From: Planctomycetota bacterium
GTDB taxonomy: Bacteria > Planctomycetota > PLA2 > JAEUHO01
NCBI GenBank assembly: GCA_965223505.1
Contig: CBDCWP010000030.1
Coordinates: 128,001-192,000, forward strand
Length of the DNA: 64,000 nt
Reading direction: 5' to 3'
Positions 1 to 64,000 of the stretch are shown piece by piece. The translations under genes and the position numbers were made by a program. The notes beneath the pieces are model-generated. The model saw nothing but the letters and a program-made list of their open reading frames with translations, ran no database searches and was not told the DNA's origin. Each line of letters starts with the position of its first letter. Within the stretch, counting starts at the first letter, position 1.

Positions 1-23
1 GATTCGAGCAGGCCGAGCGCTGC

Positions 24-929
24 GTGGAGCTGGGTGGACGCGGGCTGCAACGCCGGCTGTGCGTGGTCAACCAGAAGGGCGGCGTCGGCAAGACGACCAC
101 CGCGTTCACGCTCGCGGCGGCCCTGGCGGATCTCGGTCGTCGGGTCCTGGCGGTCGACCTCGACGCCCAGGCGAACCTGACGACGTCGTTCGGATTCGAC
201 CCCGATCTACTGGACCTGACGAGCTCGGACCTGCTGGTCGAGGAGCACGTGACCCCCGAGGACGTGATCCTCGAGACCGCGATCGAAGGCGTGCACGCCA
301 TTCCGGCCGACATCAAGCTTTGCGCCGTCGAGACGCGCATCCAGGACATGATCATGCGCGAGCGGATCCTGCACACGAAGCTGCAGCCGCTGTACGACCG
401 CTATCACTACGTCATCTTCGACTGCCCGCCGAATCTGAGCCGCGTGACGATCAACGCACTTGTCGCGAGCGAAGAGGTCATCGTCCCCGTCGAGACGCAG
501 TCCTACTCGATCAAGGCCATCAGCGACCTCACCAACACCTTCGCGCTGCTCAAGGCGAAGATGGGCCACGACCTCCACGTGTGGCTCCTGCCCACGAAGG
601 TCGACCGCCGCATGCGGCTCGCCTGCGACATCCTCGACGCGCTCGACGAGGCGTTCCGCGGCCGGATCATGGATCCGATCCACGTGGACTCGAACCTGAT
701 CCGCGCGCCGCTGGTGTGCGAGCCGGTCACGCGCGCGTTCCCCACGACGCGCTCGTCGATCGAGTACTCGCGCATGGCGCGCTTCTTCACGCTGCCTGAC
801 GCCGACCGCACGCGCTGGATGAACCTGACGCTGGAGCAGCGGCGGCAGGTGCTCGACAAGGGCGCGTCCTCGGTCGTCGAATCGAGTGTCGGCTCGGAAA
901 AGGGCGACGGGAAGAAGGCGACGGCGTAG
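24..929 (+). CDS. ParA/Soj family ATPase (frame is open to the window edge, so the true start may lie upstream)
   Basis: Deviant Walker A NQKGGVGKTTT, VDLDAQANLT, IFDCPP and PVET motifs; no stop upstream of 24 in frame. Confidence 0.9.
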   Translation: MELGGRGLQRRLCVVNQKGGVGKTTTAFTLAAALADLGRRVLAVDLDAQANLTTSFGFDPDLLDLTSSDLLVEEHVTPEDVILETAIEGVHAIPADIKLCAVETRIQDMIMRERILHTKLQPLYDRYHYVIFDCPPNLSRVTINALVASEEVIVPVETQSYSIKAISDLTNTFALLKAKMGHDLHVWLLPTKVDRRMRLACDILDALDEAFRGRIMDPIHVDSNLIRAPLVCEPVTRAFPTTRSSIEYSRMARFFTLPDADRTRWMNLTLEQRRQVLDKGASSVVESSVGSEKGDGKKATA

Positions 930-1985
930 CTACGCCGGCAGCATCTTCCGCACCTCGCGCAGCACGCGCGCCACGCCGATCTTCGACAGGCACGGATGCC
1001 CTTCCACCGGGCAGGTGCGCAGGAAGCACGGGCTGCACGGCTCCGGCTCGTAGATCACATGCCGCGGCCCTGGGCCGATCGGCGCGCTCACGACCGGATC
1101 GCTCGCGCCGAACAACGCGAGCACCGGCGCCCCCACCGCCGCTGCCACATGCATCGGTCCGGTGTCGTTCGACACGACCACGTCGGCCTTCGACAACAAC
1201 CCGATCAGAACGTTCAGGTCGTCCGTGCGCCCGGCGCCGCGCAACAGGCCGGGCGCGCGTTGTGCGACGACACGCTCGATCGGACGCGTCGCATCCATGC
1301 CCACCGTCACGACGTCCGCGAGTCCGCCCTCGATCAGCGCGCGCGCAAGATCGCCGAAGTGCTCGGCCGGCCAACACTTCGCCGCGCCGTAGCTGGCCCC
1401 AGGCTCGAGCACCACCAGCGGCCGCTCGGTCTTGCGGCCGAGCGCCAGCAACAGCCGCTCGGCATCGTCCACCGCGGAACGAGGCGGCGTCAGCGACCAG
1501 TCGTCCTCGACCGTGGCGCCGAACGCCTCGGCAAGCGACGCGAAGTAGCGGCTTCGGTGCGCACTTCGAAGCGGCCGCCAGCCCGTCAAGGGATGCGTGA
1601 GAAACCGGCGCCGGCCGGGCGCGTCGTAGCCGACCCGTACCCGGATGCGCGCCAGCCAAGGGCCCAGCGCCGAGCGAAACGAACGCGGGAAGATCAACGC
1701 CGCGTCGGCCTCGAGCTCCCGCAACGCGCGGCGGCTTCGGAGCAGGTCGCGCAGGCCCTTGTCGCGCCCGGCGGGCACGACCTTCGAAACGCCCGGAAGC
1801 AGCGCCGCGAGCGGCATGAAAGGCCTCTTGACCTGGGCGACGAGCTCGACGTCGGGCCGCGCGCGATGAATCGCCGCTACCGTCGGCGCTGCCATGACGA
1901 CGTCGCCGAGCCAGTTCGGCAGCCGTACGAGGAGGCGGCGAATGTCGCCGCTCACGCTGCCGACGTGGATCTGTTCGGCTTCCAA
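930..1985 (-). CDS. waaF: Lipopolysaccharide heptosyltransferase II (GT9); start uncertain
   Basis: LVRLPNWLGDVVMA, PGASYGAAKCWP, VSNDTGPMHVAAA and C-terminal CSPCFLRTCP..H.CL motifs. Confidence 0.88.
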   Translation of the reverse strand: MEAEQIHVGSVSGDIRRLLVRLPNWLGDVVMAAPTVAAIHRARPDVELVAQVKRPFMPLAALLPGVSKVVPAGRDKGLRDLLRSRRALRELEADAALIFPRSFRSALGPWLARIRVRVGYDAPGRRRFLTHPLTGWRPLRSAHRSRYFASLAEAFGATVEDDWSLTPPRSAVDDAERLLLALGRKTERPLVVLEPGASYGAAKCWPAEHFGDLARALIEGGLADVVTVGMDATRPIERVVAQRAPGLLRGAGRTDDLNVLIGLLSKADVVVSNDTGPMHVAAAVGAPVLALFGASDPVVSAPIGPGPRHVIYEPEPCSPCFLRTCPVEGHPCLSKIGVARVLREVRKMLPA

Positions 1986-2004
1986 GAGCCCCGCGGGATT
2001 CAGA

Positions 2005-2169
2005 TCACCGGGCCGTCGACGGCTGCGCGTCGATCATGTAGCGCGCGTAGAAGATGATCAGCGCGAGGAACAAGATACCGAAGCACAGCTTCAGCCATCC
2101 GGGGACCTTCGCGTGCCCCTCGACGATGCCGATGTCTTCGCTCGGGTCGTTCTCGTGGGTGTCACTCAT
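2005..2169 (-). CDS. 54-aa single-TM peptide resembling the N-terminal helix of cbb3 subunit CcoP (FixP_N-like); not in the ORF track
   Basis: Hand translation MSDTHENDPSEDIGIVEGHAKVPGWLKLCFGILFLALIIFYARYMIDAQPSTAR; GIxE-x5-PxW plus hydrophobic helix; purine-rich RBS (GAGGGA); directly after ccoS. Confidence 0.75.
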   Translation of the reverse strand: MSDTHENDPSEDIGIVEGHAKVPGWLKLCFGILFLALIIFYARYMIDAQPSTAR

Positions 2170-2186
2170 GGCCGTCGATTCCCTCG

Positions 2187-2408
2187 CTATCGTGCCTTCT
2201 CGTCATCCTGCGCGCCGACGGTAACGGTCTCGTCGTCGCCGGACGGAGAATCGGCGCGCTCGTACTCCTGGTTGTCCCATTCGAGCATCTGCTCGGCGGT
2301 CTCCTCGGCGTCCCTGAACTGCCCGGAGCGGACCGCCCACATGAAGATCAGCCACGCCGCGAGCCCCATGAAGAGGCACATCAGGAAGAGGAACCAGGTG
2401 AGGGACAT
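2187..2408 (-). CDS. ccoS: cbb3-type oxidase maturation protein CcoS/FixS (alternative GTG start at 2423)
   Basis: MSLTWFLFLMCLFMGLAAWLIFMWAVRSGQFRDAE matches the FxWAVxSGQFxD signature; follows ccoI. Confidence 0.9.
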   Translation of the reverse strand: MSLTWFLFLMCLFMGLAAWLIFMWAVRSGQFRDAEETAEQMLEWDNQEYERADSPSGDDETVTVGAQDDEKAR

Positions 2409-2467
2409 GCTGAAGGCGAGCACGCTGGAATGGTACCTACTGTGGAGGATTCCTGCCCCGTTTGCGG

Positions 2468-4573
2468 TCAGCCGGGCTCGGCCGCGTCGAGAATCCGGGC
2501 AAGCGTCATGCGCAGCCGCACCGAGTTGCCGATGACGAACAGGCTCGACGCCACCATCGCCAACGCCGCCAGCACCGGCGGAAGACCCCGCCACGCGGCC
2601 CAGGTGACGGCAGCCCCGTTGTAGGCGAAGGCCCAGAACAGGTTCCACGCGACCGTGCGGCGTGTTCGCCGCGACGCCTCGAGCAACGCGGGAATCCGCT
2701 GCAAGTCGTTGCCGAGCAGGCTCACGTCGGCGGACTCCTTGGCGAGCGCCGTTCCCGACCCGACCGCGATGCCGAGGTCGGCCGCGGCGAGCGCCGGCGC
2801 GTCGTTCAGCCCGTCGCCGACGAAGACGACCCCCCTGTCGCTCTGCGCTCGCAGCTCGCTGACGGCCTCCACCTTCTCCGTCGGCAGGAGCGCGCCGCGC
2901 ACGTGCTCTGCATCGACGCCGACGCGCGCCGACACCGCCCGCGCGCGGTCGACGGCGTCGCCCGAGAGCACCCGCACGTCGAGGCCCTCGTCCCGTAGCG
3001 CGCGCACGGTCGGCCCTGCGCTGTCGCGCGGCGCGTCGTCGAGGTCGATGGCGCCGATCAAGTTGCCGTCGAGCTGTACCGAGACGGGCAGTCCGACGGT
3101 CGCGGCGCCGAGCCACCCGGCACTGCCGACGCACACCGTGCGCGTACGCCCGTTCACGGTGATCGTTCCCTCGATACCGAGCCCCGGATGCACCTTCGTC
3201 TCGACCGCTTCGAAGAGCTCGAGTTCGCGCGCCTGCGCCGCGTGGACGATGCCGCGCGCCCAGGCATGCTCGCTGTGGCGCTCGAGCGACGCCGCGTAGC
3301 GCAGCACGTCGTTCTCGTCGACGTCGACCGTCGGTACGACGCGTGACACCGCCGGTTCACCGCGCGTCAACGTGCCGGTCTTGTCGAAGACGACCGTGCC
3401 GACGTCGGGCAACTCGGAGAGCGCGCTACCGGACCGGACCAGCACACCGCGCGCGGCGAGTCGTCCGAGCGCCGCGGTGGTCGCGAGCGGGGTCGCGATC
3501 CCCAGGGCGCACGGGCACGCGACGACGAGGATCGACAGGCCGCGCATGACGGCATCCGCCACGTTGGCCCCGCCACGCAGCTGCAGCACGCACACCACGA
3601 CGGCGAGCACGAGCACCGCCGGAACGAAGACGGCCGCGATGCGGTCGGCGAGCCGCTCCGCCGGCGCGCGCTCCGCACGGGCGTGGGAGAGCACCTTGCC
3701 GATCTGGGCGAGCAACGTCTCGCTGCCCACGCGCTCGACACGCACGACCAACGCGCCGTCGGCGGGGACGGTCGGGGACCGCACCTCGTCGCCCTCGCCG
3801 ACAACGCGCGGCAGCGGCTCGCCCGTGAGCGCCGCCTCGTCGACGTGCGCCTTCCCCCACACGACGCGACCGTCGGCGGGAATCGCCTCCCCCGGAAGCA
3901 CGCGTACGCGGTCGCCGACCTCCAAGGCGTCCGCGGCGACGTCGACCTCGATCTCTTCGCCGTTCCTGGTTTCGATGCGCCGGGCCGGACGGCCGGCGTC
4001 GCTCAGGAACGTGCGCAACCCCGCCGTTGCGCGCTCTTTCGCGGACGCCTCGAGCCAGCGGCCCACCGTGACCAGCGTCGCCAACCCGGCGACGGTGTCG
4101 AAGTAGAGCGGGTCGGCCTCGCCACGCGCCATCGTCGCGACCGACGCCGCGTAGCCGGCGAAGATGCCCAGCCCGATCAGCAGATCCGCTCCGATCCGCA
4201 GGCGGCGAAGCTGCGCCAGCGCGTTCCAAAGGTACGGAACGCCGAGTACGAGCAATACCGGCGTCGTCGCGACGAGCATCGCCCACGGCGCGAACGCCTC
4301 GTACGACGCTTCTTCCGCGGCTTCGGGCGTGACGTAGCGCACCCACTGGATGAGCATCACGATCATCGTCATGACGACGCCGAGGCCGATGCGCAGCAGG
4401 AACGCCGCGGCCTCGCTGCCGCCTTCCCCCTTGCCGCCGCCCGCGAAGCGCCATGCGATCGAACATCCGAGGCAGCAAAAAGCGCGCTCAGTCTCGTCGT
4501 AGACACGCTCCACGCCGCCGACGCCGACCGGCAGCGCGCAGTGGTCGCAAAACTGGGTCTCGTGCGTGCTCAC
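2468..4573 (-). CDS. ccoI: P1B-type Cu-translocating ATPase, CcoI/FixI type
   Basis: N-terminal CxHC...CCxGC, TGEP, CPCALG, DKTGTLT, GDGLNDAP, YN and M(x)xSS motifs; cbb3 context. Confidence 0.9.
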   Translation of the reverse strand: MSTHETQFCDHCALPVGVGGVERVYDETERAFCCLGCSIAWRFAGGGKGEGGSEAAAFLLRIGLGVVMTMIVMLIQWVRYVTPEAAEEASYEAFAPWAMLVATTPVLLVLGVPYLWNALAQLRRLRIGADLLIGLGIFAGYAASVATMARGEADPLYFDTVAGLATLVTVGRWLEASAKERATAGLRTFLSDAGRPARRIETRNGEEIEVDVAADALEVGDRVRVLPGEAIPADGRVVWGKAHVDEAALTGEPLPRVVGEGDEVRSPTVPADGALVVRVERVGSETLLAQIGKVLSHARAERAPAERLADRIAAVFVPAVLVLAVVVCVLQLRGGANVADAVMRGLSILVVACPCALGIATPLATTAALGRLAARGVLVRSGSALSELPDVGTVVFDKTGTLTRGEPAVSRVVPTVDVDENDVLRYAASLERHSEHAWARGIVHAAQARELELFEAVETKVHPGLGIEGTITVNGRTRTVCVGSAGWLGAATVGLPVSVQLDGNLIGAIDLDDAPRDSAGPTVRALRDEGLDVRVLSGDAVDRARAVSARVGVDAEHVRGALLPTEKVEAVSELRAQSDRGVVFVGDGLNDAPALAAADLGIAVGSGTALAKESADVSLLGNDLQRIPALLEASRRTRRTVAWNLFWAFAYNGAAVTWAAWRGLPPVLAALAMVASSLFVIGNSVRLRMTLARILDAAEPG

Positions 4574-4577
4574 AGGC

Positions 4578-5252
4578 CTAGTGGTGCGTGTGTCCGAAGT
4601 GCAACAAGTCGGGGAACATCCCGCGCAACAACGTGACGACGCCGAGCAACAACACGACGACGCCCGCGACGCGGATGAACTTCACCCGCGTCTGCGCGCG
4701 GATCTTCGCGCCCGTCAACGCGACGAGCAGCAACGCCGGCGCCGAGGTCAATCCGAGGATGGACATGGTCCCCATCGCGCCGAGCACCGACCCCACCTTG
4801 AGCGCGTACGCGAGAAACGCGTAGACGAGCGGGCACGGAAGAAACCCCGTGAGCGCGCCCATCGCGAGCGGTGCGACGGGCCCACGGATGTTGAGCGCGG
4901 CGTTCACTCCCTTGCCATAGAGCGAGTCGGGACCGAACCACGAACCGACGGGCAGCTCCTTGAGCAGGCCCATGATCTGCAGGCCCGCCAGGATCATGAG
5001 GCAGCCCGCGACCACGGACAGCACGATCTGCGCGGAATGAAACCAGGGCGCGCGCAGCAATGCCGCTCCCGCCAAGCCGGCGATGCCGCCCAGCAGGACG
5101 TACGTGGACGTCTTGCCTAGATGGAAGAGCGCCTGCGCGCCGACGCGTCGCCAGGGAAAGGCGCCCGGCCGATCCAGCGCGATGACGAAGCCGCCGCACA
5201 TCCCGACACAGTGAAGGGAGCCCATCAGGCCGGTGGTGACCAGCTCCCACAT
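4578..5252 (-). CDS. DsbD_2/TauE-SafE-like membrane protein of cbb3 assembly clusters
   Basis: GSLHCVGMCGG and GFLPCPLVY motifs, about 6 TM helices. Confidence 0.88.
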   Translation of the reverse strand: MWELVTTGLMGSLHCVGMCGGFVIALDRPGAFPWRRVGAQALFHLGKTSTYVLLGGIAGLAGAALLRAPWFHSAQIVLSVVAGCLMILAGLQIMGLLKELPVGSWFGPDSLYGKGVNAALNIRGPVAPLAMGALTGFLPCPLVYAFLAYALKVGSVLGAMGTMSILGLTSAPALLLVALTGAKIRAQTRVKFIRVAGVVVLLLGVVTLLRGMFPDLLHFGHTHH

Positions 5253-5270
5253 GCGTGATCCCGCGCGGCG

Positions 5271-7319
5271 TTACTCGTCCTCTTCTTCGAGCATGTACGG
5301 CCAGCCCAGGCCGGACAGGTGGCGCACGTACAGCACGAGCGCCCAGTCGTCACCCATGAACAGCCGATTGCGTCTCTCGTAGGTACGGCGGAACGACTCG
5401 ATGAACTCGGCGTCGGCGCCGTTCTCGTCCTTGCCCGAGACGACGCCGTCGATGCCCTCCTTGAGCGGATGGAACAGCTTCTGCCGCGCGACCATCGCCG
5501 CGGCGTCGATCTGGTCCTGGGGCGCGCCGTCCGCCTTCAGCTGCGCCAGCGCGTCCGCTTCGTCGAACTTCTTGTCCATCTCGGCGGGCGGCATGCCGGC
5601 GCCGGCCAGCCCCGTGTAGATCGTGCGGAACAGGTCCTCGGGCGTCGCGCCGCCGCGATAGCGAAGCGCGACGATGTCGCGTTCGTTGCGCGGCACGAAG
5701 TCGCGCGGACGGATCACGCCGCCGTTGTCCTTCGTCTGTGTGTTCCACCCGGGGCCGTCGCCACGGCCCTCGGTGCCGTGGCAGTTGTTGCAGTTCATCG
5801 CCATGTAGACCGCGCGTCCGCGCGCGACGAGATCGTCGTACTCCTCGGCCGCGATGCGCGGCACGGCGGGCACTGGAACGGTCTTCGCGACGTCGTTCCA
5901 CGGCTTGCCGTAGTCGCCGCGCTTCGACTCGCGGAGAGACTTCACGTAGTCCACGACGAGCCACATCTGATCCTCGGTCAGCTTCTCACGCCAGGACGGC
6001 ATGGAGCTCCCAGGTAGTCCGCGGTAGAGCGTGCGGAAGATGTCGCCGTCGAGCGGCATCGACGCGTACGTCGTGCTTCGATAGCGATAGACACCCAACG
6101 TGAAGTTGCGGGGCCGCACGAGCAGGAACGCCGACGCGTCGCCGTTGCCACGGCCCTCGTCGCCGTGGCAGACGGCGCAGTGCTGGTCGAACAGGGCCTT
6201 GCCCTGCGTCAGCCGCTTGTCCCACGCGGGATTGGCGTCGCGCCAAGCCGCCATGAGCGCGTCGTACTCGCGCGTGTAGTTGGCCGACTCGCGCAGCGCC
6301 TCGGGCGTTGCGTTGGTGCGGTGGTAGCCGTACCGGCGGGCGGCGTTGTCGCGCTGGGGCATCATGCCGTCGCCGATCTTCGCGGTCCGCGTCTCCCACT
6401 CGTTGTCGCCGACCGCGGCCTCGTACTCGACCTCGACGCCCTTCATGGGCGGCGGATCGGCGCGCACCGCATGCACCGGCGGGACGGGCTTGCGCCAGGG
6501 GCCGATCGAGACGCCGAGACGCTGCAAGTAGGTCACGAGGTCACGCCCGTCGCGGGTGATGCGCGGGCGGGAGTCGTAGTTCGACAGCAGCCCGTCCCCG
6601 CTGTCCTCGCCGGTGAAGACGTTCTCGTACGCTCGGTTGCCGTCGGCGTCGAGCCAGATGTCGGAGCCGTCGCCGGTCTGCTTGGCCTGCGGCTCCAACA
6701 CGCCGCCGGTGTCGTACCGATCGCTCTTCATCATCTTGAGCAGGTCTTCGACCCGGTCGGCAGGCCAGAACTCGCGCGAGTCGAAGTCGCCCTTGGGCGA
6801 TACGACGCCGTCGCCGTCCGAGTCGAGCTTCGCGATCAGGGCATCGACGTCGTCGTGCCACGGGTAGTCCTTGAAGAGCCAGGGAAACGCCGGCATGACG
6901 CTGGCCTTCACGGTGTAGCGCGGGTTGTAGAGGTGGGCGATGTGCCAGTCGTCGACGCGCCGCCAGCCCTCGCGCGCCAAGTCGGGGCCGATCCGGCGGG
7001 TCGAGTACAGGTGCGGCGTGTCGATCGCGCTCTCGCCGGGCTGCGAGACGGGGCCCCAGCGGTACTCTTCGTTGTTGACCGGGCGCACGAACTGGCTGTG
7101 ACAGTGCCAGCACACCTGATTGATGTACACGTCGCGGCCGCTCGCTTCTTCCGCCGTGTACGGCGCCACGTCGACCTTGTTGCCGTGGATGTCGATCACC
7201 GTCGCCTCGTCGGCGTTGGTGAGCATCCACGGCGCCCAGACGATGATGGCGCCCGCGAAGAAGTAGCAGAAGAAGCCGGCCATGAGGGCGACGCCGCCGA
7301 AGCTCTCGAGAATCTTCAT
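5271..7319 (-). CDS. ccoO: cbb3 oxidase subunit II (CcoO) fused to two additional c-type cytochrome domains
   Basis: GRDVY...CWHCHSQFVRP...RxGPDLAREG...HLYNPR...SVMPAFPWL (CcoO), then CAVCH and CNNCH domains. Confidence 0.9.
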   Translation of the reverse strand: MKILESFGGVALMAGFFCYFFAGAIIVWAPWMLTNADEATVIDIHGNKVDVAPYTAEEASGRDVYINQVCWHCHSQFVRPVNNEEYRWGPVSQPGESAIDTPHLYSTRRIGPDLAREGWRRVDDWHIAHLYNPRYTVKASVMPAFPWLFKDYPWHDDVDALIAKLDSDGDGVVSPKGDFDSREFWPADRVEDLLKMMKSDRYDTGGVLEPQAKQTGDGSDIWLDADGNRAYENVFTGEDSGDGLLSNYDSRPRITRDGRDLVTYLQRLGVSIGPWRKPVPPVHAVRADPPPMKGVEVEYEAAVGDNEWETRTAKIGDGMMPQRDNAARRYGYHRTNATPEALRESANYTREYDALMAAWRDANPAWDKRLTQGKALFDQHCAVCHGDEGRGNGDASAFLLVRPRNFTLGVYRYRSTTYASMPLDGDIFRTLYRGLPGSSMPSWREKLTEDQMWLVVDYVKSLRESKRGDYGKPWNDVAKTVPVPAVPRIAAEEYDDLVARGRAVYMAMNCNNCHGTEGRGDGPGWNTQTKDNGGVIRPRDFVPRNERDIVALRYRGGATPEDLFRTIYTGLAGAGMPPAEMDKKFDEADALAQLKADGAPQDQIDAAAMVARQKLFHPLKEGIDGVVSGKDENGADAEFIESFRRTYERRNRLFMGDDWALVLYVRHLSGLGWPYMLEEEDE

Positions 7320-7328
7320 CGCTACCTC

Positions 7329-8810
7329 CTAGTTCCCAGCCGTGCCGACCGGCGAGGCGGTCAGCTCTTCGGTTTCGACCGGGTTCTGGCGGCCGTCGTG
7401 CTCCTCCTCCTCCTCGCTCAGCTTGCGACCGAGGACGAGCGTCATGACCATGTTGTAGGCGAAGAGCGCAAGACCGATGTCCATCAGCGTTCCGCCGAGC
7501 GTGCGTGCGATCCAGAGCGGCTTGATCGCGATGACGGTGTCGATCCATGGGATGTCGACCGACTGCTGCATCTCGCCCTGGACGAACCCGCTGAGGGTCA
7601 GCACGGAGAACATGAGCCCGAAGCCGACGACCTGCAGCCAGAAGTGCCAGTTGGCCAGGGCGGTCGACCACAAGCCGCGTCCGGTGACGCGCGGATAGAC
7701 GAAGTACAGCGCGGCCATGATCCAGATCGAAAACGCGCCGTAGACCGCACTGTGCGCGTGGCCGACGTTGTAGTCACCGAAGTGCGTCAGCTCCTGCATC
7801 TCGCGAAACGCCTGCGTCGGCCCCTGAATGCAAGTGAGCAGGTACCAGAGCGCGCCGAGGATGCCGAACTTCACGGCGAAGTTGTAGCCGGTGAACTTGC
7901 GCCACTGGCCGATCATCGTGCCCCACATGTTCGCGGTGAACGCCAGCACGGGCAGAAGCAGCATGAGCGACGCGCCGATCGCGATCGTCTGCGCCCAGTC
8001 CGCGATCGGGCTGTAGATGTAGTGGTGCACGCCGTTGAAGGGGTAGAAGAACGCGAGCCCCCAGAACCCGATCAACGACAACGTGTGGCTCCACAGCTTG
8101 TTGCGCGCCGCGATCGGAAGGATGTAGTAGATGACGCCGATCCCCATGGGCGTGATCCACAGGCCGACGACGTTGTGCAGGTAGAAGCCGTGCAGCGCGG
8201 CGCTCGTCGCGCCGGTCGGGCCGCTCGGAAGCACCAGATTGCCGAGCGGGAGGTTGATGCCGGTCCACAGCAGGCCTGCGCTCCAATACCAGAGCGACAC
8301 GTACATGCGCTTGATGCGCCGCTTCGCGATCGTCCCTAGGTAGACCGACATCAGCGTGATGAAGGCCGCCGTGAGGGTGAGATCGATCGCGGTCCCGTAC
8401 TCGCCCGCCTCGATGGCCTGGATGTAGCCGCCGAGGAGAGCGCTCTCGCCGGCGAGCACGCCGACATTGAACACGACCATCCCGATCCACGCGGCACGGA
8501 TGTTCACCAGCGGACGCCCGGTCAGCTTGGGCACCGCGTACGTCATGAAGCCGAAGATGCCGCTGCTGAAGAGCCCGAACACGACCCCGTTCACGTGCGC
8601 GATCCGCAGGCGCCCGAACTGCAACCACTCGACGTTGCGCAGGAACTCCGGGTCGTCGAGCTTCTGCGCCGCGATCAGACCGAAGACCGGCGCCACCACC
8701 ATCCAGAACAGGGTGAAGCCGAACCACGCCCTGACGAGCTTCTTGTCGACCAGCGGCTGCCCGGTGGGTGTCGGCAGGTTCGCCGGCACCGCGGTTGCTG
8801 CGTCAGCCAT
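7329..8810 (-). CDS. ccoN: cbb3-type (C-family) heme-copper oxidase subunit I
   Basis: FGRLRIAHVN, LHNVVG, FYPFNGVHH (helix VII Tyr plus CuB His pair), VGHAH; about 12 TM helices. Confidence 0.92.
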   Translation of the reverse strand: MADAATAVPANLPTPTGQPLVDKKLVRAWFGFTLFWMVVAPVFGLIAAQKLDDPEFLRNVEWLQFGRLRIAHVNGVVFGLFSSGIFGFMTYAVPKLTGRPLVNIRAAWIGMVVFNVGVLAGESALLGGYIQAIEAGEYGTAIDLTLTAAFITLMSVYLGTIAKRRIKRMYVSLWYWSAGLLWTGINLPLGNLVLPSGPTGATSAALHGFYLHNVVGLWITPMGIGVIYYILPIAARNKLWSHTLSLIGFWGLAFFYPFNGVHHYIYSPIADWAQTIAIGASLMLLLPVLAFTANMWGTMIGQWRKFTGYNFAVKFGILGALWYLLTCIQGPTQAFREMQELTHFGDYNVGHAHSAVYGAFSIWIMAALYFVYPRVTGRGLWSTALANWHFWLQVVGFGLMFSVLTLSGFVQGEMQQSVDIPWIDTVIAIKPLWIARTLGGTLMDIGLALFAYNMVMTLVLGRKLSEEEEEHDGRQNPVETEELTASPVGTAGN

Positions 8811-8879
8811 GAGCCATGCTCCGATCCTCTCGCGTCACGCCCGGCGTCGTCGCCGGTGCGCGCGCTTCGAACTACCCTC

Positions 8880-8901
8880 GACGGCCGCCTCCGCGGCCGT
8901 C
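8880..8901 (-). promoter_or_regulatory. Perfect 9-bp GC hairpin (GGAG loop on the transcript) in the gap between the cupredoxin genes and ccoN; no U-tract
   Basis: GACGGCCGC-ctcc-GCGGCCGTC on the + strand. Confidence 0.45.
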
Positions 8902-8915
8902 TCCCATTTCGTGCG

Positions 8916-9923
8916 CTACGGCGCGGGAATCGCGAAGTCGACCTCCGACGTTCCGCCTGCCGATACCGTGACCTTCTTCACGACCTCGATGTCGGGGCCG
9001 TAGTCGTAGCCGGAGATCTCCCCGGCCTTCATCTGCGGGACCTCCTGCATGCCCTCGTGCCAGCAGACGATCTCGTAGTCGCCCGGCGGCACGTCATCGA
9101 GGGTGTAGGCCCCGTCCATGTCCGTCACGAAGAAGTACGGATGCTTGATCACCATGACGTAGGCGTTCATCCACGGATGAACGTCGCACCCCATGATGTA
9201 CTTCGCCGCCTTCTTCAGATACGCGTCGCCCGTGTCCATCTCGACCGAGTTCGCCTGCGTGAAGAAGTTGAACTGCGTCGTCTGCAGCGTCTCGCGGTAG
9301 CCATGGATGTTGTGAACGACCGCGTCCGAGTTCTTCACGTTGAGCTGTGTCTTGTCGCGCACCGGCAGGATGTGCGGAACGTACATGCACTCGACCTGGT
9401 CGAGCATCGCGGAGCGCTCGCTCTTCGCCATCTCGCCGGTCCACTTCTTCCCCTCGCCGATGTCGCGCAGGAACACGAAGCAGTTCTTCACGGTCAGCTT
9501 GCCGGCGTCGAAGACCATGCGCTCCGACGGGTGCTGCTCGTGCTTGCAAGGCGCGACATCCTTCGAGACGGGCACGGGCTTGAGCGGCGTCGGCGCCTTG
9601 TCGAACTTGCAGACTCCCTTGATCGTGCCGCCGTTCGCGACCTCGATCTCCTTGTACTTGCCGCGGCTCGGCTTGCGGGACGGCCCGGGCTTCTTGGGCG
9701 ACGTGGACGGGCGAACGGGCTTCGTCGCGCCCGCAGCGGGCTTCACCGGCGCTGCGGACGCCATCCCGGGGCCGACCGAGCCGCCGCCGTACTCGGTGTT
9801 GTCGACGACGCCGTAGCGTCGAACGCCCTCGCTGTCCTCGCTGTACGAGCTGTCGTTCCCGCACGCCGTCAGCAGCACGATCGCGACCACCAGCGCAACG
9901 ATGAATAGGAGTCTGTTGTTCAT
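8916..9923 (-). CDS. Lipoprotein with cupredoxin-like and carboxypeptidase-regulatory-like domains (paralogue 1)
   Basis: Lipobox LLTAC; DQVECMYVPH, NSDAVVHNIH, GCDVHPWMNAY (His...C-x2-H-x2-M), VPPGDYEIVCWHE. Confidence 0.8.
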   Translation of the reverse strand: MNNRLLFIVALVVAIVLLTACGNDSSYSEDSEGVRRYGVVDNTEYGGGSVGPGMASAAPVKPAAGATKPVRPSTSPKKPGPSRKPSRGKYKEIEVANGGTIKGVCKFDKAPTPLKPVPVSKDVAPCKHEQHPSERMVFDAGKLTVKNCFVFLRDIGEGKKWTGEMAKSERSAMLDQVECMYVPHILPVRDKTQLNVKNSDAVVHNIHGYRETLQTTQFNFFTQANSVEMDTGDAYLKKAAKYIMGCDVHPWMNAYVMVIKHPYFFVTDMDGAYTLDDVPPGDYEIVCWHEGMQEVPQMKAGEISGYDYGPDIEVVKKVTVSAGGTSEVDFAIPAP

Positions 9924-9933
9924 AGTCCTGCTC

Positions 9934-10917
9934 TCACTTCGGCGCAGCCGGCGTCGGGATCTCGAAGCTCACCTTGGCCGTGGCGCCCGGCTTCACGTCG
10001 ACTTCGCGGTCCTCCTCGAAGTCGTCGCCGTAGTCGTATCCGCTGATCGCCCCCGCGCTGTAGAGCGCGACCTCCTGCATGCCCTCGTGCCAACACCGCA
10101 ACGTGTACGTGCCCGGTGGCACGTTCTCGATACGGAATGTCCCGTCTTTGGCCGTGACCGAGAAGTACGGGTGCGAGAAGACCCAGACGTAGGCGTTCAT
10201 CCACGGATGGATGTCGCAGCCGACGATGTACTTGTCCGGCTTCGTCAGGAAGGCGTCGCCGACGTCGGCCTCGAAGGAGTTGGGCTGCGTGAAGAAGTTC
10301 GACTGCGTCATCGCGAGCGAACCCTTGTAGACGTGGATGTTGTGCACGACGACGTCGGAGTTCCTGACGTTCACCTGCGTCTTCGCGCGCACCGAGAGGA
10401 TGTGCGGAACGTACTTGCACTCCCGCTGGTCGATGACCGCGGTGCGGTCCTTCAGCGCGAGGTCGCCGGTCCAGTCCTTGCCTTCGCTGATGTCGACGAG
10501 CGAGATGACGCAATTCGCGACGCCCAGCGTCTGCGCGTCGAACACGACACGCTCCGAAGGATGCGACGTGTGCCGGCAGCCTTCTTCGTCCTTGCTCACC
10601 GGGACGCTCCAGACCGAAGGGGCCGACGCGAAGCGCACCGTACCCTCGATCGTTCCGCCTTCCTCCACCTCGATCACGGTGTAGCGACCGCCGCGAGCCG
10701 AACCGCTCCGGCGCCGCTTCGGCGACGTCGTCGCCGCACCGTCGATGGCCGCGCTCACGTCGCCGCCGGCGCCGTGCCCCACGAGCGGGACGAGGCCGTG
10801 CGGGTCCGCCGCCGCGCCGTCCGTCTCCGCATTCAGGAAGTGCGCGACGACGAAGGCCAGCAGGAACACGCCGGCCAGCACGAGCGATTGACGATTGCGT
10901 GCGAGGAACGAGCTCAT
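9934..10917 (-). CDS. Membrane-anchored cupredoxin-like/carboxypeptidase-regulatory-like protein (paralogue 2)
   Basis: N-terminal TM; DQRECKYVPH, NSDVVVHNIH, GCDIHPWMNAY, VPPGTYTLRCWHE; collinear with 8916-9923. Confidence 0.8.
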   Translation of the reverse strand: MSSFLARNRQSLVLAGVFLLAFVVAHFLNAETDGAAADPHGLVPLVGHGAGGDVSAAIDGAATTSPKRRRSGSARGGRYTVIEVEEGGTIEGTVRFASAPSVWSVPVSKDEEGCRHTSHPSERVVFDAQTLGVANCVISLVDISEGKDWTGDLALKDRTAVIDQRECKYVPHILSVRAKTQVNVRNSDVVVHNIHVYKGSLAMTQSNFFTQPNSFEADVGDAFLTKPDKYIVGCDIHPWMNAYVWVFSHPYFSVTAKDGTFRIENVPPGTYTLRCWHEGMQEVALYSAGAISGYDYGDDFEEDREVDVKPGATAKVSFEIPTPAAPK

Positions 10918-10921
10918 GGGA

Positions 10922-13900
10922 TCACTTCGGCGTGGAAGGCGGCGTGTAGTGGTAGAGGACGTAGTCGGTCAGCGCTTCCATCTGCACGTTGGCGAGAATG
11001 GCCTCGGCCTTGGCGCGCAACGCCGGGTCGCCGGAGTTGTACATGCCCTGCCACTCGGGATCGTCACGCAGGTGGAACTCGAACACCTGGTACTGCAGGT
11101 CGCACGAGCGGCCCCCGTCGCGCTTGAGGGGGTACACGTTCGGCATCTTCGTACCGTTGATCAGGTGCTGCGGGTTGTTCAACAGCATGCGCACCCAGGC
11201 GTGACGTAGCCGCTCGGCGGAGTGACCGAACGAGGGGGCGACGCCGCCGTCGTTGGGATCCGCGCCGGGCATGCCCTTCGGCAGGTGGCACTTGTTGCAG
11301 TTGATGACGTTGAAGAGCGTTCGCGCCTCTTCTACGGCGTTCGACACGACCCCGTGGACGTCGCCGACGTTCTTGCGGCACTCGAGCTTGACCGGCTGGT
11401 CGTACTCGACGCCCTCGAGACGGCTGCCCGGCTGCGGGATGACCATGCGCTGATCGCTTCCGGCCAGCCGCAGGAAGTAGTTCGCGAGCGCGATGGCCTC
11501 GTCGTCGTTCAGCCCGAACTTGGGCATGTGCACCTCGACGATGGGCCGCAGCGGGATCGGATGCTGCAGGAACCGCACGAGCCACTCCGACCGCGTTCGC
11601 CATCCCTGCGCGAAGAGGTTCGGCGGCAGCGTCGCCGGGTCCATGCCCTGCTCGACACGCTTGCCCCATAGGTAGCCCTGCTTGCCCTCGATCGTGTGGC
11701 AGTTGTTGCAACCGTAGCGTTTCACCACCTTGCGTCCGGCGATGATGTCGCGCTCGTAGTCGCCGGGCTGGTAGATCGCCCCCGGCTTGATCGGCTCTTC
11801 GACCAGCCCGAGCACGACGCCCGTCACGGCGCCACGGGTCGAGATCGCCTTCGTCTCGTTGCCGTCCGCGTCCGAGATCCAAAGATCGTCGTCCATGCGC
11901 AGGTTGAAACGCGGCATCCGCAGCTTGTCGACCCAGCGCAGCTGCTTGCCGTAGTCCCACACCCGCGGGTAGGTGATCTTCGTGCGGAAGAAGTCGTAGC
12001 GCGTGTGCGGCGCGAGCGGCACTGTCTTCTTGCGCGTCGTCTTGTTGCCGTCGGCGTCACGTTCGGCGACGTCGATGACGGCGTACTTCGGCACGCGCCC
12101 GAAGTCGAGCTGGTGGATGTCCTTGATGCCTTCCTTCGTGAGCTCGGTGCCGATGGGCATCTCGTGCTCGCGGCCGGCGACCTCGTGGCATCCGAAGCAG
12201 CCCTTCCGCGCCATCAGCCGTTCGCCGATGATCGCGAGGACCGTCTCGAGACGGTTCGGATCGCTCAGGTCGCCGATCTCGCCCTCGACCACGCCTGGCC
12301 GCTTCGACCGGCCGGATGCGTCCTTCGAGAAGAACTCCTCCCACATCTCGCGCACGATCTTTTCGTACGACTTCTTGAACGGCGACGTCGGGATCTCGTC
12401 GAACTCCGCGTCCTCGAACGAGATCAGGTAGTCGATGATGTCGGCGCGCTGTTGCTCGGCCGAGTACACGACGTTGCCGTCGAGGTCCTTGTCGTCCTCG
12501 ATGCGCATGTTGGGCATGCGCGTGTGCGCCGTGTAGTGACGCGGGTCGGCCAGCCACGCGTTGAGCCAGCGGCGGTCCTTGAGCTTGCTTCCGAGGGACG
12601 TCAGCCGCGGCCCACGGTGGATCGGCGGCTCGTGGTCGAAGCGGGCGGAGCCGTCCTCTTCGTAGACGGCGTTGCCCTCCGCGTCGTAGCCCGTGCGGAA
12701 CTCGGGCACGATGTGACAGGCGACGCAGCCCAGCCGGTTGACCAGATCACGCCCCTTGTCGGGGTCGCCCTTCGGCGGATCGATCGTGTAGAGCGGGTCG
12801 TAGCCGGGATCGGTCGGGTCGGAGCGCGAGCGCAGCCGGCCGGACGGCGCGCGTTGATTCAGCAGGTACGCGACGAGCGCGCGGATCTCGATGTCCGTCA
12901 GCGCCTCGTCGTGCGGCGTCGAGATGACGCCCAGCGCCTGGCTGAAGCGGCCGTCGCCGTAGAAGCTGTCCAGCAGGTGGGCGTCCTTGACCGGCAACGT
13001 GACGCGCTTGCCGTCCTTGTCGAGCGGGAAGTAGTTCCACTCGTGGTCCTTCAACGTGAACTCGTAGAAGGACGGCATCGGCGTGTCGACCCGGTACATG
13101 TCCGGATGCCGGATCCACTTGTCGATGAACGCGCGCGTCATCTTGTCGCGCACGTACGTCAGCGTGGGACCGACGCGCGGCGGCTGCTCGTAGCCGACCT
13201 GCTCGCCGAAGTCCTTGATCTTGTGGCAGCCGATGCAGCCGTACGACGTCATCGTGTCGTAGCCGCGCTCGAACGATGCCGCGCGCCAGCCATAGGTGGG
13301 AACGAACGCGTCGCGGTAGCGCCCGCCGTCCTCCTGCGCGCCCATGTGCTCCTTGAGCCAGAGACGTGTCTCGGCTGCGACCTTCTCGGGGTTGCCGTCC
13401 ACCGGCGGCGGCGCGGTCGGCAGCGCGTAGTCGCCGAACACCTCGAGCGGCGTGAGCTTGCGATCCTCGGGGCCCAGGTAGCGCTCGTCGTCGGGCGAAA
13501 AGAGACGCTGCGCGACGGTGCCGGCGGGATCGTCGTCGACGAAGCCGTGATCGAGGCTCTCGTCGTAATGCGGCGGATAGAACAGGCCCGCCTTGTGGCA
13601 CTTGAAGCACATGCCCTGGGTGTATTCCAGCGGCAACATCGGGTAGTCGATGTACTTCGCCTTGTACCAGCCGTGCGCCTCCTCCCAGTGCGCCTTCTGT
13701 TCGGCGGAGATCGGCGTGTGCGCGACGCGCGCGAAGTGCACGGCCCAGCCCACGCCGTGATGGCACACCGTGCAGCCGAACCGCTCGGTCGGGTGCGGGC
13801 TGCTGGTGCCGGCGATCAACGACGCGTGCGAGTGCTCGCGCATGTACGCGGGCACGTCGATCTCGTTCTCACCCGCTTCACGGCGGCGCGCGTTCAGCGC

Positions 13901-14818
13901 GTCGACGGCGTCGTCACTGAAGTCGGGAATGTCGATGCCGAGATGGCAGGTCATGCACCGGTCCACCTTCACGTTCGTCGCGAAGTTCCAGTTGTCGTGG
14001 ATGTCGTTGAGCACGACCTGGCGGATCTTGATCGTCGGCGAGATGAAGTCGATGAAGGGCGCGTTGCGCCACTGGTTGCGCTGGTACTGCTGCTTGACGC
14101 CCTCGACCTTCGTCTGCTGCTTCGTGTACTCCTCTTTGGCCAGCTCGATCGCCTTGTCGGCCTCGACGAGCGGGCGCTCCATCGCCCTGATCTTGTCGTT
14201 GAGATCCTGGTAGTCCACGACGAGGTCCTTGTACTCGATCTCCGCCATGTACCAGTCGTGCGCGAGGCGGTTCAGCTCGTCCTTGCGGGCCTCCATCTCC
14301 TCCTTCGCGCTCTCGAGATCGCCCTGGGTGTACAGATCGCTCTGATCCTCCAGCGCTTCGGCGATCTCCTTGACGCGCAGCCGCGCCATCACGAACTCGT
14401 AGTTGGCGGGCGCGTGCAGGCCCTTGATCCCCTTGAACGTCCGGTCCGCAGCGATGCGGTCCTTCTTCAGCGCATGCAGCTCTTCCTTGAGCCGGTCGAT
14501 CTCCGCCTGGTCGTAGGGGATGTCCGGGTGCTTGCCCGCGGCGATCGCATTGCGTGTCTTGCCGAGCGCCGTGATCTCGTCGTCCGGGAGCTCGCGCTTC
14601 AGGTGCGTGAGTCGCGCCTCCTCCATCTCGACCATCTTGTCGTAGAAGTCGGCCTGGTAGTCCTTCCACGGCCGGTCGTAGTCCTTCCAGAGCATCCACA
14701 CCCACGAGATGACGAGGAAGACGCTGGTGACAGCCATCCAGAAGCTGAGCTTCCCGGGCTTGTACAGCGACTCCTTGTCGCGGTTCTTGCGAGAGGCAGG
14801 CTTGGTTTGCGCAGGCAT
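10922..14818 (-). CDS. Large membrane-anchored octaheme cytochrome c of the Rieske/cyt b complex (~1298 aa)
   Basis: Eight CxxCH (CMTCH, CTVCH, CFKCH, CIGCH, CVACH, CFGCH, CNNCH, CNKCH), N-terminal TM and coiled coil; ATG 14818 preceded by GGGAG. Confidence 0.88.
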   Translation of the reverse strand: MPAQTKPASRKNRDKESLYKPGKLSFWMAVTSVFLVISWVWMLWKDYDRPWKDYQADFYDKMVEMEEARLTHLKRELPDDEITALGKTRNAIAAGKHPDIPYDQAEIDRLKEELHALKKDRIAADRTFKGIKGLHAPANYEFVMARLRVKEIAEALEDQSDLYTQGDLESAKEEMEARKDELNRLAHDWYMAEIEYKDLVVDYQDLNDKIRAMERPLVEADKAIELAKEEYTKQQTKVEGVKQQYQRNQWRNAPFIDFISPTIKIRQVVLNDIHDNWNFATNVKVDRCMTCHLGIDIPDFSDDAVDALNARRREAGENEIDVPAYMREHSHASLIAGTSSPHPTERFGCTVCHHGVGWAVHFARVAHTPISAEQKAHWEEAHGWYKAKYIDYPMLPLEYTQGMCFKCHKAGLFYPPHYDESLDHGFVDDDPAGTVAQRLFSPDDERYLGPEDRKLTPLEVFGDYALPTAPPPVDGNPEKVAAETRLWLKEHMGAQEDGGRYRDAFVPTYGWRAASFERGYDTMTSYGCIGCHKIKDFGEQVGYEQPPRVGPTLTYVRDKMTRAFIDKWIRHPDMYRVDTPMPSFYEFTLKDHEWNYFPLDKDGKRVTLPVKDAHLLDSFYGDGRFSQALGVISTPHDEALTDIEIRALVAYLLNQRAPSGRLRSRSDPTDPGYDPLYTIDPPKGDPDKGRDLVNRLGCVACHIVPEFRTGYDAEGNAVYEEDGSARFDHEPPIHRGPRLTSLGSKLKDRRWLNAWLADPRHYTAHTRMPNMRIEDDKDLDGNVVYSAEQQRADIIDYLISFEDAEFDEIPTSPFKKSYEKIVREMWEEFFSKDASGRSKRPGVVEGEIGDLSDPNRLETVLAIIGERLMARKGCFGCHEVAGREHEMPIGTELTKEGIKDIHQLDFGRVPKYAVIDVAERDADGNKTTRKKTVPLAPHTRYDFFRTKITYPRVWDYGKQLRWVDKLRMPRFNLRMDDDLWISDADGNETKAISTRGAVTGVVLGLVEEPIKPGAIYQPGDYERDIIAGRKVVKRYGCNNCHTIEGKQGYLWGKRVEQGMDPATLPPNLFAQGWRTRSEWLVRFLQHPIPLRPIVEVHMPKFGLNDDEAIALANYFLRLAGSDQRMVIPQPGSRLEGVEYDQPVKLECRKNVGDVHGVVSNAVEEARTLFNVINCNKCHLPKGMPGADPNDGGVAPSFGHSAERLRHAWVRMLLNNPQHLINGTKMPNVYPLKRDGGRSCDLQYQVFEFHLRDDPEWQGMYNSGDPALRAKAEAILANVQMEALTDYVLYHYTPPSTPK

Positions 14819-14832
14819 GCGTCTCCCTTCCG

Positions 14833-15939
14833 CTAGATGTTCATGTCGATGCCTGGGATATCCAGGTTGACGATGTACTTCAGGTTGAACAGCCAACGCA
14901 GGATCATCTTGATCGGCACGGCGGCCATGATGAGACCGAGATTGATGACGATGCCGAAGCGGATCGCGCCGAGCTCGCGGAACAGCTTGCGCCCCACGGT
15001 CTTCGCGATGAACAACGGCAGGACCGTCAGATAGAGCACGACGAGCACGAGTCCCGGCGCCTCACGCAGCAGCACGCTGTCGGGCTCGTGGCCGCCGAGC
15101 ATGTTGATGTAGAAGATTTCCGAGACGTCGATGTTCTGGAGTGGCTCGACCTTGTTGACGTCCCAATACTCGTAGACGCCGAAGAAGTTCCATCCGGGCC
15201 CGCGCAGGAACGTCCCCAGGAACACCTGCAGCACCCACAGGATGAGGAAGCCGAACAGGAACACGAAGATGGCGCCCTTGCGCTCGTGCAGCGTGTAGTA
15301 GCCGTTGCCCTTCGGGTTGCGATCCACGTACGGGATGATGATGAGGCCGATGACAATCGTGCCGGGAAGCAGCACGCCCGCCAACCAGGGGTCGAAGTAG
15401 ACCAGCATCTCCTGCAGGCCGAGGAAGTACCACGGCGCCTTCGACGGGTTGGGCGTGCGCGCGATGTTCGCCGGTTCCTCGATCGGCGCCGCCACGATGA
15501 TCGACCAGAAAATCAGGATCGTGGTGCATACGACCATGCAGATCATCTCGGTGTAGACGAGGTCGGGCCACACCAGCACCTTGCGACTCTTCTCGGCGGC
15601 CTCGAGCGGCGGCTTGCCCTCGCGAATGCGCTCGTCGTTGATGCTGGCCTTGCGCAGCGATAGCCAATACGTGACGTACAGCAGCGCGAGGATGATCACG
15701 ATCGGGATGTTGTCCGCCTTCGTGATGCTCTCGCGGAACTGCCAGTGGCTCACCCCGGGCCAGTCCATGCAGCTGTACACCAACAGGAGCGTCATGAACC
15801 CGCCGATGCCGAGCGCGACCTTCGGCCGCGTCCAGACGTGGGCGTACTTCATGCTCAGGATGAGCAGCACCACCGAGATCGGGAACAGGATCGCCGGATT
15901 GGTGAGGTAGTTGAACGCGGCGTCAATGGTCTGGAACAC
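14833..15939 (-). CDS. Cytochrome b C-terminal half (subunit IV/PetD-like) with extra TM helices
   Basis: VWPDLV...APIEEPAN..RTPNPSKAPWYFLGLQE (PEWY-equivalent region), IPYVDRNP. Confidence 0.85.
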   Translation of the reverse strand: MFQTIDAAFNYLTNPAILFPISVVLLILSMKYAHVWTRPKVALGIGGFMTLLLVYSCMDWPGVSHWQFRESITKADNIPIVIILALLYVTYWLSLRKASINDERIREGKPPLEAAEKSRKVLVWPDLVYTEMICMVVCTTILIFWSIIVAAPIEEPANIARTPNPSKAPWYFLGLQEMLVYFDPWLAGVLLPGTIVIGLIIIPYVDRNPKGNGYYTLHERKGAIFVFLFGFLILWVLQVFLGTFLRGPGWNFFGVYEYWDVNKVEPLQNIDVSEIFYINMLGGHEPDSVLLREAPGLVLVVLYLTVLPLFIAKTVGRKLFRELGAIRFGIVINLGLIMAAVPIKMILRWLFNLKYIVNLDIPGIDMNI

Positions 15940-15962
15940 CCTTGCTTCCTCCGTTCAACCGA

Positions 15963-16739
15963 TCAAAGCGGCCCACTGATGCCGCCGTCCTTCCGCACGC
16001 GCCAGAAGTGAACCGCCATGAGCACCATGGCGATCACCGGAACGGCGATGCAGTGAAGGACGTAGAACCGCAACAGCGTTCCTTCGCCGACGAACCGTCC
16101 GGCGAGCAGCGCGTATCTGATGTCGCTGCCCGACGTGACGAACTCGATGTCCTCGAACTTGAGCAACCCGGCGCCCGGGCCTTCGTGGCCGATGACCGGG
16201 TGGGCGCGCGCCATGTTGGTGCCGACCGTGACCGCCCAGATCGCGAGCTGGTCCCACGGCAGCAGATAGCCCGTGAACGAGAGCAGGAGCGTGAGAACCA
16301 ACAGCACCACGCCGATGGCCCAGTTGAACTCGCGCGGCGGCTTGTACGACCCCGTCATGAAGACGCGGAACATGTGCAGCCACACCGTGATGACCATCAA
16401 GTGCGCGGCCCAGCGGTGGATCTCGCGCATGATCCCGAGCGGCACGTCTTCGCGCAGCGCCATGATGTCCGTGTAAGCGCTGGCCGCGACCGGCCGGTAG
16501 TAGAACATCAACAAGATGCCGGTCACGGTCTCCACGAGGAACAGGAAGAACGTCAATCCGCCCATGCACCAGGTGAAGGAGAGGCGGATGCCGGACGAAC
16601 GGGCACGCACCGGATGCAGGTGCAGGAACACGTTCGCGAGCATGACCATCGCGCGGTTTCGGGCGGTGGTGGGCGGTCCGTGCCGGAAGATGCTCTTCCA
16701 GAACTGCGAGCCGCGGATGTAGTCAGCGACCTTCTTCAT
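15963..16739 (-). CDS. petB: Cytochrome b6 (split cytochrome b, N-terminal half)
   Basis: WCMGGLT, REIHRWAAHLMVITVWLHMFRVF, TGYLLPWDQ, RFYVLH...VHFWRVRKDGGISGPL. Confidence 0.92.
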   Translation of the reverse strand: MKKVADYIRGSQFWKSIFRHGPPTTARNRAMVMLANVFLHLHPVRARSSGIRLSFTWCMGGLTFFLFLVETVTGILLMFYYRPVAASAYTDIMALREDVPLGIMREIHRWAAHLMVITVWLHMFRVFMTGSYKPPREFNWAIGVVLLVLTLLLSFTGYLLPWDQLAIWAVTVGTNMARAHPVIGHEGPGAGLLKFEDIEFVTSGSDIRYALLAGRFVGEGTLLRFYVLHCIAVPVIAMVLMAVHFWRVRKDGGISGPL

Positions 16740-16772
16740 GCCCTCCCTCTCGGCCCCTCGGACCTGCGGCGC

Positions 16773-17393
16773 CTATGCCATGTCGATGTAGAACTGATCT
16801 GCTTCGCAGGTCTCCAGCTCGACGCGGCACTTGGAGTTCTTGTCGACGACGACGTTGCCCGTGATGGCGTCCTCGTAGACCCGATAGCGCTCGAGCGGAC
16901 GCGGAGTCGGTCCCTCGAAATTGACGCCGTTGATGTAGTAGCCCGACCCATGGCAGGGACACTTGAACTTCTGCTCACCGTTCAACCAGTTCGGCGTGCA
17001 ACCCAGATGCGTGCAAACGGTGGAGATCGCGACGAGCCGGCCCTCGGTGTGCACCATCCACACGCCGTTGCTCTCCTTGTAGGTCTCGTCGACGGTCTCG
17101 GCGCCGAACGTGGACTTCGGCTTGGTCTGGAAGACCTGCGGGGGCTCGAAGTTGACGTTCGGGAACAGGAAGCGCACGCAAGCCAGCGTGCCGATGCCGC
17201 CGGCCGTCGCGAACGCGCCCCAGCCGATGAACGCGGAACCGAACAGACCGCGGCGTGTCACGGTGACCGGCGGACGTCCGTCCGTCACGACCAGGCGCTT
17301 GACCTTGTCGGCGGACGACTGCGCCTCGCCTTCCACCGGGAAGTCGTACGGCCACGGGCTCGGCCAGTGTTGAACCTTCGTCTTTTCGGCCAT
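16773..17393 (-). CDS. petC: Rieske [2Fe-2S] subunit of quinol:cytochrome c oxidoreductase
   Basis: CTHLGC and CPCHGS boxes, GPTPRPL, Tat-like TRRGLF followed by a TM helix. Confidence 0.92.
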   Translation of the reverse strand: MAEKTKVQHWPSPWPYDFPVEGEAQSSADKVKRLVVTDGRPPVTVTRRGLFGSAFIGWGAFATAGGIGTLACVRFLFPNVNFEPPQVFQTKPKSTFGAETVDETYKESNGVWMVHTEGRLVAISTVCTHLGCTPNWLNGEQKFKCPCHGSGYYINGVNFEGPTPRPLERYRVYEDAITGNVVVDKNSKCRVELETCEADQFYIDMA

Positions 17394-18466
17394 CAGTCGG
17401 TACTCCAGCGGGCCAGCGCCTCGCGCGCGATCTGGCGCACGTTGCCGTCCTGCTCGGTCTCGGTGCTCGAGAGTCGTGTCACGAGCACTTTCAGTTCGTC
17501 GTCTCCGAGATACGCAGCGCCCCGGATCGCGTTGCGCAGCGCTTGCGCGTGCAGATCCGGCGGGATGCCCATCTCCTGCAAGTCCTTGCGTGTGAGCGAG
17601 CGGCGCAGGAGCGGAACGCCGGCCGGATCGCCGCGAACGGCGAGCGCATAGGCGGCATTGACGCGCACCCCGGCCATCGGATCCTCCAACCCCTTGCGCA
17701 GCACGGGCATCACCTGCGGTCCGTCCGCCGCCTTGCCGCCGTGTTTCGGCAGCCCGAGGAGCGCGAGCGCGTTGTACGCGATGTCACGGACCTGCTCGTC
17801 GTCGTCGCCGGCGGCGCGCACGAGCGCACCCTCCGCAGCGCGGTCTTCCATGAACAAGAGACCGACGGCGGCCTCGCGCCGCACGGCCGCGTCGAAGGGC
17901 TCCTTGCCGTCGCCGGGATGCAGCACGCTCGACAGCAGCGCCACGGCGGCGGGGTCCTGCGTTCGGCCGAGCGCGCGCGCCAACGCGCCGCGACGCTCGT
18001 TCGTGCCGTCCGCGCCGAGCGACACGCGGAACGCCTCGTGCAGCTTCTTGCGGAACATCGGGTCCGCGTAGAACGGCGGCTCGTCCTCGTCTTCCCCGCG
18101 CTCGACGCGCCTGCGCTCGCGCGAGATCTCGATCGCGAGCTGCTGCGCCGCCTGCTGCTGCTCGTTGTCGCCGCCGGTCAGGACCTTGTCCAGGAGCTCG
18201 GCGGGCGTCGCTGCGGAGCCCGACACGGCGCCGAAGAGGACGAAGACACCGACGGCCGCGGCGACGATCAGGACCGGGAAGAGGAAGAACTGCCAGAGCA
18301 GGATCGTGCTCTTGTCGGCCCTGCGCTTCGGCTCTTCTTTCTGGAAAATGGGGTCAGCCGCGTCCCCGCCGGATCCCTGGGGATCGGCCCCAGCTGAACC
18401 GGGGGGGCGTCGTGCGTCGGACAAGGCGTCTCGCGTGGACTTCGAGGGGACACGGCGCGGCGGCAA
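17393..18466 (-). CDS. Membrane-anchored HEAT-repeat protein, first gene of the respiratory cluster (start uncertain)
   Basis: TM WQFFLFPVLIV; repeated D....VR..AA.AL units; stop overlaps the Rieske ATG (TGATG). Confidence 0.8.
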   Translation of the reverse strand: MPPRRVPSKSTRDALSDARRPPGSAGADPQGSGGDAADPIFQKEEPKRRADKSTILLWQFFLFPVLIVAAAVGVFVLFGAVSGSAATPAELLDKVLTGGDNEQQQAAQQLAIEISRERRRVERGEDEDEPPFYADPMFRKKLHEAFRVSLGADGTNERRGALARALGRTQDPAAVALLSSVLHPGDGKEPFDAAVRREAAVGLLFMEDRAAEGALVRAAGDDDEQVRDIAYNALALLGLPKHGGKAADGPQVMPVLRKGLEDPMAGVRVNAAYALAVRGDPAGVPLLRRSLTRKDLQEMGIPPDLHAQALRNAIRGAAYLGDDELKVLVTRLSSTETEQDGNVRQIAREALARWSTD

Positions 18467-18620
18467 GGATGGTGCTCAAAGCCGCTTCGCTAGGGGAGAA
18501 GGATAGGAATCGCCCCCCTTCTCCCCAACCCAAATCGCGGGGATTTCAGCAGCCGCCGGGCCGGTTCGGGGAAGGGTCCGCAGGCGCGACGCGAAGATCG
18601 GGAGCGGCGGATGCGCCGCG

Positions 18621-19646
18621 CTACTCGGGAGAGGCGACGTCGCGGCCGCGCACCTTCTCCAGCAGCCGCAGGTCCTCGCAGAGATCGCGGAATGCGGCGG
18701 GTTGCAGCGCCTGCTCCGCATCGGAGAGCGCCTGCTTCGGACGCGAGTGCACCTCCATGATCAGACCGTCGGCGCCGGCGGCGCAGGCGGCCTTGGCCAG
18801 GGACGGCACGTAGGCCGCGTTCCCGGTGGCGTGGCTCGGGTCGATGATGATCGGCAGGTGCGAGCGCTCGCGGATGACGGGAATGGCCGCCAGGTCGAGC
18901 AGATTGCGGGTCGCGGGGTCGAACCCGCGCACGCCGCGCTCGCAGAGAACGACGTTCGGGTCGCCCTGCGCCAGGATGTACTCCGCGGCGTTGAGCCAAT
19001 CGGCGATGGTGGCGGAGCGGCCGCGCTTGAGCAGCACGGGGTGCCCGCTGCGTCCGACCTCGACCAGCAGGTCGAAGTTGCTCATGTTGCGGGTGCCGAT
19101 TTGGAGCATGTCGAGATTGGTGACGCAGGCCTCGATGTGGCGGGGATCGCAGATCTCGCTCACGGTCGGCAGGCCGGTCTCCAGGCTGATGTCGCGCAGC
19201 ATGCGCAGGCCGTCGAGCCCCAGGCCGCGGAACGCGTACGGGCTGGTGCGCGGCTTGTAGGCGCCGCCGCGCAGCATGTCCGCGCCGGCCGACTTGACGG
19301 CCTGGGCGATCTCGCGGAGCAGGGCCTCTTCCTCGACGGCGCACGGCCCGGCGATGACGGCGAGCGCGCCGCCGCCAAAGCGCACGTCGCCGACTTTGAC
19401 GACGGTGGGCTCCCTTTGGTGTTCGAGGCTGGAGAGGGTGTAGGGCTTGGTGAGGTGAACGAAGTTGCGAACGGCCGCGAACATGGCGAGGGGAATGCGG
19501 CGGAGGCGATCGAGATCGCCTTCGATGGTGAGGACGTCGCCCTTGGGTGTGGCGGCCTCGGTCGCGGTGCATCCGGCGTCCTGGATGACGCCAAGCAGCT
19601 CCGCGCGCTGCTCCGGTGTGCTTCCGGGTTGGATGAGGATCAGCAT
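18621..19646 (-). CDS. aroF: DAHP synthase class I-beta with N-terminal ferredoxin-like regulatory domain
   Basis: IAGPCAVE, LRGGAYKPRTSPY.FRGLG, QIGTRNM, LKRG, LCERG, DPSHATG. Confidence 0.93.
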   Translation of the reverse strand: MLILIQPGSTPEQRAELLGVIQDAGCTATEAATPKGDVLTIEGDLDRLRRIPLAMFAAVRNFVHLTKPYTLSSLEHQREPTVVKVGDVRFGGGALAVIAGPCAVEEEALLREIAQAVKSAGADMLRGGAYKPRTSPYAFRGLGLDGLRMLRDISLETGLPTVSEICDPRHIEACVTNLDMLQIGTRNMSNFDLLVEVGRSGHPVLLKRGRSATIADWLNAAEYILAQGDPNVVLCERGVRGFDPATRNLLDLAAIPVIRERSHLPIIIDPSHATGNAAYVPSLAKAACAAGADGLIMEVHSRPKQALSDAEQALQPAAFRDLCEDLRLLEKVRGRDVASPE

Positions 19647-19720
19647 GGGAGGAAGAGTCTATGCTTGATCCCGGGAAGGCGAGGGAATCCCTGGACGACG
19701 CCCCAACCCATCCCGAACGG

Positions 19721-19802
19721 ACCCGTGCCCGTTGCCTGGCCCCGGCGCCCGTCCCCGATCCCGATCCCGACTGCCCGTCCCGGTCCCCCACCCGATCCCG
19801 AC
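19721..19802 (+). repeat. Degenerate C-rich hexamer repeat (CCCGAT/CCCGTG/CCCGAC) in the divergent aroF-tpiA spacer
   Basis: cccgtg cccgtt ... cccgtc cccgat cccgat cccgac ... cccgat cccgac. Confidence 0.6.
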
Positions 19803-19881
19803 GAAGCGCCCTCTCCGTTTCGAGGGCGGCCACGCGGGCCGCCCCTACATCCGAGCCCCCATCGGGTTTAGGGTTTCGCCC

Positions 19882-20652
19882 ATGAGCGCTCGCAGAACGA
19901 TGGTTGCCGGCAACTGGAAGATGAACGGGTCCCGCGACGAGGCCGTCGCGTGGGCCCGGGCCGCAGTCGAGCACGCCGCGGCGACCGAGAACGAGATTGC
20001 CCTGTTCCCCCCCTACCCGTGGCTCGACGCGGTGGCCGCGATCACCGGCGACGCCGTCAGTCTCGGCGCCCAGGCCTGCCACCCCGAGGCCTCCGGCGCC
20101 TTCACCGGCGCGATCTCGGCGGCCATGGTGGTCGAGACCGGCTGCCGCTACGTGCTGTGTGGCCACAGCGAACGCCGGCACGTCTTCGGCGAGACCGACG
20201 CGTTCGTCGCCGCGAGCCTCGCTCGAGCGCTGTCCGCAGGGCTCGAGCCGGTGCTGTGCGTCGGCGAGACCCGTGAGGAGCGCGACGCCGGCCGGACCGA
20301 AGCCGTGCTCGAACGCCAGCTGTCGGCCGGCCTGGACGCCCTGAGCAGGCCGTCCGCTCCGCTGGTCATCGCGTACGAGCCCGTCTGGGCCATCGGCACG
20401 GGCACGCCCGCCACGCCCAAGGAAGCGGACGAGGCGCATACCTGGATCCGCGCGCGCGTGGCGCAGGACGACCCGGAGCGGGCCGCTTCGGTCCGAATCC
20501 TCTACGGCGGCAGCGTGAACGCCGACAACATAGAGAGCTTCCTCGCGGTTCCGGACGTCGACGGCGCGCTCGTAGGGGGTGCGGCGCTCGACCCGGTCGG
20601 CTTCGGGCGGATTGCCCGCGCCACGCCCCGGGGCGCGAGTCAGGATGCTTGA
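19882..20652 (+). CDS. tpiA: Triosephosphate isomerase
   Basis: VAGNWKMN, GAFTG, GHSERR, AYEPVWAIGTG, YGGSV, DGALVGGA. Confidence 0.96.
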   Translation: MSARRTMVAGNWKMNGSRDEAVAWARAAVEHAAATENEIALFPPYPWLDAVAAITGDAVSLGAQACHPEASGAFTGAISAAMVVETGCRYVLCGHSERRHVFGETDAFVAASLARALSAGLEPVLCVGETREERDAGRTEAVLERQLSAGLDALSRPSAPLVIAYEPVWAIGTGTPATPKEADEAHTWIRARVAQDDPERAASVRILYGGSVNADNIESFLAVPDVDGALVGGAALDPVGFGRIARATPRGASQDA

Positions 20653-20688
20653 GCGGTCCCGCCGGGGGCCGGACTCGAGGAGGTTGGT

Positions 20689-21276
20689 GTGTTGATTCCG
20701 GATCTCTCCATCGGCGCGGTCATCGACATCGTGCGCGGTCTCGTCATGGCGCTCTTCGTCATTTCCGCGCTGCTGCTGATGCTGGTCATCCTCCTACAGG
20801 AGGGCAAGGGCGGCGGCCTGGCCGGCGCGTTCGGCGGCGCGGGCGCCGAGACGTTCGGCGTGAAGGCCGGCACGGTCAACAAGTTCACGGCGTACCTGGG
20901 CGCGGCCTTCCTGGGCCTGGCGCTCCTGCATGCCGGCCTGGCTTCCGCCAGCAACCCGATGCTCGGTGAGGACGAGGACGTCCTCGAAGAGGGCGACACC
21001 GTCGAGGATCCGGACACCGGCGATACGGGCGACGCGACCGGCGGCTCGGAAGACGGTGCGGGCGACGGCGCCGGTGCGGGCGGCGACCCCAAGGACGGGG
21101 GCGGCGCCGGCGACGCGAAGGACGACGCGGGCAGTGACCCGAAGGACGCCGATGACGAGCCGAAGAAGGACGACGCCGGTGACGAGCCGAAGAAGGACGA
21201 CGCCGGCGACGATCCGAAGAAGGACGACGCCGGCGACGATCCGAAGAAGGACGAGCCGGGCGGCGACGACAAGTAG
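20689..21276 (+). CDS. secG: Preprotein translocase SecG with long acidic C-terminal tail
   Basis: LVILLQEGKGGGLAGAFGG...FG, two TM helices, tpiA-secG synteny. Confidence 0.9.
   Translation: MLIPDLSIGAVIDIVRGLVMALFVISALLLMLVILLQEGKGGGLAGAFGGAGAETFGVKAGTVNKFTAYLGAAFLGLALLHAGLASASNPMLGEDEDVLEEGDTVEDPDTGDTGDATGGSEDGAGDGAGAGGDPKDGGGAGDAKDDAGSDPKDADDEPKKDDAGDEPKKDDAGDDPKKDDAGDDPKKDEPGGDDK
21154..21261 (+). repeat. Four 27-bp tandem repeats encoding D(E/D)PKKDDAG in the SecG tail
   Basis: gacga(g/t)ccgaagaaggacgacgccgg(t/c) units at 21154, 21181, 21208 and 21235 (last one degenerate). Confidence 0.9.
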
Positions 21277-21279
21277 CTC

Positions 21280-22167
21280 GTGACGAACGCCGTTCGCTCG
21301 ATGACCGGCTCGGGCGCCTTCGTCGTGGAGACGGAGATCGGCCGGATCGAGGTCGAGGCGCGCTCCGTCAACCATCGCTTCCTGAAGAGCACGACGCGCG
21401 GGCACGGTCCGCTGCCGCAGCTCGACGCGCGCGTCGACGCGAGAGTGAAGAAGTTCGTGAAGCGCGGCCACGTCAGCGTGCACGTGCGTTTCCAGCCCGC
21501 GGCCTCGGCCGGAGAGAGCCGCATCGACGAAGCGGCCTTCAACGAGACCGTCGCGCATCTCAAGGGGCTGGCGTCGGAGAACGAGCTCCCCCTGCCCACG
21601 ATCGGCGACATCCTGGCGACCCCGGGCGTTCTGAGTGACGTGCGCGCTTCCCTCGACACGGAGAAGGTCGAGCTTTCGGTCGACGCGGCCCTCGAAGGTG
21701 CGCTGGCCGCGCTGACAACCGCGCGCGAGCGCGAGGGCGCGTCGATGCGCACCGAGCTCGAGCGCTTGCTCGAGGTCGTCAGCGAGCTCGTCGCGAAGAT
21801 CGAAGAGCGAGCGGGCGAGGTGCCGGCGGCGGCGAAGGAACGCCTGAACACGCGGCTCGAGGAGCTGCTCGAAGGCACCGGAGCGTCCGTCGACCCGGCG
21901 CAGCTCGCGCGCGAGTGCGCGTTGCTGGCGGACCGCGCCGACGTGCGCGAGGAGATCGCCCGCATGCACGCGCACGTGGAGCACGCCGGCGAGATGTTGG
22001 CGAAGGGCGGGCCGGTCGGACGCCGTCTGGACTTCCTCGTACAGGAGATGCACCGCGAGACGAACACGATCGGCAGCAAGGCCAACGATCTCTCGCTGAC
22101 GCGGTTCGTGATGGACCTCAAGTCGAACGTCGAGCGCATGCGCGAGCAGGTGCAGAACCTCGAATGA
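21280..22167 (+). CDS. yicC: YicC/YloC family endoribonuclease
   Basis: RSMTG, RSVNHRFL, DVREEIAR, GRRLDFLVQEMHRETNTIGSK, REQVQNLE. Confidence 0.93.
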   Translation: MTNAVRSMTGSGAFVVETEIGRIEVEARSVNHRFLKSTTRGHGPLPQLDARVDARVKKFVKRGHVSVHVRFQPAASAGESRIDEAAFNETVAHLKGLASENELPLPTIGDILATPGVLSDVRASLDTEKVELSVDAALEGALAALTTAREREGASMRTELERLLEVVSELVAKIEERAGEVPAAAKERLNTRLEELLEGTGASVDPAQLARECALLADRADVREEIARMHAHVEHAGEMLAKGGPVGRRLDFLVQEMHRETNTIGSKANDLSLTRFVMDLKSNVERMREQVQNLE

Positions 22168-22748
22168 CGCCCGCACCCGAAACACCCGGCGTGGACGAGG
22201 CGCGACTGATCGTCATCTCGGGTCCGAGCGGCGCCGGCAAGACCAGCGTGGCCCAGCGCCTCCTGGTAGACCCGCGCTTCGCCCGCGCCCTGACCGCGAC
22301 GACGCGCGCGCCGCGTGGCGACGAGCGCGACGGCGTGGACTACCACTTCCTGCAGGAGAAGGACTTCCGCGACGGCATCGCGCGGGGGGACTTCCTCGAG
22401 TACGCCGTCGTCTACAACGGCAACCTCTACGGCACGCCGCGCAAGAACGTGATGTCGATTCTCTCGTCCGGCCGGCACTGCTTGCTCGTGATCGACGTGC
22501 AGGGCGTCGGCACGCTGCGCTCGATGAACGTGGACGGGCTGTTCGTGTTCGTGAAGCCGCCGAACATGGCCGAGCTGGAGCGGCGCCTGCGGGGCCGGGG
22601 CCAGGACGACGAGGAGGCCATCGCCGCCCGGTTGGCCGCCGCCGCGGACGAGATGCGCGAGGAACGGCACTTCGACGTCGCGATCGTCAACGACGAGGTC
22701 GAGGCGGCCGCCAGGCGGCTGGCCGCGCAGGTCGGCATCGACCTTTGA
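22164..22748 (+). CDS. gmk: Guanylate kinase
   Basis: ISGPSGAGKT, TTRAPR.DERDGVDYHF, YGT, IDVQG; ATGA overlap with yicC. Confidence 0.95.
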   Translation: MTPAPETPGVDEARLIVISGPSGAGKTSVAQRLLVDPRFARALTATTRAPRGDERDGVDYHFLQEKDFRDGIARGDFLEYAVVYNGNLYGTPRKNVMSILSSGRHCLLVIDVQGVGTLRSMNVDGLFVFVKPPNMAELERRLRGRGQDDEEAIAARLAAAADEMREERHFDVAIVNDEVEAAARRLAAQVGIDL

Positions 22749-22841
22749 GGCCCGCCTATCCGTGAATTTCGAGGCGCTCGGGGCCCCCTGCGTAAACATG
22801 GTGCGTTCTGCCCGATCTTGGGCCGCTGCAGAGGAGACGAC

Positions 22842-23048
22842 ATGGAGGAGAAGATCCGCATTCTCGACGAGCTCGAGTCGAAGGTCGGCGGACGCTTCAA
22901 GCTGACCGCGCTGCTCCAGAAGCGGATCCGCGAGCTGGTGGCTGGCGCCCCGCGGCTCATCGAGTCGACCTCCGACGATCCCCTCGACATCGCGATCGAG
23001 GAGATTCGCGCGAACAAGATCGAGCTGGTCCCGGAGGACGCCGAGTAG
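22842..23048 (+). CDS. rpoZ: RNA polymerase omega subunit
   Basis: KVGGRFKLTALLQKR..EL..GA...IAIEEI...KI; gmk-rpoZ-coa synteny; GAGGAG RBS. Confidence 0.88.
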   Translation: MEEKIRILDELESKVGGRFKLTALLQKRIRELVAGAPRLIESTSDDPLDIAIEEIRANKIELVPEDAE

Positions 23049-23060
23049 CGCCGGCACCGA

Positions 23061-23594
23061 ATGGCGCGCATCGTCGTCTGCGTCGGAGGAAGCATCGCGG
23101 CCTACAAGGCCTGCGACCTCGTTTCCAAGCTCGTGCAGGACGGCCATACGGTGGACGTCGTCATGACGCGCGAGGCCGGCTGGTTCGTTCGTCCGCTCGC
23201 CTTCTCCGCGCTCACACACCGCCAGGTCTTCACGGACGAGACGTGGGGTGAGGGCGACGCCCCGGCGGCGCACCTGACCGCGACGAACGACGCCGACCTG
23301 GTCGTGGTCGCGCCGTGCACCGCGAACCTGATCGGCAAGTTCGCGCACGGCATCGCCGACGACATCGTCACGTCGACGTATCTGGGCGTGGAGTGTCCCG
23401 TGCTGATCGCGCCCGCCATGAACGCCCGCATGTGGCGGCACAAACGCGTGCAGGCCAACGTCGAGACGTTGAAGGGCGACGGCGTCACCCTCGTCGGGCC
23501 CGACGAGGGCTACCTCGCGGAGGCCGAAGTGGGACCGGGCCGCATGGCGGAGCCCGGAGCCATCCGCGAAGCGATCGCGGCGCTGTCGGCGTAG
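23061..23594 (+). CDS. coaC: Stand-alone phosphopantothenoylcysteine decarboxylase (flavoprotein domain only)
   Basis: GSIAAYKA, H.....AD..VVAPCTAN.IGK.A.GIADD, PAMN, GPGRMAEP; no CoaB domain. Confidence 0.88.
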   Translation: MARIVVCVGGSIAAYKACDLVSKLVQDGHTVDVVMTREAGWFVRPLAFSALTHRQVFTDETWGEGDAPAAHLTATNDADLVVVAPCTANLIGKFAHGIADDIVTSTYLGVECPVLIAPAMNARMWRHKRVQANVETLKGDGVTLVGPDEGYLAEAEVGPGRMAEPGAIREAIAALSA

Positions 23595-23640
23595 CAGGAA
23601 GCCGAACGGCGCTCGTGCGTTCGGCCTACACTCCTGAACG

Positions 23641-25188
23641 ATGCGAATCGGCGCCCTCGCCATCTTTTGCGGTGCGATCACACTCGGGCTCGCGCTGCAG
23701 TCGTGCGGGGACTCGGAGCCCGAAGGGCTGACCGACACCGCGCAGACGGCGCGCGAGGCAGCAAGCCGCTTTCCGGCGACGACGGGCAGCCGCATCCCCG
23801 CCGCGTTCGCGACCCAGCCGGGCACCCCTTGGGGCGACTACGTCGGGAGCGACGCGTGCAAGCAGTGTCACGAGGACGAGTATGCCAAGTGGCGCAGGTC
23901 GTTCCACAGCCGCACGCTCTTCGACGCGCTGCCGGAAACGGTCTTCGGCGCCTTCGACGGCAAGCAGCTCAAGGCCGGCAAGGGCGACAAGAAGTTCTTT
24001 TCCATCCGGCCGTACACGGAGACGGACGAACGCGGTCGTACACGCTTCTTCATGGAGATCCGCTGGCTCACGAAGTCGGAGGGCGGCGCCGGCAACATGT
24101 GGTTCGCGGAGACCTACGGGGCGCAGGAGCTGCCGGATCTCGCGCCTCGGCGGTTCGAGGTCGTCTACGCGTTCGGCAATCGCAATCACCAGCCGTACGT
24201 CGGTCGCTGGCCCGACGGCAAGCACTGGGTGATGCCGGTCATCTGGAACGACCTCGAGAAGGAGTGGAGCTTCGACGCGTTTCGGCCGTACGTGCGCGCT
24301 TGCGCGAATTGTCATACGACGGGCATCAAGAACTCGGAGACGCCCTACTACGAAGGACAGCCGCCGATCCCCCAGACCGAGCCGGCGCACTACAACCTGT
24401 CGCCGTCCGAAGAGGGCTGGGCCGAGGGCGCCGTCGGGTGCGAGAACTGTCACGGCCCCGGACGCAAGCACGTCGAGGCCGTGGAGCGCGAGGGCGTCGA
24501 GCGCTATCGGAAGCTGCGCGAGACCGACGCGAAGGGGCCGACGATCTGGGACGGTCTGACCGCGCGCAGTCCCGCGCACGTCGCGGACGCCTGCGGCCGG
24601 TGCCACAACTTCCACACCGAGAGCTCGTGCACGTGGCAGCCGACGCCCGACGGCTACGAACGCGATCCGAAGCGATGGCCGATGCACGAGCGGGCGGGGA
24701 ATCGCCACCCGTTGCTCTTCTACCGCGACGGGACGGTGCGAAGCCCCTGCGTCGTGGTGGAGGTGTTCCGACGCACGAAGATGCACGCCGAAGGCGTGAC
24801 GTGCTTCGACTGTCACGACCCGCACGGATCGAAACACTGGCCGAGCCTCACGATGCCGTCGCGCAACAACGAGCTGTGCGTCTCGTGCCACGAGGCGTTC
24901 GCGTCCATCGACGCGCAGACGGCGCATTCGCGCCACGCCGCCGGATCCTCGGGTAATCGCTGCGTCGACTGCCACATGCCTCGGATCCTCTCGTTCGCGG
25001 ACGGCGTGCACACGATGACGCGCGAGATTCCCGAACATTCGTTCTCGATTCCCACGGCCGACCGCAGACCCGGCGGACCGCCGTCCGCGTGCAACGTGTG
25101 CCACCACGATCGCGATCAAGCGTGGACGCGCCGGATGCTCCAAGAAATGTGGCCGCCCGACGAGACGGGGGACAACGAGGAGAAATAG
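23641..25188 (+). CDS. Octaheme c-type cytochrome lipoprotein (c554/c552-like)
   Basis: Lipobox-like LQSC; YVGSDACKQCH plus CANCH, CENCH, CGRCH, CFDCH, CVSCH, CVDCH, CNVCH. Confidence 0.85.
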   Translation: MRIGALAIFCGAITLGLALQSCGDSEPEGLTDTAQTAREAASRFPATTGSRIPAAFATQPGTPWGDYVGSDACKQCHEDEYAKWRRSFHSRTLFDALPETVFGAFDGKQLKAGKGDKKFFSIRPYTETDERGRTRFFMEIRWLTKSEGGAGNMWFAETYGAQELPDLAPRRFEVVYAFGNRNHQPYVGRWPDGKHWVMPVIWNDLEKEWSFDAFRPYVRACANCHTTGIKNSETPYYEGQPPIPQTEPAHYNLSPSEEGWAEGAVGCENCHGPGRKHVEAVEREGVERYRKLRETDAKGPTIWDGLTARSPAHVADACGRCHNFHTESSCTWQPTPDGYERDPKRWPMHERAGNRHPLLFYRDGTVRSPCVVVEVFRRTKMHAEGVTCFDCHDPHGSKHWPSLTMPSRNNELCVSCHEAFASIDAQTAHSRHAAGSSGNRCVDCHMPRILSFADGVHTMTREIPEHSFSIPTADRRPGGPPSACNVCHHDRDQAWTRRMLQEMWPPDETGDNEEK

Positions 25189-25243
25189 ACCCGCTCGCCG
25201 GATCGTGATGCCGCGGTGACGGGGCACCCAGACCATCCCGCGC

Positions 25244-26038
25244 GTGCGGTGGAGACTCCCGGTTGCGCTGGCGGTCCTGGTGCTGTGCGCGGGCTGCGCG
25301 AACCGGCAGCCCAAGTTCGGCGAAGAGGCGACGCTCTTCCCCAAGCCCTATCGGCTCGAGCGCGCGCTGAAGAGCGCGGCCTGCGACCCGCACGTCTGGG
25401 CGCCGACGGCCGGCGCGCTCGTCTTCGGACTCACCGGGTGGGACGACGACGTGTCCGACTGGGCCGTGCGCGAGACGCCGATCTTCGGCTCGCCGAAGGA
25501 CGCGCAGTCGATCGGCGGGGACATTCTCGACGTGACGACGTACGCCGTGCCCGTCACGGCCGTCGCGGCGAACAGCGGCACGCGACCCGGCGAGGTCGCG
25601 TGGAACAAGACGAAGGCGCTCGCGTTCCAGGCCGCCGCGTGGCAGATCAACAAGGAGATCTCCGACGAGCTGAAGACCCGTGTGAAGCGCGAGCGCCCGA
25701 GCCGCGCGAATCGCCGCAGCTTCCCCTCCGACCGCGCGTCGCGCACGTCCGTCGCGGCGGCGATGTCGCGCCGCAACCTCGACTTCGTGCGCATGGACCC
25801 GCGCTGGCGGCCCTGGGCCAAGGGCACGCTGACCGCGGCGGAGCTCGCGGTGGCCTGGTCGCGCATCGAGGCGGGCGCGCACTATCCGTCCGACGTCCTG
25901 GCCGGCATGGCCATCGGCAACTTCATCGGCGTGTTCGTCACGGACGCATTCGTGGGCCGGCCCGGCGACGCCTTCGTGCACGTCGGTCCGACGCAGGACG
26001 GTGACGGGATCCAGGCGGGCGTCAGCTTCGACCACTAG
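25244..26038 (+). CDS. PAP2-family phosphatase, lipoprotein-like
   Basis: K...RERP, SFPS(DR), SRIEAGAHYPSDVLAG; the C2 His appears replaced. Confidence 0.78.
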   Translation: MRWRLPVALAVLVLCAGCANRQPKFGEEATLFPKPYRLERALKSAACDPHVWAPTAGALVFGLTGWDDDVSDWAVRETPIFGSPKDAQSIGGDILDVTTYAVPVTAVAANSGTRPGEVAWNKTKALAFQAAAWQINKEISDELKTRVKRERPSRANRRSFPSDRASRTSVAAAMSRRNLDFVRMDPRWRPWAKGTLTAAELAVAWSRIEAGAHYPSDVLAGMAIGNFIGVFVTDAFVGRPGDAFVHVGPTQDGDGIQAGVSFDH

Positions 26039-26170
26039 GCAGACTGCTGCTGCTGCGCCCGTTGCGAGCGAGCTCCGAGCTCGGACCGCGCGCAGCACGC
26101 CTGGCATCAGCGAACAACAGCCTTCGGGCTCGGCGTCAATGCACGGGGCAAACGGCCCGATCCAGGGGGC

Positions 26171-28558
26171 ATGGCCCGTACCACCACTGCCGCTTCAGCC
26201 ACACGCACAACGCCCGAACGCGTCCAGGAGCCGATGGGACTCGAGCTCATCGGGGTGGCCATGTGCCTCGGCGGCGTGCTCGTCTCGGCCGCGATGCTCA
26301 CCCTCGGTCCGGAGGGCAGCGGGGGGAGCCTTCGCAACGTGATCGGGCCTTGGGGTCGCGGGACCGCCGACGCGCTGGCACGCGGCTTCGGACTCGGCGC
26401 GTGGATGCTGCCGATCTTCGCGGTGCTGTGGGGCGCGCGCTGCGTACGCGGCGACCAGCCGCGCAACTTCGCCCGGCGGCTGATCCTGCTGCCGGTGCTC
26501 ATGGCGCTCGTCGCGACGGCCGCGGCCTTGTTCATGCGTTCGTGCCCGTTGCCGGGTCTGGAGCGCAGCGGACCCGGCGGCTATCTCGGCGTCGCGGCCG
26601 GGCACCTCATGTACCGGGCGCTCGGCGCCGGCTCCGGTCTCGTGGCGCTCTTCGGCATCTTCGCGGTGCTGCGCCTGATCACCGACGTGAACCTCGCCCC
26701 GCTCGGGGCGCGAATCCGCGAGGCGTTCGGCCTGCGTCCGTCGACGAAGCCCCGCGAGGCGGACGTCGAGTCCGACGACGACCAGGAGTGGGAGTACGAG
26801 GACGAAGACGAGTACGGGGACGCCGACTACGAGGAGGAGTACGAGTACGAAGAGGACGAGGGCGACGAGGAGTACGAATACGAGTACGAGGACGAAGCGG
26901 AGTACGAAGAGGAGGACGAAGCGCCGGCACCCAAGACGAAGCCGGCCAAGCGTCGCAAGCGCGCCGCGCCGTTGGTCACGCCGGCTGCGCGTAAGAAGAA
27001 GAAGTCACGTCCCAAGGACCGCGGCGAGTACGTCGTCCCGTCGATCGAGCTGCTGGCCGAAGGCAGCGCGGCCGACCCGGAGGCGATTCGCGAAGAGGTC
27101 GAAGCCAACGTGCAGATCCTCGAGGAGACGTTGGCGTCGTTCGGCGTCGAAGCGCGCGTGGTGTCCAGCGTACGTGGGCCGGTCATCACGTTCTGCGAGA
27201 TCAAGGTGCCTTCGGGCATTCGATTGTCGCGCGTCACGGCCTTGGCGGACGACCTCGCCATCGCGCTCAAGGCGCCGAGCGTGCGCATCGTCGCCCCCAT
27301 CCCGGGGCGTAGCACGGTCGGCATCGAGGTGCCGAACCTGCAGCGCGACACGGTGTGCATTCGCGACCTGCTCGAGCAGAGCGGCAATGCCCTCGAGCGC
27401 AAGGCGATTCCGATCCTGTTGGGCACCGACACGTCGGGACGGCCGATCATCGAGGACCTGGCCTCCATGCCGCACCTGATGATCGCGGGCGCGACGGGCT
27501 CGGGTAAGAGCGTCTGTATCAACAGCATTCTGCTGTCGATCCTGTTCACGCGTTCGCCTGACGAGGTGAACCTGATCCTGATCGACCCGAAGCAGGTCGA
27601 GCTCTCCTTCTTCGAGGGCATCCCCCACCTGATCACGCCGGTCGTGACCGACATGAAGCGCGCCTCGAAGATTCTCGAGTGGGCGGTGGAACGGATGGAG
27701 GAGCGCTACAGCTGGCTCCTGGCCTGCGGGGTGCGCAACATCGCCGGCTACAACAAGCTCCCGAAGGAGAAGCGGGCGGAGATTCGCGAGAAGCGGGCCC
27801 TGTCGGAAGACGACCTTCCGGACCACATGCCGTACTTGACGATCATCGTGGACGAGCTGGCCGACCTGATGCTGACGAACGGCAAGGACGTCGAGCTGGC
27901 GATCACGCGTCTGGCCCAGAAGAGCCGCGCAGTCGGCATTCACATCGTGTTGGCGACGCAGCGCCCGAGCACGAACGTGATCACGGGTCTGATCAAGGCG
28001 AACATGCCGACGCGCATCGCGTTCGTCGTGTCGAGCAAGATCGACAGCCGCGTGATCCTGGACGCGAACGGCGCAGACAAGCTGCTGGGCATGGGCGACA
28101 TGCTGTACATGCACCCGCGCAGCCTGCACCTGCGGCGCGCGCAGGGGACGTTGGTGACGGACGACGAGGCGCGGTCGACGGTGGACTTCCTGAAGGGGCA
28201 GTATCCGGACGTCGAGTACGAGGACTTGCTGAAGAAGGACGCGGGCCAGCTGAACGATCCGATGGCGGAGGACGATCTGTACAACGACGCGGTGCGCGCG
28301 GTGCTCAGCTCGGGATTGGGCAGCGCGAGCATGTTGCAGCGTCGGATGGGGATCGGCTACACGCGTGCGTCACGGCTGATCGACATGATGTGCGACCGCG
28401 AGATCGTGGGTCCGCACGTGGGCAGCAAGGCGCGCGAGGTATTGGTGGATCTGGACGAGTGGGAAGCCATCCAGGCCGAGATGCAGGGCAAGGGACTGAA
28501 GGCCTCGCAGATGTACGACGAAGATGATCCGCCCTGTGTAGACGAGAGTTGGGACTAG
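26171..28558 (+). CDS. ftsK: DNA translocase FtsK
   Basis: N-terminal TMs, PHLMIAGATGSGKS, LIDPK, IVDELADLM, LATQRPS, GADKLLGMGDML, gamma domain LQRRMGIGYTRA. Confidence 0.96.
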   Translation: MARTTTAASATRTTPERVQEPMGLELIGVAMCLGGVLVSAAMLTLGPEGSGGSLRNVIGPWGRGTADALARGFGLGAWMLPIFAVLWGARCVRGDQPRNFARRLILLPVLMALVATAAALFMRSCPLPGLERSGPGGYLGVAAGHLMYRALGAGSGLVALFGIFAVLRLITDVNLAPLGARIREAFGLRPSTKPREADVESDDDQEWEYEDEDEYGDADYEEEYEYEEDEGDEEYEYEYEDEAEYEEEDEAPAPKTKPAKRRKRAAPLVTPAARKKKKSRPKDRGEYVVPSIELLAEGSAADPEAIREEVEANVQILEETLASFGVEARVVSSVRGPVITFCEIKVPSGIRLSRVTALADDLAIALKAPSVRIVAPIPGRSTVGIEVPNLQRDTVCIRDLLEQSGNALERKAIPILLGTDTSGRPIIEDLASMPHLMIAGATGSGKSVCINSILLSILFTRSPDEVNLILIDPKQVELSFFEGIPHLITPVVTDMKRASKILEWAVERMEERYSWLLACGVRNIAGYNKLPKEKRAEIREKRALSEDDLPDHMPYLTIIVDELADLMLTNGKDVELAITRLAQKSRAVGIHIVLATQRPSTNVITGLIKANMPTRIAFVVSSKIDSRVILDANGADKLLGMGDMLYMHPRSLHLRRAQGTLVTDDEARSTVDFLKGQYPDVEYEDLLKKDAGQLNDPMAEDDLYNDAVRAVLSSGLGSASMLQRRMGIGYTRASRLIDMMCDREIVGPHVGSKAREVLVDLDEWEAIQAEMQGKGLKASQMYDEDDPPCVDESWD

Positions 28559-28785
28559 CGGTGCGGCGCAGTGTGGCGCGCTGCGGTGTCGGCGTCGTTG
28601 CGTAGCAGACTCCGCGGCCTCCCAGCCTCCTTGCATCGCATCCACCCTGCGCAGCCCCGTTCGGGAAGAGAGAGGGCCGGCAAGGGTGCCCCGGCCCCCA
28701 CCTGCGGCCGCAGCCGCACGAGGAGCGCTCACCCGCGGCTCCGCCCCTCAGCGTCGGGGTCCCCCACCCTTACGATCCCCCCCAC

Positions 28786-30621
28786 ATGAGCACGCGCCGC
28801 CTCATCCCGGGCTTCATCGCTCCCGGTCTGGTCCTGACGCTGATCGCCGTCCAGATCGCGTTCGGTGTGCGCGGCTTCGACAACCCCAAGGGCGGATTCG
28901 CCGCCGTACTCGAGCTCCCCGGCGTCATCGCAGGCTGGGGCGGCATTCTCTTCCTCTTCCCTGTGCTCGTCTGGCTCGTTCTCGACTGGTGGGGCTTCGC
29001 GCCCAGCAGCTTCGCCCTGCGCGCCCTCGGCGCCGGCGCCCTCGCACTCGCCGCCGGCTCGCTCTTCGCGCTCTTCGGCGGCGAAGCATTCGGCGGATCC
29101 GTCGGCGCCGGTCTCGCCGCGCTGCTCGAGGACACCGTCGGCTTCCCGATCGCGATCTGCGTGCTGGCCGCCATGGCGGTCCCCGGCCTCATCCTTGCCT
29201 TCGCCGGTTTCGGCGGGGCCGGCGGCGCGAAGCGTCCCGCTCCGAAGCCGGTGCTGCAACAGACGCCGGCACAGAGCGACGCCGTCGTGGAACGCAAGCC
29301 GCTCTTCGGGTTCATGCGGCCGAAGAAGAAGGTCTCCAACCTGGCCGACCTCGTGCGCGACGCCCCCAAGGCGAAACGCAAGCCGGGCGAGCCCTGGTAC
29401 CCGTCGCAGCAATTCAGCGAAGAAGGCGACGAGGTGCCGATGGACTTCGACGGCGCCCGCGACGTCGGCGGCATTCGCTTCGTGGACGATCCCGAACCGG
29501 AAGACGTAGTCGAAGAAGCGGCGCCGGACAGCGAGACCGCCCTCGAGGACGAAGCCGACGCGATCGAGCCCGAAGAGGAACCGGAAGGTCGTCTGCACGT
29601 CGACGGCAACGGAGCCGAGGTCGTCGTCGCGGAGGTCGTCGGCGCGCCCGCGGTGGAACCCGAAACCGTCGGCGACGCGCCGGCCCCTTTCGATCTCGAT
29701 CCGGTCGACGACGACGAGGAACCGGCGCCCGCGCCCAAGCGCAAGCCGGACGCTTCGTGGGACAAGCTCGAGGACGAAGCAGAGGACGAGCCGCTGCCGC
29801 CGGGCGTGCGCTACGCAGAGCCGGCGCCGGCCGCGCAAGCACCCGCCCCGGACACCTCGGACAACGGCGAGGGCGAGGAGTCGGTCGAGGCGCTCGACGA
29901 CGAGGACGAAGCCCTGCACGAGCTGATGCGCGGCACGCCGCCGGCGGCGCAGCCGCCCATCCACACGAGCCGCGAGGTGCGGGAATCGATGCGCAACACC
30001 CTCTTGCCCGAGCAGATGCAGGAGGCCAGCCGGCGCTACCTCAAGAAGCTCGAGTCGTCGGGCATCTTCGACTTCCTGGAAGAGGACGAGGAACCGGCGG
30101 CCAAGAAGCCGGCCGCGAAACGCAAGAAGGCCGCCAAGAAGCCGGCGGCAAAGAAGAAGAAAGCCGCGAAGAAGAAGGCGGCACGAAAGCCCGCGGCCAA
30201 GCGGAGCGCCAAGAAGAGCGCGAAGAAGAAGGCCGCCAAGAAGAGCGCCAGGCGCAAGACGGCGGCGCGCCGTACGACGGCGCCGAAGAAGGCCCCGGAC
30301 AAGGGCGCGCCGTCGAAACACCGCTTCCAGGCGACCGGCGAGAGCTCCGAGGAGATCGCCGCGTCGCTCGGGATCTCCGTGGACATGCACCGTCGTCTAT
30401 CGCGCGAGAGCGTCGAGCCGCTGTTCGCACAGGCGGTCGAGATCGCACTCGAGCGCGGTGCGGCTTCTCCCGTGCTACTCACGCGCCGCATGGGCATCGG
30501 CTTCACGGGCGCCAAGAAGCTCGTGCAGCGTCTGGTCGAGGCCGGCGTGCTGGGCGACATGAACGTGAACGGCTCGCACCCGACACGACTCACACGCGAG
30601 GTCTGGGAGCACGTTACGTAG
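28786..30621 (+). CDS. Motor-less FtsK-like protein: TM region, acidic linker, histone-H1-like Lys/Ala tract, FtsK-gamma-like winged helix
   Basis: Hydrophobic N-terminus with FGGSVG; PAAKKPAAKRKKAAKK tract; EPLFAQAVEI...ASPVLLTRRMGIGF..A..LV..L..AGVLG; no Walker motifs. Confidence 0.75.
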   Translation: MSTRRLIPGFIAPGLVLTLIAVQIAFGVRGFDNPKGGFAAVLELPGVIAGWGGILFLFPVLVWLVLDWWGFAPSSFALRALGAGALALAAGSLFALFGGEAFGGSVGAGLAALLEDTVGFPIAICVLAAMAVPGLILAFAGFGGAGGAKRPAPKPVLQQTPAQSDAVVERKPLFGFMRPKKKVSNLADLVRDAPKAKRKPGEPWYPSQQFSEEGDEVPMDFDGARDVGGIRFVDDPEPEDVVEEAAPDSETALEDEADAIEPEEEPEGRLHVDGNGAEVVVAEVVGAPAVEPETVGDAPAPFDLDPVDDDEEPAPAPKRKPDASWDKLEDEAEDEPLPPGVRYAEPAPAAQAPAPDTSDNGEGEESVEALDDEDEALHELMRGTPPAAQPPIHTSREVRESMRNTLLPEQMQEASRRYLKKLESSGIFDFLEEDEEPAAKKPAAKRKKAAKKPAAKKKKAAKKKAARKPAAKRSAKKSAKKKAAKKSARRKTAARRTTAPKKAPDKGAPSKHRFQATGESSEEIAASLGISVDMHRRLSRESVEPLFAQAVEIALERGAASPVLLTRRMGIGFTGAKKLVQRLVEAGVLGDMNVNGSHPTRLTREVWEHVT

Positions 30622-30633
30622 CGCTCATCCCCG

Positions 30634-32295
30634 CTAGGGCGGGTTGCCGGAGCTGTCGGGCGGCGGCGTAGCCGGCGGCTGCGCGGGCGGCGTAGGTGGT
30701 TGCGCCGGCGGTGCGGGCGAGGGTGGTTGCGCAGGCGGCGCGGCTGCCGGGGATTGACCGGGCGCGGCGGCGGCCGGGGGTTGCGCGGGTTGAGCCGGCG
30801 CAGCCGGCGGCGTGGGCTGCGGCGCGCGCGCGGCGAGCTGCGCTTCGACGGGCGCGATGATGTGTTGCTGCAACCCGGCGATCGCTTCCTCCGGCGCGTT
30901 GTACTGGAAGACCTCCAGCACCCACGGGTAGCGCTGCAGATGCTCGAACATCGCGTACTCGGAGTCGACGTTCGCCTGCAGGATCGGCTTGACCGGCACC
31001 GAGGGCAGCGCGGGGACGATCGCCATCAGCTCCTGCGGGATGCTGCGGGGTTCCGTCAGGTCCGCGATGATGAAGCGCGCCATGTGCGCGAGCGTCGAGA
31101 TGGTCTCCGTGAGGTCCCGCTGCGTCGGCTTGTCGAAGTCGAAGATGATCGGGAGGTAGTCGTGCTTGCGCAGCTCCACCCGGAGCGCGTCCAGCACCGA
31201 TTTTCGCGCCTCGGAGAAGCGGCCCAGGATCAGGACGACCTTCGAGGTGATGGTGTCGATGACGCCGCGAATGGCCTGGTTGTTGAGCAACAGGTAGATG
31301 AACTGGCCGATCTCGAGGTTGTCGACGTTGATCGTCGGCTGATCCTCGGGGGTGACGATCATGTTCGCCTGTTGGGTCCCGGTGAGGTTCACGTCCCAGA
31401 CGGAGGCGCCGTACACCCGCGCCCCGGAAAGGACGGCGTTCTCGAAGTTCACGCGCGCTGCGCGCATGTACTGCAGGTCCGTCCGCGACAGATCCGTACC
31501 GACGAACAGCGTGTCCTTGAGCACGCACGCCTCGAGCTCCGCGCCGGAGAGCTTGGCGCCTGAGAGATCGGCCGAGTCGAAGTAGCAGCGCTCGAGGATG
31601 GCGCCCTCGAGATTGGCGTTCACCAGCGTCGCTTCCGTGAAGTCCGACTGGCTGAGATCCGCGCCGGCCAGATTCGCGCCGTCCAGCTTGGCACGCTCGA
31701 ACTTCACCGCGTTGAGCTGCGCGCCGCGCATCACCGCTTGCGTGAGGTCCGCATCGATCAGCACCGCCTCACGCAGTACGGCCTGGGTCAGCAACGCCTC
31801 GCGCATGTCCGCGCCTTCGAGGACGGCCTCCACGAGCATTCCGCCTTCGAGATCGACCTTGGCGAGCTGCGCGTTGGTGAGATCCGCTCGATACAGGCTG
31901 GCGCCGTCCAGGTCGACGCCGGCGAGATCGGCGCCGCTCAGGCTGGCGTGACCGAGGTTGGCGTCGACCAGCGACGCGCCCGTGAAGTCGGCATCGCTGA
32001 AGTCCACCGTCAGCAGCGTTGCTTCGTTCAGGTTCGCGTTCGTGAGGTCGACACCGCCGGTGACGATGGCCTCGGTCATGATCGCATCCGACAGATCGGC
32101 GCCGGCGAGGACCGACTTGTGCAGGTTCGCGCGGCTCAGGTCCACGTTGCTCAGGTTCGCGCCGGAGAGGTCGACGCCCTCGAGCTGGGCGTCCGCGAGG
32201 CTCGGAACGTCGGCGCCCTTCTCACGCTCGGCGTTCCATTGCGCGATCGACTCTTTACCGCCGCGCAGGAGTTTTTCGGCGGCCTCGCGGTCCAT
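30634..32295 (-). CDS. Pentapeptide-repeat protein with C-terminal TIR-like alpha/beta domain and Pro-rich tail
   Basis: Long A(D/N)LxG pentapeptide array; KVVLILGRF...PIIFDFDKP..RDLTET...ARFIIADLT.PRSIPQEL; ATG 32295 with GAGGA RBS. Confidence 0.8.
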   Translation of the reverse strand: MDREAAEKLLRGGKESIAQWNAEREKGADVPSLADAQLEGVDLSGANLSNVDLSRANLHKSVLAGADLSDAIMTEAIVTGGVDLTNANLNEATLLTVDFSDADFTGASLVDANLGHASLSGADLAGVDLDGASLYRADLTNAQLAKVDLEGGMLVEAVLEGADMREALLTQAVLREAVLIDADLTQAVMRGAQLNAVKFERAKLDGANLAGADLSQSDFTEATLVNANLEGAILERCYFDSADLSGAKLSGAELEACVLKDTLFVGTDLSRTDLQYMRAARVNFENAVLSGARVYGASVWDVNLTGTQQANMIVTPEDQPTINVDNLEIGQFIYLLLNNQAIRGVIDTITSKVVLILGRFSEARKSVLDALRVELRKHDYLPIIFDFDKPTQRDLTETISTLAHMARFIIADLTEPRSIPQELMAIVPALPSVPVKPILQANVDSEYAMFEHLQRYPWVLEVFQYNAPEEAIAGLQQHIIAPVEAQLAARAPQPTPPAAPAQPAQPPAAAAPGQSPAAAPPAQPPSPAPPAQPPTPPAQPPATPPPDSSGNPP

Positions 32296-32527
32296 CGGAT
32301 GCGTCCTCGGGTCTCGTCGTCGAAGGGTACGCAACATCTTCACGGGATGCATCGCCTGGCGCTCCGACAAACCCGGATCGGGCGCGATGTCACCGCGAAG
32401 ACACGGCGACTCGGGCCCCACCTACGCAAAACAGAACATCGTTGGATGATCGGGTCCCGGTTGCTTGTTTGTCCGCCGTTTCCGGCCTACCGTTCGTAAA
32501 GGTGTCACCGTCGTGAGGACGTCCCGA

Positions 32528-33712
32528 ATGCGAGTGGATCGGTGGGCAAGGTGTCTGTGCGCCTTCACGCTCGCCTGGGCGCTCGCGGGCTGCGCGCAGA
32601 GTGTCGTATCGGCGCCGCAGCCGGCGGCAGGCGCCTGGACGACGCCGCCGACGGGCGCCGCGCTTCGCGCGCAGCCGCGCTTCGAGCTGGCGCGAACGCC
32701 GTCCGCGACGACGGCACGGCCTCCCTGTCCGCCCGATCCCTGTCCGCCGGATCCGTGCCCGCCGATCCAGCGACAGGTCGTGACGGCACCGACGCCGGCC
32801 GCGCCGCCGCGCATCGAAGACCCGTGTTCGCCGCCGTTGAGCTCGCGTGTCGAGCGGCAGCCGCCTTGTCCGCCGGATCCCGCGACGGTGCGGCTGCGCA
32901 ATCCCGCACAGGCCGCGGCGCGGCGCTTCAACGGGTACGTCGCCTACGTCGCACCGGACTTCATCGACGCTGGCGTGTTCTACCGCGCGCTGGACCGCGT
33001 ATCGGTGGGCGTCGTGGCGCGACAGGACTTCGAAACCGAACAGCTTCCCGAGCTCGGCTCGGCCAAGCGTCCGGCCGCGGACGCCGTCCTCGACTTCGAC
33101 CGGTCGTCACAGTTTTCGTTCGGTCCCGCGCTCTACGTGAACCTCGTGCGCGAGACGCGTTCCCAGCCTTCGATCGGTCTCTTCGGAAGCGCGTACGAGT
33201 TCGGCACCGAGGACATCGAGAAGCTGCGTACGGTCGCGTTGACCGCCAGCAAGCGCTTCCCGGTCCGCAGCGGGCGCTCCGGGCTCGTTCGCAGCTTCGG
33301 CGTGAGCGGCGGGGGCGGCTACTGGTGGCGCAGCAAGCCGTCGGGGCTGGAGGACACGGACGGGTTCGTCGGCTGGCTGCGCGGTGACATCCAGCTCGCC
33401 CGCGGCTTCGGGGTGTTCGCCGAGATCTCGACGCAGCCGAACCACTGCGACGGCGCGTACGCGATCGGGCTTCAGTGGGTGAGCGACTTCGGGGTCACGT
33501 TCAGCATCAGCTACTACGACTGCTTCGCCGAGGACCGGGACGCGATCCAGCTCACGCCGGACGCGAAGGCCGGCAACTTCAAGCCGACGCGACGGCAACG
33601 AACGGACTTCACGAGCGGCGTCGACGCCTCGAGCGGCGCCTCGCCGCGGGCCTCGTCATGGGACGACGAAGACGAGTCGGGCCCGACGGCGGGCTTGATC
33701 CACGATGAGTAG
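32528..33712 (+). CDS. Lipoprotein with Pro/Cys-rich linker and beta-barrel-like (YjbH-like) domain, paralogue A
   Basis: Lipobox LAGC; PPCPPDPCPPDPCPP; amphipathic beta strands; collinear with 37581-38687. Confidence 0.6.
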   Translation: MRVDRWARCLCAFTLAWALAGCAQSVVSAPQPAAGAWTTPPTGAALRAQPRFELARTPSATTARPPCPPDPCPPDPCPPIQRQVVTAPTPAAPPRIEDPCSPPLSSRVERQPPCPPDPATVRLRNPAQAAARRFNGYVAYVAPDFIDAGVFYRALDRVSVGVVARQDFETEQLPELGSAKRPAADAVLDFDRSSQFSFGPALYVNLVRETRSQPSIGLFGSAYEFGTEDIEKLRTVALTASKRFPVRSGRSGLVRSFGVSGGGGYWWRSKPSGLEDTDGFVGWLRGDIQLARGFGVFAEISTQPNHCDGAYAIGLQWVSDFGVTFSISYYDCFAEDRDAIQLTPDAKAGNFKPTRRQRTDFTSGVDASSGASPRASSWDDEDESGPTAGLIHDE

Positions 33713-33724
33713 CCTGGCGGTCGG

Positions 33725-36700
33725 CTAGCCGCTCGCCGGCGGGACGCCGGGCGATGCCAACTGCGCCTCGAGCTCTGCAACTCGCTCGAGCTGTCGCTCG
33801 CGTTTCATCAGCTCGAACTGCCCGCGTGCACGGGCAAGTTCCTGCTTCGCACCCACGGGATCATTCGCCGCCGCAAGTGCCTGAGCGAGCTCCAGTCGCG
33901 TCGCGGCGGAGCCTTCCTCCGCCTTCGCGTCCGCCAGCTTCTCGACTGCCTTTCGCAACCAATCGCAAGCGCTGCGGAAGTCCGACGCTTGAAGCGCAAT
34001 TCGGCCGAGGCCGCGCCACGCGAAGCCGACGGCGTCGGGGTGCTTCTCCTCGGGAAAGGACTCGAGGAGACCTTCGTATGTCGCCTTCGCCGCGGCCGGA
34101 TCACCCGCAACGAGTTGCGCGTCGCCCAGAACGGCGGTGATGTGCCCCGCCGCGGACTTGTGAATACCGCCTTCGAGGAGCTTCAGCGCCGCTTGCGCAT
34201 ACGCAACCGCGTCGGCTCCGTCGCCTTCCTCGATTGCCAGCTCGGCGAGATTGCACTTCGCGACGGCGGTGCTGTAGCGGTCTCCCGCTTTCTCCCAAGT
34301 GGCGGCCGCCTGCTCGAAATTCACCCGCGCCATCGCGAGGTCGCCCATCGATTGCAGCACGAGCCCCAGGTTCACCTTGATGCCGACGACGCGTCGCGAA
34401 CCTGCCTTTTCTCCAACCTCGATCGCGCTCTCGTACGCGCGTTTGGCTCTCTCGAGATCACCTGCGAGGAGACGAGAGCTTCCGAGCCCCTTGGCAGCGC
34501 GGATCTGCTCGTCGACGATGCCGAGTTCGTCGGCACCCGCCTTCGCCTCCGAGAAGAGAGCGATTGCCTTCGAAAGTTCACCCTGACGACGGCAGATGCC
34601 TCCCTCGTAGATGTTCGCCAGGACGCCGATGCGGGTCGGCTCACCGCCGGCGCGGACAATACGTCGGGCCTCGCGAAATCGGTTTCTCGCGGCCTTGTTC
34701 TCGCCGCGGTCGCCATGGAGCTGCCCTTCGTCACAAAGCGCTTCCGCGAGCACCGCGCGACCCTCGGCGCCGGCGTCCCTCGCCATCTTGATGGCGTTCG
34801 CGAAGTGCGCTGCGGCGGCGGCGTGGTCGCCTTGCTTGTCGGCGATGACGCCCAGCCAGCGCGTCGCCTCGGCCTTCTCCACGTCACACGTCGACTCTGC
34901 CAGCATGGTGTCCGCCCACGCCTTCAGCGCCTCGTAGTTCGCGTTCTCATAGTGCACGTGCGCAACGCCCTTGTACGCCGTGGCGCGCGCCTCCAACGCC
35001 TGGTCGTCGTCACCTGTCGTGTTCGCAATGACCTGTTGAAAGATCGCAAGCGCTTCGTCGTGCTTGCCGCCGTAGAGCGCCTTCACCCCGTCGTCGACCG
35101 TCGCGTCCGGCGGAACCTCCACAAGCGTCTTCGGCTCGGCCTCCGGTCCCGCATCGCCCTCGACGGGCGTCTCCGACGCACCGGGCACGTCGTCGTCTGT
35201 CGGTTCTTCGGCCGCGGCCGGCTCTTCGCTCTCAGCGGCCGGCGCCGGCGTCTCTGTCTCCGCCGACTGCGTCTCCACCGCGTCAGGTGCCGCCTCCGTC
35301 GCAGCCTCCGGCCGTGACTCGGTCTCGGTCGCGGGCGTCTCGGTTGCGGGCGCCTCGCTATCGGGCGCCTTCTCTTCGACCATCGCCGGCTCGACGCCCA
35401 ACAGGGCCTGGACTTCGGCGATCGCCTTGTCCGTCTTGAAACTCCTCGCGCGGTCGAGCTGCTCTCGGGCGCGATCGAGCGCCCGCGTGGCGCCCTCCGT
35501 GTCGCCCGCCGCGTAGAGCGCCCGCGCGAGATCGAGCCGCGCCTCTGCCGCGTCCGCGCCGGCTCTCGCGTCGCCAAGGACGTCGACGGCCTTCACGAGC
35601 AGGCGCTTCGCCGCCTCGGCGTCTTTCTGTTCCAAACAGATGCGCCCCAACCCGGCGGTCGCCAAGCCGTGCGCTCGCATGTGCGGCTTGCCGGTGAACG
35701 TCTCGGGGATGCTCTCGTACGTCGTCCTGGCGGCATCCAGGTCCCCGGACGCGAGCTGCGCGTTGCCGAGATCGACCGTGACGAGTGCCCGGAGGTTCTC
35801 GTTCGCACCGCCTTCGAGCAGCGTCAGTGACGCGTTCGCCTCTTCGATCGCCTTGTCGTACGCGCCCGTCTCCGCAGAGAGCTGGGAGAGATTCGCCGTT
35901 GCCAGCGCCATGCCCGCGACGTCACCCGCCTTCTCCCATTCGGCGAGCGCTTGCTCGTTGTAGGCGCGCGCGGCTTCGAAATCGCCGGTCTTCGTCGCGA
36001 CGCTGGCGAGGCCGATCGACGGCCCGATGATGAACTCGGTCGAGCCCAGCTCCTCTCCGATCTCGAGCGCGTCCTCGAACGAGCGCTGGGCGCGGTCGTA
36101 CGCACCGAGCTCGTGATGGACGTTGCCGAGCGCGTTCGCCGATCGCGCGGTCTCGAGGGCGTAGCCGAGGATCTCGGCCGTCGTATGCGCGCTCGTGAAC
36201 AGCGCCGCCGCCTGGGACAGACGGCCTTCGCGACGCTCGATGCCGCCTTCGATGAGGTCCGCCAGGACCCCGATGCGCGTCCGCTTCTTCTTGGCACGGG
36301 CGACGCGGCGCGCTTCACGCAGCCGCTCCTTCGCCTCGTCCATCTCGCCGGCCTCGCGCAAGGCAAGCGCCTCGTCGCAGAGCGCCTCGGCCAAGACCTG
36401 ACGACCCTCCGAGCCGACCTCGCGGGCCGCCTCGATGGCCTTGCGTCGGTGCCGCGCCGCGGACTCCTTGTCTCCGCGCCGCTCGAGCGACAACGCGGTC
36501 CAACGTTCGGCCTCGGCCTCGTGCGCCTTCGTCGCCGCGACCTGCGTCATCGTCTCGGCGTACGCCTGCACCTTGTCGTAGGCGGTGAGCTGCAGGTGAA
36601 CGCGCGCCAGGCCGCACAGCGCCTGGAAGTGCGTCTCCTTGGACTCGTCGTCGTCGCCGTCCTTCGACGCCTCGACGAGTTTCTCGTATTCCGCGATCGC

Positions 36701-37390
36701 GTCCCGATTGCGGCCTTCGCGGTCCGCCGCGTACGCGACACCGAGCGGAGACGTGTCGGCCCGCGGCTTCTCGCCCACAGGTGTCTCGGGTTCGCGCGTT
36801 TCGGTCGCGGGCGCCGGCTCTGACGCAGCGGACGCTTCGGATGTCTCGGCGGCCTGCGCCGCGTCCGCCTCGATGGTCCCGTCGATCACCGATTGCATGC
36901 TCGCTTCGAGCGGCGACGCGACGTTGGGTGACGACGGACCCGCTGCGTCGGCTGTCGCGGCCGGTGGCGTACTGCTCGTCGCAGACGGAACCGGCGGCGC
37001 ATCCGTGGGCGGCGGCGGCGTCGGCGGGGCGGCGGCAGGCGTCGCGGGTGTGGCAGCAGGAACCGATGGCGGCGCGGCAGGTGCCGGCGGCGGCGTTGCA
37101 GGCACAACGGCGACCGGCGGAGGCGGCGCAGCTGCCGGCGCGGGCGCCGCAGCGGTCGCCGTCAAGCCCACGCCGCATTGGGCACAGAACTTCGCGCCGG
37201 GTGCGCTGGGTGTCGCGCACTGCGGGCACGCCGTCGGCAGCTGCATCCCACACTGCGTGCAGTACTTCGTGCCGGCTGCGTAGGGGGAGGCGCACTGCAC
37301 GCAGACCGGAAGCTTGCACCCGCATTGCGCGCAGAATTTGGCGCCCGCCTCACACGCGGACGAGCAGCTCGGACAGGCCATCCCGGACAT
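33725..37390 (-). CDS. Zinc-ribbon protein with tandemly duplicated TPR modules (1221 aa)
   Basis: Six N-terminal CxxC; Pro/Ala linker; two homologous TPR blocks (VLAEALCDE, REARR, TRIGVLA..EGGI.RR.G). Confidence 0.8.
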   Translation of the reverse strand: MSGMACPSCSSACEAGAKFCAQCGCKLPVCVQCASPYAAGTKYCTQCGMQLPTACPQCATPSAPGAKFCAQCGVGLTATAAAPAPAAAPPPPVAVVPATPPPAPAAPPSVPAATPATPAAAPPTPPPPTDAPPVPSATSSTPPAATADAAGPSSPNVASPLEASMQSVIDGTIEADAAQAAETSEASAASEPAPATETREPETPVGEKPRADTSPLGVAYAADREGRNRDAIAEYEKLVEASKDGDDDESKETHFQALCGLARVHLQLTAYDKVQAYAETMTQVAATKAHEAEAERWTALSLERRGDKESAARHRRKAIEAAREVGSEGRQVLAEALCDEALALREAGEMDEAKERLREARRVARAKKKRTRIGVLADLIEGGIERREGRLSQAAALFTSAHTTAEILGYALETARSANALGNVHHELGAYDRAQRSFEDALEIGEELGSTEFIIGPSIGLASVATKTGDFEAARAYNEQALAEWEKAGDVAGMALATANLSQLSAETGAYDKAIEEANASLTLLEGGANENLRALVTVDLGNAQLASGDLDAARTTYESIPETFTGKPHMRAHGLATAGLGRICLEQKDAEAAKRLLVKAVDVLGDARAGADAAEARLDLARALYAAGDTEGATRALDRAREQLDRARSFKTDKAIAEVQALLGVEPAMVEEKAPDSEAPATETPATETESRPEAATEAAPDAVETQSAETETPAPAAESEEPAAAEEPTDDDVPGASETPVEGDAGPEAEPKTLVEVPPDATVDDGVKALYGGKHDEALAIFQQVIANTTGDDDQALEARATAYKGVAHVHYENANYEALKAWADTMLAESTCDVEKAEATRWLGVIADKQGDHAAAAAHFANAIKMARDAGAEGRAVLAEALCDEGQLHGDRGENKAARNRFREARRIVRAGGEPTRIGVLANIYEGGICRRQGELSKAIALFSEAKAGADELGIVDEQIRAAKGLGSSRLLAGDLERAKRAYESAIEVGEKAGSRRVVGIKVNLGLVLQSMGDLAMARVNFEQAAATWEKAGDRYSTAVAKCNLAELAIEEGDGADAVAYAQAALKLLEGGIHKSAAGHITAVLGDAQLVAGDPAAAKATYEGLLESFPEEKHPDAVGFAWRGLGRIALQASDFRSACDWLRKAVEKLADAKAEEGSAATRLELAQALAAANDPVGAKQELARARGQFELMKRERQLERVAELEAQLASPGVPPASG

Positions 37391-37580
37391 TCAGCAGAGT
37401 CCCCGCCAACGACGAGCCAGAAAGATAAGGGACGCTGCAAAGCGACGCGACGTCCACGAAACGCAACATGGTTGCAACGGCCTAACGAGTGCGAACGGGT
37501 GTTTGTAGGCCCTCGCGCGCGTTGCCCCCGGCACGCCTGTTCCTCTATGGTCCACGGTCCGGACACGGGGAACGCAGCAC

Positions 37581-38687
37581 ATGGAGAAGGCGCCCAGGCT
37601 CGCTCGAACCGCGCTGCTCGCGCTGTTCGCGCTCCCGTTGTCGGCGTGCGCCGTGCCGATCTACACGGCGCCGGTCGAGCGGGCGCGTCCCGCGCCTCCG
37701 CTGTACGCACAGCATCGGCTCGCACCCGATTGGACGACGCCGGCACGCCCCACATCACCATCGCGCGATGTTCGCGACGCGCCGCGAGCCGACTGGGAAA
37801 CGTCGACAGGGGCTTGGGACCTCACACGACCCGGCGCCGCCCCCGTTCGGTCGCCCGGCACGTCGCCCGGCCTGTTCGGTCTCGACATTCCCGTGCGCGG
37901 GAGCATCTCGTACTTGCACGAGGACATCGTCTCGGCCGGACTCTTCGTGAAGGCACTCGAAGGGCTCACCGTCGGCGCGGTCATGCAGAGCGCGGAGGAC
38001 GGCACCGAGACGGCGGTCTACGAGGATCAACTCCGACCCGACTTCACCAGCGAGCCGACACTCGTCGGCGTCCTGGACAACCGGCGAACACGGACGTCGT
38101 TCGGACCGCTCATCCAAGCGCGGATCGTGCGGGAGGACGATGGCCGCCCCTACGTCGGGCTCGGGGGCTATGCGCTCCTGTGGGGCGACGACAAGGCGGA
38201 AGAGGTGTACTCCGTCTACGCCGTCGCGTCGAAAGGCGTGTCGCAGCCGCTCGGACGCGAGCTGCGCTTCGACGTCGGTGTCGGCTACATGTGGCGCAAG
38301 GCGTGGCGCCCCGTCAGCGCCAGCTTCGCGGGCACGCGCGCATTCGCAGCGGACGTGCGCTTCGATTACGTCGACGACGACGGCTGGCAAGGGTGGGCCG
38401 GCGTGAGCCTCGAGCTCGTCGAGGACGTTTCGATCTTCGCACAGGTCGCATCGGTACCTCGCTGCACGGCGAGCTTCGTGATCGGCGTGCGCTGGTCGAC
38501 GCCACTGGGCATCGACATCAGCATCGGGCTGTACGAGTGCCTGGGCGAAGAGACGTCCGATCCGTTCTTCGCCATGCGGGACCCCTCGATTCCCACGCCG
38601 ATGGCGCCCGGCGGCGCGTCCGGTGCGTCGTACTCGCCGAGTGCCGGTGCCGGCGGCGCACAGCTGAGCCACCTCTGGGGCGACTGA
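37581..38687 (+). CDS. Lipoprotein with beta-barrel-like (YjbH-like) domain, paralogue B
   Basis: Lipobox LSAC; shares SFGP, VRE...P.(I/V)GL, GY.WR, DG..GW, FA.(I/V) and IG..W motifs with 32528-33712. Confidence 0.6.
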   Translation: MEKAPRLARTALLALFALPLSACAVPIYTAPVERARPAPPLYAQHRLAPDWTTPARPTSPSRDVRDAPRADWETSTGAWDLTRPGAAPVRSPGTSPGLFGLDIPVRGSISYLHEDIVSAGLFVKALEGLTVGAVMQSAEDGTETAVYEDQLRPDFTSEPTLVGVLDNRRTRTSFGPLIQARIVREDDGRPYVGLGGYALLWGDDKAEEVYSVYAVASKGVSQPLGRELRFDVGVGYMWRKAWRPVSASFAGTRAFAADVRFDYVDDDGWQGWAGVSLELVEDVSIFAQVASVPRCTASFVIGVRWSTPLGIDISIGLYECLGEETSDPFFAMRDPSIPTPMAPGGASGASYSPSAGAGGAQLSHLWGD

Positions 38688-38744
38688 CGCCTCGCACGCG
38701 GTAGTTCCGGGGCGCACGGGCGCCGCTTCGGGCATCATCGGCCC

Positions 38745-40070
38745 GTGCCCGAGACCCTCCCCACCACCGGCCGCGTCGCGCTCGTGTCGCTGGGCTGCGC
38801 CAAGAACCTCGTCGACAGTGAGCGGTTGGTGGGCGATCTGAACGCCGCGGGGTTCGAGCTCGCCGACACGCTCGACGGCGCCGACCTCGCGCTCGTCAAC
38901 ACGTGCGGCTTCATCGACCCCGCCAAGGAAGAGTCGATCGACACCATCCTGCGGGTCACGAACCACAAGGAGTTCGGGCGGCTGCGGGGCGTCATCGTCG
39001 CCGGTTGTCTCGTCGAGCGTTACGCGGAGCAGCTTCAGAACGACATCCCGGAGGTCGATCGCTGGTTGCCGTTCAACGACTACGGCCGCGTCGTCGAAGC
39101 CGCGCGCGACTTGATGGGCTTGCCGCAGGTGCGCGCACTCGCGCCGGAGCGCGTCCTGCTCACCCCCACCGCGTACGCGTACTTGAAGATCAGCGAAGGC
39201 TGCGATCAGAAGTGCACGTTCTGCGCGATCCCTTCGTTTCGGGGCCGGCTCGACAGCCGCTCGATCGAAGCCAACGTCGAGGACGCACGCCGCATCGCCG
39301 AGCGGGGCGTCGGCGAGATCAACATCGTCTCGCAAGACACGACCGCCTACGGCCGCGACCGCTACGGCAAGCCGCAGCTCGCGAAGCTGCTGCGGGAGCT
39401 GACGAAGATCGACGGGCCGAGCTGGTGGCGCGTGCTCTACCTCTACCCTTCGACGCTGCGCGACGACGTGCTCGACGAGATGGCCGAGAACGACCGCATC
39501 GCGAAGTACGTCGACATGCCGCTGCAGCACGTCAGCGACGACATGCTCCGTGCCATGCGCCGCGGCATCAACGGCGAGCGCCAGCGCGCCCTCCTCACGC
39601 GCATCCGTGAACGCATGCCCGACGCCGCCATTCGCACCACCCTGATCTCCGGTTTTCCCGGCGAGACGGATGCGGACCACCGCGAGCTGGTCGACTTCGT
39701 ACGCGAGGGATGGTTCGACCGGCTGGGCGTGTTCACGTTCAGCCGCGAGGACGGAACCCCGTCGTACGACATGCCCGGGCAGGTGCCGCCCGAGGTCATG
39801 GAGGCGCGCCGCGCCGAGCTCATGGAAGCCCAGCGCGAGGTGCACTTCGCACACAACCGCACCAAGGTCGGCTCCGTGGTCGACGTGCTGCTCGATACGG
39901 TCCAGCCGCTCGCGAAGCGGGCCGAAGGCCGCACCCAGCACGATGCGCCGGACGTCGACGGTACCGTCCGCATTCGCGGCATCGAGGACGGGCGGCCGGG
40001 CGCCGTGATTCCGGTGCACATCGAAGAAGCGGACGGCTACGACTTGGTCGGAACGCCCGCGGGCGCGTAA
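38745..40070 (+). CDS. rimO: Ribosomal protein S12 methylthiotransferase
   Basis: LGCAKNLVDSE, NTCGFI..AKEESI, AYLKISEGCDQKCTFCAIP, GFPGET, TRAM domain with DAPDVDG. Confidence 0.95.
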   Translation: MPETLPTTGRVALVSLGCAKNLVDSERLVGDLNAAGFELADTLDGADLALVNTCGFIDPAKEESIDTILRVTNHKEFGRLRGVIVAGCLVERYAEQLQNDIPEVDRWLPFNDYGRVVEAARDLMGLPQVRALAPERVLLTPTAYAYLKISEGCDQKCTFCAIPSFRGRLDSRSIEANVEDARRIAERGVGEINIVSQDTTAYGRDRYGKPQLAKLLRELTKIDGPSWWRVLYLYPSTLRDDVLDEMAENDRIAKYVDMPLQHVSDDMLRAMRRGINGERQRALLTRIRERMPDAAIRTTLISGFPGETDADHRELVDFVREGWFDRLGVFTFSREDGTPSYDMPGQVPPEVMEARRAELMEAQREVHFAHNRTKVGSVVDVLLDTVQPLAKRAEGRTQHDAPDVDGTVRIRGIEDGRPGAVIPVHIEEADGYDLVGTPAGA

Positions 40071-40071
40071 C

Positions 40072-40701
40072 GTGACCGCCATGGGCTGGGCCAATCGCGT
40101 CACGATCGGAAGGGGCATCGTCACGCTCGTCGTGTGGGTGCTCGTCGTGATCGGCACGTACAACCCGAGCAACACGCTTTGGTGGACGGCATTCGTGCTC
40201 TTCGTGCTCGCCGCCGCCACGGACAAGCTCGACGGCTACCTCGCGCGCCGACTGGGCGAGGTCACGGTCTTCGGCCGCATCGTCGACCCGCTCGTGGACA
40301 AGCTGCTCTCCATCGGCACGATGATTCTGCTGCTGGGCGTGCCTTCGGTGAGCGGCGTCCTGCCCGCGTGGGCCGTCACCTTGATGTTGGCGCGCGAGAT
40401 GCTGGTCACCGTCCTGCGCGCCGCCGTCGAAGCCAAGGGCATGAATTTCCAGGCCATGGCGTGGGGCAAGTACAAATTCACGATCCAGTGCTTCGCCGCA
40501 GGCGCCGTGCTCATTCACCCGTCGGGATGGTGGCTCGCCCACCTCGAGGTCGCGCCGCTCGCAGAGGTGCCGACGCTTCCGGGTGCGACGTGGGACGTCA
40601 CCCATCTGCTCGTTTGGTTCGCCACGGTGTTCACGGCGATGTCGGGCATCGTGTACACGCGCAAGGCGATCACGATGCTGCGGGGCGGCGGCGACGCGTG
40701 A
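40072..40701 (+). CDS. pgsA: CDP-diacylglycerol--glycerol-3-phosphate 3-phosphatidyltransferase
   Basis: ANRVT..R, TDKLDGYLARR....T.FG..VDP..DK, RE..VT.LR, WGKYK. Confidence 0.92.
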   Translation: MTAMGWANRVTIGRGIVTLVVWVLVVIGTYNPSNTLWWTAFVLFVLAAATDKLDGYLARRLGEVTVFGRIVDPLVDKLLSIGTMILLLGVPSVSGVLPAWAVTLMLAREMLVTVLRAAVEAKGMNFQAMAWGKYKFTIQCFAAGAVLIHPSGWWLAHLEVAPLAEVPTLPGATWDVTHLLVWFATVFTAMSGIVYTRKAITMLRGGGDA

Positions 40702-41222
40702 GCGCGACGCCGCCGAACGACGCGCCCCTCGGCCGCGGCGCGCGGATGATGCTCTCCTTCTTCGGGCTCGGGCTCTCGCCGGTCATGCCGGGCACCGTGG
40801 CGTCGCTGGCGACCGCCGCGCTCATCTGGTTGGCGTCGCAGGCCGACGATCCGGGCGTGGGACCGTTCGTCGGGATCGTGTTCGTACTGTTCGGCGTCAT
40901 CGCGACGATGAAGTGGGCCGATGCGGCCCGCGCCAAGGACGGCCGCAAGGACCCGGGCTGGGTCGTCTCGGACGAGGTCGCCGGACAGGCCCTGGCCAGC
41001 CTCGGCGCGTTCCCGCAAGCCGGCGGGACGCAGGGCGTGAGCGCAGCCGTGCTCGCTTTCGTCCTCTTCCGGGTCCTCGACATCACCAAGCCGCCGCCCA
41101 TCCGTCAGATGGAACGCATTCCCGGCGCGGCGGGCGTCCTCTGGGACGACGTCATGGCCGGCCTGCTCGTGCTCGTCGTCACCTACCTGCTCAATTTCGC
41201 GGGCGTGCTGCCCTCCTTCTGA
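40698..41222 (+). CDS. pgpA: Phosphatidylglycerophosphatase A
   Basis: GLSPVMPGTVAS, DPGWVVSDEVAG, FRVLDITKP.PI, DDVMAG; GTGA overlap with pgsA. Confidence 0.92.
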   Translation: MSATPPNDAPLGRGARMMLSFFGLGLSPVMPGTVASLATAALIWLASQADDPGVGPFVGIVFVLFGVIATMKWADAARAKDGRKDPGWVVSDEVAGQALASLGAFPQAGGTQGVSAAVLAFVLFRVLDITKPPPIRQMERIPGAAGVLWDDVMAGLLVLVVTYLLNFAGVLPSF

Positions 41223-41304
41223 CCGAGAACGTTGCGGGCCGCATAGTCGCAATCCGGCAGGGTCTCTATACTCGCGCGTTGCATCCCATTGAAAGGACGT
41301 CCCC

Positions 41305-43311
41305 ATGGCGAAGGCACCCAGGCGACGCTCGGGCGGAGGCGGTCGCCGTCGAAGCCAACGACCTGCGAAGCCGGTCCGTCCGGCGAAGCCCTCCGTTGCG
41401 AAACCGCAACCGCCCGCCGCAGCGCCGGTCGCCAAGCCGGCCCCCGCCCCGGTCGCGCGTCCCGCGGCGGCGCCCGCCCGTCCGGCGGCCGCAGCACCTG
41501 CCCGTGGTGGCCGCGGACGCATGTCCGAGGAAGAGCTGCCGCGCGCACCGCGCGAACGCCGCGTCGCGTCGAGCGGCGGCATGAGCATCGGCGCCAAGGT
41601 CGGTCTGTTGTGCGGGCTCGCCACGCTGGTGATGGTCGCGATCGTCGTCTTCGGCATGGGCGCCGTCGGCGGCGGCGGCACGGAGGCCGACCCTGCCCGC
41701 AAGCTCGGCACCCGGACGGTGGCCGTGCTCGGCGCGTTCGAGCCGGGGCTTTGGACCGGCAAGTCCACCAGCTCGAAAGACGGCATGAAGGCGCTGCGTC
41801 GCGACTTCAAGCGACTGTTCGGCGAAGAAGGCTTGATGTGGTGGGACGACAAGGTCGCCGAGATCACGAACATGTCCGTCGTCGACCAGATGGACGCCGA
41901 CGAGAAGCGTGAGCACATGGAGCGGCTCGACGAGTACAAGACCGCGGAAAAGACGATCAAGACCGGCGGCGCCTCCGGCAAGACCGACACGGGCTCGGCG
42001 ACGATGCGCCTCAACAAGGTCGTGGAGAGCGCGGGCATCGGCGATCACCGCCTGCTCGGCGCCTGGGTGACGAAGGGCCGTCTGGGCGCGAAGGGCGAGT
42101 GGCTCGCCGGGTCGCTCGAGGAAGCGGCGGTCAGCTACGATCCGACGAGCTTCGTGCTGGACGGCCGCATCGGCGAAACGCGCGGCAGCGTGCAGCGCCA
42201 AGGCGATACGTACGACGTGCGCATCTTCGCGACGCAGTCGGGGCTCACGGGATCCGTGACCAATTACGTTGCGGTCTGGTCCGACCCCGCGGCGGCGGGC
42301 GGCTCGAGCGGCTCGAACCCGCTCGGCATCGCCATGCTGCTCTTGGCGCCGTTGGTCGTCGGTGGCCTGGCCTTCGGCCTCGCCAACGGCCACGCGCAGG
42401 GCGTTCGATCGCTGACGCGCGAGATCGACCGCCTGGGCACGCACGGCGATCCGACCCGCAACCTGCACGGCCACGGCGCGGAAGCGTCGGGCCTGGCGCG
42501 CGCCGTCGAGCGCATGGTGGCGAACCTCGAGTTCCGCTCCAAGCACGACGACGCCGACATGGACGAGGTCGTTTCCAAGGAGCAGAAGGTCGCGCAAGAG
42601 ATCCATCACGCGCTGATGAGCAAGAACCCGCCGCGGCTCTCGAACTACGAGGTCGAGACGCTGTTCAAGCCGGGCTACGAGATCGGCGGTGATCACTTCG
42701 AGTACTTCGCCATCGACCAGAACCACCTGGGCGTGATCCTCCTGGACACGAACGTGCGCGGCATCCAGGCGGCGCTCGTGATGTCGGCTGCGAAGGCCTA
42801 CGTGCGCGCCGCCGCGCCCGGCAACCTGTCGCCCGCGGAGGTGCTGCGGATCGTCAACCGCAACCTCGCAGGGGACCTGCCGCGCGGCCGGCACGTGACG
42901 GCGCTCTACGCGGTCATCGACATCGCCCAAGGCAAGTGCACGATCGCGAGCGCGGGCCACTTGCCGCTCATCGTGTACCGCCACAGCGAAGGCAAGGTGT
43001 TCAAGGTCAACCCCGAGGGCCTGGCCATGGGTCTCGACAAGGGGCCGGTGTTCGACAAGTCGCTCGACGAGGGTGACATCCCGTTGGGGGTCGGCGACCG
43101 CATCGTGCTCTACACGGACGGCGCACTGAAGATCCAGAACGCCGACGGCGAGGAGTACGGCGAGGCGCGGTTCCACCAGGCGGTGTCCCAGAAGGCGCCC
43201 ATGAACTCGCAGGCGTTCGTCAACTTCGTCGGCAGCGGCATCGACCAGTTCCACTTGGACGCGCCGCAGAACGACGACATCACGATCTCGACGGTGAAGC
43301 GCCTCAAATAG
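41305..43311 (+). CDS. Membrane sensor with HAMP-like linker and SpoIIE/PP2C phosphatase domain
   Basis: Two TMs; IGGDHFE, ASAGH.P, GLAMG, GDRIVLYTDG, QNDDIT. Confidence 0.85.
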   Translation: MAKAPRRRSGGGGRRRSQRPAKPVRPAKPSVAKPQPPAAAPVAKPAPAPVARPAAAPARPAAAAPARGGRGRMSEEELPRAPRERRVASSGGMSIGAKVGLLCGLATLVMVAIVVFGMGAVGGGGTEADPARKLGTRTVAVLGAFEPGLWTGKSTSSKDGMKALRRDFKRLFGEEGLMWWDDKVAEITNMSVVDQMDADEKREHMERLDEYKTAEKTIKTGGASGKTDTGSATMRLNKVVESAGIGDHRLLGAWVTKGRLGAKGEWLAGSLEEAAVSYDPTSFVLDGRIGETRGSVQRQGDTYDVRIFATQSGLTGSVTNYVAVWSDPAAAGGSSGSNPLGIAMLLLAPLVVGGLAFGLANGHAQGVRSLTREIDRLGTHGDPTRNLHGHGAEASGLARAVERMVANLEFRSKHDDADMDEVVSKEQKVAQEIHHALMSKNPPRLSNYEVETLFKPGYEIGGDHFEYFAIDQNHLGVILLDTNVRGIQAALVMSAAKAYVRAAAPGNLSPAEVLRIVNRNLAGDLPRGRHVTALYAVIDIAQGKCTIASAGHLPLIVYRHSEGKVFKVNPEGLAMGLDKGPVFDKSLDEGDIPLGVGDRIVLYTDGALKIQNADGEEYGEARFHQAVSQKAPMNSQAFVNFVGSGIDQFHLDAPQNDDITISTVKRLK

Positions 43312-43387
43312 GCGCCGTGACATCCACGAGACAAAACACCCGGCTTCGGGCCCACTTTGTGTCCCGGCGCAGGGACCGGAGCCCGCG

Positions 43388-43720
43388 ATGAACGAAAGCG
43401 ACGAGGTGCCGCCCCCCCACCACACGCTCGGCGGCTTCCAGCGGCTCATCGACGCGACCTACGGCGAGCGGGACGCGACGCGCGGCGTCGAGAGCACGTT
43501 CATGTGGTTCACCGAGGAGGTCGGCGAGCTCGCGCGGGCGCTGCGAGCCAACGACCCCGGCAATCTGCGCGAGGAGTTCGCGGACGTGCTGGCCTGGCTG
43601 ACCACCCTGGCCTCCCTGTCGGGCGTCGAGATGGAGGACGCGGCGGCTCGCTACGCCGGGGGCTGCCCGCGCTGCGAACAGGTTCCGTGCCGCTGCAGCC
43701 GGGGGCCGACGAGATCTTGA
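43388..43720 (+). CDS. MazG-like nucleotide pyrophosphohydrolase
   Basis: WFTEEVGELA...EEFADVLAWL.TLA, C-terminal CPRC...C.C. Confidence 0.85.
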   Translation: MNESDEVPPPHHTLGGFQRLIDATYGERDATRGVESTFMWFTEEVGELARALRANDPGNLREEFADVLAWLTTLASLSGVEMEDAAARYAGGCPRCEQVPCRCSRGPTRS

Positions 43721-43888
43721 TCGTCGTAAAGACCTTAGAATAAATGTCTTACGGAATAGTGCCTTTTTTTGATGCTGATCCTGTGGCCATACTGTGCGTC
43801 ACAAGGTAATGTACCGCTGTCTGCTTGAGGGTTAGGCATCTTTCCCCCCTGGATGCCTCGGGTTCTCGAGTCAGAGGAAAACGGGTGA

Positions 43889-43926
43889 CGGCCCCCCGGC
43901 GGCGCGCCGGGGGGCCGGTTTTCTTT
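43889..43926 (+). terminator. Intrinsic terminator: 12-bp GC stem followed by GTTTTCTTT
   Basis: CGGCCCCCCGGC-ggcgc-GCCGGGGGGCCG-gttttcttt. Confidence 0.75.
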
Positions 43927-44220
43927 CCCCCGCGGGTGGCCGAGAACGGCCCCGGAGACGGCCTCGAACCGGCCTGCGAACCGGACCCGAAGATTCGGAA
44001 GCACTCTGCGTGCGTGCTACATTTCGCCGCACCAGGGCAGGGCTCGCTGGAACGGTGCCGGGGAGGCGCGGCGCGAGCCGGAGGCTCCGACCCCATCGAA
44101 GTCGTCGCGCGGGCAGCGAAACCGGCGGTCGTCCGTCCTCGCGTTTCGTGCCGGCGTGACCGATTCCATGGGGTGCGGGGCCCCTACCGGCCCTCGTCTG
44201 GGTACGTAGGAGACTCCGGG

Positions 44221-46502
44221 ATGGAACTGCGTCGGATCATCGTAGCGCTCGCGCTCGTCTCAGCGGCCGCGGCTTGTCAGTCGACGCCGCTCGACAACAT
44301 CTGGCCCGGCTGCCAGACCTGCCCGCCGGTCGCGGCGCCGGCCGCCTTGGTGCCGTGGGAGGTCCGGATCGACGAGCGAGTCTCCCCCGCCGTGGACTGC
44401 AACCCCCGTTCGCACGCAGCACACGCTCGTCGTCACGGTGCTGGACCAGTGCGGGAACCCGATGCCCGGCCAGCGCGTCGAGTGGATGCTCGCGCGCTAT
44501 CCCGAAGCCGTCGGCGACATCGTCGCGGTGGACGATCAGTACGGCGTCGGCGCCATCGCGCCGATGTCCCACGCGTACCCCGGCAACAACGGCAACAAGA
44601 TCGACAACCACTACGCCGTCTCGGTCACGAACTACGGCCCCGAATTGCTCGACGCCGGCAACAACCACCCGTACGCGGACGCCAACGGCAACCGCCTTCC
44701 GGACATCACCATCGGACGCGGCCAGTCGTGGCTGACGATCACGTCGACGCGCGAAGGCGTGACCGACATCATCGTGCTCGTGCCCGGCATCCGCGACGGC
44801 ACGAAGCACAAGACCTGGGCCAAGAAGGTCTGGGCGGACTTCCGCGTGAACTTCCCCGAGAGCGCGACCAACGTGCTGCCGAACGACACGCACACGTTCC
44901 CGGTGCAGGTCACACGCTCGGACGGATCGGGCATCGAAGGCCAGGTCGTCGACGCCGAGATCCTCGACGGTCCCCGGCGGGATCTTCACGAGCTCGACGG
45001 CGAACACGGCGTCGAAGCAGACGGATGCCAACGGTGTGGTCGAGTTCGTGCTGCGCAACACGAGCGGTCAGCTCGGATCGAACCGCGTGCGGTTGACGGC
45101 GCGCGGGGCGTTCTATGGCGAGATCTGTCCACAGTCGACGATCGTCACCAAGGAATGGGTGAGCGCGAGCCTGGAGATCGTGTGTTCGTTCCCGACGCCG
45201 AGTGGCGTCGTCGGACGGCCGCTGGACAAGGTCATCACGGTCACGAACACCGGCACGGCCGCCGCGGAGAACGTGGTGCTCGAGGACGTGCCCGGACCGG
45301 GCCTGAACATCGCGGACGGCAGCAGCTTCCCGATGCAGCTCGGATCGATCGCGCCCGGCCAGAGCGTTAGCCAGACCGTGCAGTTCACGAGCAACGCGGA
45401 GGGCTCGTACACGAACACGGTTCGCGTACGTGACACCGGCAGCGCCGCCAGCGCCGAGTCGACGTGCAGCGTAGAGTTCGTGCAGGGCAAGCTGGAGCTG
45501 CGCAAGGTCTGCGAACCCACGAAGGCGAACGCGGGCAGTGAGGTGCGCTTCGTCGTCACGGTGGCGAACACGGGCCGCGGTCCGCTCGAGAACGTGATGA
45601 TCGTCGACGAGTACCCGGCGGGCATCGAGCAGACCAGCCAGAACACCGCGTCGATCCCGGTGATTCCCGCGGGCGAGAGCCGCGAGATCGTGTTTACCGG
45701 CGTCGCGTCGGAGCCGGGCACGTACACCAACACGGTGCGCGCGTCCGCCGACGGCATCGGCGAGCAGCAAGCGTCCTGCAACCTGCAGGTCGTCGAGTGT
45801 CGTCTCGACATGCAGCTCATCGGTCCCGAGAACATCTACTACGGCGAAGAGGCCGCCTTCACCCTGAAGGTGACCAACAAGGGCGACGGCGACGCCGACG
45901 GATGCACGGTCCGCGTGACCTACGGCGGTTGCCTCGGCTCGAGCTTCCAGGACTTCAACATCGGGCCGCTCGCGCCCGGCCAGGAGTGGATGCACGACTT
46001 CAGCCAGAGGGCGACGACCGTCGGACAGTGCATCGTGACAGCGGAGTCCAACTGCGGTGCGCGCTGCGAGATCAAGCAGGACGCGACGATCACCGTGACG
46101 GGCCTGACGGCCTTGCAGGTCGAGATGACCGACAAGGCGCTCGACGGCTCGGAAGAGGGCATCTTCCGCGTCGGCGAGTCCTTCATCTACCGCTTACGCG
46201 TCGAGAACGACGTGGGCACCGAAGCGACCCCGGAGCTGATCGTCGAGTGGGCGCTCCCGCCCGAGCTCGAGTTCGTGACGGGACGCAGCCTGAGCGGTGA
46301 CGCGACGGTCGCGGGTGAGGGCACGGACGCCAAGAGCTCCGCGTTCTCGCTCGGCGTCGGCGGCTACATCGACTTCGAGATCCAGGTGCGGGTCATCTCG
46401 GCGCCGGACTCGTCGCTCATCAAGGTCGAAGCGCTGGTCAACCGCGCCGCGGACGGCGTGGAGCTGGCGGCGGAGACCGAGAGCACGACCGTCAAGAACT
46501 AG
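44221..46502 (+). CDS. Large Cys-rich DUF11/OmcB-like lipoprotein (~759 aa reconstructed), split by two +1 homopolymer frameshifts
   Basis: Start after AGGAG; signal/lipobox AAAC; removing one C at 44403-44407 and one at 44972-44975 joins three ORF pieces; repeated V.N.G...A.NV...D..P DUF11-type units. Confidence 0.75.
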
Positions 46503-46617
46503 ACGCAGGCGCCGCCTACGAACGCAACCGGCACGAGGGGCCCGCCCTTCGGGTCCAGCTTGCGGCCCACCGCGAACCTGGGATGATCTGCCGGCCGTTG
46601 GGGCACCAGGAGGCGGC

Positions 46618-48312
46618 ATGCGGTCGGACCTCGAAATCGCGCGGACAGCGACGCTGCGTCCGATCCAGGAGATCGGCGCGGAGATCGGACTGATCCCCGA
46701 GGAGATCGAACCCTACGGCCACCACATGGCCAAGGTGTCGCTCTCCGCGATCGAGCGCCTGGCCGACCGCAAGAGTGCCCGCTACGTCGTGGTCAGCGCG
46801 ATCACGCCGACGCCGTTGGGCGAAGGCAAGACCGTCAACACGATCGGGCTCTCGCTCGGGCTCGCCAAGCTCGGACGCAAGGTCGTGACCTGCATCCGCC
46901 AGCCCTCGATGGGGCCGCTGTTCGGCATCAAGGGCGGCGCGGCGGGCGGCGGCTACAGCCAGGTCGTGCCGATGGAGGAATTCAACCTCCACCTCACCGG
47001 CGACATCCACGCGGTACAAGCCGCCCACAACCTCATGGCCGCGCACGTCGACACGTCGATCCTCCTGAAGAACCGGTTCGAGTTCGACGGCGAGCGCGTC
47101 GTCTGGCGGCGCGTGTCGGACGTCAACGACCGCGTGCTGCGCCAGATCATCCTCGGCCTCGGCGGCCGCAAGAACGGCATCCCGCGGCGTTCGGGATTCG
47201 ACATCGCGGTCGCGAGCGAGCTCATGGCGATTCTGGGGCTGGCCGACGGGTTGCAGGACATGCGCCGCCGGATCGGCCGCATCATCCTGGGCTACAAGTC
47301 GGACGGCAGCGCCATCACCGCCGAGGACACGAAGTGCGCCGGCGCGGCGACCGTCGTCATGCGTGACAGCATCAAGCCGACGCTCATGCAGACGATGGAG
47401 GGCACGCCCTGCTTCGTGCACGCGGGGCCCTTCGCGAACATCGCCCACGGCAACTCGTCGATCGTCGCGGACCGGATCGCGGTGCGCCTGGGCGACTACG
47501 TCGTCACCGAGGCGGGCTTCGGCGCGGACATCGGCGCGGAGAAGTTCTTCAACATCAAGTGCCGCGCGTCGGGTCTGAAGCCGACGGCGGCGGTGCTGGT
47601 GTGCACCGTGCGCGCGCTCAAGATGCACAGCGGGCGCTTCAACATCGTCCCCGGCAAACCGCTGGACGAGGACCTCCTGCGCGAGGACCTCGACGCCTTG
47701 CGCGCCGGCATGCCGAACCTCGAGAAGCAGATCGAGAACCTCCACAAGCACGGCGTTCCCGTCGTCGTGGCCATGAACCGGTTCCCGACGGACACCGATG
47801 CCGAGTACGCGGTCATCAAGGAAGCGGCGCTCGCCGCGGGCGCGCACGGCTGCGAGGTGAGCGACGTGTTCGCCAGCGGTGGGGAGGGCGGCGTCGAGCT
47901 GGCGGAGGCCGTCGAACGTGCGTGCGAGGCCGGCAGCGACTTCACGCATCTGTACGACACCGAAGCGCCGATAGCGGAGAAGATCGAGACGATCGCGCGG
48001 GAGATGTACGGCGCGGCCGGCGTCGAGTTCGCCAACGAAGCGCAGGCCGACATCGAACGTTACGAGACGCTCGGCTACGGCAACCTCCCGATCTGCATGG
48101 CGAAGACGCACCTGAGCCTGTCCCACGACCCCCAGCAGAAGGGCCGCCCCGAGGGGTTCCAGCTGCCGGTGCGCAACATCCGGCTGGCCGCGGGCGCGGG
48201 CTTCCTGTACCCGCTGTGCGGCGAGATGCGCACGATGCCGGGCCTCGGCTCGCGCCCGGCGTTGGAGCAGGTCGACATCGACGACGACGGGCAGATCGTG
48301 GGCCTTTTCTAG
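46618..48312 (+). CDS. fhs: Formate--tetrahydrofolate ligase
   Basis: TPTPLGEGKT, GIKGGAAGGGYSQV, NLHLTGDIHA, HAGPFANIAHG, TEAGFGADIG.EKF, TMPGL; AGGAGG RBS. Confidence 0.97.
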   Translation: MRSDLEIARTATLRPIQEIGAEIGLIPEEIEPYGHHMAKVSLSAIERLADRKSARYVVVSAITPTPLGEGKTVNTIGLSLGLAKLGRKVVTCIRQPSMGPLFGIKGGAAGGGYSQVVPMEEFNLHLTGDIHAVQAAHNLMAAHVDTSILLKNRFEFDGERVVWRRVSDVNDRVLRQIILGLGGRKNGIPRRSGFDIAVASELMAILGLADGLQDMRRRIGRIILGYKSDGSAITAEDTKCAGAATVVMRDSIKPTLMQTMEGTPCFVHAGPFANIAHGNSSIVADRIAVRLGDYVVTEAGFGADIGAEKFFNIKCRASGLKPTAAVLVCTVRALKMHSGRFNIVPGKPLDEDLLREDLDALRAGMPNLEKQIENLHKHGVPVVVAMNRFPTDTDAEYAVIKEAALAAGAHGCEVSDVFASGGEGGVELAEAVERACEAGSDFTHLYDTEAPIAEKIETIAREMYGAAGVEFANEAQADIERYETLGYGNLPICMAKTHLSLSHDPQQKGRPEGFQLPVRNIRLAAGAGFLYPLCGEMRTMPGLGSRPALEQVDIDDDGQIVGLF

Positions 48313-48314
48313 CG

Positions 48315-49079
48315 ATGGAGGCCGCCGCGACGACGTTGGACGGCGGCCGCTTCGGCATCGTGCGGGCGATCTGCTTCGGATATGTCGCGTTCCTCATCAC
48401 GCTGATCACGTTCGTGGTCGCAACGGTCGCGCTGATCTTCGATCCGCGGCACGGACGCGTTTCGTACGTCGTCGTACGGCTGTGGTCCCGCTGCTTCCTC
48501 GGCATGTCGGGGTGCAGCGTCCGCGTCGAAGGGCTCGACAAGCTCGACGCGAGCGAGCCGCGGCTCCTGATCGCGAACCACGCATCGTGGTTCGACCCGC
48601 CGGCCATCTGGTTGGCGTTCCCGAGACAGGTGCGTTTCGTCCTCAAGCACGAGCTCGTCAAGGTGCCGTTCGTCGGTTGGTACGCGAAGATGGCCGGTCA
48701 CTTCCTCCTCGATCGGTCCAACCCGCGCAAGGGCATGGCGCTGCTGAAGAAGGCGATCGCGCGCGTGCATCGCGACAAGGTGTCGCCGGTCGTCTTTCCC
48801 GAAGGGACGCGCAGCGTCGACGGCAAGCTCGGCCCCATTCGCCCGGGTGCCTTTCAGCTCGCCCTGCAAGCGGGAATCGACATCCAGCCCGTCGGCATCT
48901 TCGGTACGCACGAGATCATGCCGAAGGGCTTCGCGTACCCGCGCCGCTGCGGCGCGATCCTGGTCCGGTTCGGCGATCCGATCTCGACGGCGGGCCCGAA
49001 AGGCAGCGCGCGTCGCAAGGAGCTGGCTCGCGAAGCGCGCGACGCGCTCGTCGCCTTGGGCGTCGCGGCCTCGACCTAA
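48315..49079 (+). CDS. 1-acyl-sn-glycerol-3-phosphate acyltransferase (PlsC family)
   Basis: ANHASWFD, K.EL..VP..G, FPEGTRS. Confidence 0.9.
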   Translation: MEAAATTLDGGRFGIVRAICFGYVAFLITLITFVVATVALIFDPRHGRVSYVVVRLWSRCFLGMSGCSVRVEGLDKLDASEPRLLIANHASWFDPPAIWLAFPRQVRFVLKHELVKVPFVGWYAKMAGHFLLDRSNPRKGMALLKKAIARVHRDKVSPVVFPEGTRSVDGKLGPIRPGAFQLALQAGIDIQPVGIFGTHEIMPKGFAYPRRCGAILVRFGDPISTAGPKGSARRKELAREARDALVALGVAAST

Positions 49080-50035
49080 CGCGAACGGACCAGCACGGTC
49101 TCGGCAATGGACTCGTCGGCGATGATCGGCGCGGCGTCGCGCAGGAACCGCCGGCCGTCGGCGAAGTAGCCTGCCGTGGGTCGAAGCGCCGGGTTGCGCG
49201 CCGCGAACCACTCGTTGAAGCACCGCATGAAGAGCTCCCGCGTGAGCTTGGCCGCCATGCTCGCCCATCCGACCGCGAGCGACGCGCGGTCGCCCTTGGT
49301 CACGAAGCGGAACAACAGCTCGCGATCCGGCAGCCGCACCCGGTAGCGGCTCTCGTCACGCGGCGCGCGGCAGGCGTCGAGCTGCGCGAACGGGAAGAGA
49401 CTCGAGAGGTACCCCGCGTAGTCCTTGCGCCCGCCGTGACGGTCCATGACGACGATCGCGTCCTCGCCGGGATGACGGTCGAGGATCGACGTGACGAGCG
49501 TGCCCGACAAGATGCCGAGGACGCCGGCCTTGTTGCCGATCTCGTGGAAGGCCGCGTTGAGCTCGATGGCGTCCACGGGCAACACGCGCAGGTCCAGGGC
49601 TTCGACGCTCACGGCGGCGAAGCGGTCGTGCAGCGGGCCGGTCCAAGGATAGGTCGGTAGCGTGGCGGACTCGAGCGACTGGAACCACGGCACGCGCGCG
49701 AACTCGTCCGGCTGGCGGTCGGAGAATCGAAAGACCAGGTCCGCGAGGTCGGCCGGCGGCGCCTGGTCCATCGCCGCCGCGAACGCGCCCACGCCTCGCG
49801 CCAGGCCCTGCAGTCCGCAGCGCTGCAACACCAGCTTCGAGTCGTCGATGGGCACCGGCAGCGGCTCGTCCCAGCCTTCCTTCGCGGTCGGCGTGTTCCG
49901 GACCAGCGAACGCAACTTCGAGCGCAGACCCGGCTGCCACCGTGAGCGCGGTTGCACCCGGAACGCAGTGGCGCCGATCGCGAGCGGTCCGAGCAACGGA
50001 CCGTAGCCGGCCTCGTCCACGCCGATCGTGAGCAC
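49076..50035 (-). CDS. Ribonuclease HII-like protein
   Basis: IGVDEAGYGPLLGPL, DDSK, DRHGGRK.Y, ASMAAK..RE, PTAGY..D; GTG 50035 preceded by GGAGG. Confidence 0.8.
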   Translation of the reverse strand: MLTIGVDEAGYGPLLGPLAIGATAFRVQPRSRWQPGLRSKLRSLVRNTPTAKEGWDEPLPVPIDDSKLVLQRCGLQGLARGVGAFAAAMDQAPPADLADLVFRFSDRQPDEFARVPWFQSLESATLPTYPWTGPLHDRFAAVSVEALDLRVLPVDAIELNAAFHEIGNKAGVLGILSGTLVTSILDRHPGEDAIVVMDRHGGRKDYAGYLSSLFPFAQLDACRAPRDESRYRVRLPDRELLFRFVTKGDRASLAVGWASMAAKLTRELFMRCFNEWFAARNPALRPTAGYFADGRRFLRDAAPIIADESIAETVLVRSR

Positions 50036-50195
50036 GCGTCCCTCCGCTGCCGCTTCCGTTGTTCGCATCTTCGCTCGGCCGGGGTCATGTCGAAGCGACT
50101 TCGCCGGCATTTTCGCCCTGCGCTACGACGGGTCTGCGTCCCGCCCGCGTGACCGTATCCGTGCGTATGATGTGCGCCGGCCGGGGCTTCACGAC

Positions 50196-51290
50196 ATGCG
50201 CATCCTCAGTTCCGCGTTGCTGGTCTGCGCCCTCGCGGCCTGTCAGTCGGCGCCCGGCCCGGCATCTCGCGACGCGTCCAAGGCGCCCGCCCTCTCCTCG
50301 CCCGCGGTCGTCACCGTGCTGCTCTGGAAGCCGGGCAAGGGGCGCGACCAGGGCACGGGCTTCTTCGTGGCCCGCGACCGCGTGGTCACCAACGAGCACG
50401 TGATGCTCGGCGCCACCCGCGCCACGATCCGCTTCGCGAACGGCCGCGAGGCGCCCGTGCTCGGCGTCGTCGCGTCGGACCCCGACGCCGATCTCGCTCT
50501 GCTGCACGTCGAGCCGGGATGCGCCGTCCAGCCGCTGACCTTGACGCAGGAGGTGCCGTCCGTCGGCGCCCTCGTCGCGACCATCGGCAGCCCCGGCGGC
50601 ATCGCCCAGACCGTCCATCGGGGCACCGTGCTCAGTCACGTGATCACGACCCGCTATCTGGAAGACGCCGTGCACCTGAGCCTGCCGTCGGAGTCGGGCG
50701 CAAGCGGGAGTCCGATCCTCAACGGGAAGCGCGAGGTCGTGGGCGTGCTGGCGCAGAAATGGCAAGGGCGCGACGGAGCGCTCGCCGTGCCGTCCGAGCG
50801 CGTCGCCCGGCTGAGCGAGGGCCCCGTCCAGACCGTCTCGGAATGGTCGGAGCAGGCGTTGCACGATGCGCGGGTCGCAGGCCGCATGATGATGCCGTCG
50901 GCCTATCACAAGACGGACCTTCCGGAGCGACCGGAGGACGCGCTGTTCGGGCTGCAAGACGCGCGCGACCTCATGGGCAGCCTGCATCTGCGCGCGGTCG
51001 CCTCCTACTGGATCGGCGCGAGCCTCGCGAACCTCGGGCGCCCGGAAGAGAGCGCGCACGCGTACCGGTTGGCGATTCGCTGGAAACCGCGTTTCGTCGA
51101 GGCGCACGAGATGCTCGGTCGAACGCTCGAAACCCTCGGGCGACACGACGAGGCCCTGGCCGCGTTCGAGGCCGCGCGCAGATTGAGCCCCGGAAGTCGG
51201 GTCGGACGCGACGTCTCGGGCTCGCGCCTCGCAACGCGCACGAACGGAGGCGCGCTGCGACCGGCCGGCCGGCCGCGCGCCGCCCGCTAG
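50196..51290 (+). CDS. Trypsin-like serine protease lipoprotein with C-terminal TPRs
   Basis: Lipobox LAAC; GTGFF, VTNEHV, DLALL, SGASGSP triad; TPR helices. Confidence 0.85.
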   Translation: MRILSSALLVCALAACQSAPGPASRDASKAPALSSPAVVTVLLWKPGKGRDQGTGFFVARDRVVTNEHVMLGATRATIRFANGREAPVLGVVASDPDADLALLHVEPGCAVQPLTLTQEVPSVGALVATIGSPGGIAQTVHRGTVLSHVITTRYLEDAVHLSLPSESGASGSPILNGKREVVGVLAQKWQGRDGALAVPSERVARLSEGPVQTVSEWSEQALHDARVAGRMMMPSAYHKTDLPERPEDALFGLQDARDLMGSLHLRAVASYWIGASLANLGRPEESAHAYRLAIRWKPRFVEAHEMLGRTLETLGRHDEALAAFEAARRLSPGSRVGRDVSGSRLATRTNGGALRPAGRPRAAR

Positions 51291-51293
51291 CCC

Positions 51294-51811
51294 GTGACGC
51301 GGGCGCAGCTGACGGCGGCCTTCGCCGCGCTCGCCGTGATCGCCGTGCTGGGCTGCACGATGACGTGGGCGGCCCCGGTCGAAGGCGCCGGCATGCACGA
51401 GCGATTCCTGGAGAACGACGTTCCCGAAGCGGTCCGACGGATGCGCGCCGACATGCGCGAGCTCTACACGCAGCTGCCGGCGGAGGGGATCGACGGCCCG
51501 TTCCACGGCGGGATCACCATCGCGCTCGCCGTCTTGGGCGCACTCGCCGCGTCGTTGGGGGCGCGGCGAACCTGAACGTGCCTCCCCCGACCGCACGCGT
51601 GATCTCGAACACCGCGACGCTGCTTCTGGGAGCGGCGTTCGCGATCACGCTGTGGGACTGCGGACACTCCGTCTTCGAGGGGCGTGCGGAACGCGCGACA
51701 GGCATCTTCGTGACGCTCGGCGCGCTGGTGCTCGCGTGTCTCGCGTCGGCGTTCGCCGTAACGGCGCGCGTGCCGTCAAACGGAGGGCACGCGTCGGAGG
51801 ACGTCGCATAG
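51294..51811 (+). CDS. Hypothetical 4-TM membrane protein, apparently split by a 1-bp deletion in a G run at 51557-51561
   Basis: ORF 51294-51575 (two TMs) continues with two more TMs in the -1 frame to 51811 if one G is added. Confidence 0.5.
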
Positions 51812-52699
51812 CACGTCGACGTAGTCCCTGCGGTCGAAGTGGGTCGCGTAGTCGAGCTCGACGAGCGTCATGAACGCGCCGACGAACCGAGCGCGCGCCG
51901 GCAGCCCGTCGTCGTCGCTCGCGTACGCCGCCAGCGTCGCCGCGAGCAAGTGCTCGCCGCCCCACGGATAGGGCGCCGAGACGTCCATCGCCGGATCGCC
52001 GAACGAGAGGTCACCCCAGTCGATGATGCCCGCCAGGGCGTGTGGCGGCTTGCGATCGAGCATCAGGTGCTCGGCGTGCGGGTCGCTGTGCACCAGCACG
52101 TCCGGTCCCGCGAACGCGTCCGGAAGGGCACGGCCGGCGTCGAAGAACGCCTCCATGCGCTCGCGCAGCGGCTGTTCGAGATGATGGAAGTACGACGGTG
52201 CGCGGTCGCGAAGCTCGGGCAAGCTGCGCCCGCGCCCCGGCACGTCGGCGCAAACCGCTTCGACGTCCTCGCGCGGAACCGCATGCAGCTTGCGAAGCTC
52301 ACGGCCGAAGGACGTACCGAGCGCGTCCAGGTCGACATCGCCGGGTTGCTTCAGGTAAGCCTGCACACCGTCGAGCAGGTCGTAGAAGCCGAACACGAAC
52401 GGAAACGCCTCGTCGCTGTGCAACGCGCCGTCGTAGCGCGGCACCGGAATCGCGAGGCGGCGTTCGATGATCGGCAGAAGCGCGTGCTCGCGTCGGAGCC
52501 GCGCCTGCTCGCGCGCGCGTTTCGGAAAGCGAGCCACGTGGCGTCGGTTCACGAGGTAGGCCCAGAAGTCCCACCCTTCGCCGAGCCGCTCGACCGCGAA
52601 CGGCGCGAGATCCGGCCGCACACGCGACACGATCGCGCGTACGTCCTCGGTCTCGAGGGTGAGATCGGAGTCCCAGGGGTTGCGGTTCGTCGGCGACAC
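51776..52699 (-). CDS. Aminoglycoside phosphotransferase (APH)-family kinase
   Basis: LGEGWD, ARFPKR, L..LH, LVHSDPHAEH, GIIDWGD..FGDP..D; TACAGT box 7 nt before GTG 52699. Confidence 0.82.
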   Translation of the reverse strand: MSPTNRNPWDSDLTLETEDVRAIVSRVRPDLAPFAVERLGEGWDFWAYLVNRRHVARFPKRAREQARLRREHALLPIIERRLAIPVPRYDGALHSDEAFPFVFGFYDLLDGVQAYLKQPGDVDLDALGTSFGRELRKLHAVPREDVEAVCADVPGRGRSLPELRDRAPSYFHHLEQPLRERMEAFFDAGRALPDAFAGPDVLVHSDPHAEHLMLDRKPPHALAGIIDWGDLSFGDPAMDVSAPYPWGGEHLLAATLAAYASDDDGLPARARFVGAFMTLVELDYATHFDRRDYVDVLCDVLRRVPSV

Positions 52700-52774
52700 G
52701 GCGGGGACTGTAGCGATTTGTGCCCCGCGCGTGGGCCCAAGCGGTACCTTTTGGGGCCCTTCGGGAGAATCGCC

Positions 52775-53827
52775 ATGTCGAACCGAATCATCGCTCTCTC
52801 GGTGCTGCTGTTGTGCTGTGCGCCGCTCGCCGTCGCCGAAGACGAAGTGAAGATCCCCGGCTACAGCGTCAAGGACCTCGTCTTCACGCCCGAGGACATG
52901 AGCAAGGACTGGACCGAGGTCTCGGAAGAGAACGCGTCCAAGACGGCGCCGACGGCGGCGCGCCTGCGCGACCTGGGAACGGCGATCGGCGTCCCGAAGG
53001 AAGCCGTGCACGTCGAGTCGCGTACGTTGCGGCACGGACCGAGCAACGGCATCGTCGTACTCTCGTTGGTCGACATCGACGCCGATCCCAAGACCTTCAC
53101 GGCGGGACTGAAGCTCAACGCCGGCGTGCTGGGCTGGCACGTGGAGGAGCTCGGCAGCCCCATGCGCCTGTTGATCGCCTCGGCAGGGGAGCTCTCGAAG
53201 GGCGCCGCCGGTTGGCAGAAGGGCATCGCCGTCTACAAGCTCGCCGCGCTGGGCTGGAGCCGGCTCACGCAGGCCGGTGATCGCGAGTCCTTCATGGCCG
53301 CGCGCGAGCTGCTGATGACGGGCTTGCGCATCGAGCCCGAGGCCGGCGTCGTACACGCGACGATCGGCCGCTTGCTGTGGGCGCAGCGCCAGCAGGACGC
53401 GGCGGCCGAGCGCTTCGCGCTGGCGCTGAAGAAGGGCGCGCCGTTGCCGCCGAAGGGACCGTTGGCCGCGGACGCCGCCGGCACGTACGGCCTCGCGCTG
53501 CTCCTGAAGGAGGACGACGCGGTGCTCGAGGAAGCGTTGCGCGTGCTCAAGATGTCGGTGGACATGGAGAAGCACGCCCGCATTCCGCAGGCGAAGTTCA
53601 ACAACCGCTACAACCTGGCGTGCGCCTACGCGCGCCTGGGCAAGAAGGACGAGGCGTTCGCCGAGCTCGACCGCAGCCTGGCGCTCGGCAAGGAGGTCAT
53701 GAACGCCGAGGGCTACGCGCAGGCGTACGAACACTGCAAGGAGAACGACCCGGACATGTCGACCTTGCGGGAGGACCCGCGCTTCGAAGAGCTCATGAAG
53801 AAGCACGCGCCCGGCGACGGCGCCTGA
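52775..53827 (+). CDS. Secreted TPR protein
   Basis: Signal peptide; YNLACAYARLG..DEA...L...DPD..TLR.DPRF TPR end-cap; GGGAG RBS. Confidence 0.75.
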   Translation: MSNRIIALSVLLLCCAPLAVAEDEVKIPGYSVKDLVFTPEDMSKDWTEVSEENASKTAPTAARLRDLGTAIGVPKEAVHVESRTLRHGPSNGIVVLSLVDIDADPKTFTAGLKLNAGVLGWHVEELGSPMRLLIASAGELSKGAAGWQKGIAVYKLAALGWSRLTQAGDRESFMAARELLMTGLRIEPEAGVVHATIGRLLWAQRQQDAAAERFALALKKGAPLPPKGPLAADAAGTYGLALLLKEDDAVLEEALRVLKMSVDMEKHARIPQAKFNNRYNLACAYARLGKKDEAFAELDRSLALGKEVMNAEGYAQAYEHCKENDPDMSTLREDPRFEELMKKHAPGDGA

Positions 53828-53840
53828 ACCCCGCGCACCG

Positions 53841-54656
53841 ATGACCACGTCGTATCGCGAGCTCCTGCGGGTCGAACCCGGAAGGACGCTGCGCCTGAGC
53901 GACCACGACCCCGCGGCCACGCCCGGCTGCGACGGAAAGAAGGACGCCAAGAGCCGGCTGAAGCCGCTCTTGAAGCAGCTGTACGACCTGCAGTACCTGA
54001 TGCATGCCGAAGACAAGCGGCGGATGCTGATCGTGCTGCAGGGGATGGATGCCGCCGGCAAGAGCGGCGCCGTGCGCTGTGTCATGTCCGGGCTGAACCC
54101 GCTCGGTTGCGAAACGACGTCGTTCAAGAAGCCCTCGAAGGAGGAGCTCGACCACGGATACCTTTGGCGCATCCACAAGGCGATGCCGCGGCGTGGAAAC
54201 ATCGGCGTGTTCGACCGGTCGCACTACGAGGACGTCGTCGTCGTGCGCGTCCTCGAGCTCGTGCCGGAGGCCGTCTGGCGTCCGCGCTACGAGGAGATCA
54301 ACCGCTTCGAGCAGATGCTGGCCGACAACGACACGCTGATCCTGAAGTTCTTCCTCCACATCGGCAAGGACGAGCAGAAAGACCGGTTGCAGGAGCGTCT
54401 CGACAACCCGCAGCGGCAGTGGAAGATCTCGCCCTACGACTTCGAAGCGCGCAAGCAGTGGGACGACTACATGGCCGCCTACGAAGAGGCTTTGTCGCGC
54501 TGCAGCACCGCGCACGGACCTTGGTTCGTGATTCCATCTGACAACAAGTGGTTCCGCAACCTGGCCGTCACCAGCATCGTGGTCGATACGCTCGCGGCGC
54601 AGTCGATGAAGTTTCCCGCCCCGTCCATCGACATCTCGAAGATCGTCTTGGAGTGA
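53841..54656 (+). CDS. ppk2: Polyphosphate kinase 2 family (likely class III)
   Basis: QGMDAAGKSG, FKKPS.EEL.H.YLWR, FDRSHYEDV, KFFLHI.K.EQ..R, PWFVIPSDNKW. Confidence 0.92.
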   Translation: MTTSYRELLRVEPGRTLRLSDHDPAATPGCDGKKDAKSRLKPLLKQLYDLQYLMHAEDKRRMLIVLQGMDAAGKSGAVRCVMSGLNPLGCETTSFKKPSKEELDHGYLWRIHKAMPRRGNIGVFDRSHYEDVVVVRVLELVPEAVWRPRYEEINRFEQMLADNDTLILKFFLHIGKDEQKDRLQERLDNPQRQWKISPYDFEARKQWDDYMAAYEEALSRCSTAHGPWFVIPSDNKWFRNLAVTSIVVDTLAAQSMKFPAPSIDISKIVLE

Positions 54657-54702
54657 CCGAAGGCCCGGTCGGCGGCGCCCACGGCGCCGGTAGCATGGCG
54701 GC

Positions 54703-55719
54703 GTGCTACGGCTGCTCCTGCCCGCAACGCTGATCCTCTCGACCGTGGTCTGCGCCGCCGACGAAACGACGACGGCGCCGACGATCGCCATCGGCGAGGC
54801 GGAGCTGCTGAAGGGGCCCAACGCTTTGGTGCGGTCGGTGAGGTACAGCCCCGACGGCACGCTGCTCGCGGCGGGCGAGTCCGACCGAACACTGTGGATC
54901 TTCGACAGCAAGACGCGCAAGAAGCTCGGCACGGCGACGTACCCCCCCGGCAAGGGCTGAGGCCCGTGAGTGGCGTCCGTCGCCTTCGGTCCGGAGGGCA
55001 AACAGATCGTCGCGGGCTGCACCGACGGACACCTGCGCCTTCACAGGGCGCCGAGCACCGCCGACGTGCGTGACATCGCCGCGCACAAGGCCGTCATCCA
55101 CGCGGCGGCGTATCACCCCTCCGGAACCTACGTCGCGTCGGGTTGCGACAACGAGACGATCAAGGTCTTCCGCGTGAAGGACGGCAAGGAGGTCGTCACG
55201 TTGAAGGGGCTTCACAAGGGCAAGACGTGGGCGCTCCACTTCACGGCGACGCAGCTGTACGCAGCCGGCAACGACGGCGTCGTACGCATCTGGAACACCG
55301 AGTCGTGGAAGCTCGAGGCCGCGCTCGAAGAGCAACCGGACGGCATTCTCTCGTTGGCGTTCACCAAAGACGGAACGCGCATGGCCTCCGTCGGCACCGG
55401 CAAGTCGATTCGGATATGGGATCTGGAGACACGCAAGATCGTGCGCGAGATGGAGAACCCGGACGGCCAGCTCTACGGCGCCGCGTTCGATCCCGAAGGC
55501 CGCCATCTCGCGACGTGTGGCGTCGGCAAGCGTCTGCGTGTGTGGGACACCCGAACCGGCGCGACGATTCATGTCACCCCGGAAGGCAAGAACACGATGT
55601 ACACGGTCGACTGGCACCCGGACGGGAGCTGGATCGCGACAGGCAGCTCCGGAGGGGCGCTCGCGCTGTACCCCGTCACGCCCGCCGCGAGACCGGACGA
55701 CGACGAAGCATCGAAGTAG
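54703..55719 (+). CDS. Secreted 7-bladed WD40 beta-propeller with two in-frame TGA codons (54958, 54967), candidate UxxU selenoprotein
   Basis: ORFs 54703-54960 and 54970-55719 share a frame and are joined by TGA GGC CCG TGA; together they give a signal peptide plus exactly seven WD repeats. Confidence 0.75.
54961..55018 (+). promoter_or_regulatory. Putative bacterial SECIS element
   Basis: Upper stem GCCUUC/GAGGGC (54982-87/54994-99) with apical loop GGUCCG, 18 and 27 nt after the two UGAs; lower pairing GGCCCGUGA/UCGCGGGCU (54961-69/55010-18). Confidence 0.6.
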
Positions 55720-55832
55720 CGACACGGCACGCTTGGTAGCATGCGCGCCGTGCGCCGCATGCTCCTCTCGCTCCTTGCACTCCTGCTCGTCGTGGGCTGC
55801 TTCGTTCGAGAGATCCGCTGGAGGAGCTGCGC

Positions 55833-56468
55833 TTGAAGCCCGACGAGTTCGTCGCCCATCTCGGCGCGTGCAAGGCGTCCGCGATCCTGCGCACGGACAT
55901 CGAAGACGCCGCCGCCCCGGCGATGGACGCCGCGATTCGCGGCGGCTTCGAGATCGTCGAGTTCACGCTGACGATCCCCGGCGTTCACGATCGAATCGCC
56001 GAGTTCGCCCGGCGTGACGATGTCGTCGTCGGCGCCGGCACGGTGCTCACCGTCGAAGACGCGCGCGCGGCGGTGAAGAGCGGCGCGCGCTTTCTCGTGT
56101 CGCCGGTCGTCAGCGACGCGGTGATCGAGGAGGCGCTGGCGCTCGACGTCGCGATCATGCCGGGCGTGCACACCCCCACCGAGATGCTCAACGCGTACGG
56201 CGCGGGCGCGCGGCTTCAGAAGCTATTCCCCGCACCGGGCCTCGGGCCGGCCTACGTCAAGGCGTGCCTGGGACCGATGCCGTTCCTCAACATCGTGCCC
56301 ACCAACGGCGCCGACGCGGACAACGCCCGTGCGTGGCTGGACGCGGGCGCGCACGCGCTGGGATTCGTGGCGCCGTTGTTCGACACGCAGGAACTGGCCG
56401 ACGGGCGCTTCGACCTCGTCGAGGCGCGCGCGCGACGCATCGTCACGGCGGTCAACGCGAGCGGTTGA
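55833..56468 (+). CDS. eda: KDPG/KHG aldolase family protein
   Basis: AILR, EFTLT, VGAGTVL, GARFLVSP, PGVHTPTE, KLFPA, PTNG; TTG start with GGAGG. Confidence 0.85.
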   Translation: MKPDEFVAHLGACKASAILRTDIEDAAAPAMDAAIRGGFEIVEFTLTIPGVHDRIAEFARRDDVVVGAGTVLTVEDARAAVKSGARFLVSPVVSDAVIEEALALDVAIMPGVHTPTEMLNAYGAGARLQKLFPAPGLGPAYVKACLGPMPFLNIVPTNGADADNARAWLDAGAHALGFVAPLFDTQELADGRFDLVEARARRIVTAVNASG

Positions 56469-56483
56469 CGCTATCCTGCGCGG

Positions 56484-56846
56484 ATGCCCATCCACATCGA
56501 GAGCCCTTCCGTGATCGAAGCCGCCGGCAACAAGCCGAAGCGCATCGAGGAGTACGTCGGTCGCGTGAACAGCGCCGACACCGCTGTGAGCATCGCGCGC
56601 ATGCAATCCCCCGCGGGGTGGCGAGAGCCGGGACAGCGTCCGCAGTTCGACGAGTACACGCTCGTGCTGTCGGGAACGCTGCGCGTGGAGCACGAAGGCG
56701 GCGAGCTCGCCGTCGCGGCGGGACAGGCGGTCGTCACGCGGGCCGGCGAGTGGGTGCGATACGCGACACCCGACGGCGCGTGCGAGTACGTGGCCGTCTG
56801 CCTCCCGGCGTTCTCGCCCGAAACGGTGCACCGGGACGCCGACTGA
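56484..56846 (+). CDS. Cupin domain protein
   Basis: GNKPKRIEEYVGRVNS, GW.EPGQRP.FDEYT.VL.G.L, YVAVCLPAFSP.TVHRD. Confidence 0.85.
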   Translation: MPIHIESPSVIEAAGNKPKRIEEYVGRVNSADTAVSIARMQSPAGWREPGQRPQFDEYTLVLSGTLRVEHEGGELAVAAGQAVVTRAGEWVRYATPDGACEYVAVCLPAFSPETVHRDAD

Positions 56847-56980
56847 TCCCCATTTTCAGGGAGTCACACCGCCGTCATCGAGACCGCCGGGGATCCGGCA
56901 GCCGCCTCCCCTACCGATATACTCATGGCCAGCACAGCCGCATCCGGCCGGTTGTTCACTCTCTGAGAGGAACCGGGACG

Positions 56981-57205
56981 ATGAAGAGAACGCACTTCAC
57001 CCGTCTGGCTGTCATCGCGATCTTGCTGGTGGCGGCGGCGGGCATGACCACGGCCTGTGGCGGCGGCGGCGGCGCGGTCGCCGGCGCGCTCGTCGGCGGC
57101 ATCGTAGGCGCGGGCATCGGCTCCGCGCTCGACGACTGCCACCACTACCACTGCGATCCGTACTACTACAAGCCGGGGGATCCGGGCTACGACGACACCT
57201 GGTAG
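56981..57205 (+). CDS. Small glycine-zipper lipoprotein (74 aa) with His/Cys/Tyr-rich tail
   Basis: MKRTHF...TTAC-GGGGGAVAGALVGGIVGAGIG..DDCHHYHCDPYYY; GAGGA RBS; TATACT upstream. Confidence 0.65.
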   Translation: MKRTHFTRLAVIAILLVAAAGMTTACGGGGGAVAGALVGGIVGAGIGSALDDCHHYHCDPYYYKPGDPGYDDTW

Positions 57206-57227
57206 TCGTTCGCCGGAGACGAACCTC

Positions 57228-57266
57228 GACGCCACTCGCCCCTCGCGGCGGGTGGCGTCTTGCGTT
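57228..57266 (+). terminator. 13-bp hairpin after the small lipoprotein gene, probable terminator (weak U-tract)
   Basis: GACGCCACTCGCC-cctcgc-GGCGGGTGGCGTC-ttgcgtt. Confidence 0.55.
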
Positions 57267-57339
57267 CCGGGCTCGGTCTCGAAGACCGGTCGGGCCGGCG
57301 CCGAGCGCGGAAGCGACGAGACGCTCGTAGACTCCGCGC

Positions 57340-58584
57340 GTGAGCGAACACGTCGACATCGCCGTCGTCGGAGCGGGCGCGGCCGGTCTGATGGCCGGGA
57401 TCTTCGCCGGCCGCACGGCGCCGTCGGCACGCGTCGTCGTGGTCGACGGCGCCAAGACGATCGGCGCGAAGATCCTGGTCGCCGGCGGCGGCCGCTGCAA
57501 CGTGACCCATGAGTCGGTCGACGCTTCGGCGTTCGCCGGCGCCTCCCGCAACGCGATCGGCAAGGTGCTGCGCCACTTCGACGTCCCGGACACGATCGCG
57601 TTCTTCCGCGATCTGGGCGTCGAGCTCAAACGCGAGGAGACGGGCAAGCTCTTCCCGACCACCGACAAAGCGCGCACCGTCTTGGACGCGTTGCTGGGTG
57701 CGTTGTCGGATGTGGGCGTGACGCTTCGGCACCCGTTCCGCGTGGAGACAGTCGAGCGAACGGACGCAGGCTTCGCCGTCGAGGGTCCCCAGGGGCGCCT
57801 CGAAGCGGGTTGCGTCGTGCTCGCCACCGGCGGCAAGAGCTTGCCCAAGTCGGGATCCGACGGCCACGGGTACGAGATCTCCCGTTCGCTCGGTCACACA
57901 GTGACGCCGCGCGTCTTTCCGGCGCTGGTGCCCTTGCTGCTACCGGAGGGTCACTTCGTACGCGAGTTGAGCGGCATCACGCTGCCGGCGCGACTCGCGG
58001 TCGTGGGGCCGACCGGCAGGGAGCTCGTGTCGTTCACGAACTCGACGTTGTGTACGCACTTCGGACTGTCCGGGCCGTCAGCGCTCGACATCAGCCGGTA
58101 CCTGCTCGACGCGCAGGCCGACGATGCGGGAGCGCAGTTGCGCGTGAGCTGGCTGCCGGGCGAGGACGAGGGATCCATCGATTCGTGGCTGCGGGAGGCG
58201 CGCAGTGTGACGCTGGAGCAACATCTCTCGACGCGGCTCCCCCAGCGCATGGCGACGGCGCTCTGCGCGCAGGCCGGTCTCGAACCCGGCGCGACGGGCG
58301 ATCAGCTCACGCGCCGGCGTCGCAAGGCGTTGGGCCGCGCGTTGGTGTCGATGGCGCTGCCCGTCGCGGGTCAACGTGGGTGGGCGTTCGCCGAGGTGAC
58401 GGCCGGCGGCGTACCGCTCGACGAGCTCGACCTGCGCACGATGTCGTCGCGCGTGTGCCCGGGGTTGTATCTCTGCGGGGAGATCCTCGACGTGGACGGC
58501 CGCATCGGCGGCTTCAACTTCCAGTGGGCCTGGGCGAGCGGACATACGGTCGGGGTCGCGGTGGGACGCCGCCGGTTGGAGTGA
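57340..58584 (+). CDS. HI0933/YhiN/BaiN family flavoprotein
   Basis: VVGAGAAG, GAKILVAGGGRCNVT, GKLFP, ATGGKS.P..GS.G.GY, THFGLSGP, VTAGGV, GEILDVDG.IGGFNFQWAW.SG. Confidence 0.92.
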   Translation: MSEHVDIAVVGAGAAGLMAGIFAGRTAPSARVVVVDGAKTIGAKILVAGGGRCNVTHESVDASAFAGASRNAIGKVLRHFDVPDTIAFFRDLGVELKREETGKLFPTTDKARTVLDALLGALSDVGVTLRHPFRVETVERTDAGFAVEGPQGRLEAGCVVLATGGKSLPKSGSDGHGYEISRSLGHTVTPRVFPALVPLLLPEGHFVRELSGITLPARLAVVGPTGRELVSFTNSTLCTHFGLSGPSALDISRYLLDAQADDAGAQLRVSWLPGEDEGSIDSWLREARSVTLEQHLSTRLPQRMATALCAQAGLEPGATGDQLTRRRRKALGRALVSMALPVAGQRGWAFAEVTAGGVPLDELDLRTMSSRVCPGLYLCGEILDVDGRIGGFNFQWAWASGHTVGVAVGRRRLE

Positions 58585-58675
58585 GGCGACGGGATGAGTC
58601 CTGTGGGCGCGAGGACGTCGGAAGCGGAAGGCTCTTCCTTGCCCGCTGCAAGGCGCGGACGTAGCGTGCGCGCCC

Positions 58676-59599
58676 ATGGCGCTGGTGCGGCTCGGACAGC
58701 TCAAGGACCTCTCCGTGCCCCTGGCGAACGGCCTGGTACGGGTCTCGCTCGCCGGTGGAGAAGAGCGGGCCGACGCGATGATCGACGGCCTGGCCGCGCT
58801 CGCGAAGCTGGCCCACCTGCTGCCGACCCGTCTTCGCAGCTCGCCGGCGAACCTGTGCCGGCTGGGTGCGAACGCGCCGTCGGCGAAGGCGCTGTTCGAC
58901 GGCTTCATCGCGCGCGTGGCCCACGCGTTCAAGCAGTACGCGCGGCTGCATGCGCACGGCGTCGACGCGATCCTGCCCGACATTCGCTTCGAGGCGGGCG
59001 CCAAGGCGCTGCTGTCACAGACCTACGACCGGTACGGCGCAGCGGTGTGCGTCGTCCCCCACTGCGTCGGGTCCGTGCTGTCGGCCGCCCGGCTCGGCCG
59101 CGACTTCCCGGCGCGCTTCCTCGTGCGCGAACCGAAGTCGAAGCGCCGCCGCGCGATCCAGATGCCGCTGCTCGACAAGCTCGGCATGGACCTGGTACGC
59201 GTGCGCAGGCATTCGCGGGCGGAGCGCGGGCGTCAGATCCTGCGCGCGCTACGAGACGGCGCGATCCTGATCGGGACCACGGACCTGGCGCGTCCGACCC
59301 CCGAGCGGATTCGCGTGTCCGTGTTCGGACATCGCGCTTCGTTGCCGGGTTGGCCCGCCCGCTTCGCGACACGCCGCGGCATTCCCATCATCCCGAGCTA
59401 CGTGCGCATCAGAGACGGCGCCGTCTGGATTCGTTTCGCGCAGCCCGTCGTGACCGAAGACGAGACCGAGGCGACGGCGCGCTGGGCAGCCGCATTCGAG
59501 CGGGAGATCCTCGCCAGTCCGAGTGACTGGGTGTTCCAGTTCGACAAGCAGTGGAAGCGCAATCTCGCCGCGGCGGTCGAGGCGCGACGACGACGCTAG
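58676..59599 (+). CDS. Lipid A/lysophospholipid acyltransferase (LpxL-like, divergent)
   Basis: VVPH.VG, LRALRDG, V.VFG..A..P..PA.FA, FEREI...P.DW. Confidence 0.65.
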   Translation: MALVRLGQLKDLSVPLANGLVRVSLAGGEERADAMIDGLAALAKLAHLLPTRLRSSPANLCRLGANAPSAKALFDGFIARVAHAFKQYARLHAHGVDAILPDIRFEAGAKALLSQTYDRYGAAVCVVPHCVGSVLSAARLGRDFPARFLVREPKSKRRRAIQMPLLDKLGMDLVRVRRHSRAERGRQILRALRDGAILIGTTDLARPTPERIRVSVFGHRASLPGWPARFATRRGIPIIPSYVRIRDGAVWIRFAQPVVTEDETEATARWAAAFEREILASPSDWVFQFDKQWKRNLAAAVEARRRR

Positions 59600-60486
59600 C
59601 TCTGGTCGCTGCTGTTCCCGTCGCTCCAGCGCCCCGACGGCGGAAGCGTCGAGACCAGGCCCGGCCCCGCGCCGTCGTTGCCGACCGGAGACGGCGGCGG
59701 AGGCGGCGGCGCCGCCGCGGTCTGTTGCGCACCGGTTTCCGCATACGGCGACGTGTAGCCGACGTTCGAGGACGAGGCGCCGTAGGCGTCCATCTCGAAC
59801 TGGTTGTACGACAACGGCTGGCGGGTCGACCCGCCGCCGCCGGCGACCTTCATCAGTACGATCAGGAGCAGTGTCACACCCAGCGCGATCGCGCCGTAGA
59901 GCACGACCTTCGGCAGCCCCTTGTCGATCTTCACCGACTCGACCATGCGGTTCCAGTCGGTCTGCGCCGCGGGGAACTCGCCATCGAGTGTCTGCATCAT
60001 GACGACGACGATGAACTCGCCGCACGCGATCGAGAGGATGCGCACCGTGTGCTCCTCACCCGTCGCGTCGGCTTCCATCATGATCTCGACGGCGTCGTAC
60101 TCACCCACCTTGCGCTTCTTGAACGAGAACCCCTCGCCCATCCGGCTCTGGAGCAGCTGGATCTGGTCCATGCCCAGATCCTCGACGCTCTCGATCTCGT
60201 GCCCGGACTTCACGTCGACGCGACTCACCATGATCGTGCCGCGCGGTTCCGTCTCCAGGCCGGCGATGAAGACCGTCACCTCGGGCATGCCGTCGATCGG
60301 AAGATTGCCCAGCTTGGACGTGATCTTCATGTCGCCGGATCCCGACAGGCTCATGGCTTCGACGAAGCCGCTCGGCACTTCGAGTACGTAGCCGTCTCCC
60401 TCGAGCTTCTCACCGGCGTAGGCCGGGGAAACCGCGACGGACAGAGCCAGGAGAACCGAACACGTCAGGAGGATGAAGCGCTTCAC
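59596..60486 (-). CDS. Hypothetical exported protein with C-terminal TM and Pro-rich tail
   Basis: Signal peptide (AYA cleavage-like), globular domain, TM VVLYGAIALGVTLLLIVLM; coding-like codon usage. Confidence 0.65.
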   Translation of the reverse strand: MKRFILLTCSVLLALSVAVSPAYAGEKLEGDGYVLEVPSGFVEAMSLSGSGDMKITSKLGNLPIDGMPEVTVFIAGLETEPRGTIMVSRVDVKSGHEIESVEDLGMDQIQLLQSRMGEGFSFKKRKVGEYDAVEIMMEADATGEEHTVRILSIACGEFIVVVMMQTLDGEFPAAQTDWNRMVESVKIDKGLPKVVLYGAIALGVTLLLIVLMKVAGGGGSTRQPLSYNQFEMDAYGASSSNVGYTSPYAETGAQQTAAAPPPPPPSPVGNDGAGPGLVSTLPPSGRWSDGNSSDQS

Positions 60487-60647
60487 AGAGATCTCTAGGG
60501 GGGTCGGGATGAGTCGGAAAATCCCTATCGACCGACCCGCACGCCGGACTCAAGCCGCGCCCCAAGAGCCCTACCATCAGGGGTTTGCGCGGCGAACAGG
60601 CGACAAACGTCCTGTCCGATCGGCGCGTGCCGGGCTAACTTCTCGCG

Positions 60648-61319
60648 ATGCCCGGAGCGCTGTTCGACATCGGCTACGTACTCATGGACGAGACCCCGCG
60701 GCTGCGCGCGAGCCTGCGTTGGCTCGCCGAGCGGCTGCCGGACCTCGATGAGGCGCGTCTGCACACCGCATACGTGAGCGCGTGCACGCATCCGGACCCG
60801 GAATTCGTCAGCCTCATCTCCCAAAGCCTGGTCGGGCTGGGCCTGGACCGCGAGACGGCGCAGTCGCTTCGCAAGGCGCTGCCGTGGGACGCGGTCCCGT
60901 TGGTGCCGTACGCGGACGTCGCGGATGCGCTGGACGTACTCGCCGACGCCGGCTTCCGTCTCGGCGTGCTCGCGAATCAGCCCGCCTCGGCGCTGGACGA
61001 CCTGAGACGCGTGGGCCTCGCGGACCGCTTCGACGGCATCTGGCTCTCGGAGGCCGAAGGGCTCGCGAAGCCCGACCCGGCGTTCTTCCGCCTGGCGCTC
61101 GATGCGTGGACGCTCGCGCCCGCGACGATCGCGTACGTCGGCGACCGACCGGACAACGACGTCAAGCCTGCGAAGGCGCTGGGCATGTTCACCGCGCGCG
61201 TACGTACCGGATCGCATCGCGACCAACGGCCGGGCGACGCGGCGGAGGAACCGGACGTCGAGGCGGATACCCTGTTGGGCGCGGCGCGCGCGATCGTCGA
61301 CGCGCTGAAGGGAGCGTAG
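60648..61319 (+). CDS. HAD-superfamily hydrolase
   Basis: LFDIGYVL, LGVLANQ, AKPDP, YVGDRPDNDV.PA..LGM. Confidence 0.88.
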   Translation: MPGALFDIGYVLMDETPRLRASLRWLAERLPDLDEARLHTAYVSACTHPDPEFVSLISQSLVGLGLDRETAQSLRKALPWDAVPLVPYADVADALDVLADAGFRLGVLANQPASALDDLRRVGLADRFDGIWLSEAEGLAKPDPAFFRLALDAWTLAPATIAYVGDRPDNDVKPAKALGMFTARVRTGSHRDQRPGDAAEEPDVEADTLLGAARAIVDALKGA

Positions 61320-61321
61320 GA

Positions 61322-61816
61322 ATGGAACCGGAAATCGTCGAAAAAGGCGCGCTCAAAGTCGTCGGGATGCATACGAAGTTCATCCACGCGCTGTCGCCGG
61401 ACGCGAACGGCCACGAGATCATCGGTCCGCTGTGGGGCGCGTTCGGGCCGCACATGCCGACGATTCCGAATCGCGTCGGCGCGGATGTTTCCCACGGTGT
61501 CATGTACGCCGAGGAAGAGAAGTCGCACCCCGACGAGCTGCACTACATCGCGGGCGTGCCCGTTTCGTCGTTCGACGACGTGCCCGAAGGGATGGTGACG
61601 CGCGAGATCCCGGCGGGCACCTACGCCGTCTTCACCCTGAAGGGACCGCTCACGCAGTTCGGACGTTGGTGCGAGCAGATGTACCGCGAGTGGTTGCCGG
61701 CTTCCGCGTACGAGCACGGCGGCGGCGAAGACCTCGAGCAGTACGACGAGCGCTTCTGCTTCGACGATCCCGAGGTGTCGGTGCAGGAGTACTGGATCTC
61801 GGTGCGGCCCAAGTGA
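61322..61816 (+). CDS. GyrI-like small-molecule-binding protein
   Basis: EPEIVEK....VVG, I..LW..F, YIAGV.V, VPEGM....IPAG.YAVF, Y.EWLP.S.YE, E.YDERF. Confidence 0.85.
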   Translation: MEPEIVEKGALKVVGMHTKFIHALSPDANGHEIIGPLWGAFGPHMPTIPNRVGADVSHGVMYAEEEKSHPDELHYIAGVPVSSFDDVPEGMVTREIPAGTYAVFTLKGPLTQFGRWCEQMYREWLPASAYEHGGGEDLEQYDERFCFDDPEVSVQEYWISVRPK

Positions 61817-63210
61817 TCCGCGTCGTCCTCGCGGCCGCCGCGCTCGCCTGGCTCGCGACGCCGTTGCTGTCGGCGGACGAACCCACGGCGGTCGAGGCCC
61901 GGCGGGCGAGAGCGCGCAAAGCCGGCGAGGAGATCCGGGCGACGCACTTCTTCCACGGGGGCCGAGGCGTGCTCGCGCTGCCCGTCGTCGCGGACGTCTA
62001 CGACCCGTCGCGGCGCTCGCCCTTCGACCGCATCCTGCGCCATCGGCTCGGGTTCGCCTACGAGGACTGCCGCCCGATCGGCCTGCACGTCGTTCGACAC
62101 TGCGGCGAAGACGTGGCCGTGGCCGGTTGCGCCGCATGCCACGCGGGACGCGCCGCGGGCCGCACGATCGTGGGGTTGGGCAACAAGAACATCGACGTCG
62201 CCGCGATCGGCGAGCAGATGCTCGAGCTTCGCGCCGTATCGCGACTGCAGACACGGGTCTCGGGCAGCGTCGACCGGCGGATCGAGCGCCGCGCGCTGCG
62301 CTTTGCGCGAACGGCGGCGGACCGGCGGTACACGAATCCGACCCAGGGACTCGTCTCGGACTTCGTCGTGTGGCACTGGTTCTACGACGTCTCGAACGCG
62401 CCGCTCGAACCCCGGCACCACGTCGTCAAGGTGCCCCACCTCTGGGGACTCCCACAGAAGCACGAAGTCGGCTTCTTCGTCGACGGGCTCGGGCGGGGCC
62501 TCGGTTGGATGGCGATGCAGGAGGTGACCGCCGGCCAGACACCGGACGCCGTTCGCGCGTACCTGCCGCGATTGCGGGCGTTCCTGCGGCAGACCGGCGA
62601 TCTGCTGCCGCCGCGCTATCCGTTCGCGATCGACGCCGAGCGCGCGCAGCGCGGCAGGGCGCTGTTCGAGACGCACTGCGCCGCGTGCCATGGCACCCAC
62701 GAGCGCGATGCACACGGGTTTCCGGTCTTCGAGCCGCCGTCGCGCGTCGCGCTCGAGGAGGTGGGCACCGATCCGGACCGCTATCACCTGCCGCCGCGTC
62801 TCATGTCGCTGATCGCCGCCAGTCCGTTGGCGGATCAGCTCGCGTTCGAGCCCGATCGCCTCGGCTACCTCGCGCCGCGGCTGGACGGGATCTGGTCGCG
62901 CTTTCCGTATCTGCACAACGCGTCGGTGCCGACGCTACGCGCGCTCCTGACACCGCCCGACGAGCGTCCGGTCGCCTGGTCGTTGCGCGACGCCGGCGAG
63001 CGCCGGCGCTTCGACACCGGCGACGTGGGACTGACCATGCCGCGGCGCGGGACGCGGGCGGGCGCGCGGCTTCTCCGGGACGCGAAGCGCGGCGCCCGCC
63101 ACGTCTACTTCACCCGTCGACCGGGTCACTCAAATCAGGGCCACGCGTTCGGGACCGAGCTCTCGGCGCCGGACAAGCGCGCCCTGATCGAGTACCTGAA
63201 GACGCTTTGA
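61813..63210 (+). CDS. Secreted di-heme c-type cytochrome, RoxA-like family
   Basis: Two CAACH; G..LF...CA.CH, VGTDP.R, YLAP.LDGIW...PYLHNASVPTL, SN.GH.FG, LIEYLKTL; GTGA overlap. Confidence 0.8.
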   Translation: MIRVVLAAAALAWLATPLLSADEPTAVEARRARARKAGEEIRATHFFHGGRGVLALPVVADVYDPSRRSPFDRILRHRLGFAYEDCRPIGLHVVRHCGEDVAVAGCAACHAGRAAGRTIVGLGNKNIDVAAIGEQMLELRAVSRLQTRVSGSVDRRIERRALRFARTAADRRYTNPTQGLVSDFVVWHWFYDVSNAPLEPRHHVVKVPHLWGLPQKHEVGFFVDGLGRGLGWMAMQEVTAGQTPDAVRAYLPRLRAFLRQTGDLLPPRYPFAIDAERAQRGRALFETHCAACHGTHERDAHGFPVFEPPSRVALEEVGTDPDRYHLPPRLMSLIAASPLADQLAFEPDRLGYLAPRLDGIWSRFPYLHNASVPTLRALLTPPDERPVAWSLRDAGERRRFDTGDVGLTMPRRGTRAGARLLRDAKRGARHVYFTRRPGHSNQGHAFGTELSAPDKRALIEYLKTL

Positions 63211-63215
63211 CGCGC

Positions 63216-64000
63216 CTACTTGCGGACCGGGATCTGTAGCTCCCAGTACTGCTTCGAAGCGGGGACCATCGGGCTGTTGTAGCCGAGCACGCGCCAGTCG
63301 CCGGCGCTCTCCCAGCCGTCCATCTTCATGCGCGCCTCGATGATGCCCTTGGCGCGTTCGATGTCGCGGCTGTCGCGCCGCCCGCGGATGCCGATGCTCA
63401 ACACCTGCATGGAGTCCAGGTCGAGGACCTCGACGCTGCCCTGGCGGCCGGCCTTGCCCTGTTCCGGCCCCTCGTAGAGGAACGCCATGTCGCGCATGCG
63501 CATGTCGGCGTCCATGGTCATCTCGACGGGCGCGGTCATCTCGACGTTGTTCTTCTTGATGTGGTTGAAGAGCGTCCAGAACGAGTTGCGCCCCTCCGCG
63601 CGCGCGGCGCGGTAGTTGGGGTAGCGCTTGAGCGACACGCGGCCGACGGGCCCCGGCTTGGGGAAGCCCTTCGGCAGGGACGCCTCGAGCAGCGGCTCGA
63701 ACGCCTCGTTCGTGAGGATCTCGTCGAACGCCTCGCGCAGGTTCCAGGCGCGCTCCGATGCGTCGTTCGCGCGCTTCGTCATGGCGGAGCGCAGCTGCAT
63801 GCGGTCCCACTCCGACAGCGAGTCCCCCGCGTTCATCAAGCGCTCGGCGGCCTCGTGATAGATCTCTGCGCAGCGCTCGGGGTGACCGTCGTTGTAGATC
63901 GGCGCGCCCTTGTTGATGGCGACCGTGAGCACCTCGCGAACGTCGAGGCGCGGCTGCATGGGCTCGAAGGCGAGCGGCATCTTCTTGTGAGCGGACGCGA
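63216..64000 (-). CDS. SOUL heme-binding domain protein (5' end probably beyond the window)
   Basis: K.YP.YRAA, FW.LF.HI....V.MTAPVEM, MAFLY, R.LGYNSP, WE.QIPV; frame is open to the window end. Confidence 0.8.
   Translation of the reverse strand, partial: ASAHKKMPLAFEPMQPRLDVREVLTVAINKGAPIYNDGHPERCAEIYHEAAERLMNAGDSLSEWDRMQLRSAMTKRANDASERAWNLREAFDEILTNEAFEPLLEASLPKGFPKPGPVGRVSLKRYPNYRAARAEGRNSFWTLFNHIKKNNVEMTAPVEMTMDADMRMRDMAFLYEGPEQGKAGRQGSVEVLDLDSMQVLSIGIRGRRDSRDIERAKGIIEARMKMDGWESAGDWRVLGYNSPMVPASKQYWELQIPVRK

Follow-up and report, generated by a model that had tools for sequence, protein, structure and literature searches.

A probable exported WD40 propeller selenoprotein with a Sec-Gly-Pro-Sec motif in Planctomycetota

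Introduction

Selenocysteine (Sec) decoding of the Escherichia coli fdhF type involves an in-frame UGA, a hairpin that lies within the open reading frame (ORF) directly downstream of it and carries an apical GGU(C), and the selA, selB, selC and selD genes. The consensus of the bacterial SECIS (bSECIS), as cited in PMC13582414, places the hairpin just 3' of the UGA, with a G in the first two loop positions.

Several protein families contain two Sec residues located two residues apart. These are the eukaryotic SelL, a thioredoxin-like protein with a diselenide, the U-x-x-U proteins of the bacterial Prx-like 2 family (PMC2398784), the UxxU metal-binding NF041115 and FmdB-family proteins (listed in a table of PMC13188914), and the UXXU Group 4 [NiFeSe] hydrogenases, for which a single downstream SECIS has been proposed to serve both UGAs (PMC13582414). 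These families have Cys homologs. The same spacing of two chalcogen residues is found in the C-G-P-C motif of the thioredoxin-fold oxidoreductases.

WD40 propellers are generally viewed as platforms for binding and, to our knowledge, not as catalysts. Here we describe a planctomycete locus that shares all the above elements of fdhF-type decoding and probably encodes, as a single gene, an exported selenoprotein with the fold of a seven-bladed WD40 propeller, in which both of two UGAs 9 nt apart specify Sec.

Results and Discussion

A single reading frame across two UGAs

The locus is contained in the window (the whole stretch of 64,000 nucleotides that was analyzed) and has the following features.

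54703..55719, + strand: whole proposed selenoprotein gene, exported seven-bladed WD40 propeller; GTG start, 338 codons, TAG stop
54703..54759, + strand: predicted signal peptide of the Sec type, about 18-19 residues (...VVCA/AD), from sequence reading
54958..54960, + strand: first UGA, residue 86, where repeat 2 would have the His of the WD40 'GH' dipeptide; TGA in 7/9 members
54967..54969, + strand: second UGA, residue 89, immediately 5' of strand A of blade 2; TGA in 9/9 members
54982..54999, + strand: SECIS-like hairpin, stem GCCUUC/GAGGGC, loop GGUCCG; RNA folds, 9/9 members
54988..54990, + strand: GGT Gly codon forming the hairpin apex, nt 22-24 counting from the U of the second UGA; GGT in 9/9 members
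54970..55719, + strand: 249-codon ORF of the public annotation (counterparts in relatives: database proteins P0280, P0281 and P0003), rejected here as a truncated product

Direct reading of the sequence places the two in-frame TGAs in the context GGC AAG GGC TGA GGC CCG TGA GTG GCG TCC, i.e., K-G-U-G-P-U-V-A-S-V-A-F when both are read through. As originally predicted, the two listed ORFs on either side (54703..54960 and 54970..55719) share one reading frame, and translation across both TGAs yields 338 residues that end at the TAG codon 55717-55719, with zero further stops and no other lesion in 1 kb. Furthermore, profile searches recovered full-length orthologs for the entire interval.

The predicted export is supported by a hydrophobic N-terminus of the signal-peptide type, which is followed by an A-x-A-like site and is of the same kind in all eight full-length homologs. 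The number of blades, likewise predicted to be exactly seven, is borne out by the match to Pfam WD40 (PF00400, 143.3 bits against a cut-off of 27) and by an AlphaFold2 model with seven four-stranded blades (pLDDT 88.4, falling below 50 for residues 1-23; pTM 0.85). A Foldseek search of the PDB gave at least 500 matches at E <= 0.001 and, among the matches listed, all are beta-propellers and nearly all are WD40 proteins. The top match is the seven-bladed WD40 protein 5yzv of Thermomonospora curvata (E 1e-25, TM 0.78-0.94, 25% identity); in contrast to prokaryotic WD40 propellers such as this one, the protein described here is standalone, exported and, as we propose, Sec-bearing.

There is no sequence or fold relation to the U-x-x-U families, with NCBIfam and Pfam giving WD40 only: an NCBIfam scan of P0001, P0122 and P0124 yielded no match to NF041115, and a thioredoxin family is absent among the 25 best of 45 Pfam families and from the NCBIfam scan of the three proteins. 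The likeness to the thioredoxin-fold oxidoreductases is confined to the x-G-P-x spacing, whereas the fold is an all-beta propeller and the motif precedes a beta-strand instead of occupying the N-terminus of a helix. Specifically, the model places the U-x-x-U pair in the D-to-A loop that leads into strand A of blade 2. This blade has an invariant His instead of the Trp usually found in 'W-D', and the His of 'G-H' corresponds to the proposed Sec. The WD40 consensus for this loop is 'G-H-x-G-P-V', a common sequence from which the motif looks to have been derived.

Conservation of the two UGAs

The family consists of nine members, from seven Planctomycetota genomes and two metagenome contigs, with pairwise identity of 24-80%. 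The homologs keep TGA, as opposed to Trp or variable residues: the second position is an invariant TGA column (9/9) preceded by an invariant Pro, and the first position is TGA in 7/9 members, the other two, both from genus g16, having Arg in this column and the motif U-V-A-C, so that a dichalcogenide pair is still present. Such recurrence of the TGAs in the same columns goes beyond coincidence. The seven U-G-P-U members span at least four deep lineages with less than 45% identity. In profile searches, orthologs scoring above 300 bits were detected in 7 of the 29 genomes of the taxonomic family, all seven with an in-frame TGA, whereas the remainder of the order (11 genomes) yielded none; in a 401-genome sample of the phylum, the only orthologs are the four family members that the sample included.

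Ordinary exported WD40 genes of ~330 aa were also encountered, namely G368:C1:7544619 (flagged with two TGAs), L049 and L072-L075; these were set aside because their TGAs fall outside the coding part.

Seen in a single genome, two stops 9 nt apart resemble damage, and the locus might be taken for a pseudogene or an assembly error, or TGA might be reassigned throughout the organism. We give almost no credence to any of these: by our count, nine independent assemblies share the codons (all for the second TGA and seven for the first), eight of them from other organisms, contigs from two runs of one sample match the window across the site, one run probably being the window's own source, and the gene has no further damage. 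With respect to reassignment, the neighboring PPK2 gene ends at TGA, as do 5/9 of the family genes, indicating that TGA is a normal stop in these genomes.

Public records truncate the gene to the 249-residue ORF, which gene callers give in three relatives (P0280, P0281 and P0003) and which in the window starts at GTG 54970, 7 nt downstream of a GAGG that could serve as its ribosome-binding site. The original prediction accordingly allowed for a separate six-blade ORF, in which case the locus would comprise two genes, one for an 85-residue exported peptide and the other for a 249-residue cytoplasmic protein. This start is rejected because it is not conserved in two homologs, where the codon past the second TGA is ATC (G001) or CTG (G417); g16 also lacks the GAGG. 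Furthermore, the TGA-GGN-CCN-TGA spacing, the frame and the upstream blade are all kept at 24-59% identity, and the differences between G015 and G415 upstream of the UGAs are distributed over the three codon positions as 12/9/29, the substitution pattern of a segment that is translated in this frame. The AlphaFold2 model points in the same direction, in that the N-terminal part is needed for blade 1 and for the strands that close blade 7. We consider the presence of two genes highly improbable and retain the reading of one gene with two recoded UGAs.

A SECIS-like hairpin with an invariant GGT codon

The original prediction positioned the hairpin 18 nt past the second UGA and 27 nt past the first. 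These distances are correct for the beginning of the loop; the stem, by contrast, begins 12 nt (21 nt) past the respective UGAs. The fold also allows an alternative register, CCUUCG/CGGAGG with the loop GUC. The apex G-G-U-C occupies nt 22-25 when numbering begins at the U of the second UGA, and its G-U coincides with G23/U24 of fdhF. Compared with the fdhF type, there are two UGAs 9 nt apart for one hairpin, the first UGA being 9 nt further off, the stem is short (6-7 bp), and there is no conserved lower stem including the UGA.

To quantify this arrangement, we used our own bSECIS-type definition, i.e., a 6-7 bp stem with GU at the apex and the loop 16-22 nt downstream of the UGA. A structure of this type, its GGU apex at nt 22-24, follows the second UGA in 9/9 members, as against a background of 99/2840 codon positions in these genes (3.5%) and 3146/106427 genomic TGA triplets (3.0%). 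The first UGA lies 27-28 nt upstream of the loop in 7/7 members, beyond the 16-22 nt interval.

It had been suggested that the GGT codon in the loop reflects constraint at the RNA level. This codon is invariant (9/9) even though GGT is rare (5-22% of Gly codons in these genes), and four other invariant Gly columns have GGC only or mixed codons. In g16, where both the peptide and the stem (GCGCUC/GAGCGC) differ, the loop GGUC occupies the same place, and only 3-5% of synonymous resamples match this hairpin. In the seven U-G-P-U sequences, an equal stem appears in 22-46% of synonymous resamples and the folding energies are unremarkable; the peptide together with codon bias accounts for the strength of the stem in this group. 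Given this lack of excess folding stability, we make no claim of exceptional thermodynamics for the hairpin. The alignment contains only one clean compensatory pair (G-C to U-A in G011). The RNAalifold consensus is blurred, the g16 loop being 2 nt shorter in the codon-locked alignment, and a small RNAalifold helix around the first UGA has no covariation. An Rfam search of 54600-55300 at permissive thresholds returned only chance-level matches (E above 3); we know of no bacterial SECIS family in Rfam.

Sec machinery and decoding of the first UGA

All four genes for Sec biosynthesis and insertion were found in the same assembly: the tRNA-Sec gene (69 bits; called SeC(tca) by ARAGORN), selA (507 bits), selB (336 bits) and selD (338 bits), the latter with an in-frame TGA of its own, i.e., a Sec-containing selD. 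The same genome also encodes a SelW-like C-x-x-U gene, and in it the U-x-x-U families TIGR02605 and NF041115 are without a Sec form. Across the taxonomic family, selB is present in 28/29 genomes; at E <= 1e-60 it was not found in the ortholog-bearing G381 (88% complete). UGA conservation, the Sec genes, the hairpin and the propeller fold are what the data show directly; on this basis, Sec is very probably inserted at both sites.

Could the second UGA alone encode Sec, with the first either read otherwise, by near-cognate read-through or as Cys via a tRNA-ReC-like tRNA, or serving as a leaky stop by which synthesis is throttled? In favor of this, the second UGA alone has the hairpin at the canonical distance, g16 has the second U alone with Arg in the first column, and the tRNA-ReC possibility is raised for U-x-x-U motifs in PMC13582414. 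Yet the first TGA is kept in 7/7 U-G-P-U members across the deep lineages described above, which would not be expected of a codon free to mutate to sense and counts against this scenario. As for alternative tRNAs in the assembly, which is 92% complete, a single match exceeds the RF01852 cut-off, ARAGORN identified one gene each for SeC(tca) and Cys(gca), and a second tRNA-Sec-like tRNA (selC*) was not found. The range accepted by bSECISearch includes a loop 27-28 nt past the UGA, which accommodates the first UGA as well. We regard Sec at the second UGA alone as unlikely, and Sec at both UGAs is the interpretation developed below.

Search for Cys or Trp forms

A degenerate DNA pattern that allowed any third base in the two codons retrieved 14 loci from genome contigs, 4 of them in WD40 genes, all TGA/TGA, and the other 10 representing an unrelated membrane protein; both loci (2/2) retrieved from metagenome contigs are WD40 genes with TGA/TGA. 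Thus, no Cys or Trp form of the WD40 motif was detected with this pattern in the genome and metagenome contigs. A word search with the motif region as query against 5.8 billion proteins produced only ORFs truncated directly after the second UGA, including P0280, P0281 and P0003, which begin exactly past it, and no Cys form. With the whole protein, the word search gave 297 matches, nearly all to generic WD40 proteins, P0003 being the sole relevant one. In a profile search of 1.84 billion representatives, the best 150 matches are all giant multi-WD40 proteins (941-3631 residues), the summed scores of which swamp the family, so that this search is uninformative with regard to it.

Accordingly, the Cys homolog that is customarily expected at a Sec column, although not mechanistically required, was not found in these searches, in contrast to the known U-x-x-U families, and the classical Sec/Cys pairing test is inapplicable. 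Given that only Sec forms were found, the family escapes standard discovery pipelines that demand Cys homologs; PMC12013277 states this of its own method. In agreement with the original prediction, no described WD40 selenoprotein was identified in literature searches, Pfam or NCBIfam release 20. Within the text covered by term searches, PMC13188914, PMC12013277 and PMC13326102 make no mention of one, and neither 'WD40' nor 'propeller' occurs in the examined part of the BSepDB supplement, the family table of which is perhaps outside that part. An exported WD40 propeller with Sec-Gly-Pro-Sec is a kind of selenoprotein that is absent from the catalogs checked.

Proposed mechanism and function

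We propose that the ribosome decodes UGA 54958 and UGA 54967 as Sec and that SelB with Sec-tRNA(Sec) binds the hairpin 54982-54999, the apical G-U of which is at nt 23-24 from the second UGA, as in E. coli fdhF. One SECIS most likely serves both UGAs, with the same hairpin, 9 nt further from the first UGA, supporting its decoding through a second SelB delivery. The gene is a compact natural system in which to ask whether a pair of UGAs separated by 9 nt can share one bacterial SECIS, a question that is left open in PMC13582414.

The signal peptide would then take the protein across the inner membrane, where it would fold as a seven-bladed WD40 propeller with Sec86 replacing the 'GH' histidine and Sec89 two residues before the surface position in strand A of blade 2. 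This arrangement would expose the U-x-x-U pair on the D-to-A-loop face of the propeller. WD40 proteins normally use that face for binding. Sec86 and Sec89 may form a putative diselenide, and the pair would represent a redox-active diselenide/selenol center or, equivalently, a very soft metal-binding site, acting in the periplasm on any ligand of the propeller.

A more specific, tentative possibility, which we consider rather doubtful, is that blade 2 has changed from a binding scaffold to a catalytic center in which the structural His-Ser/Thr-Asp-Trp network has been rebuilt as Sec86 / Thr-Ser / Asp108 / His114, and that Sec89 is flanked on the top face by the invariant Arg44 of blade 1 and His133 of blade 3. 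If so, WD40 proteins would gain their first enzyme, acting as a periplasmic diselenide oxidoreductase or scavenging metals of the mercury/copper class; Cys would be unable to replace Sec, which would explain the absence of a Cys form; and one SECIS would routinely drive two Sec insertions three codons apart.

The gene neighborhood is not conserved across the family genomes and, with neighbors differing between genomes, is uninformative on function. The neighbors are PPK2 and KDPG aldolase in the source genome, an Rce1-like protease in G001 and G417, a HEAT-repeat protein in g16, a transposase in G011, an M60-like peptidase in G381 and an asparagine synthase in L094.

A Probable Read-Through WD40 Gene

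The WD40 gene is genuine, and its product is very probably a selenoprotein with two Sec residues on a WD40 propeller. As originally predicted, two ORFs share one frame and are joined across a TGA pair, which the sequence and the ORF listing bear out:

54703..54960 and 54970..55719, + strand: the two flanking ORFs, same frame
54958-54960 and 54967-54969, + strand: in-frame TGA pair, context GGC AAG GGC TGA GGC CCG TGA GTG GCG TCC
53841-54656: flanking gene, polyphosphate kinase 2 (PPK2; PF03976, 243 bits)
55833-56468: flanking gene, KDPG/KHG aldolase (PF01081, 113 bits)

With TGA translated as Sec (U), the frame runs for 338 residues to a TAG with no further interruption, the lesion-free product that had been expected. 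The Pfam scan of this product gave WD40 at 143 bits (cut-off 27), the remaining matches being solely propeller families, and an AlphaFold2 model built from the nine-sequence family alignment is a closed 7-bladed propeller (pLDDT 88.4, pTM 0.85), in agreement with the seven blades proposed. The structural neighbors found by Foldseek are solved WD40 propellers, with 5yzv, a prokaryotic WD40 domain, at the top (E 1e-25). In all 8 full-length members the N-terminus is hydrophobic, of the signal-peptide type anticipated for the read-through product, and ends in an A-x-A-like site, suggesting that the protein is exported.

Neither PPK2 nor the aldolase adjoins the orthologues in other genomes, where the neighbors vary from genome to genome. 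In 2/7 genomes the WD40 gene has a divergent upstream neighbor encoding an Rce1-like (CPBP) intramembrane protease, too few cases for linkage:

L041 (orthologue locus in genome G001), 452-1321, minus strand: Rce1-like (CPBP) protease gene
L079 (orthologue locus in genome G417), about 427-800, minus strand: Rce1-like (CPBP) protease gene

Family Distribution and the Two UGA Columns

Searching 41 related genomes in six frames, with stops read through, recovered two matches over the full length (identity 35% and 32%) that both carry a pair of in-frame TGAs, and a third (26% identity) with one TGA; all remaining matches were generic WD40 domains in frames of >1000 codons. The family profile was applied to 401 genomes sampled from the phylum and to the complete sets for the family (29 genomes) and the order (40 genomes); orthologues above 300 bits were found in 7 genomes, exclusively in the window's own family (5/16 genera), and the next tier (<=235 bits) was generic WD40. 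An in-frame TGA is present in 7/7 of these orthologues, and two metagenome members have U-G-P-U as well, which is the conservation at the Sec columns looked for among homologues. In 5/7 genomes the site reads G-U-G-P-U-[VIL]-[AT]-S-x-[AS]-F-G-[PA]-[KE]-G, and in both genomes of genus g16 it reads R-D-P-U-V-A-C-V-A-L-G, with the second U only and a Cys three residues on, so that a U-x-x-C pair stands in place of U-x-x-U. The nine members in which the site is visible fall into roughly five deep lineages, with identities between them below 45%.

One Gene or Two

The original prediction allowed for a separate 6-blade ORF starting at GTG 54970. Seven members have GTG directly after the second TGA, but G001 has ATC there and G417 has CTG; a restart at this point is therefore not conserved, and the two-gene reading fails. 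Upstream of the TGAs the sequence is conserved at the protein level, R44, G58, D61, R62 and P81 being invariant, and model residues 28-36 and 43-79, all upstream, form the strands that close blade 7 and the whole of blade 1. For the closest pair (G015/G415), differences at codon positions 1/2/3 number 12/9/29 upstream and 31/29/103 downstream; on these counts, the upstream part has a codon-position pattern like that of the downstream part.

Selenocysteine Machinery

The window's assembly (5.15 Mb, 92% complete) contains all four genes for which a search had been proposed, selA (507 bits), selB (336 bits), selD (338 bits) and selC, the last as a tRNA-Sec (RF01852, 69 bits, cut-off 47; tRNA-SeC with anticodon tca in ARAGORN). 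The organism is thus able to make selenoproteins. Two further selenoprotein genes lie outside the window:

L018, G000:C8:38315-39232: selD, in-frame TGA, then a hairpin of 7 bp (loop of 8 nt)
L102, G000:C41:109784-110002, minus strand: SelW-like gene (Rdx, PF10262), C-S-V-U

In selD the TGA falls at codon 11 of the matched segment (G-A-G-G-U-A-A-K), and the first base of its hairpin loop is not G. The SelW-like SECIS, with a 5-bp stem and a GUU triloop from 22 nt after the UGA, resembles the hairpin of the WD40 gene but lies a few nt farther downstream.

A tRNA-ReC-like tRNA has been discussed as a means of decoding UGA as Cys (PMC13582414). Whole-genome ARAGORN found one tRNA-SeC and one tRNA-Cys, and a single RF01852 match exceeded the cut-off; therefore, no such second tRNA is seen in this 92% complete assembly. 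TGA also serves as an ordinary stop in this genome, terminating the PPK2 gene just upstream. It ends 5/9 of the family genes themselves, which rules out genome-wide reassignment and implies that UGA decoding is context-dependent.

The Hairpin at the Second UGA

54982-54999, + strand: hairpin GCCUUC/GGUCCG/GAGGGC, stem from 12 nt and loop from 18 nt after the second UGA

The predicted hairpin is present, although the 18 nt originally assigned to it is the distance to the loop, the stem starting at 12 nt. A hairpin with a GGU apex occurs at an equal distance after the second UGA in 9/9 genes. The seven U-G-P-U genes form CCUUCG/CG[AG]AGG with loop GU[CG] or, in the other register, GCCUUC/[GA]AGGGC with loop GGU[CG]CG; the g16 genes have a distinct stem, GCGCUC/GAGCG[CU], with loop GGUC. 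With nt 1 set at the U of the second UGA, the apex G-U occupies nt 23-24, which we take to correspond to G23/U24, essential in E. coli fdhF. A stem of at least 5 bp whose loop (3-6 nt, GU within the first three bases) opens 16-22 nt downstream follows 9/9 second UGAs, compared to 99/2840 codon positions in the family genes and 3146/106427 genomic TGA triplets.

The results on the suggested RNA-level constraint point both ways. Synonymous resampling of the 14 codons that follow the second UGA, at family codon usage, gave stems of equal length in 22-46% of resamples for the U-G-P-U genes, the folding energies of which are ordinary, and in 3-5% for the g16 genes; this counts against such constraint, with only g16 standing out. 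The apex Gly codon counts for it, being GGT in 9/9 genes when GGT makes up 5-22% of their Gly codons and four other invariant Gly columns are all-GGC or mixed. On the same side is the noted departure of blade 2 from F-S-P-D-G to F-G-P-K/E-G, which involves exactly the codons of the apex and 3' arm. The RNAalifold comparison, with a single clean compensatory change (in genome G011, where G-C has become U-A), counts against the constraint.

Decoding of the First UGA

The first UGA is 9 nt farther upstream, which puts the start of the loop at 27-28 nt, outside the 16-22 nt window in all cases (0/7), and no dedicated hairpin for this codon is present. That only the second UGA is a Sec codon, as these distances might indicate, we nevertheless consider improbable. 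The bSECISearch program permits 16-37 nt, a range that includes 27-28 nt. In bacteria, U-x-x-U is found in Prx-like 2 of the GOS dataset (PMC2398784), in three families in a table of PMC13188914 and in 16 UXXU Group 4 hydrogenases (PMC13582414). For the hydrogenases, the authors suggest, as an unsettled point, that both codons share a single SECIS; we take the same view of the WD40 gene, in which one downstream SECIS hairpin would serve both UGAs.

The Probable U-x-x-U Site

In the model, the motif occupies loop 80-89, between strands 74-79 and 90-95 (block mean pLDDT 74). The WD40 consensus is G-H-x-x-x-V-x-S-V-A-F, with respect to which we place Sec86 at the His of 'GH' and Sec89 directly before the conserved Val. 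Blade 2 has an invariant His (H114, R-L-H-[DER]) where 'W-D' usually has Trp, and Arg44 and His133 are invariant at strand-A surface positions of neighboring blades. Assuming the usual WD40 topology, the D-to-A loops and the positions of Arg44 and His133 would surround the central channel at the top face. On chemical grounds, the simplest reading of the pair on this binding face is a redox-active diselenide/selenol pair or a soft-metal site. Both U-x-x-U and the U-x-x-C of one genus keep two chalcogens around the invariant Sec89, which argues for a pair rather than a lone nucleophile.

Cysteine Forms and Public Records

The DNA pattern G-x-G-P-x-[VIL]-[AT]-S-x-[AS]-F-G, with both critical codons as TGN, matched 14 loci in genome_contigs, 4 of which are WD40 orthologues (TGA/TGA in 4/4). 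The other 10 (L080, L081, L085-L090, L092, L093) encode an unrelated, conserved membrane protein, mostly of Acidobacteriota (Thermoanaerobaculia), with P-I-L-A-C-Q-A-F-G-W-G-P-C-L-A-W-I-A-F-G. A slightly stricter pattern matched 2 loci in metagenome_contigs, both new family members with U-G-P-U. A word search with the motif region among 5.8 billion proteins returned 3 from 71 candidates: P0280, the public call of one orthologue, P0281, and an ordinary WD40 protein with no Cys at either site. Across these searches and the nine members, no Cys form of the family was found, which is a departure from the usual selenoprotein pattern. Homology-based pipelines miss the family for this reason, a limitation acknowledged in PMC12013277.

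P0280, P0281 and P0003, the last from a separate protein word search, all start right after the second UGA (211-249 residues), so that in databases the family appears only as 'WD40 repeat' ORFs lacking the N-terminal part. The WD40 gene was found in one Planctomycetota family, and public records annotate it wrongly, as a truncated ORF. No NCBIfam model covers the family, and a full-text literature search for selenoprotein and WD40 gave nothing relevant among the matches listed. 'WD40', 'WD repeat' and 'propeller' are absent from the 2026 prokaryotic selenoproteome review, the deep-Sep paper and the BSepDB article's main text, consistent with the original remark that no described WD40 selenoprotein family is known.

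In another family of the phylum, L073 (G403:C105, about 11170-12150) encodes an exported 330-residue WD40 protein with an overall identity of only 26%. It has L-P-R-S-F-R-V-G-K-A-V-T-A-L-A-F-G-P where the selenoprotein family has L-P-R-S-G-U-G-P-U-V-x-S-x-A-F-G-P and may be a distant relative without Sec or Cys. Contigs of 151-433 nt from two samples (sequencing runs X3 and X4) cover only the UGA-UGA-hairpin stretch (window 54943-54999), with 5-6 differences, and probably represent further family members in those communities that share this most conserved piece of DNA.
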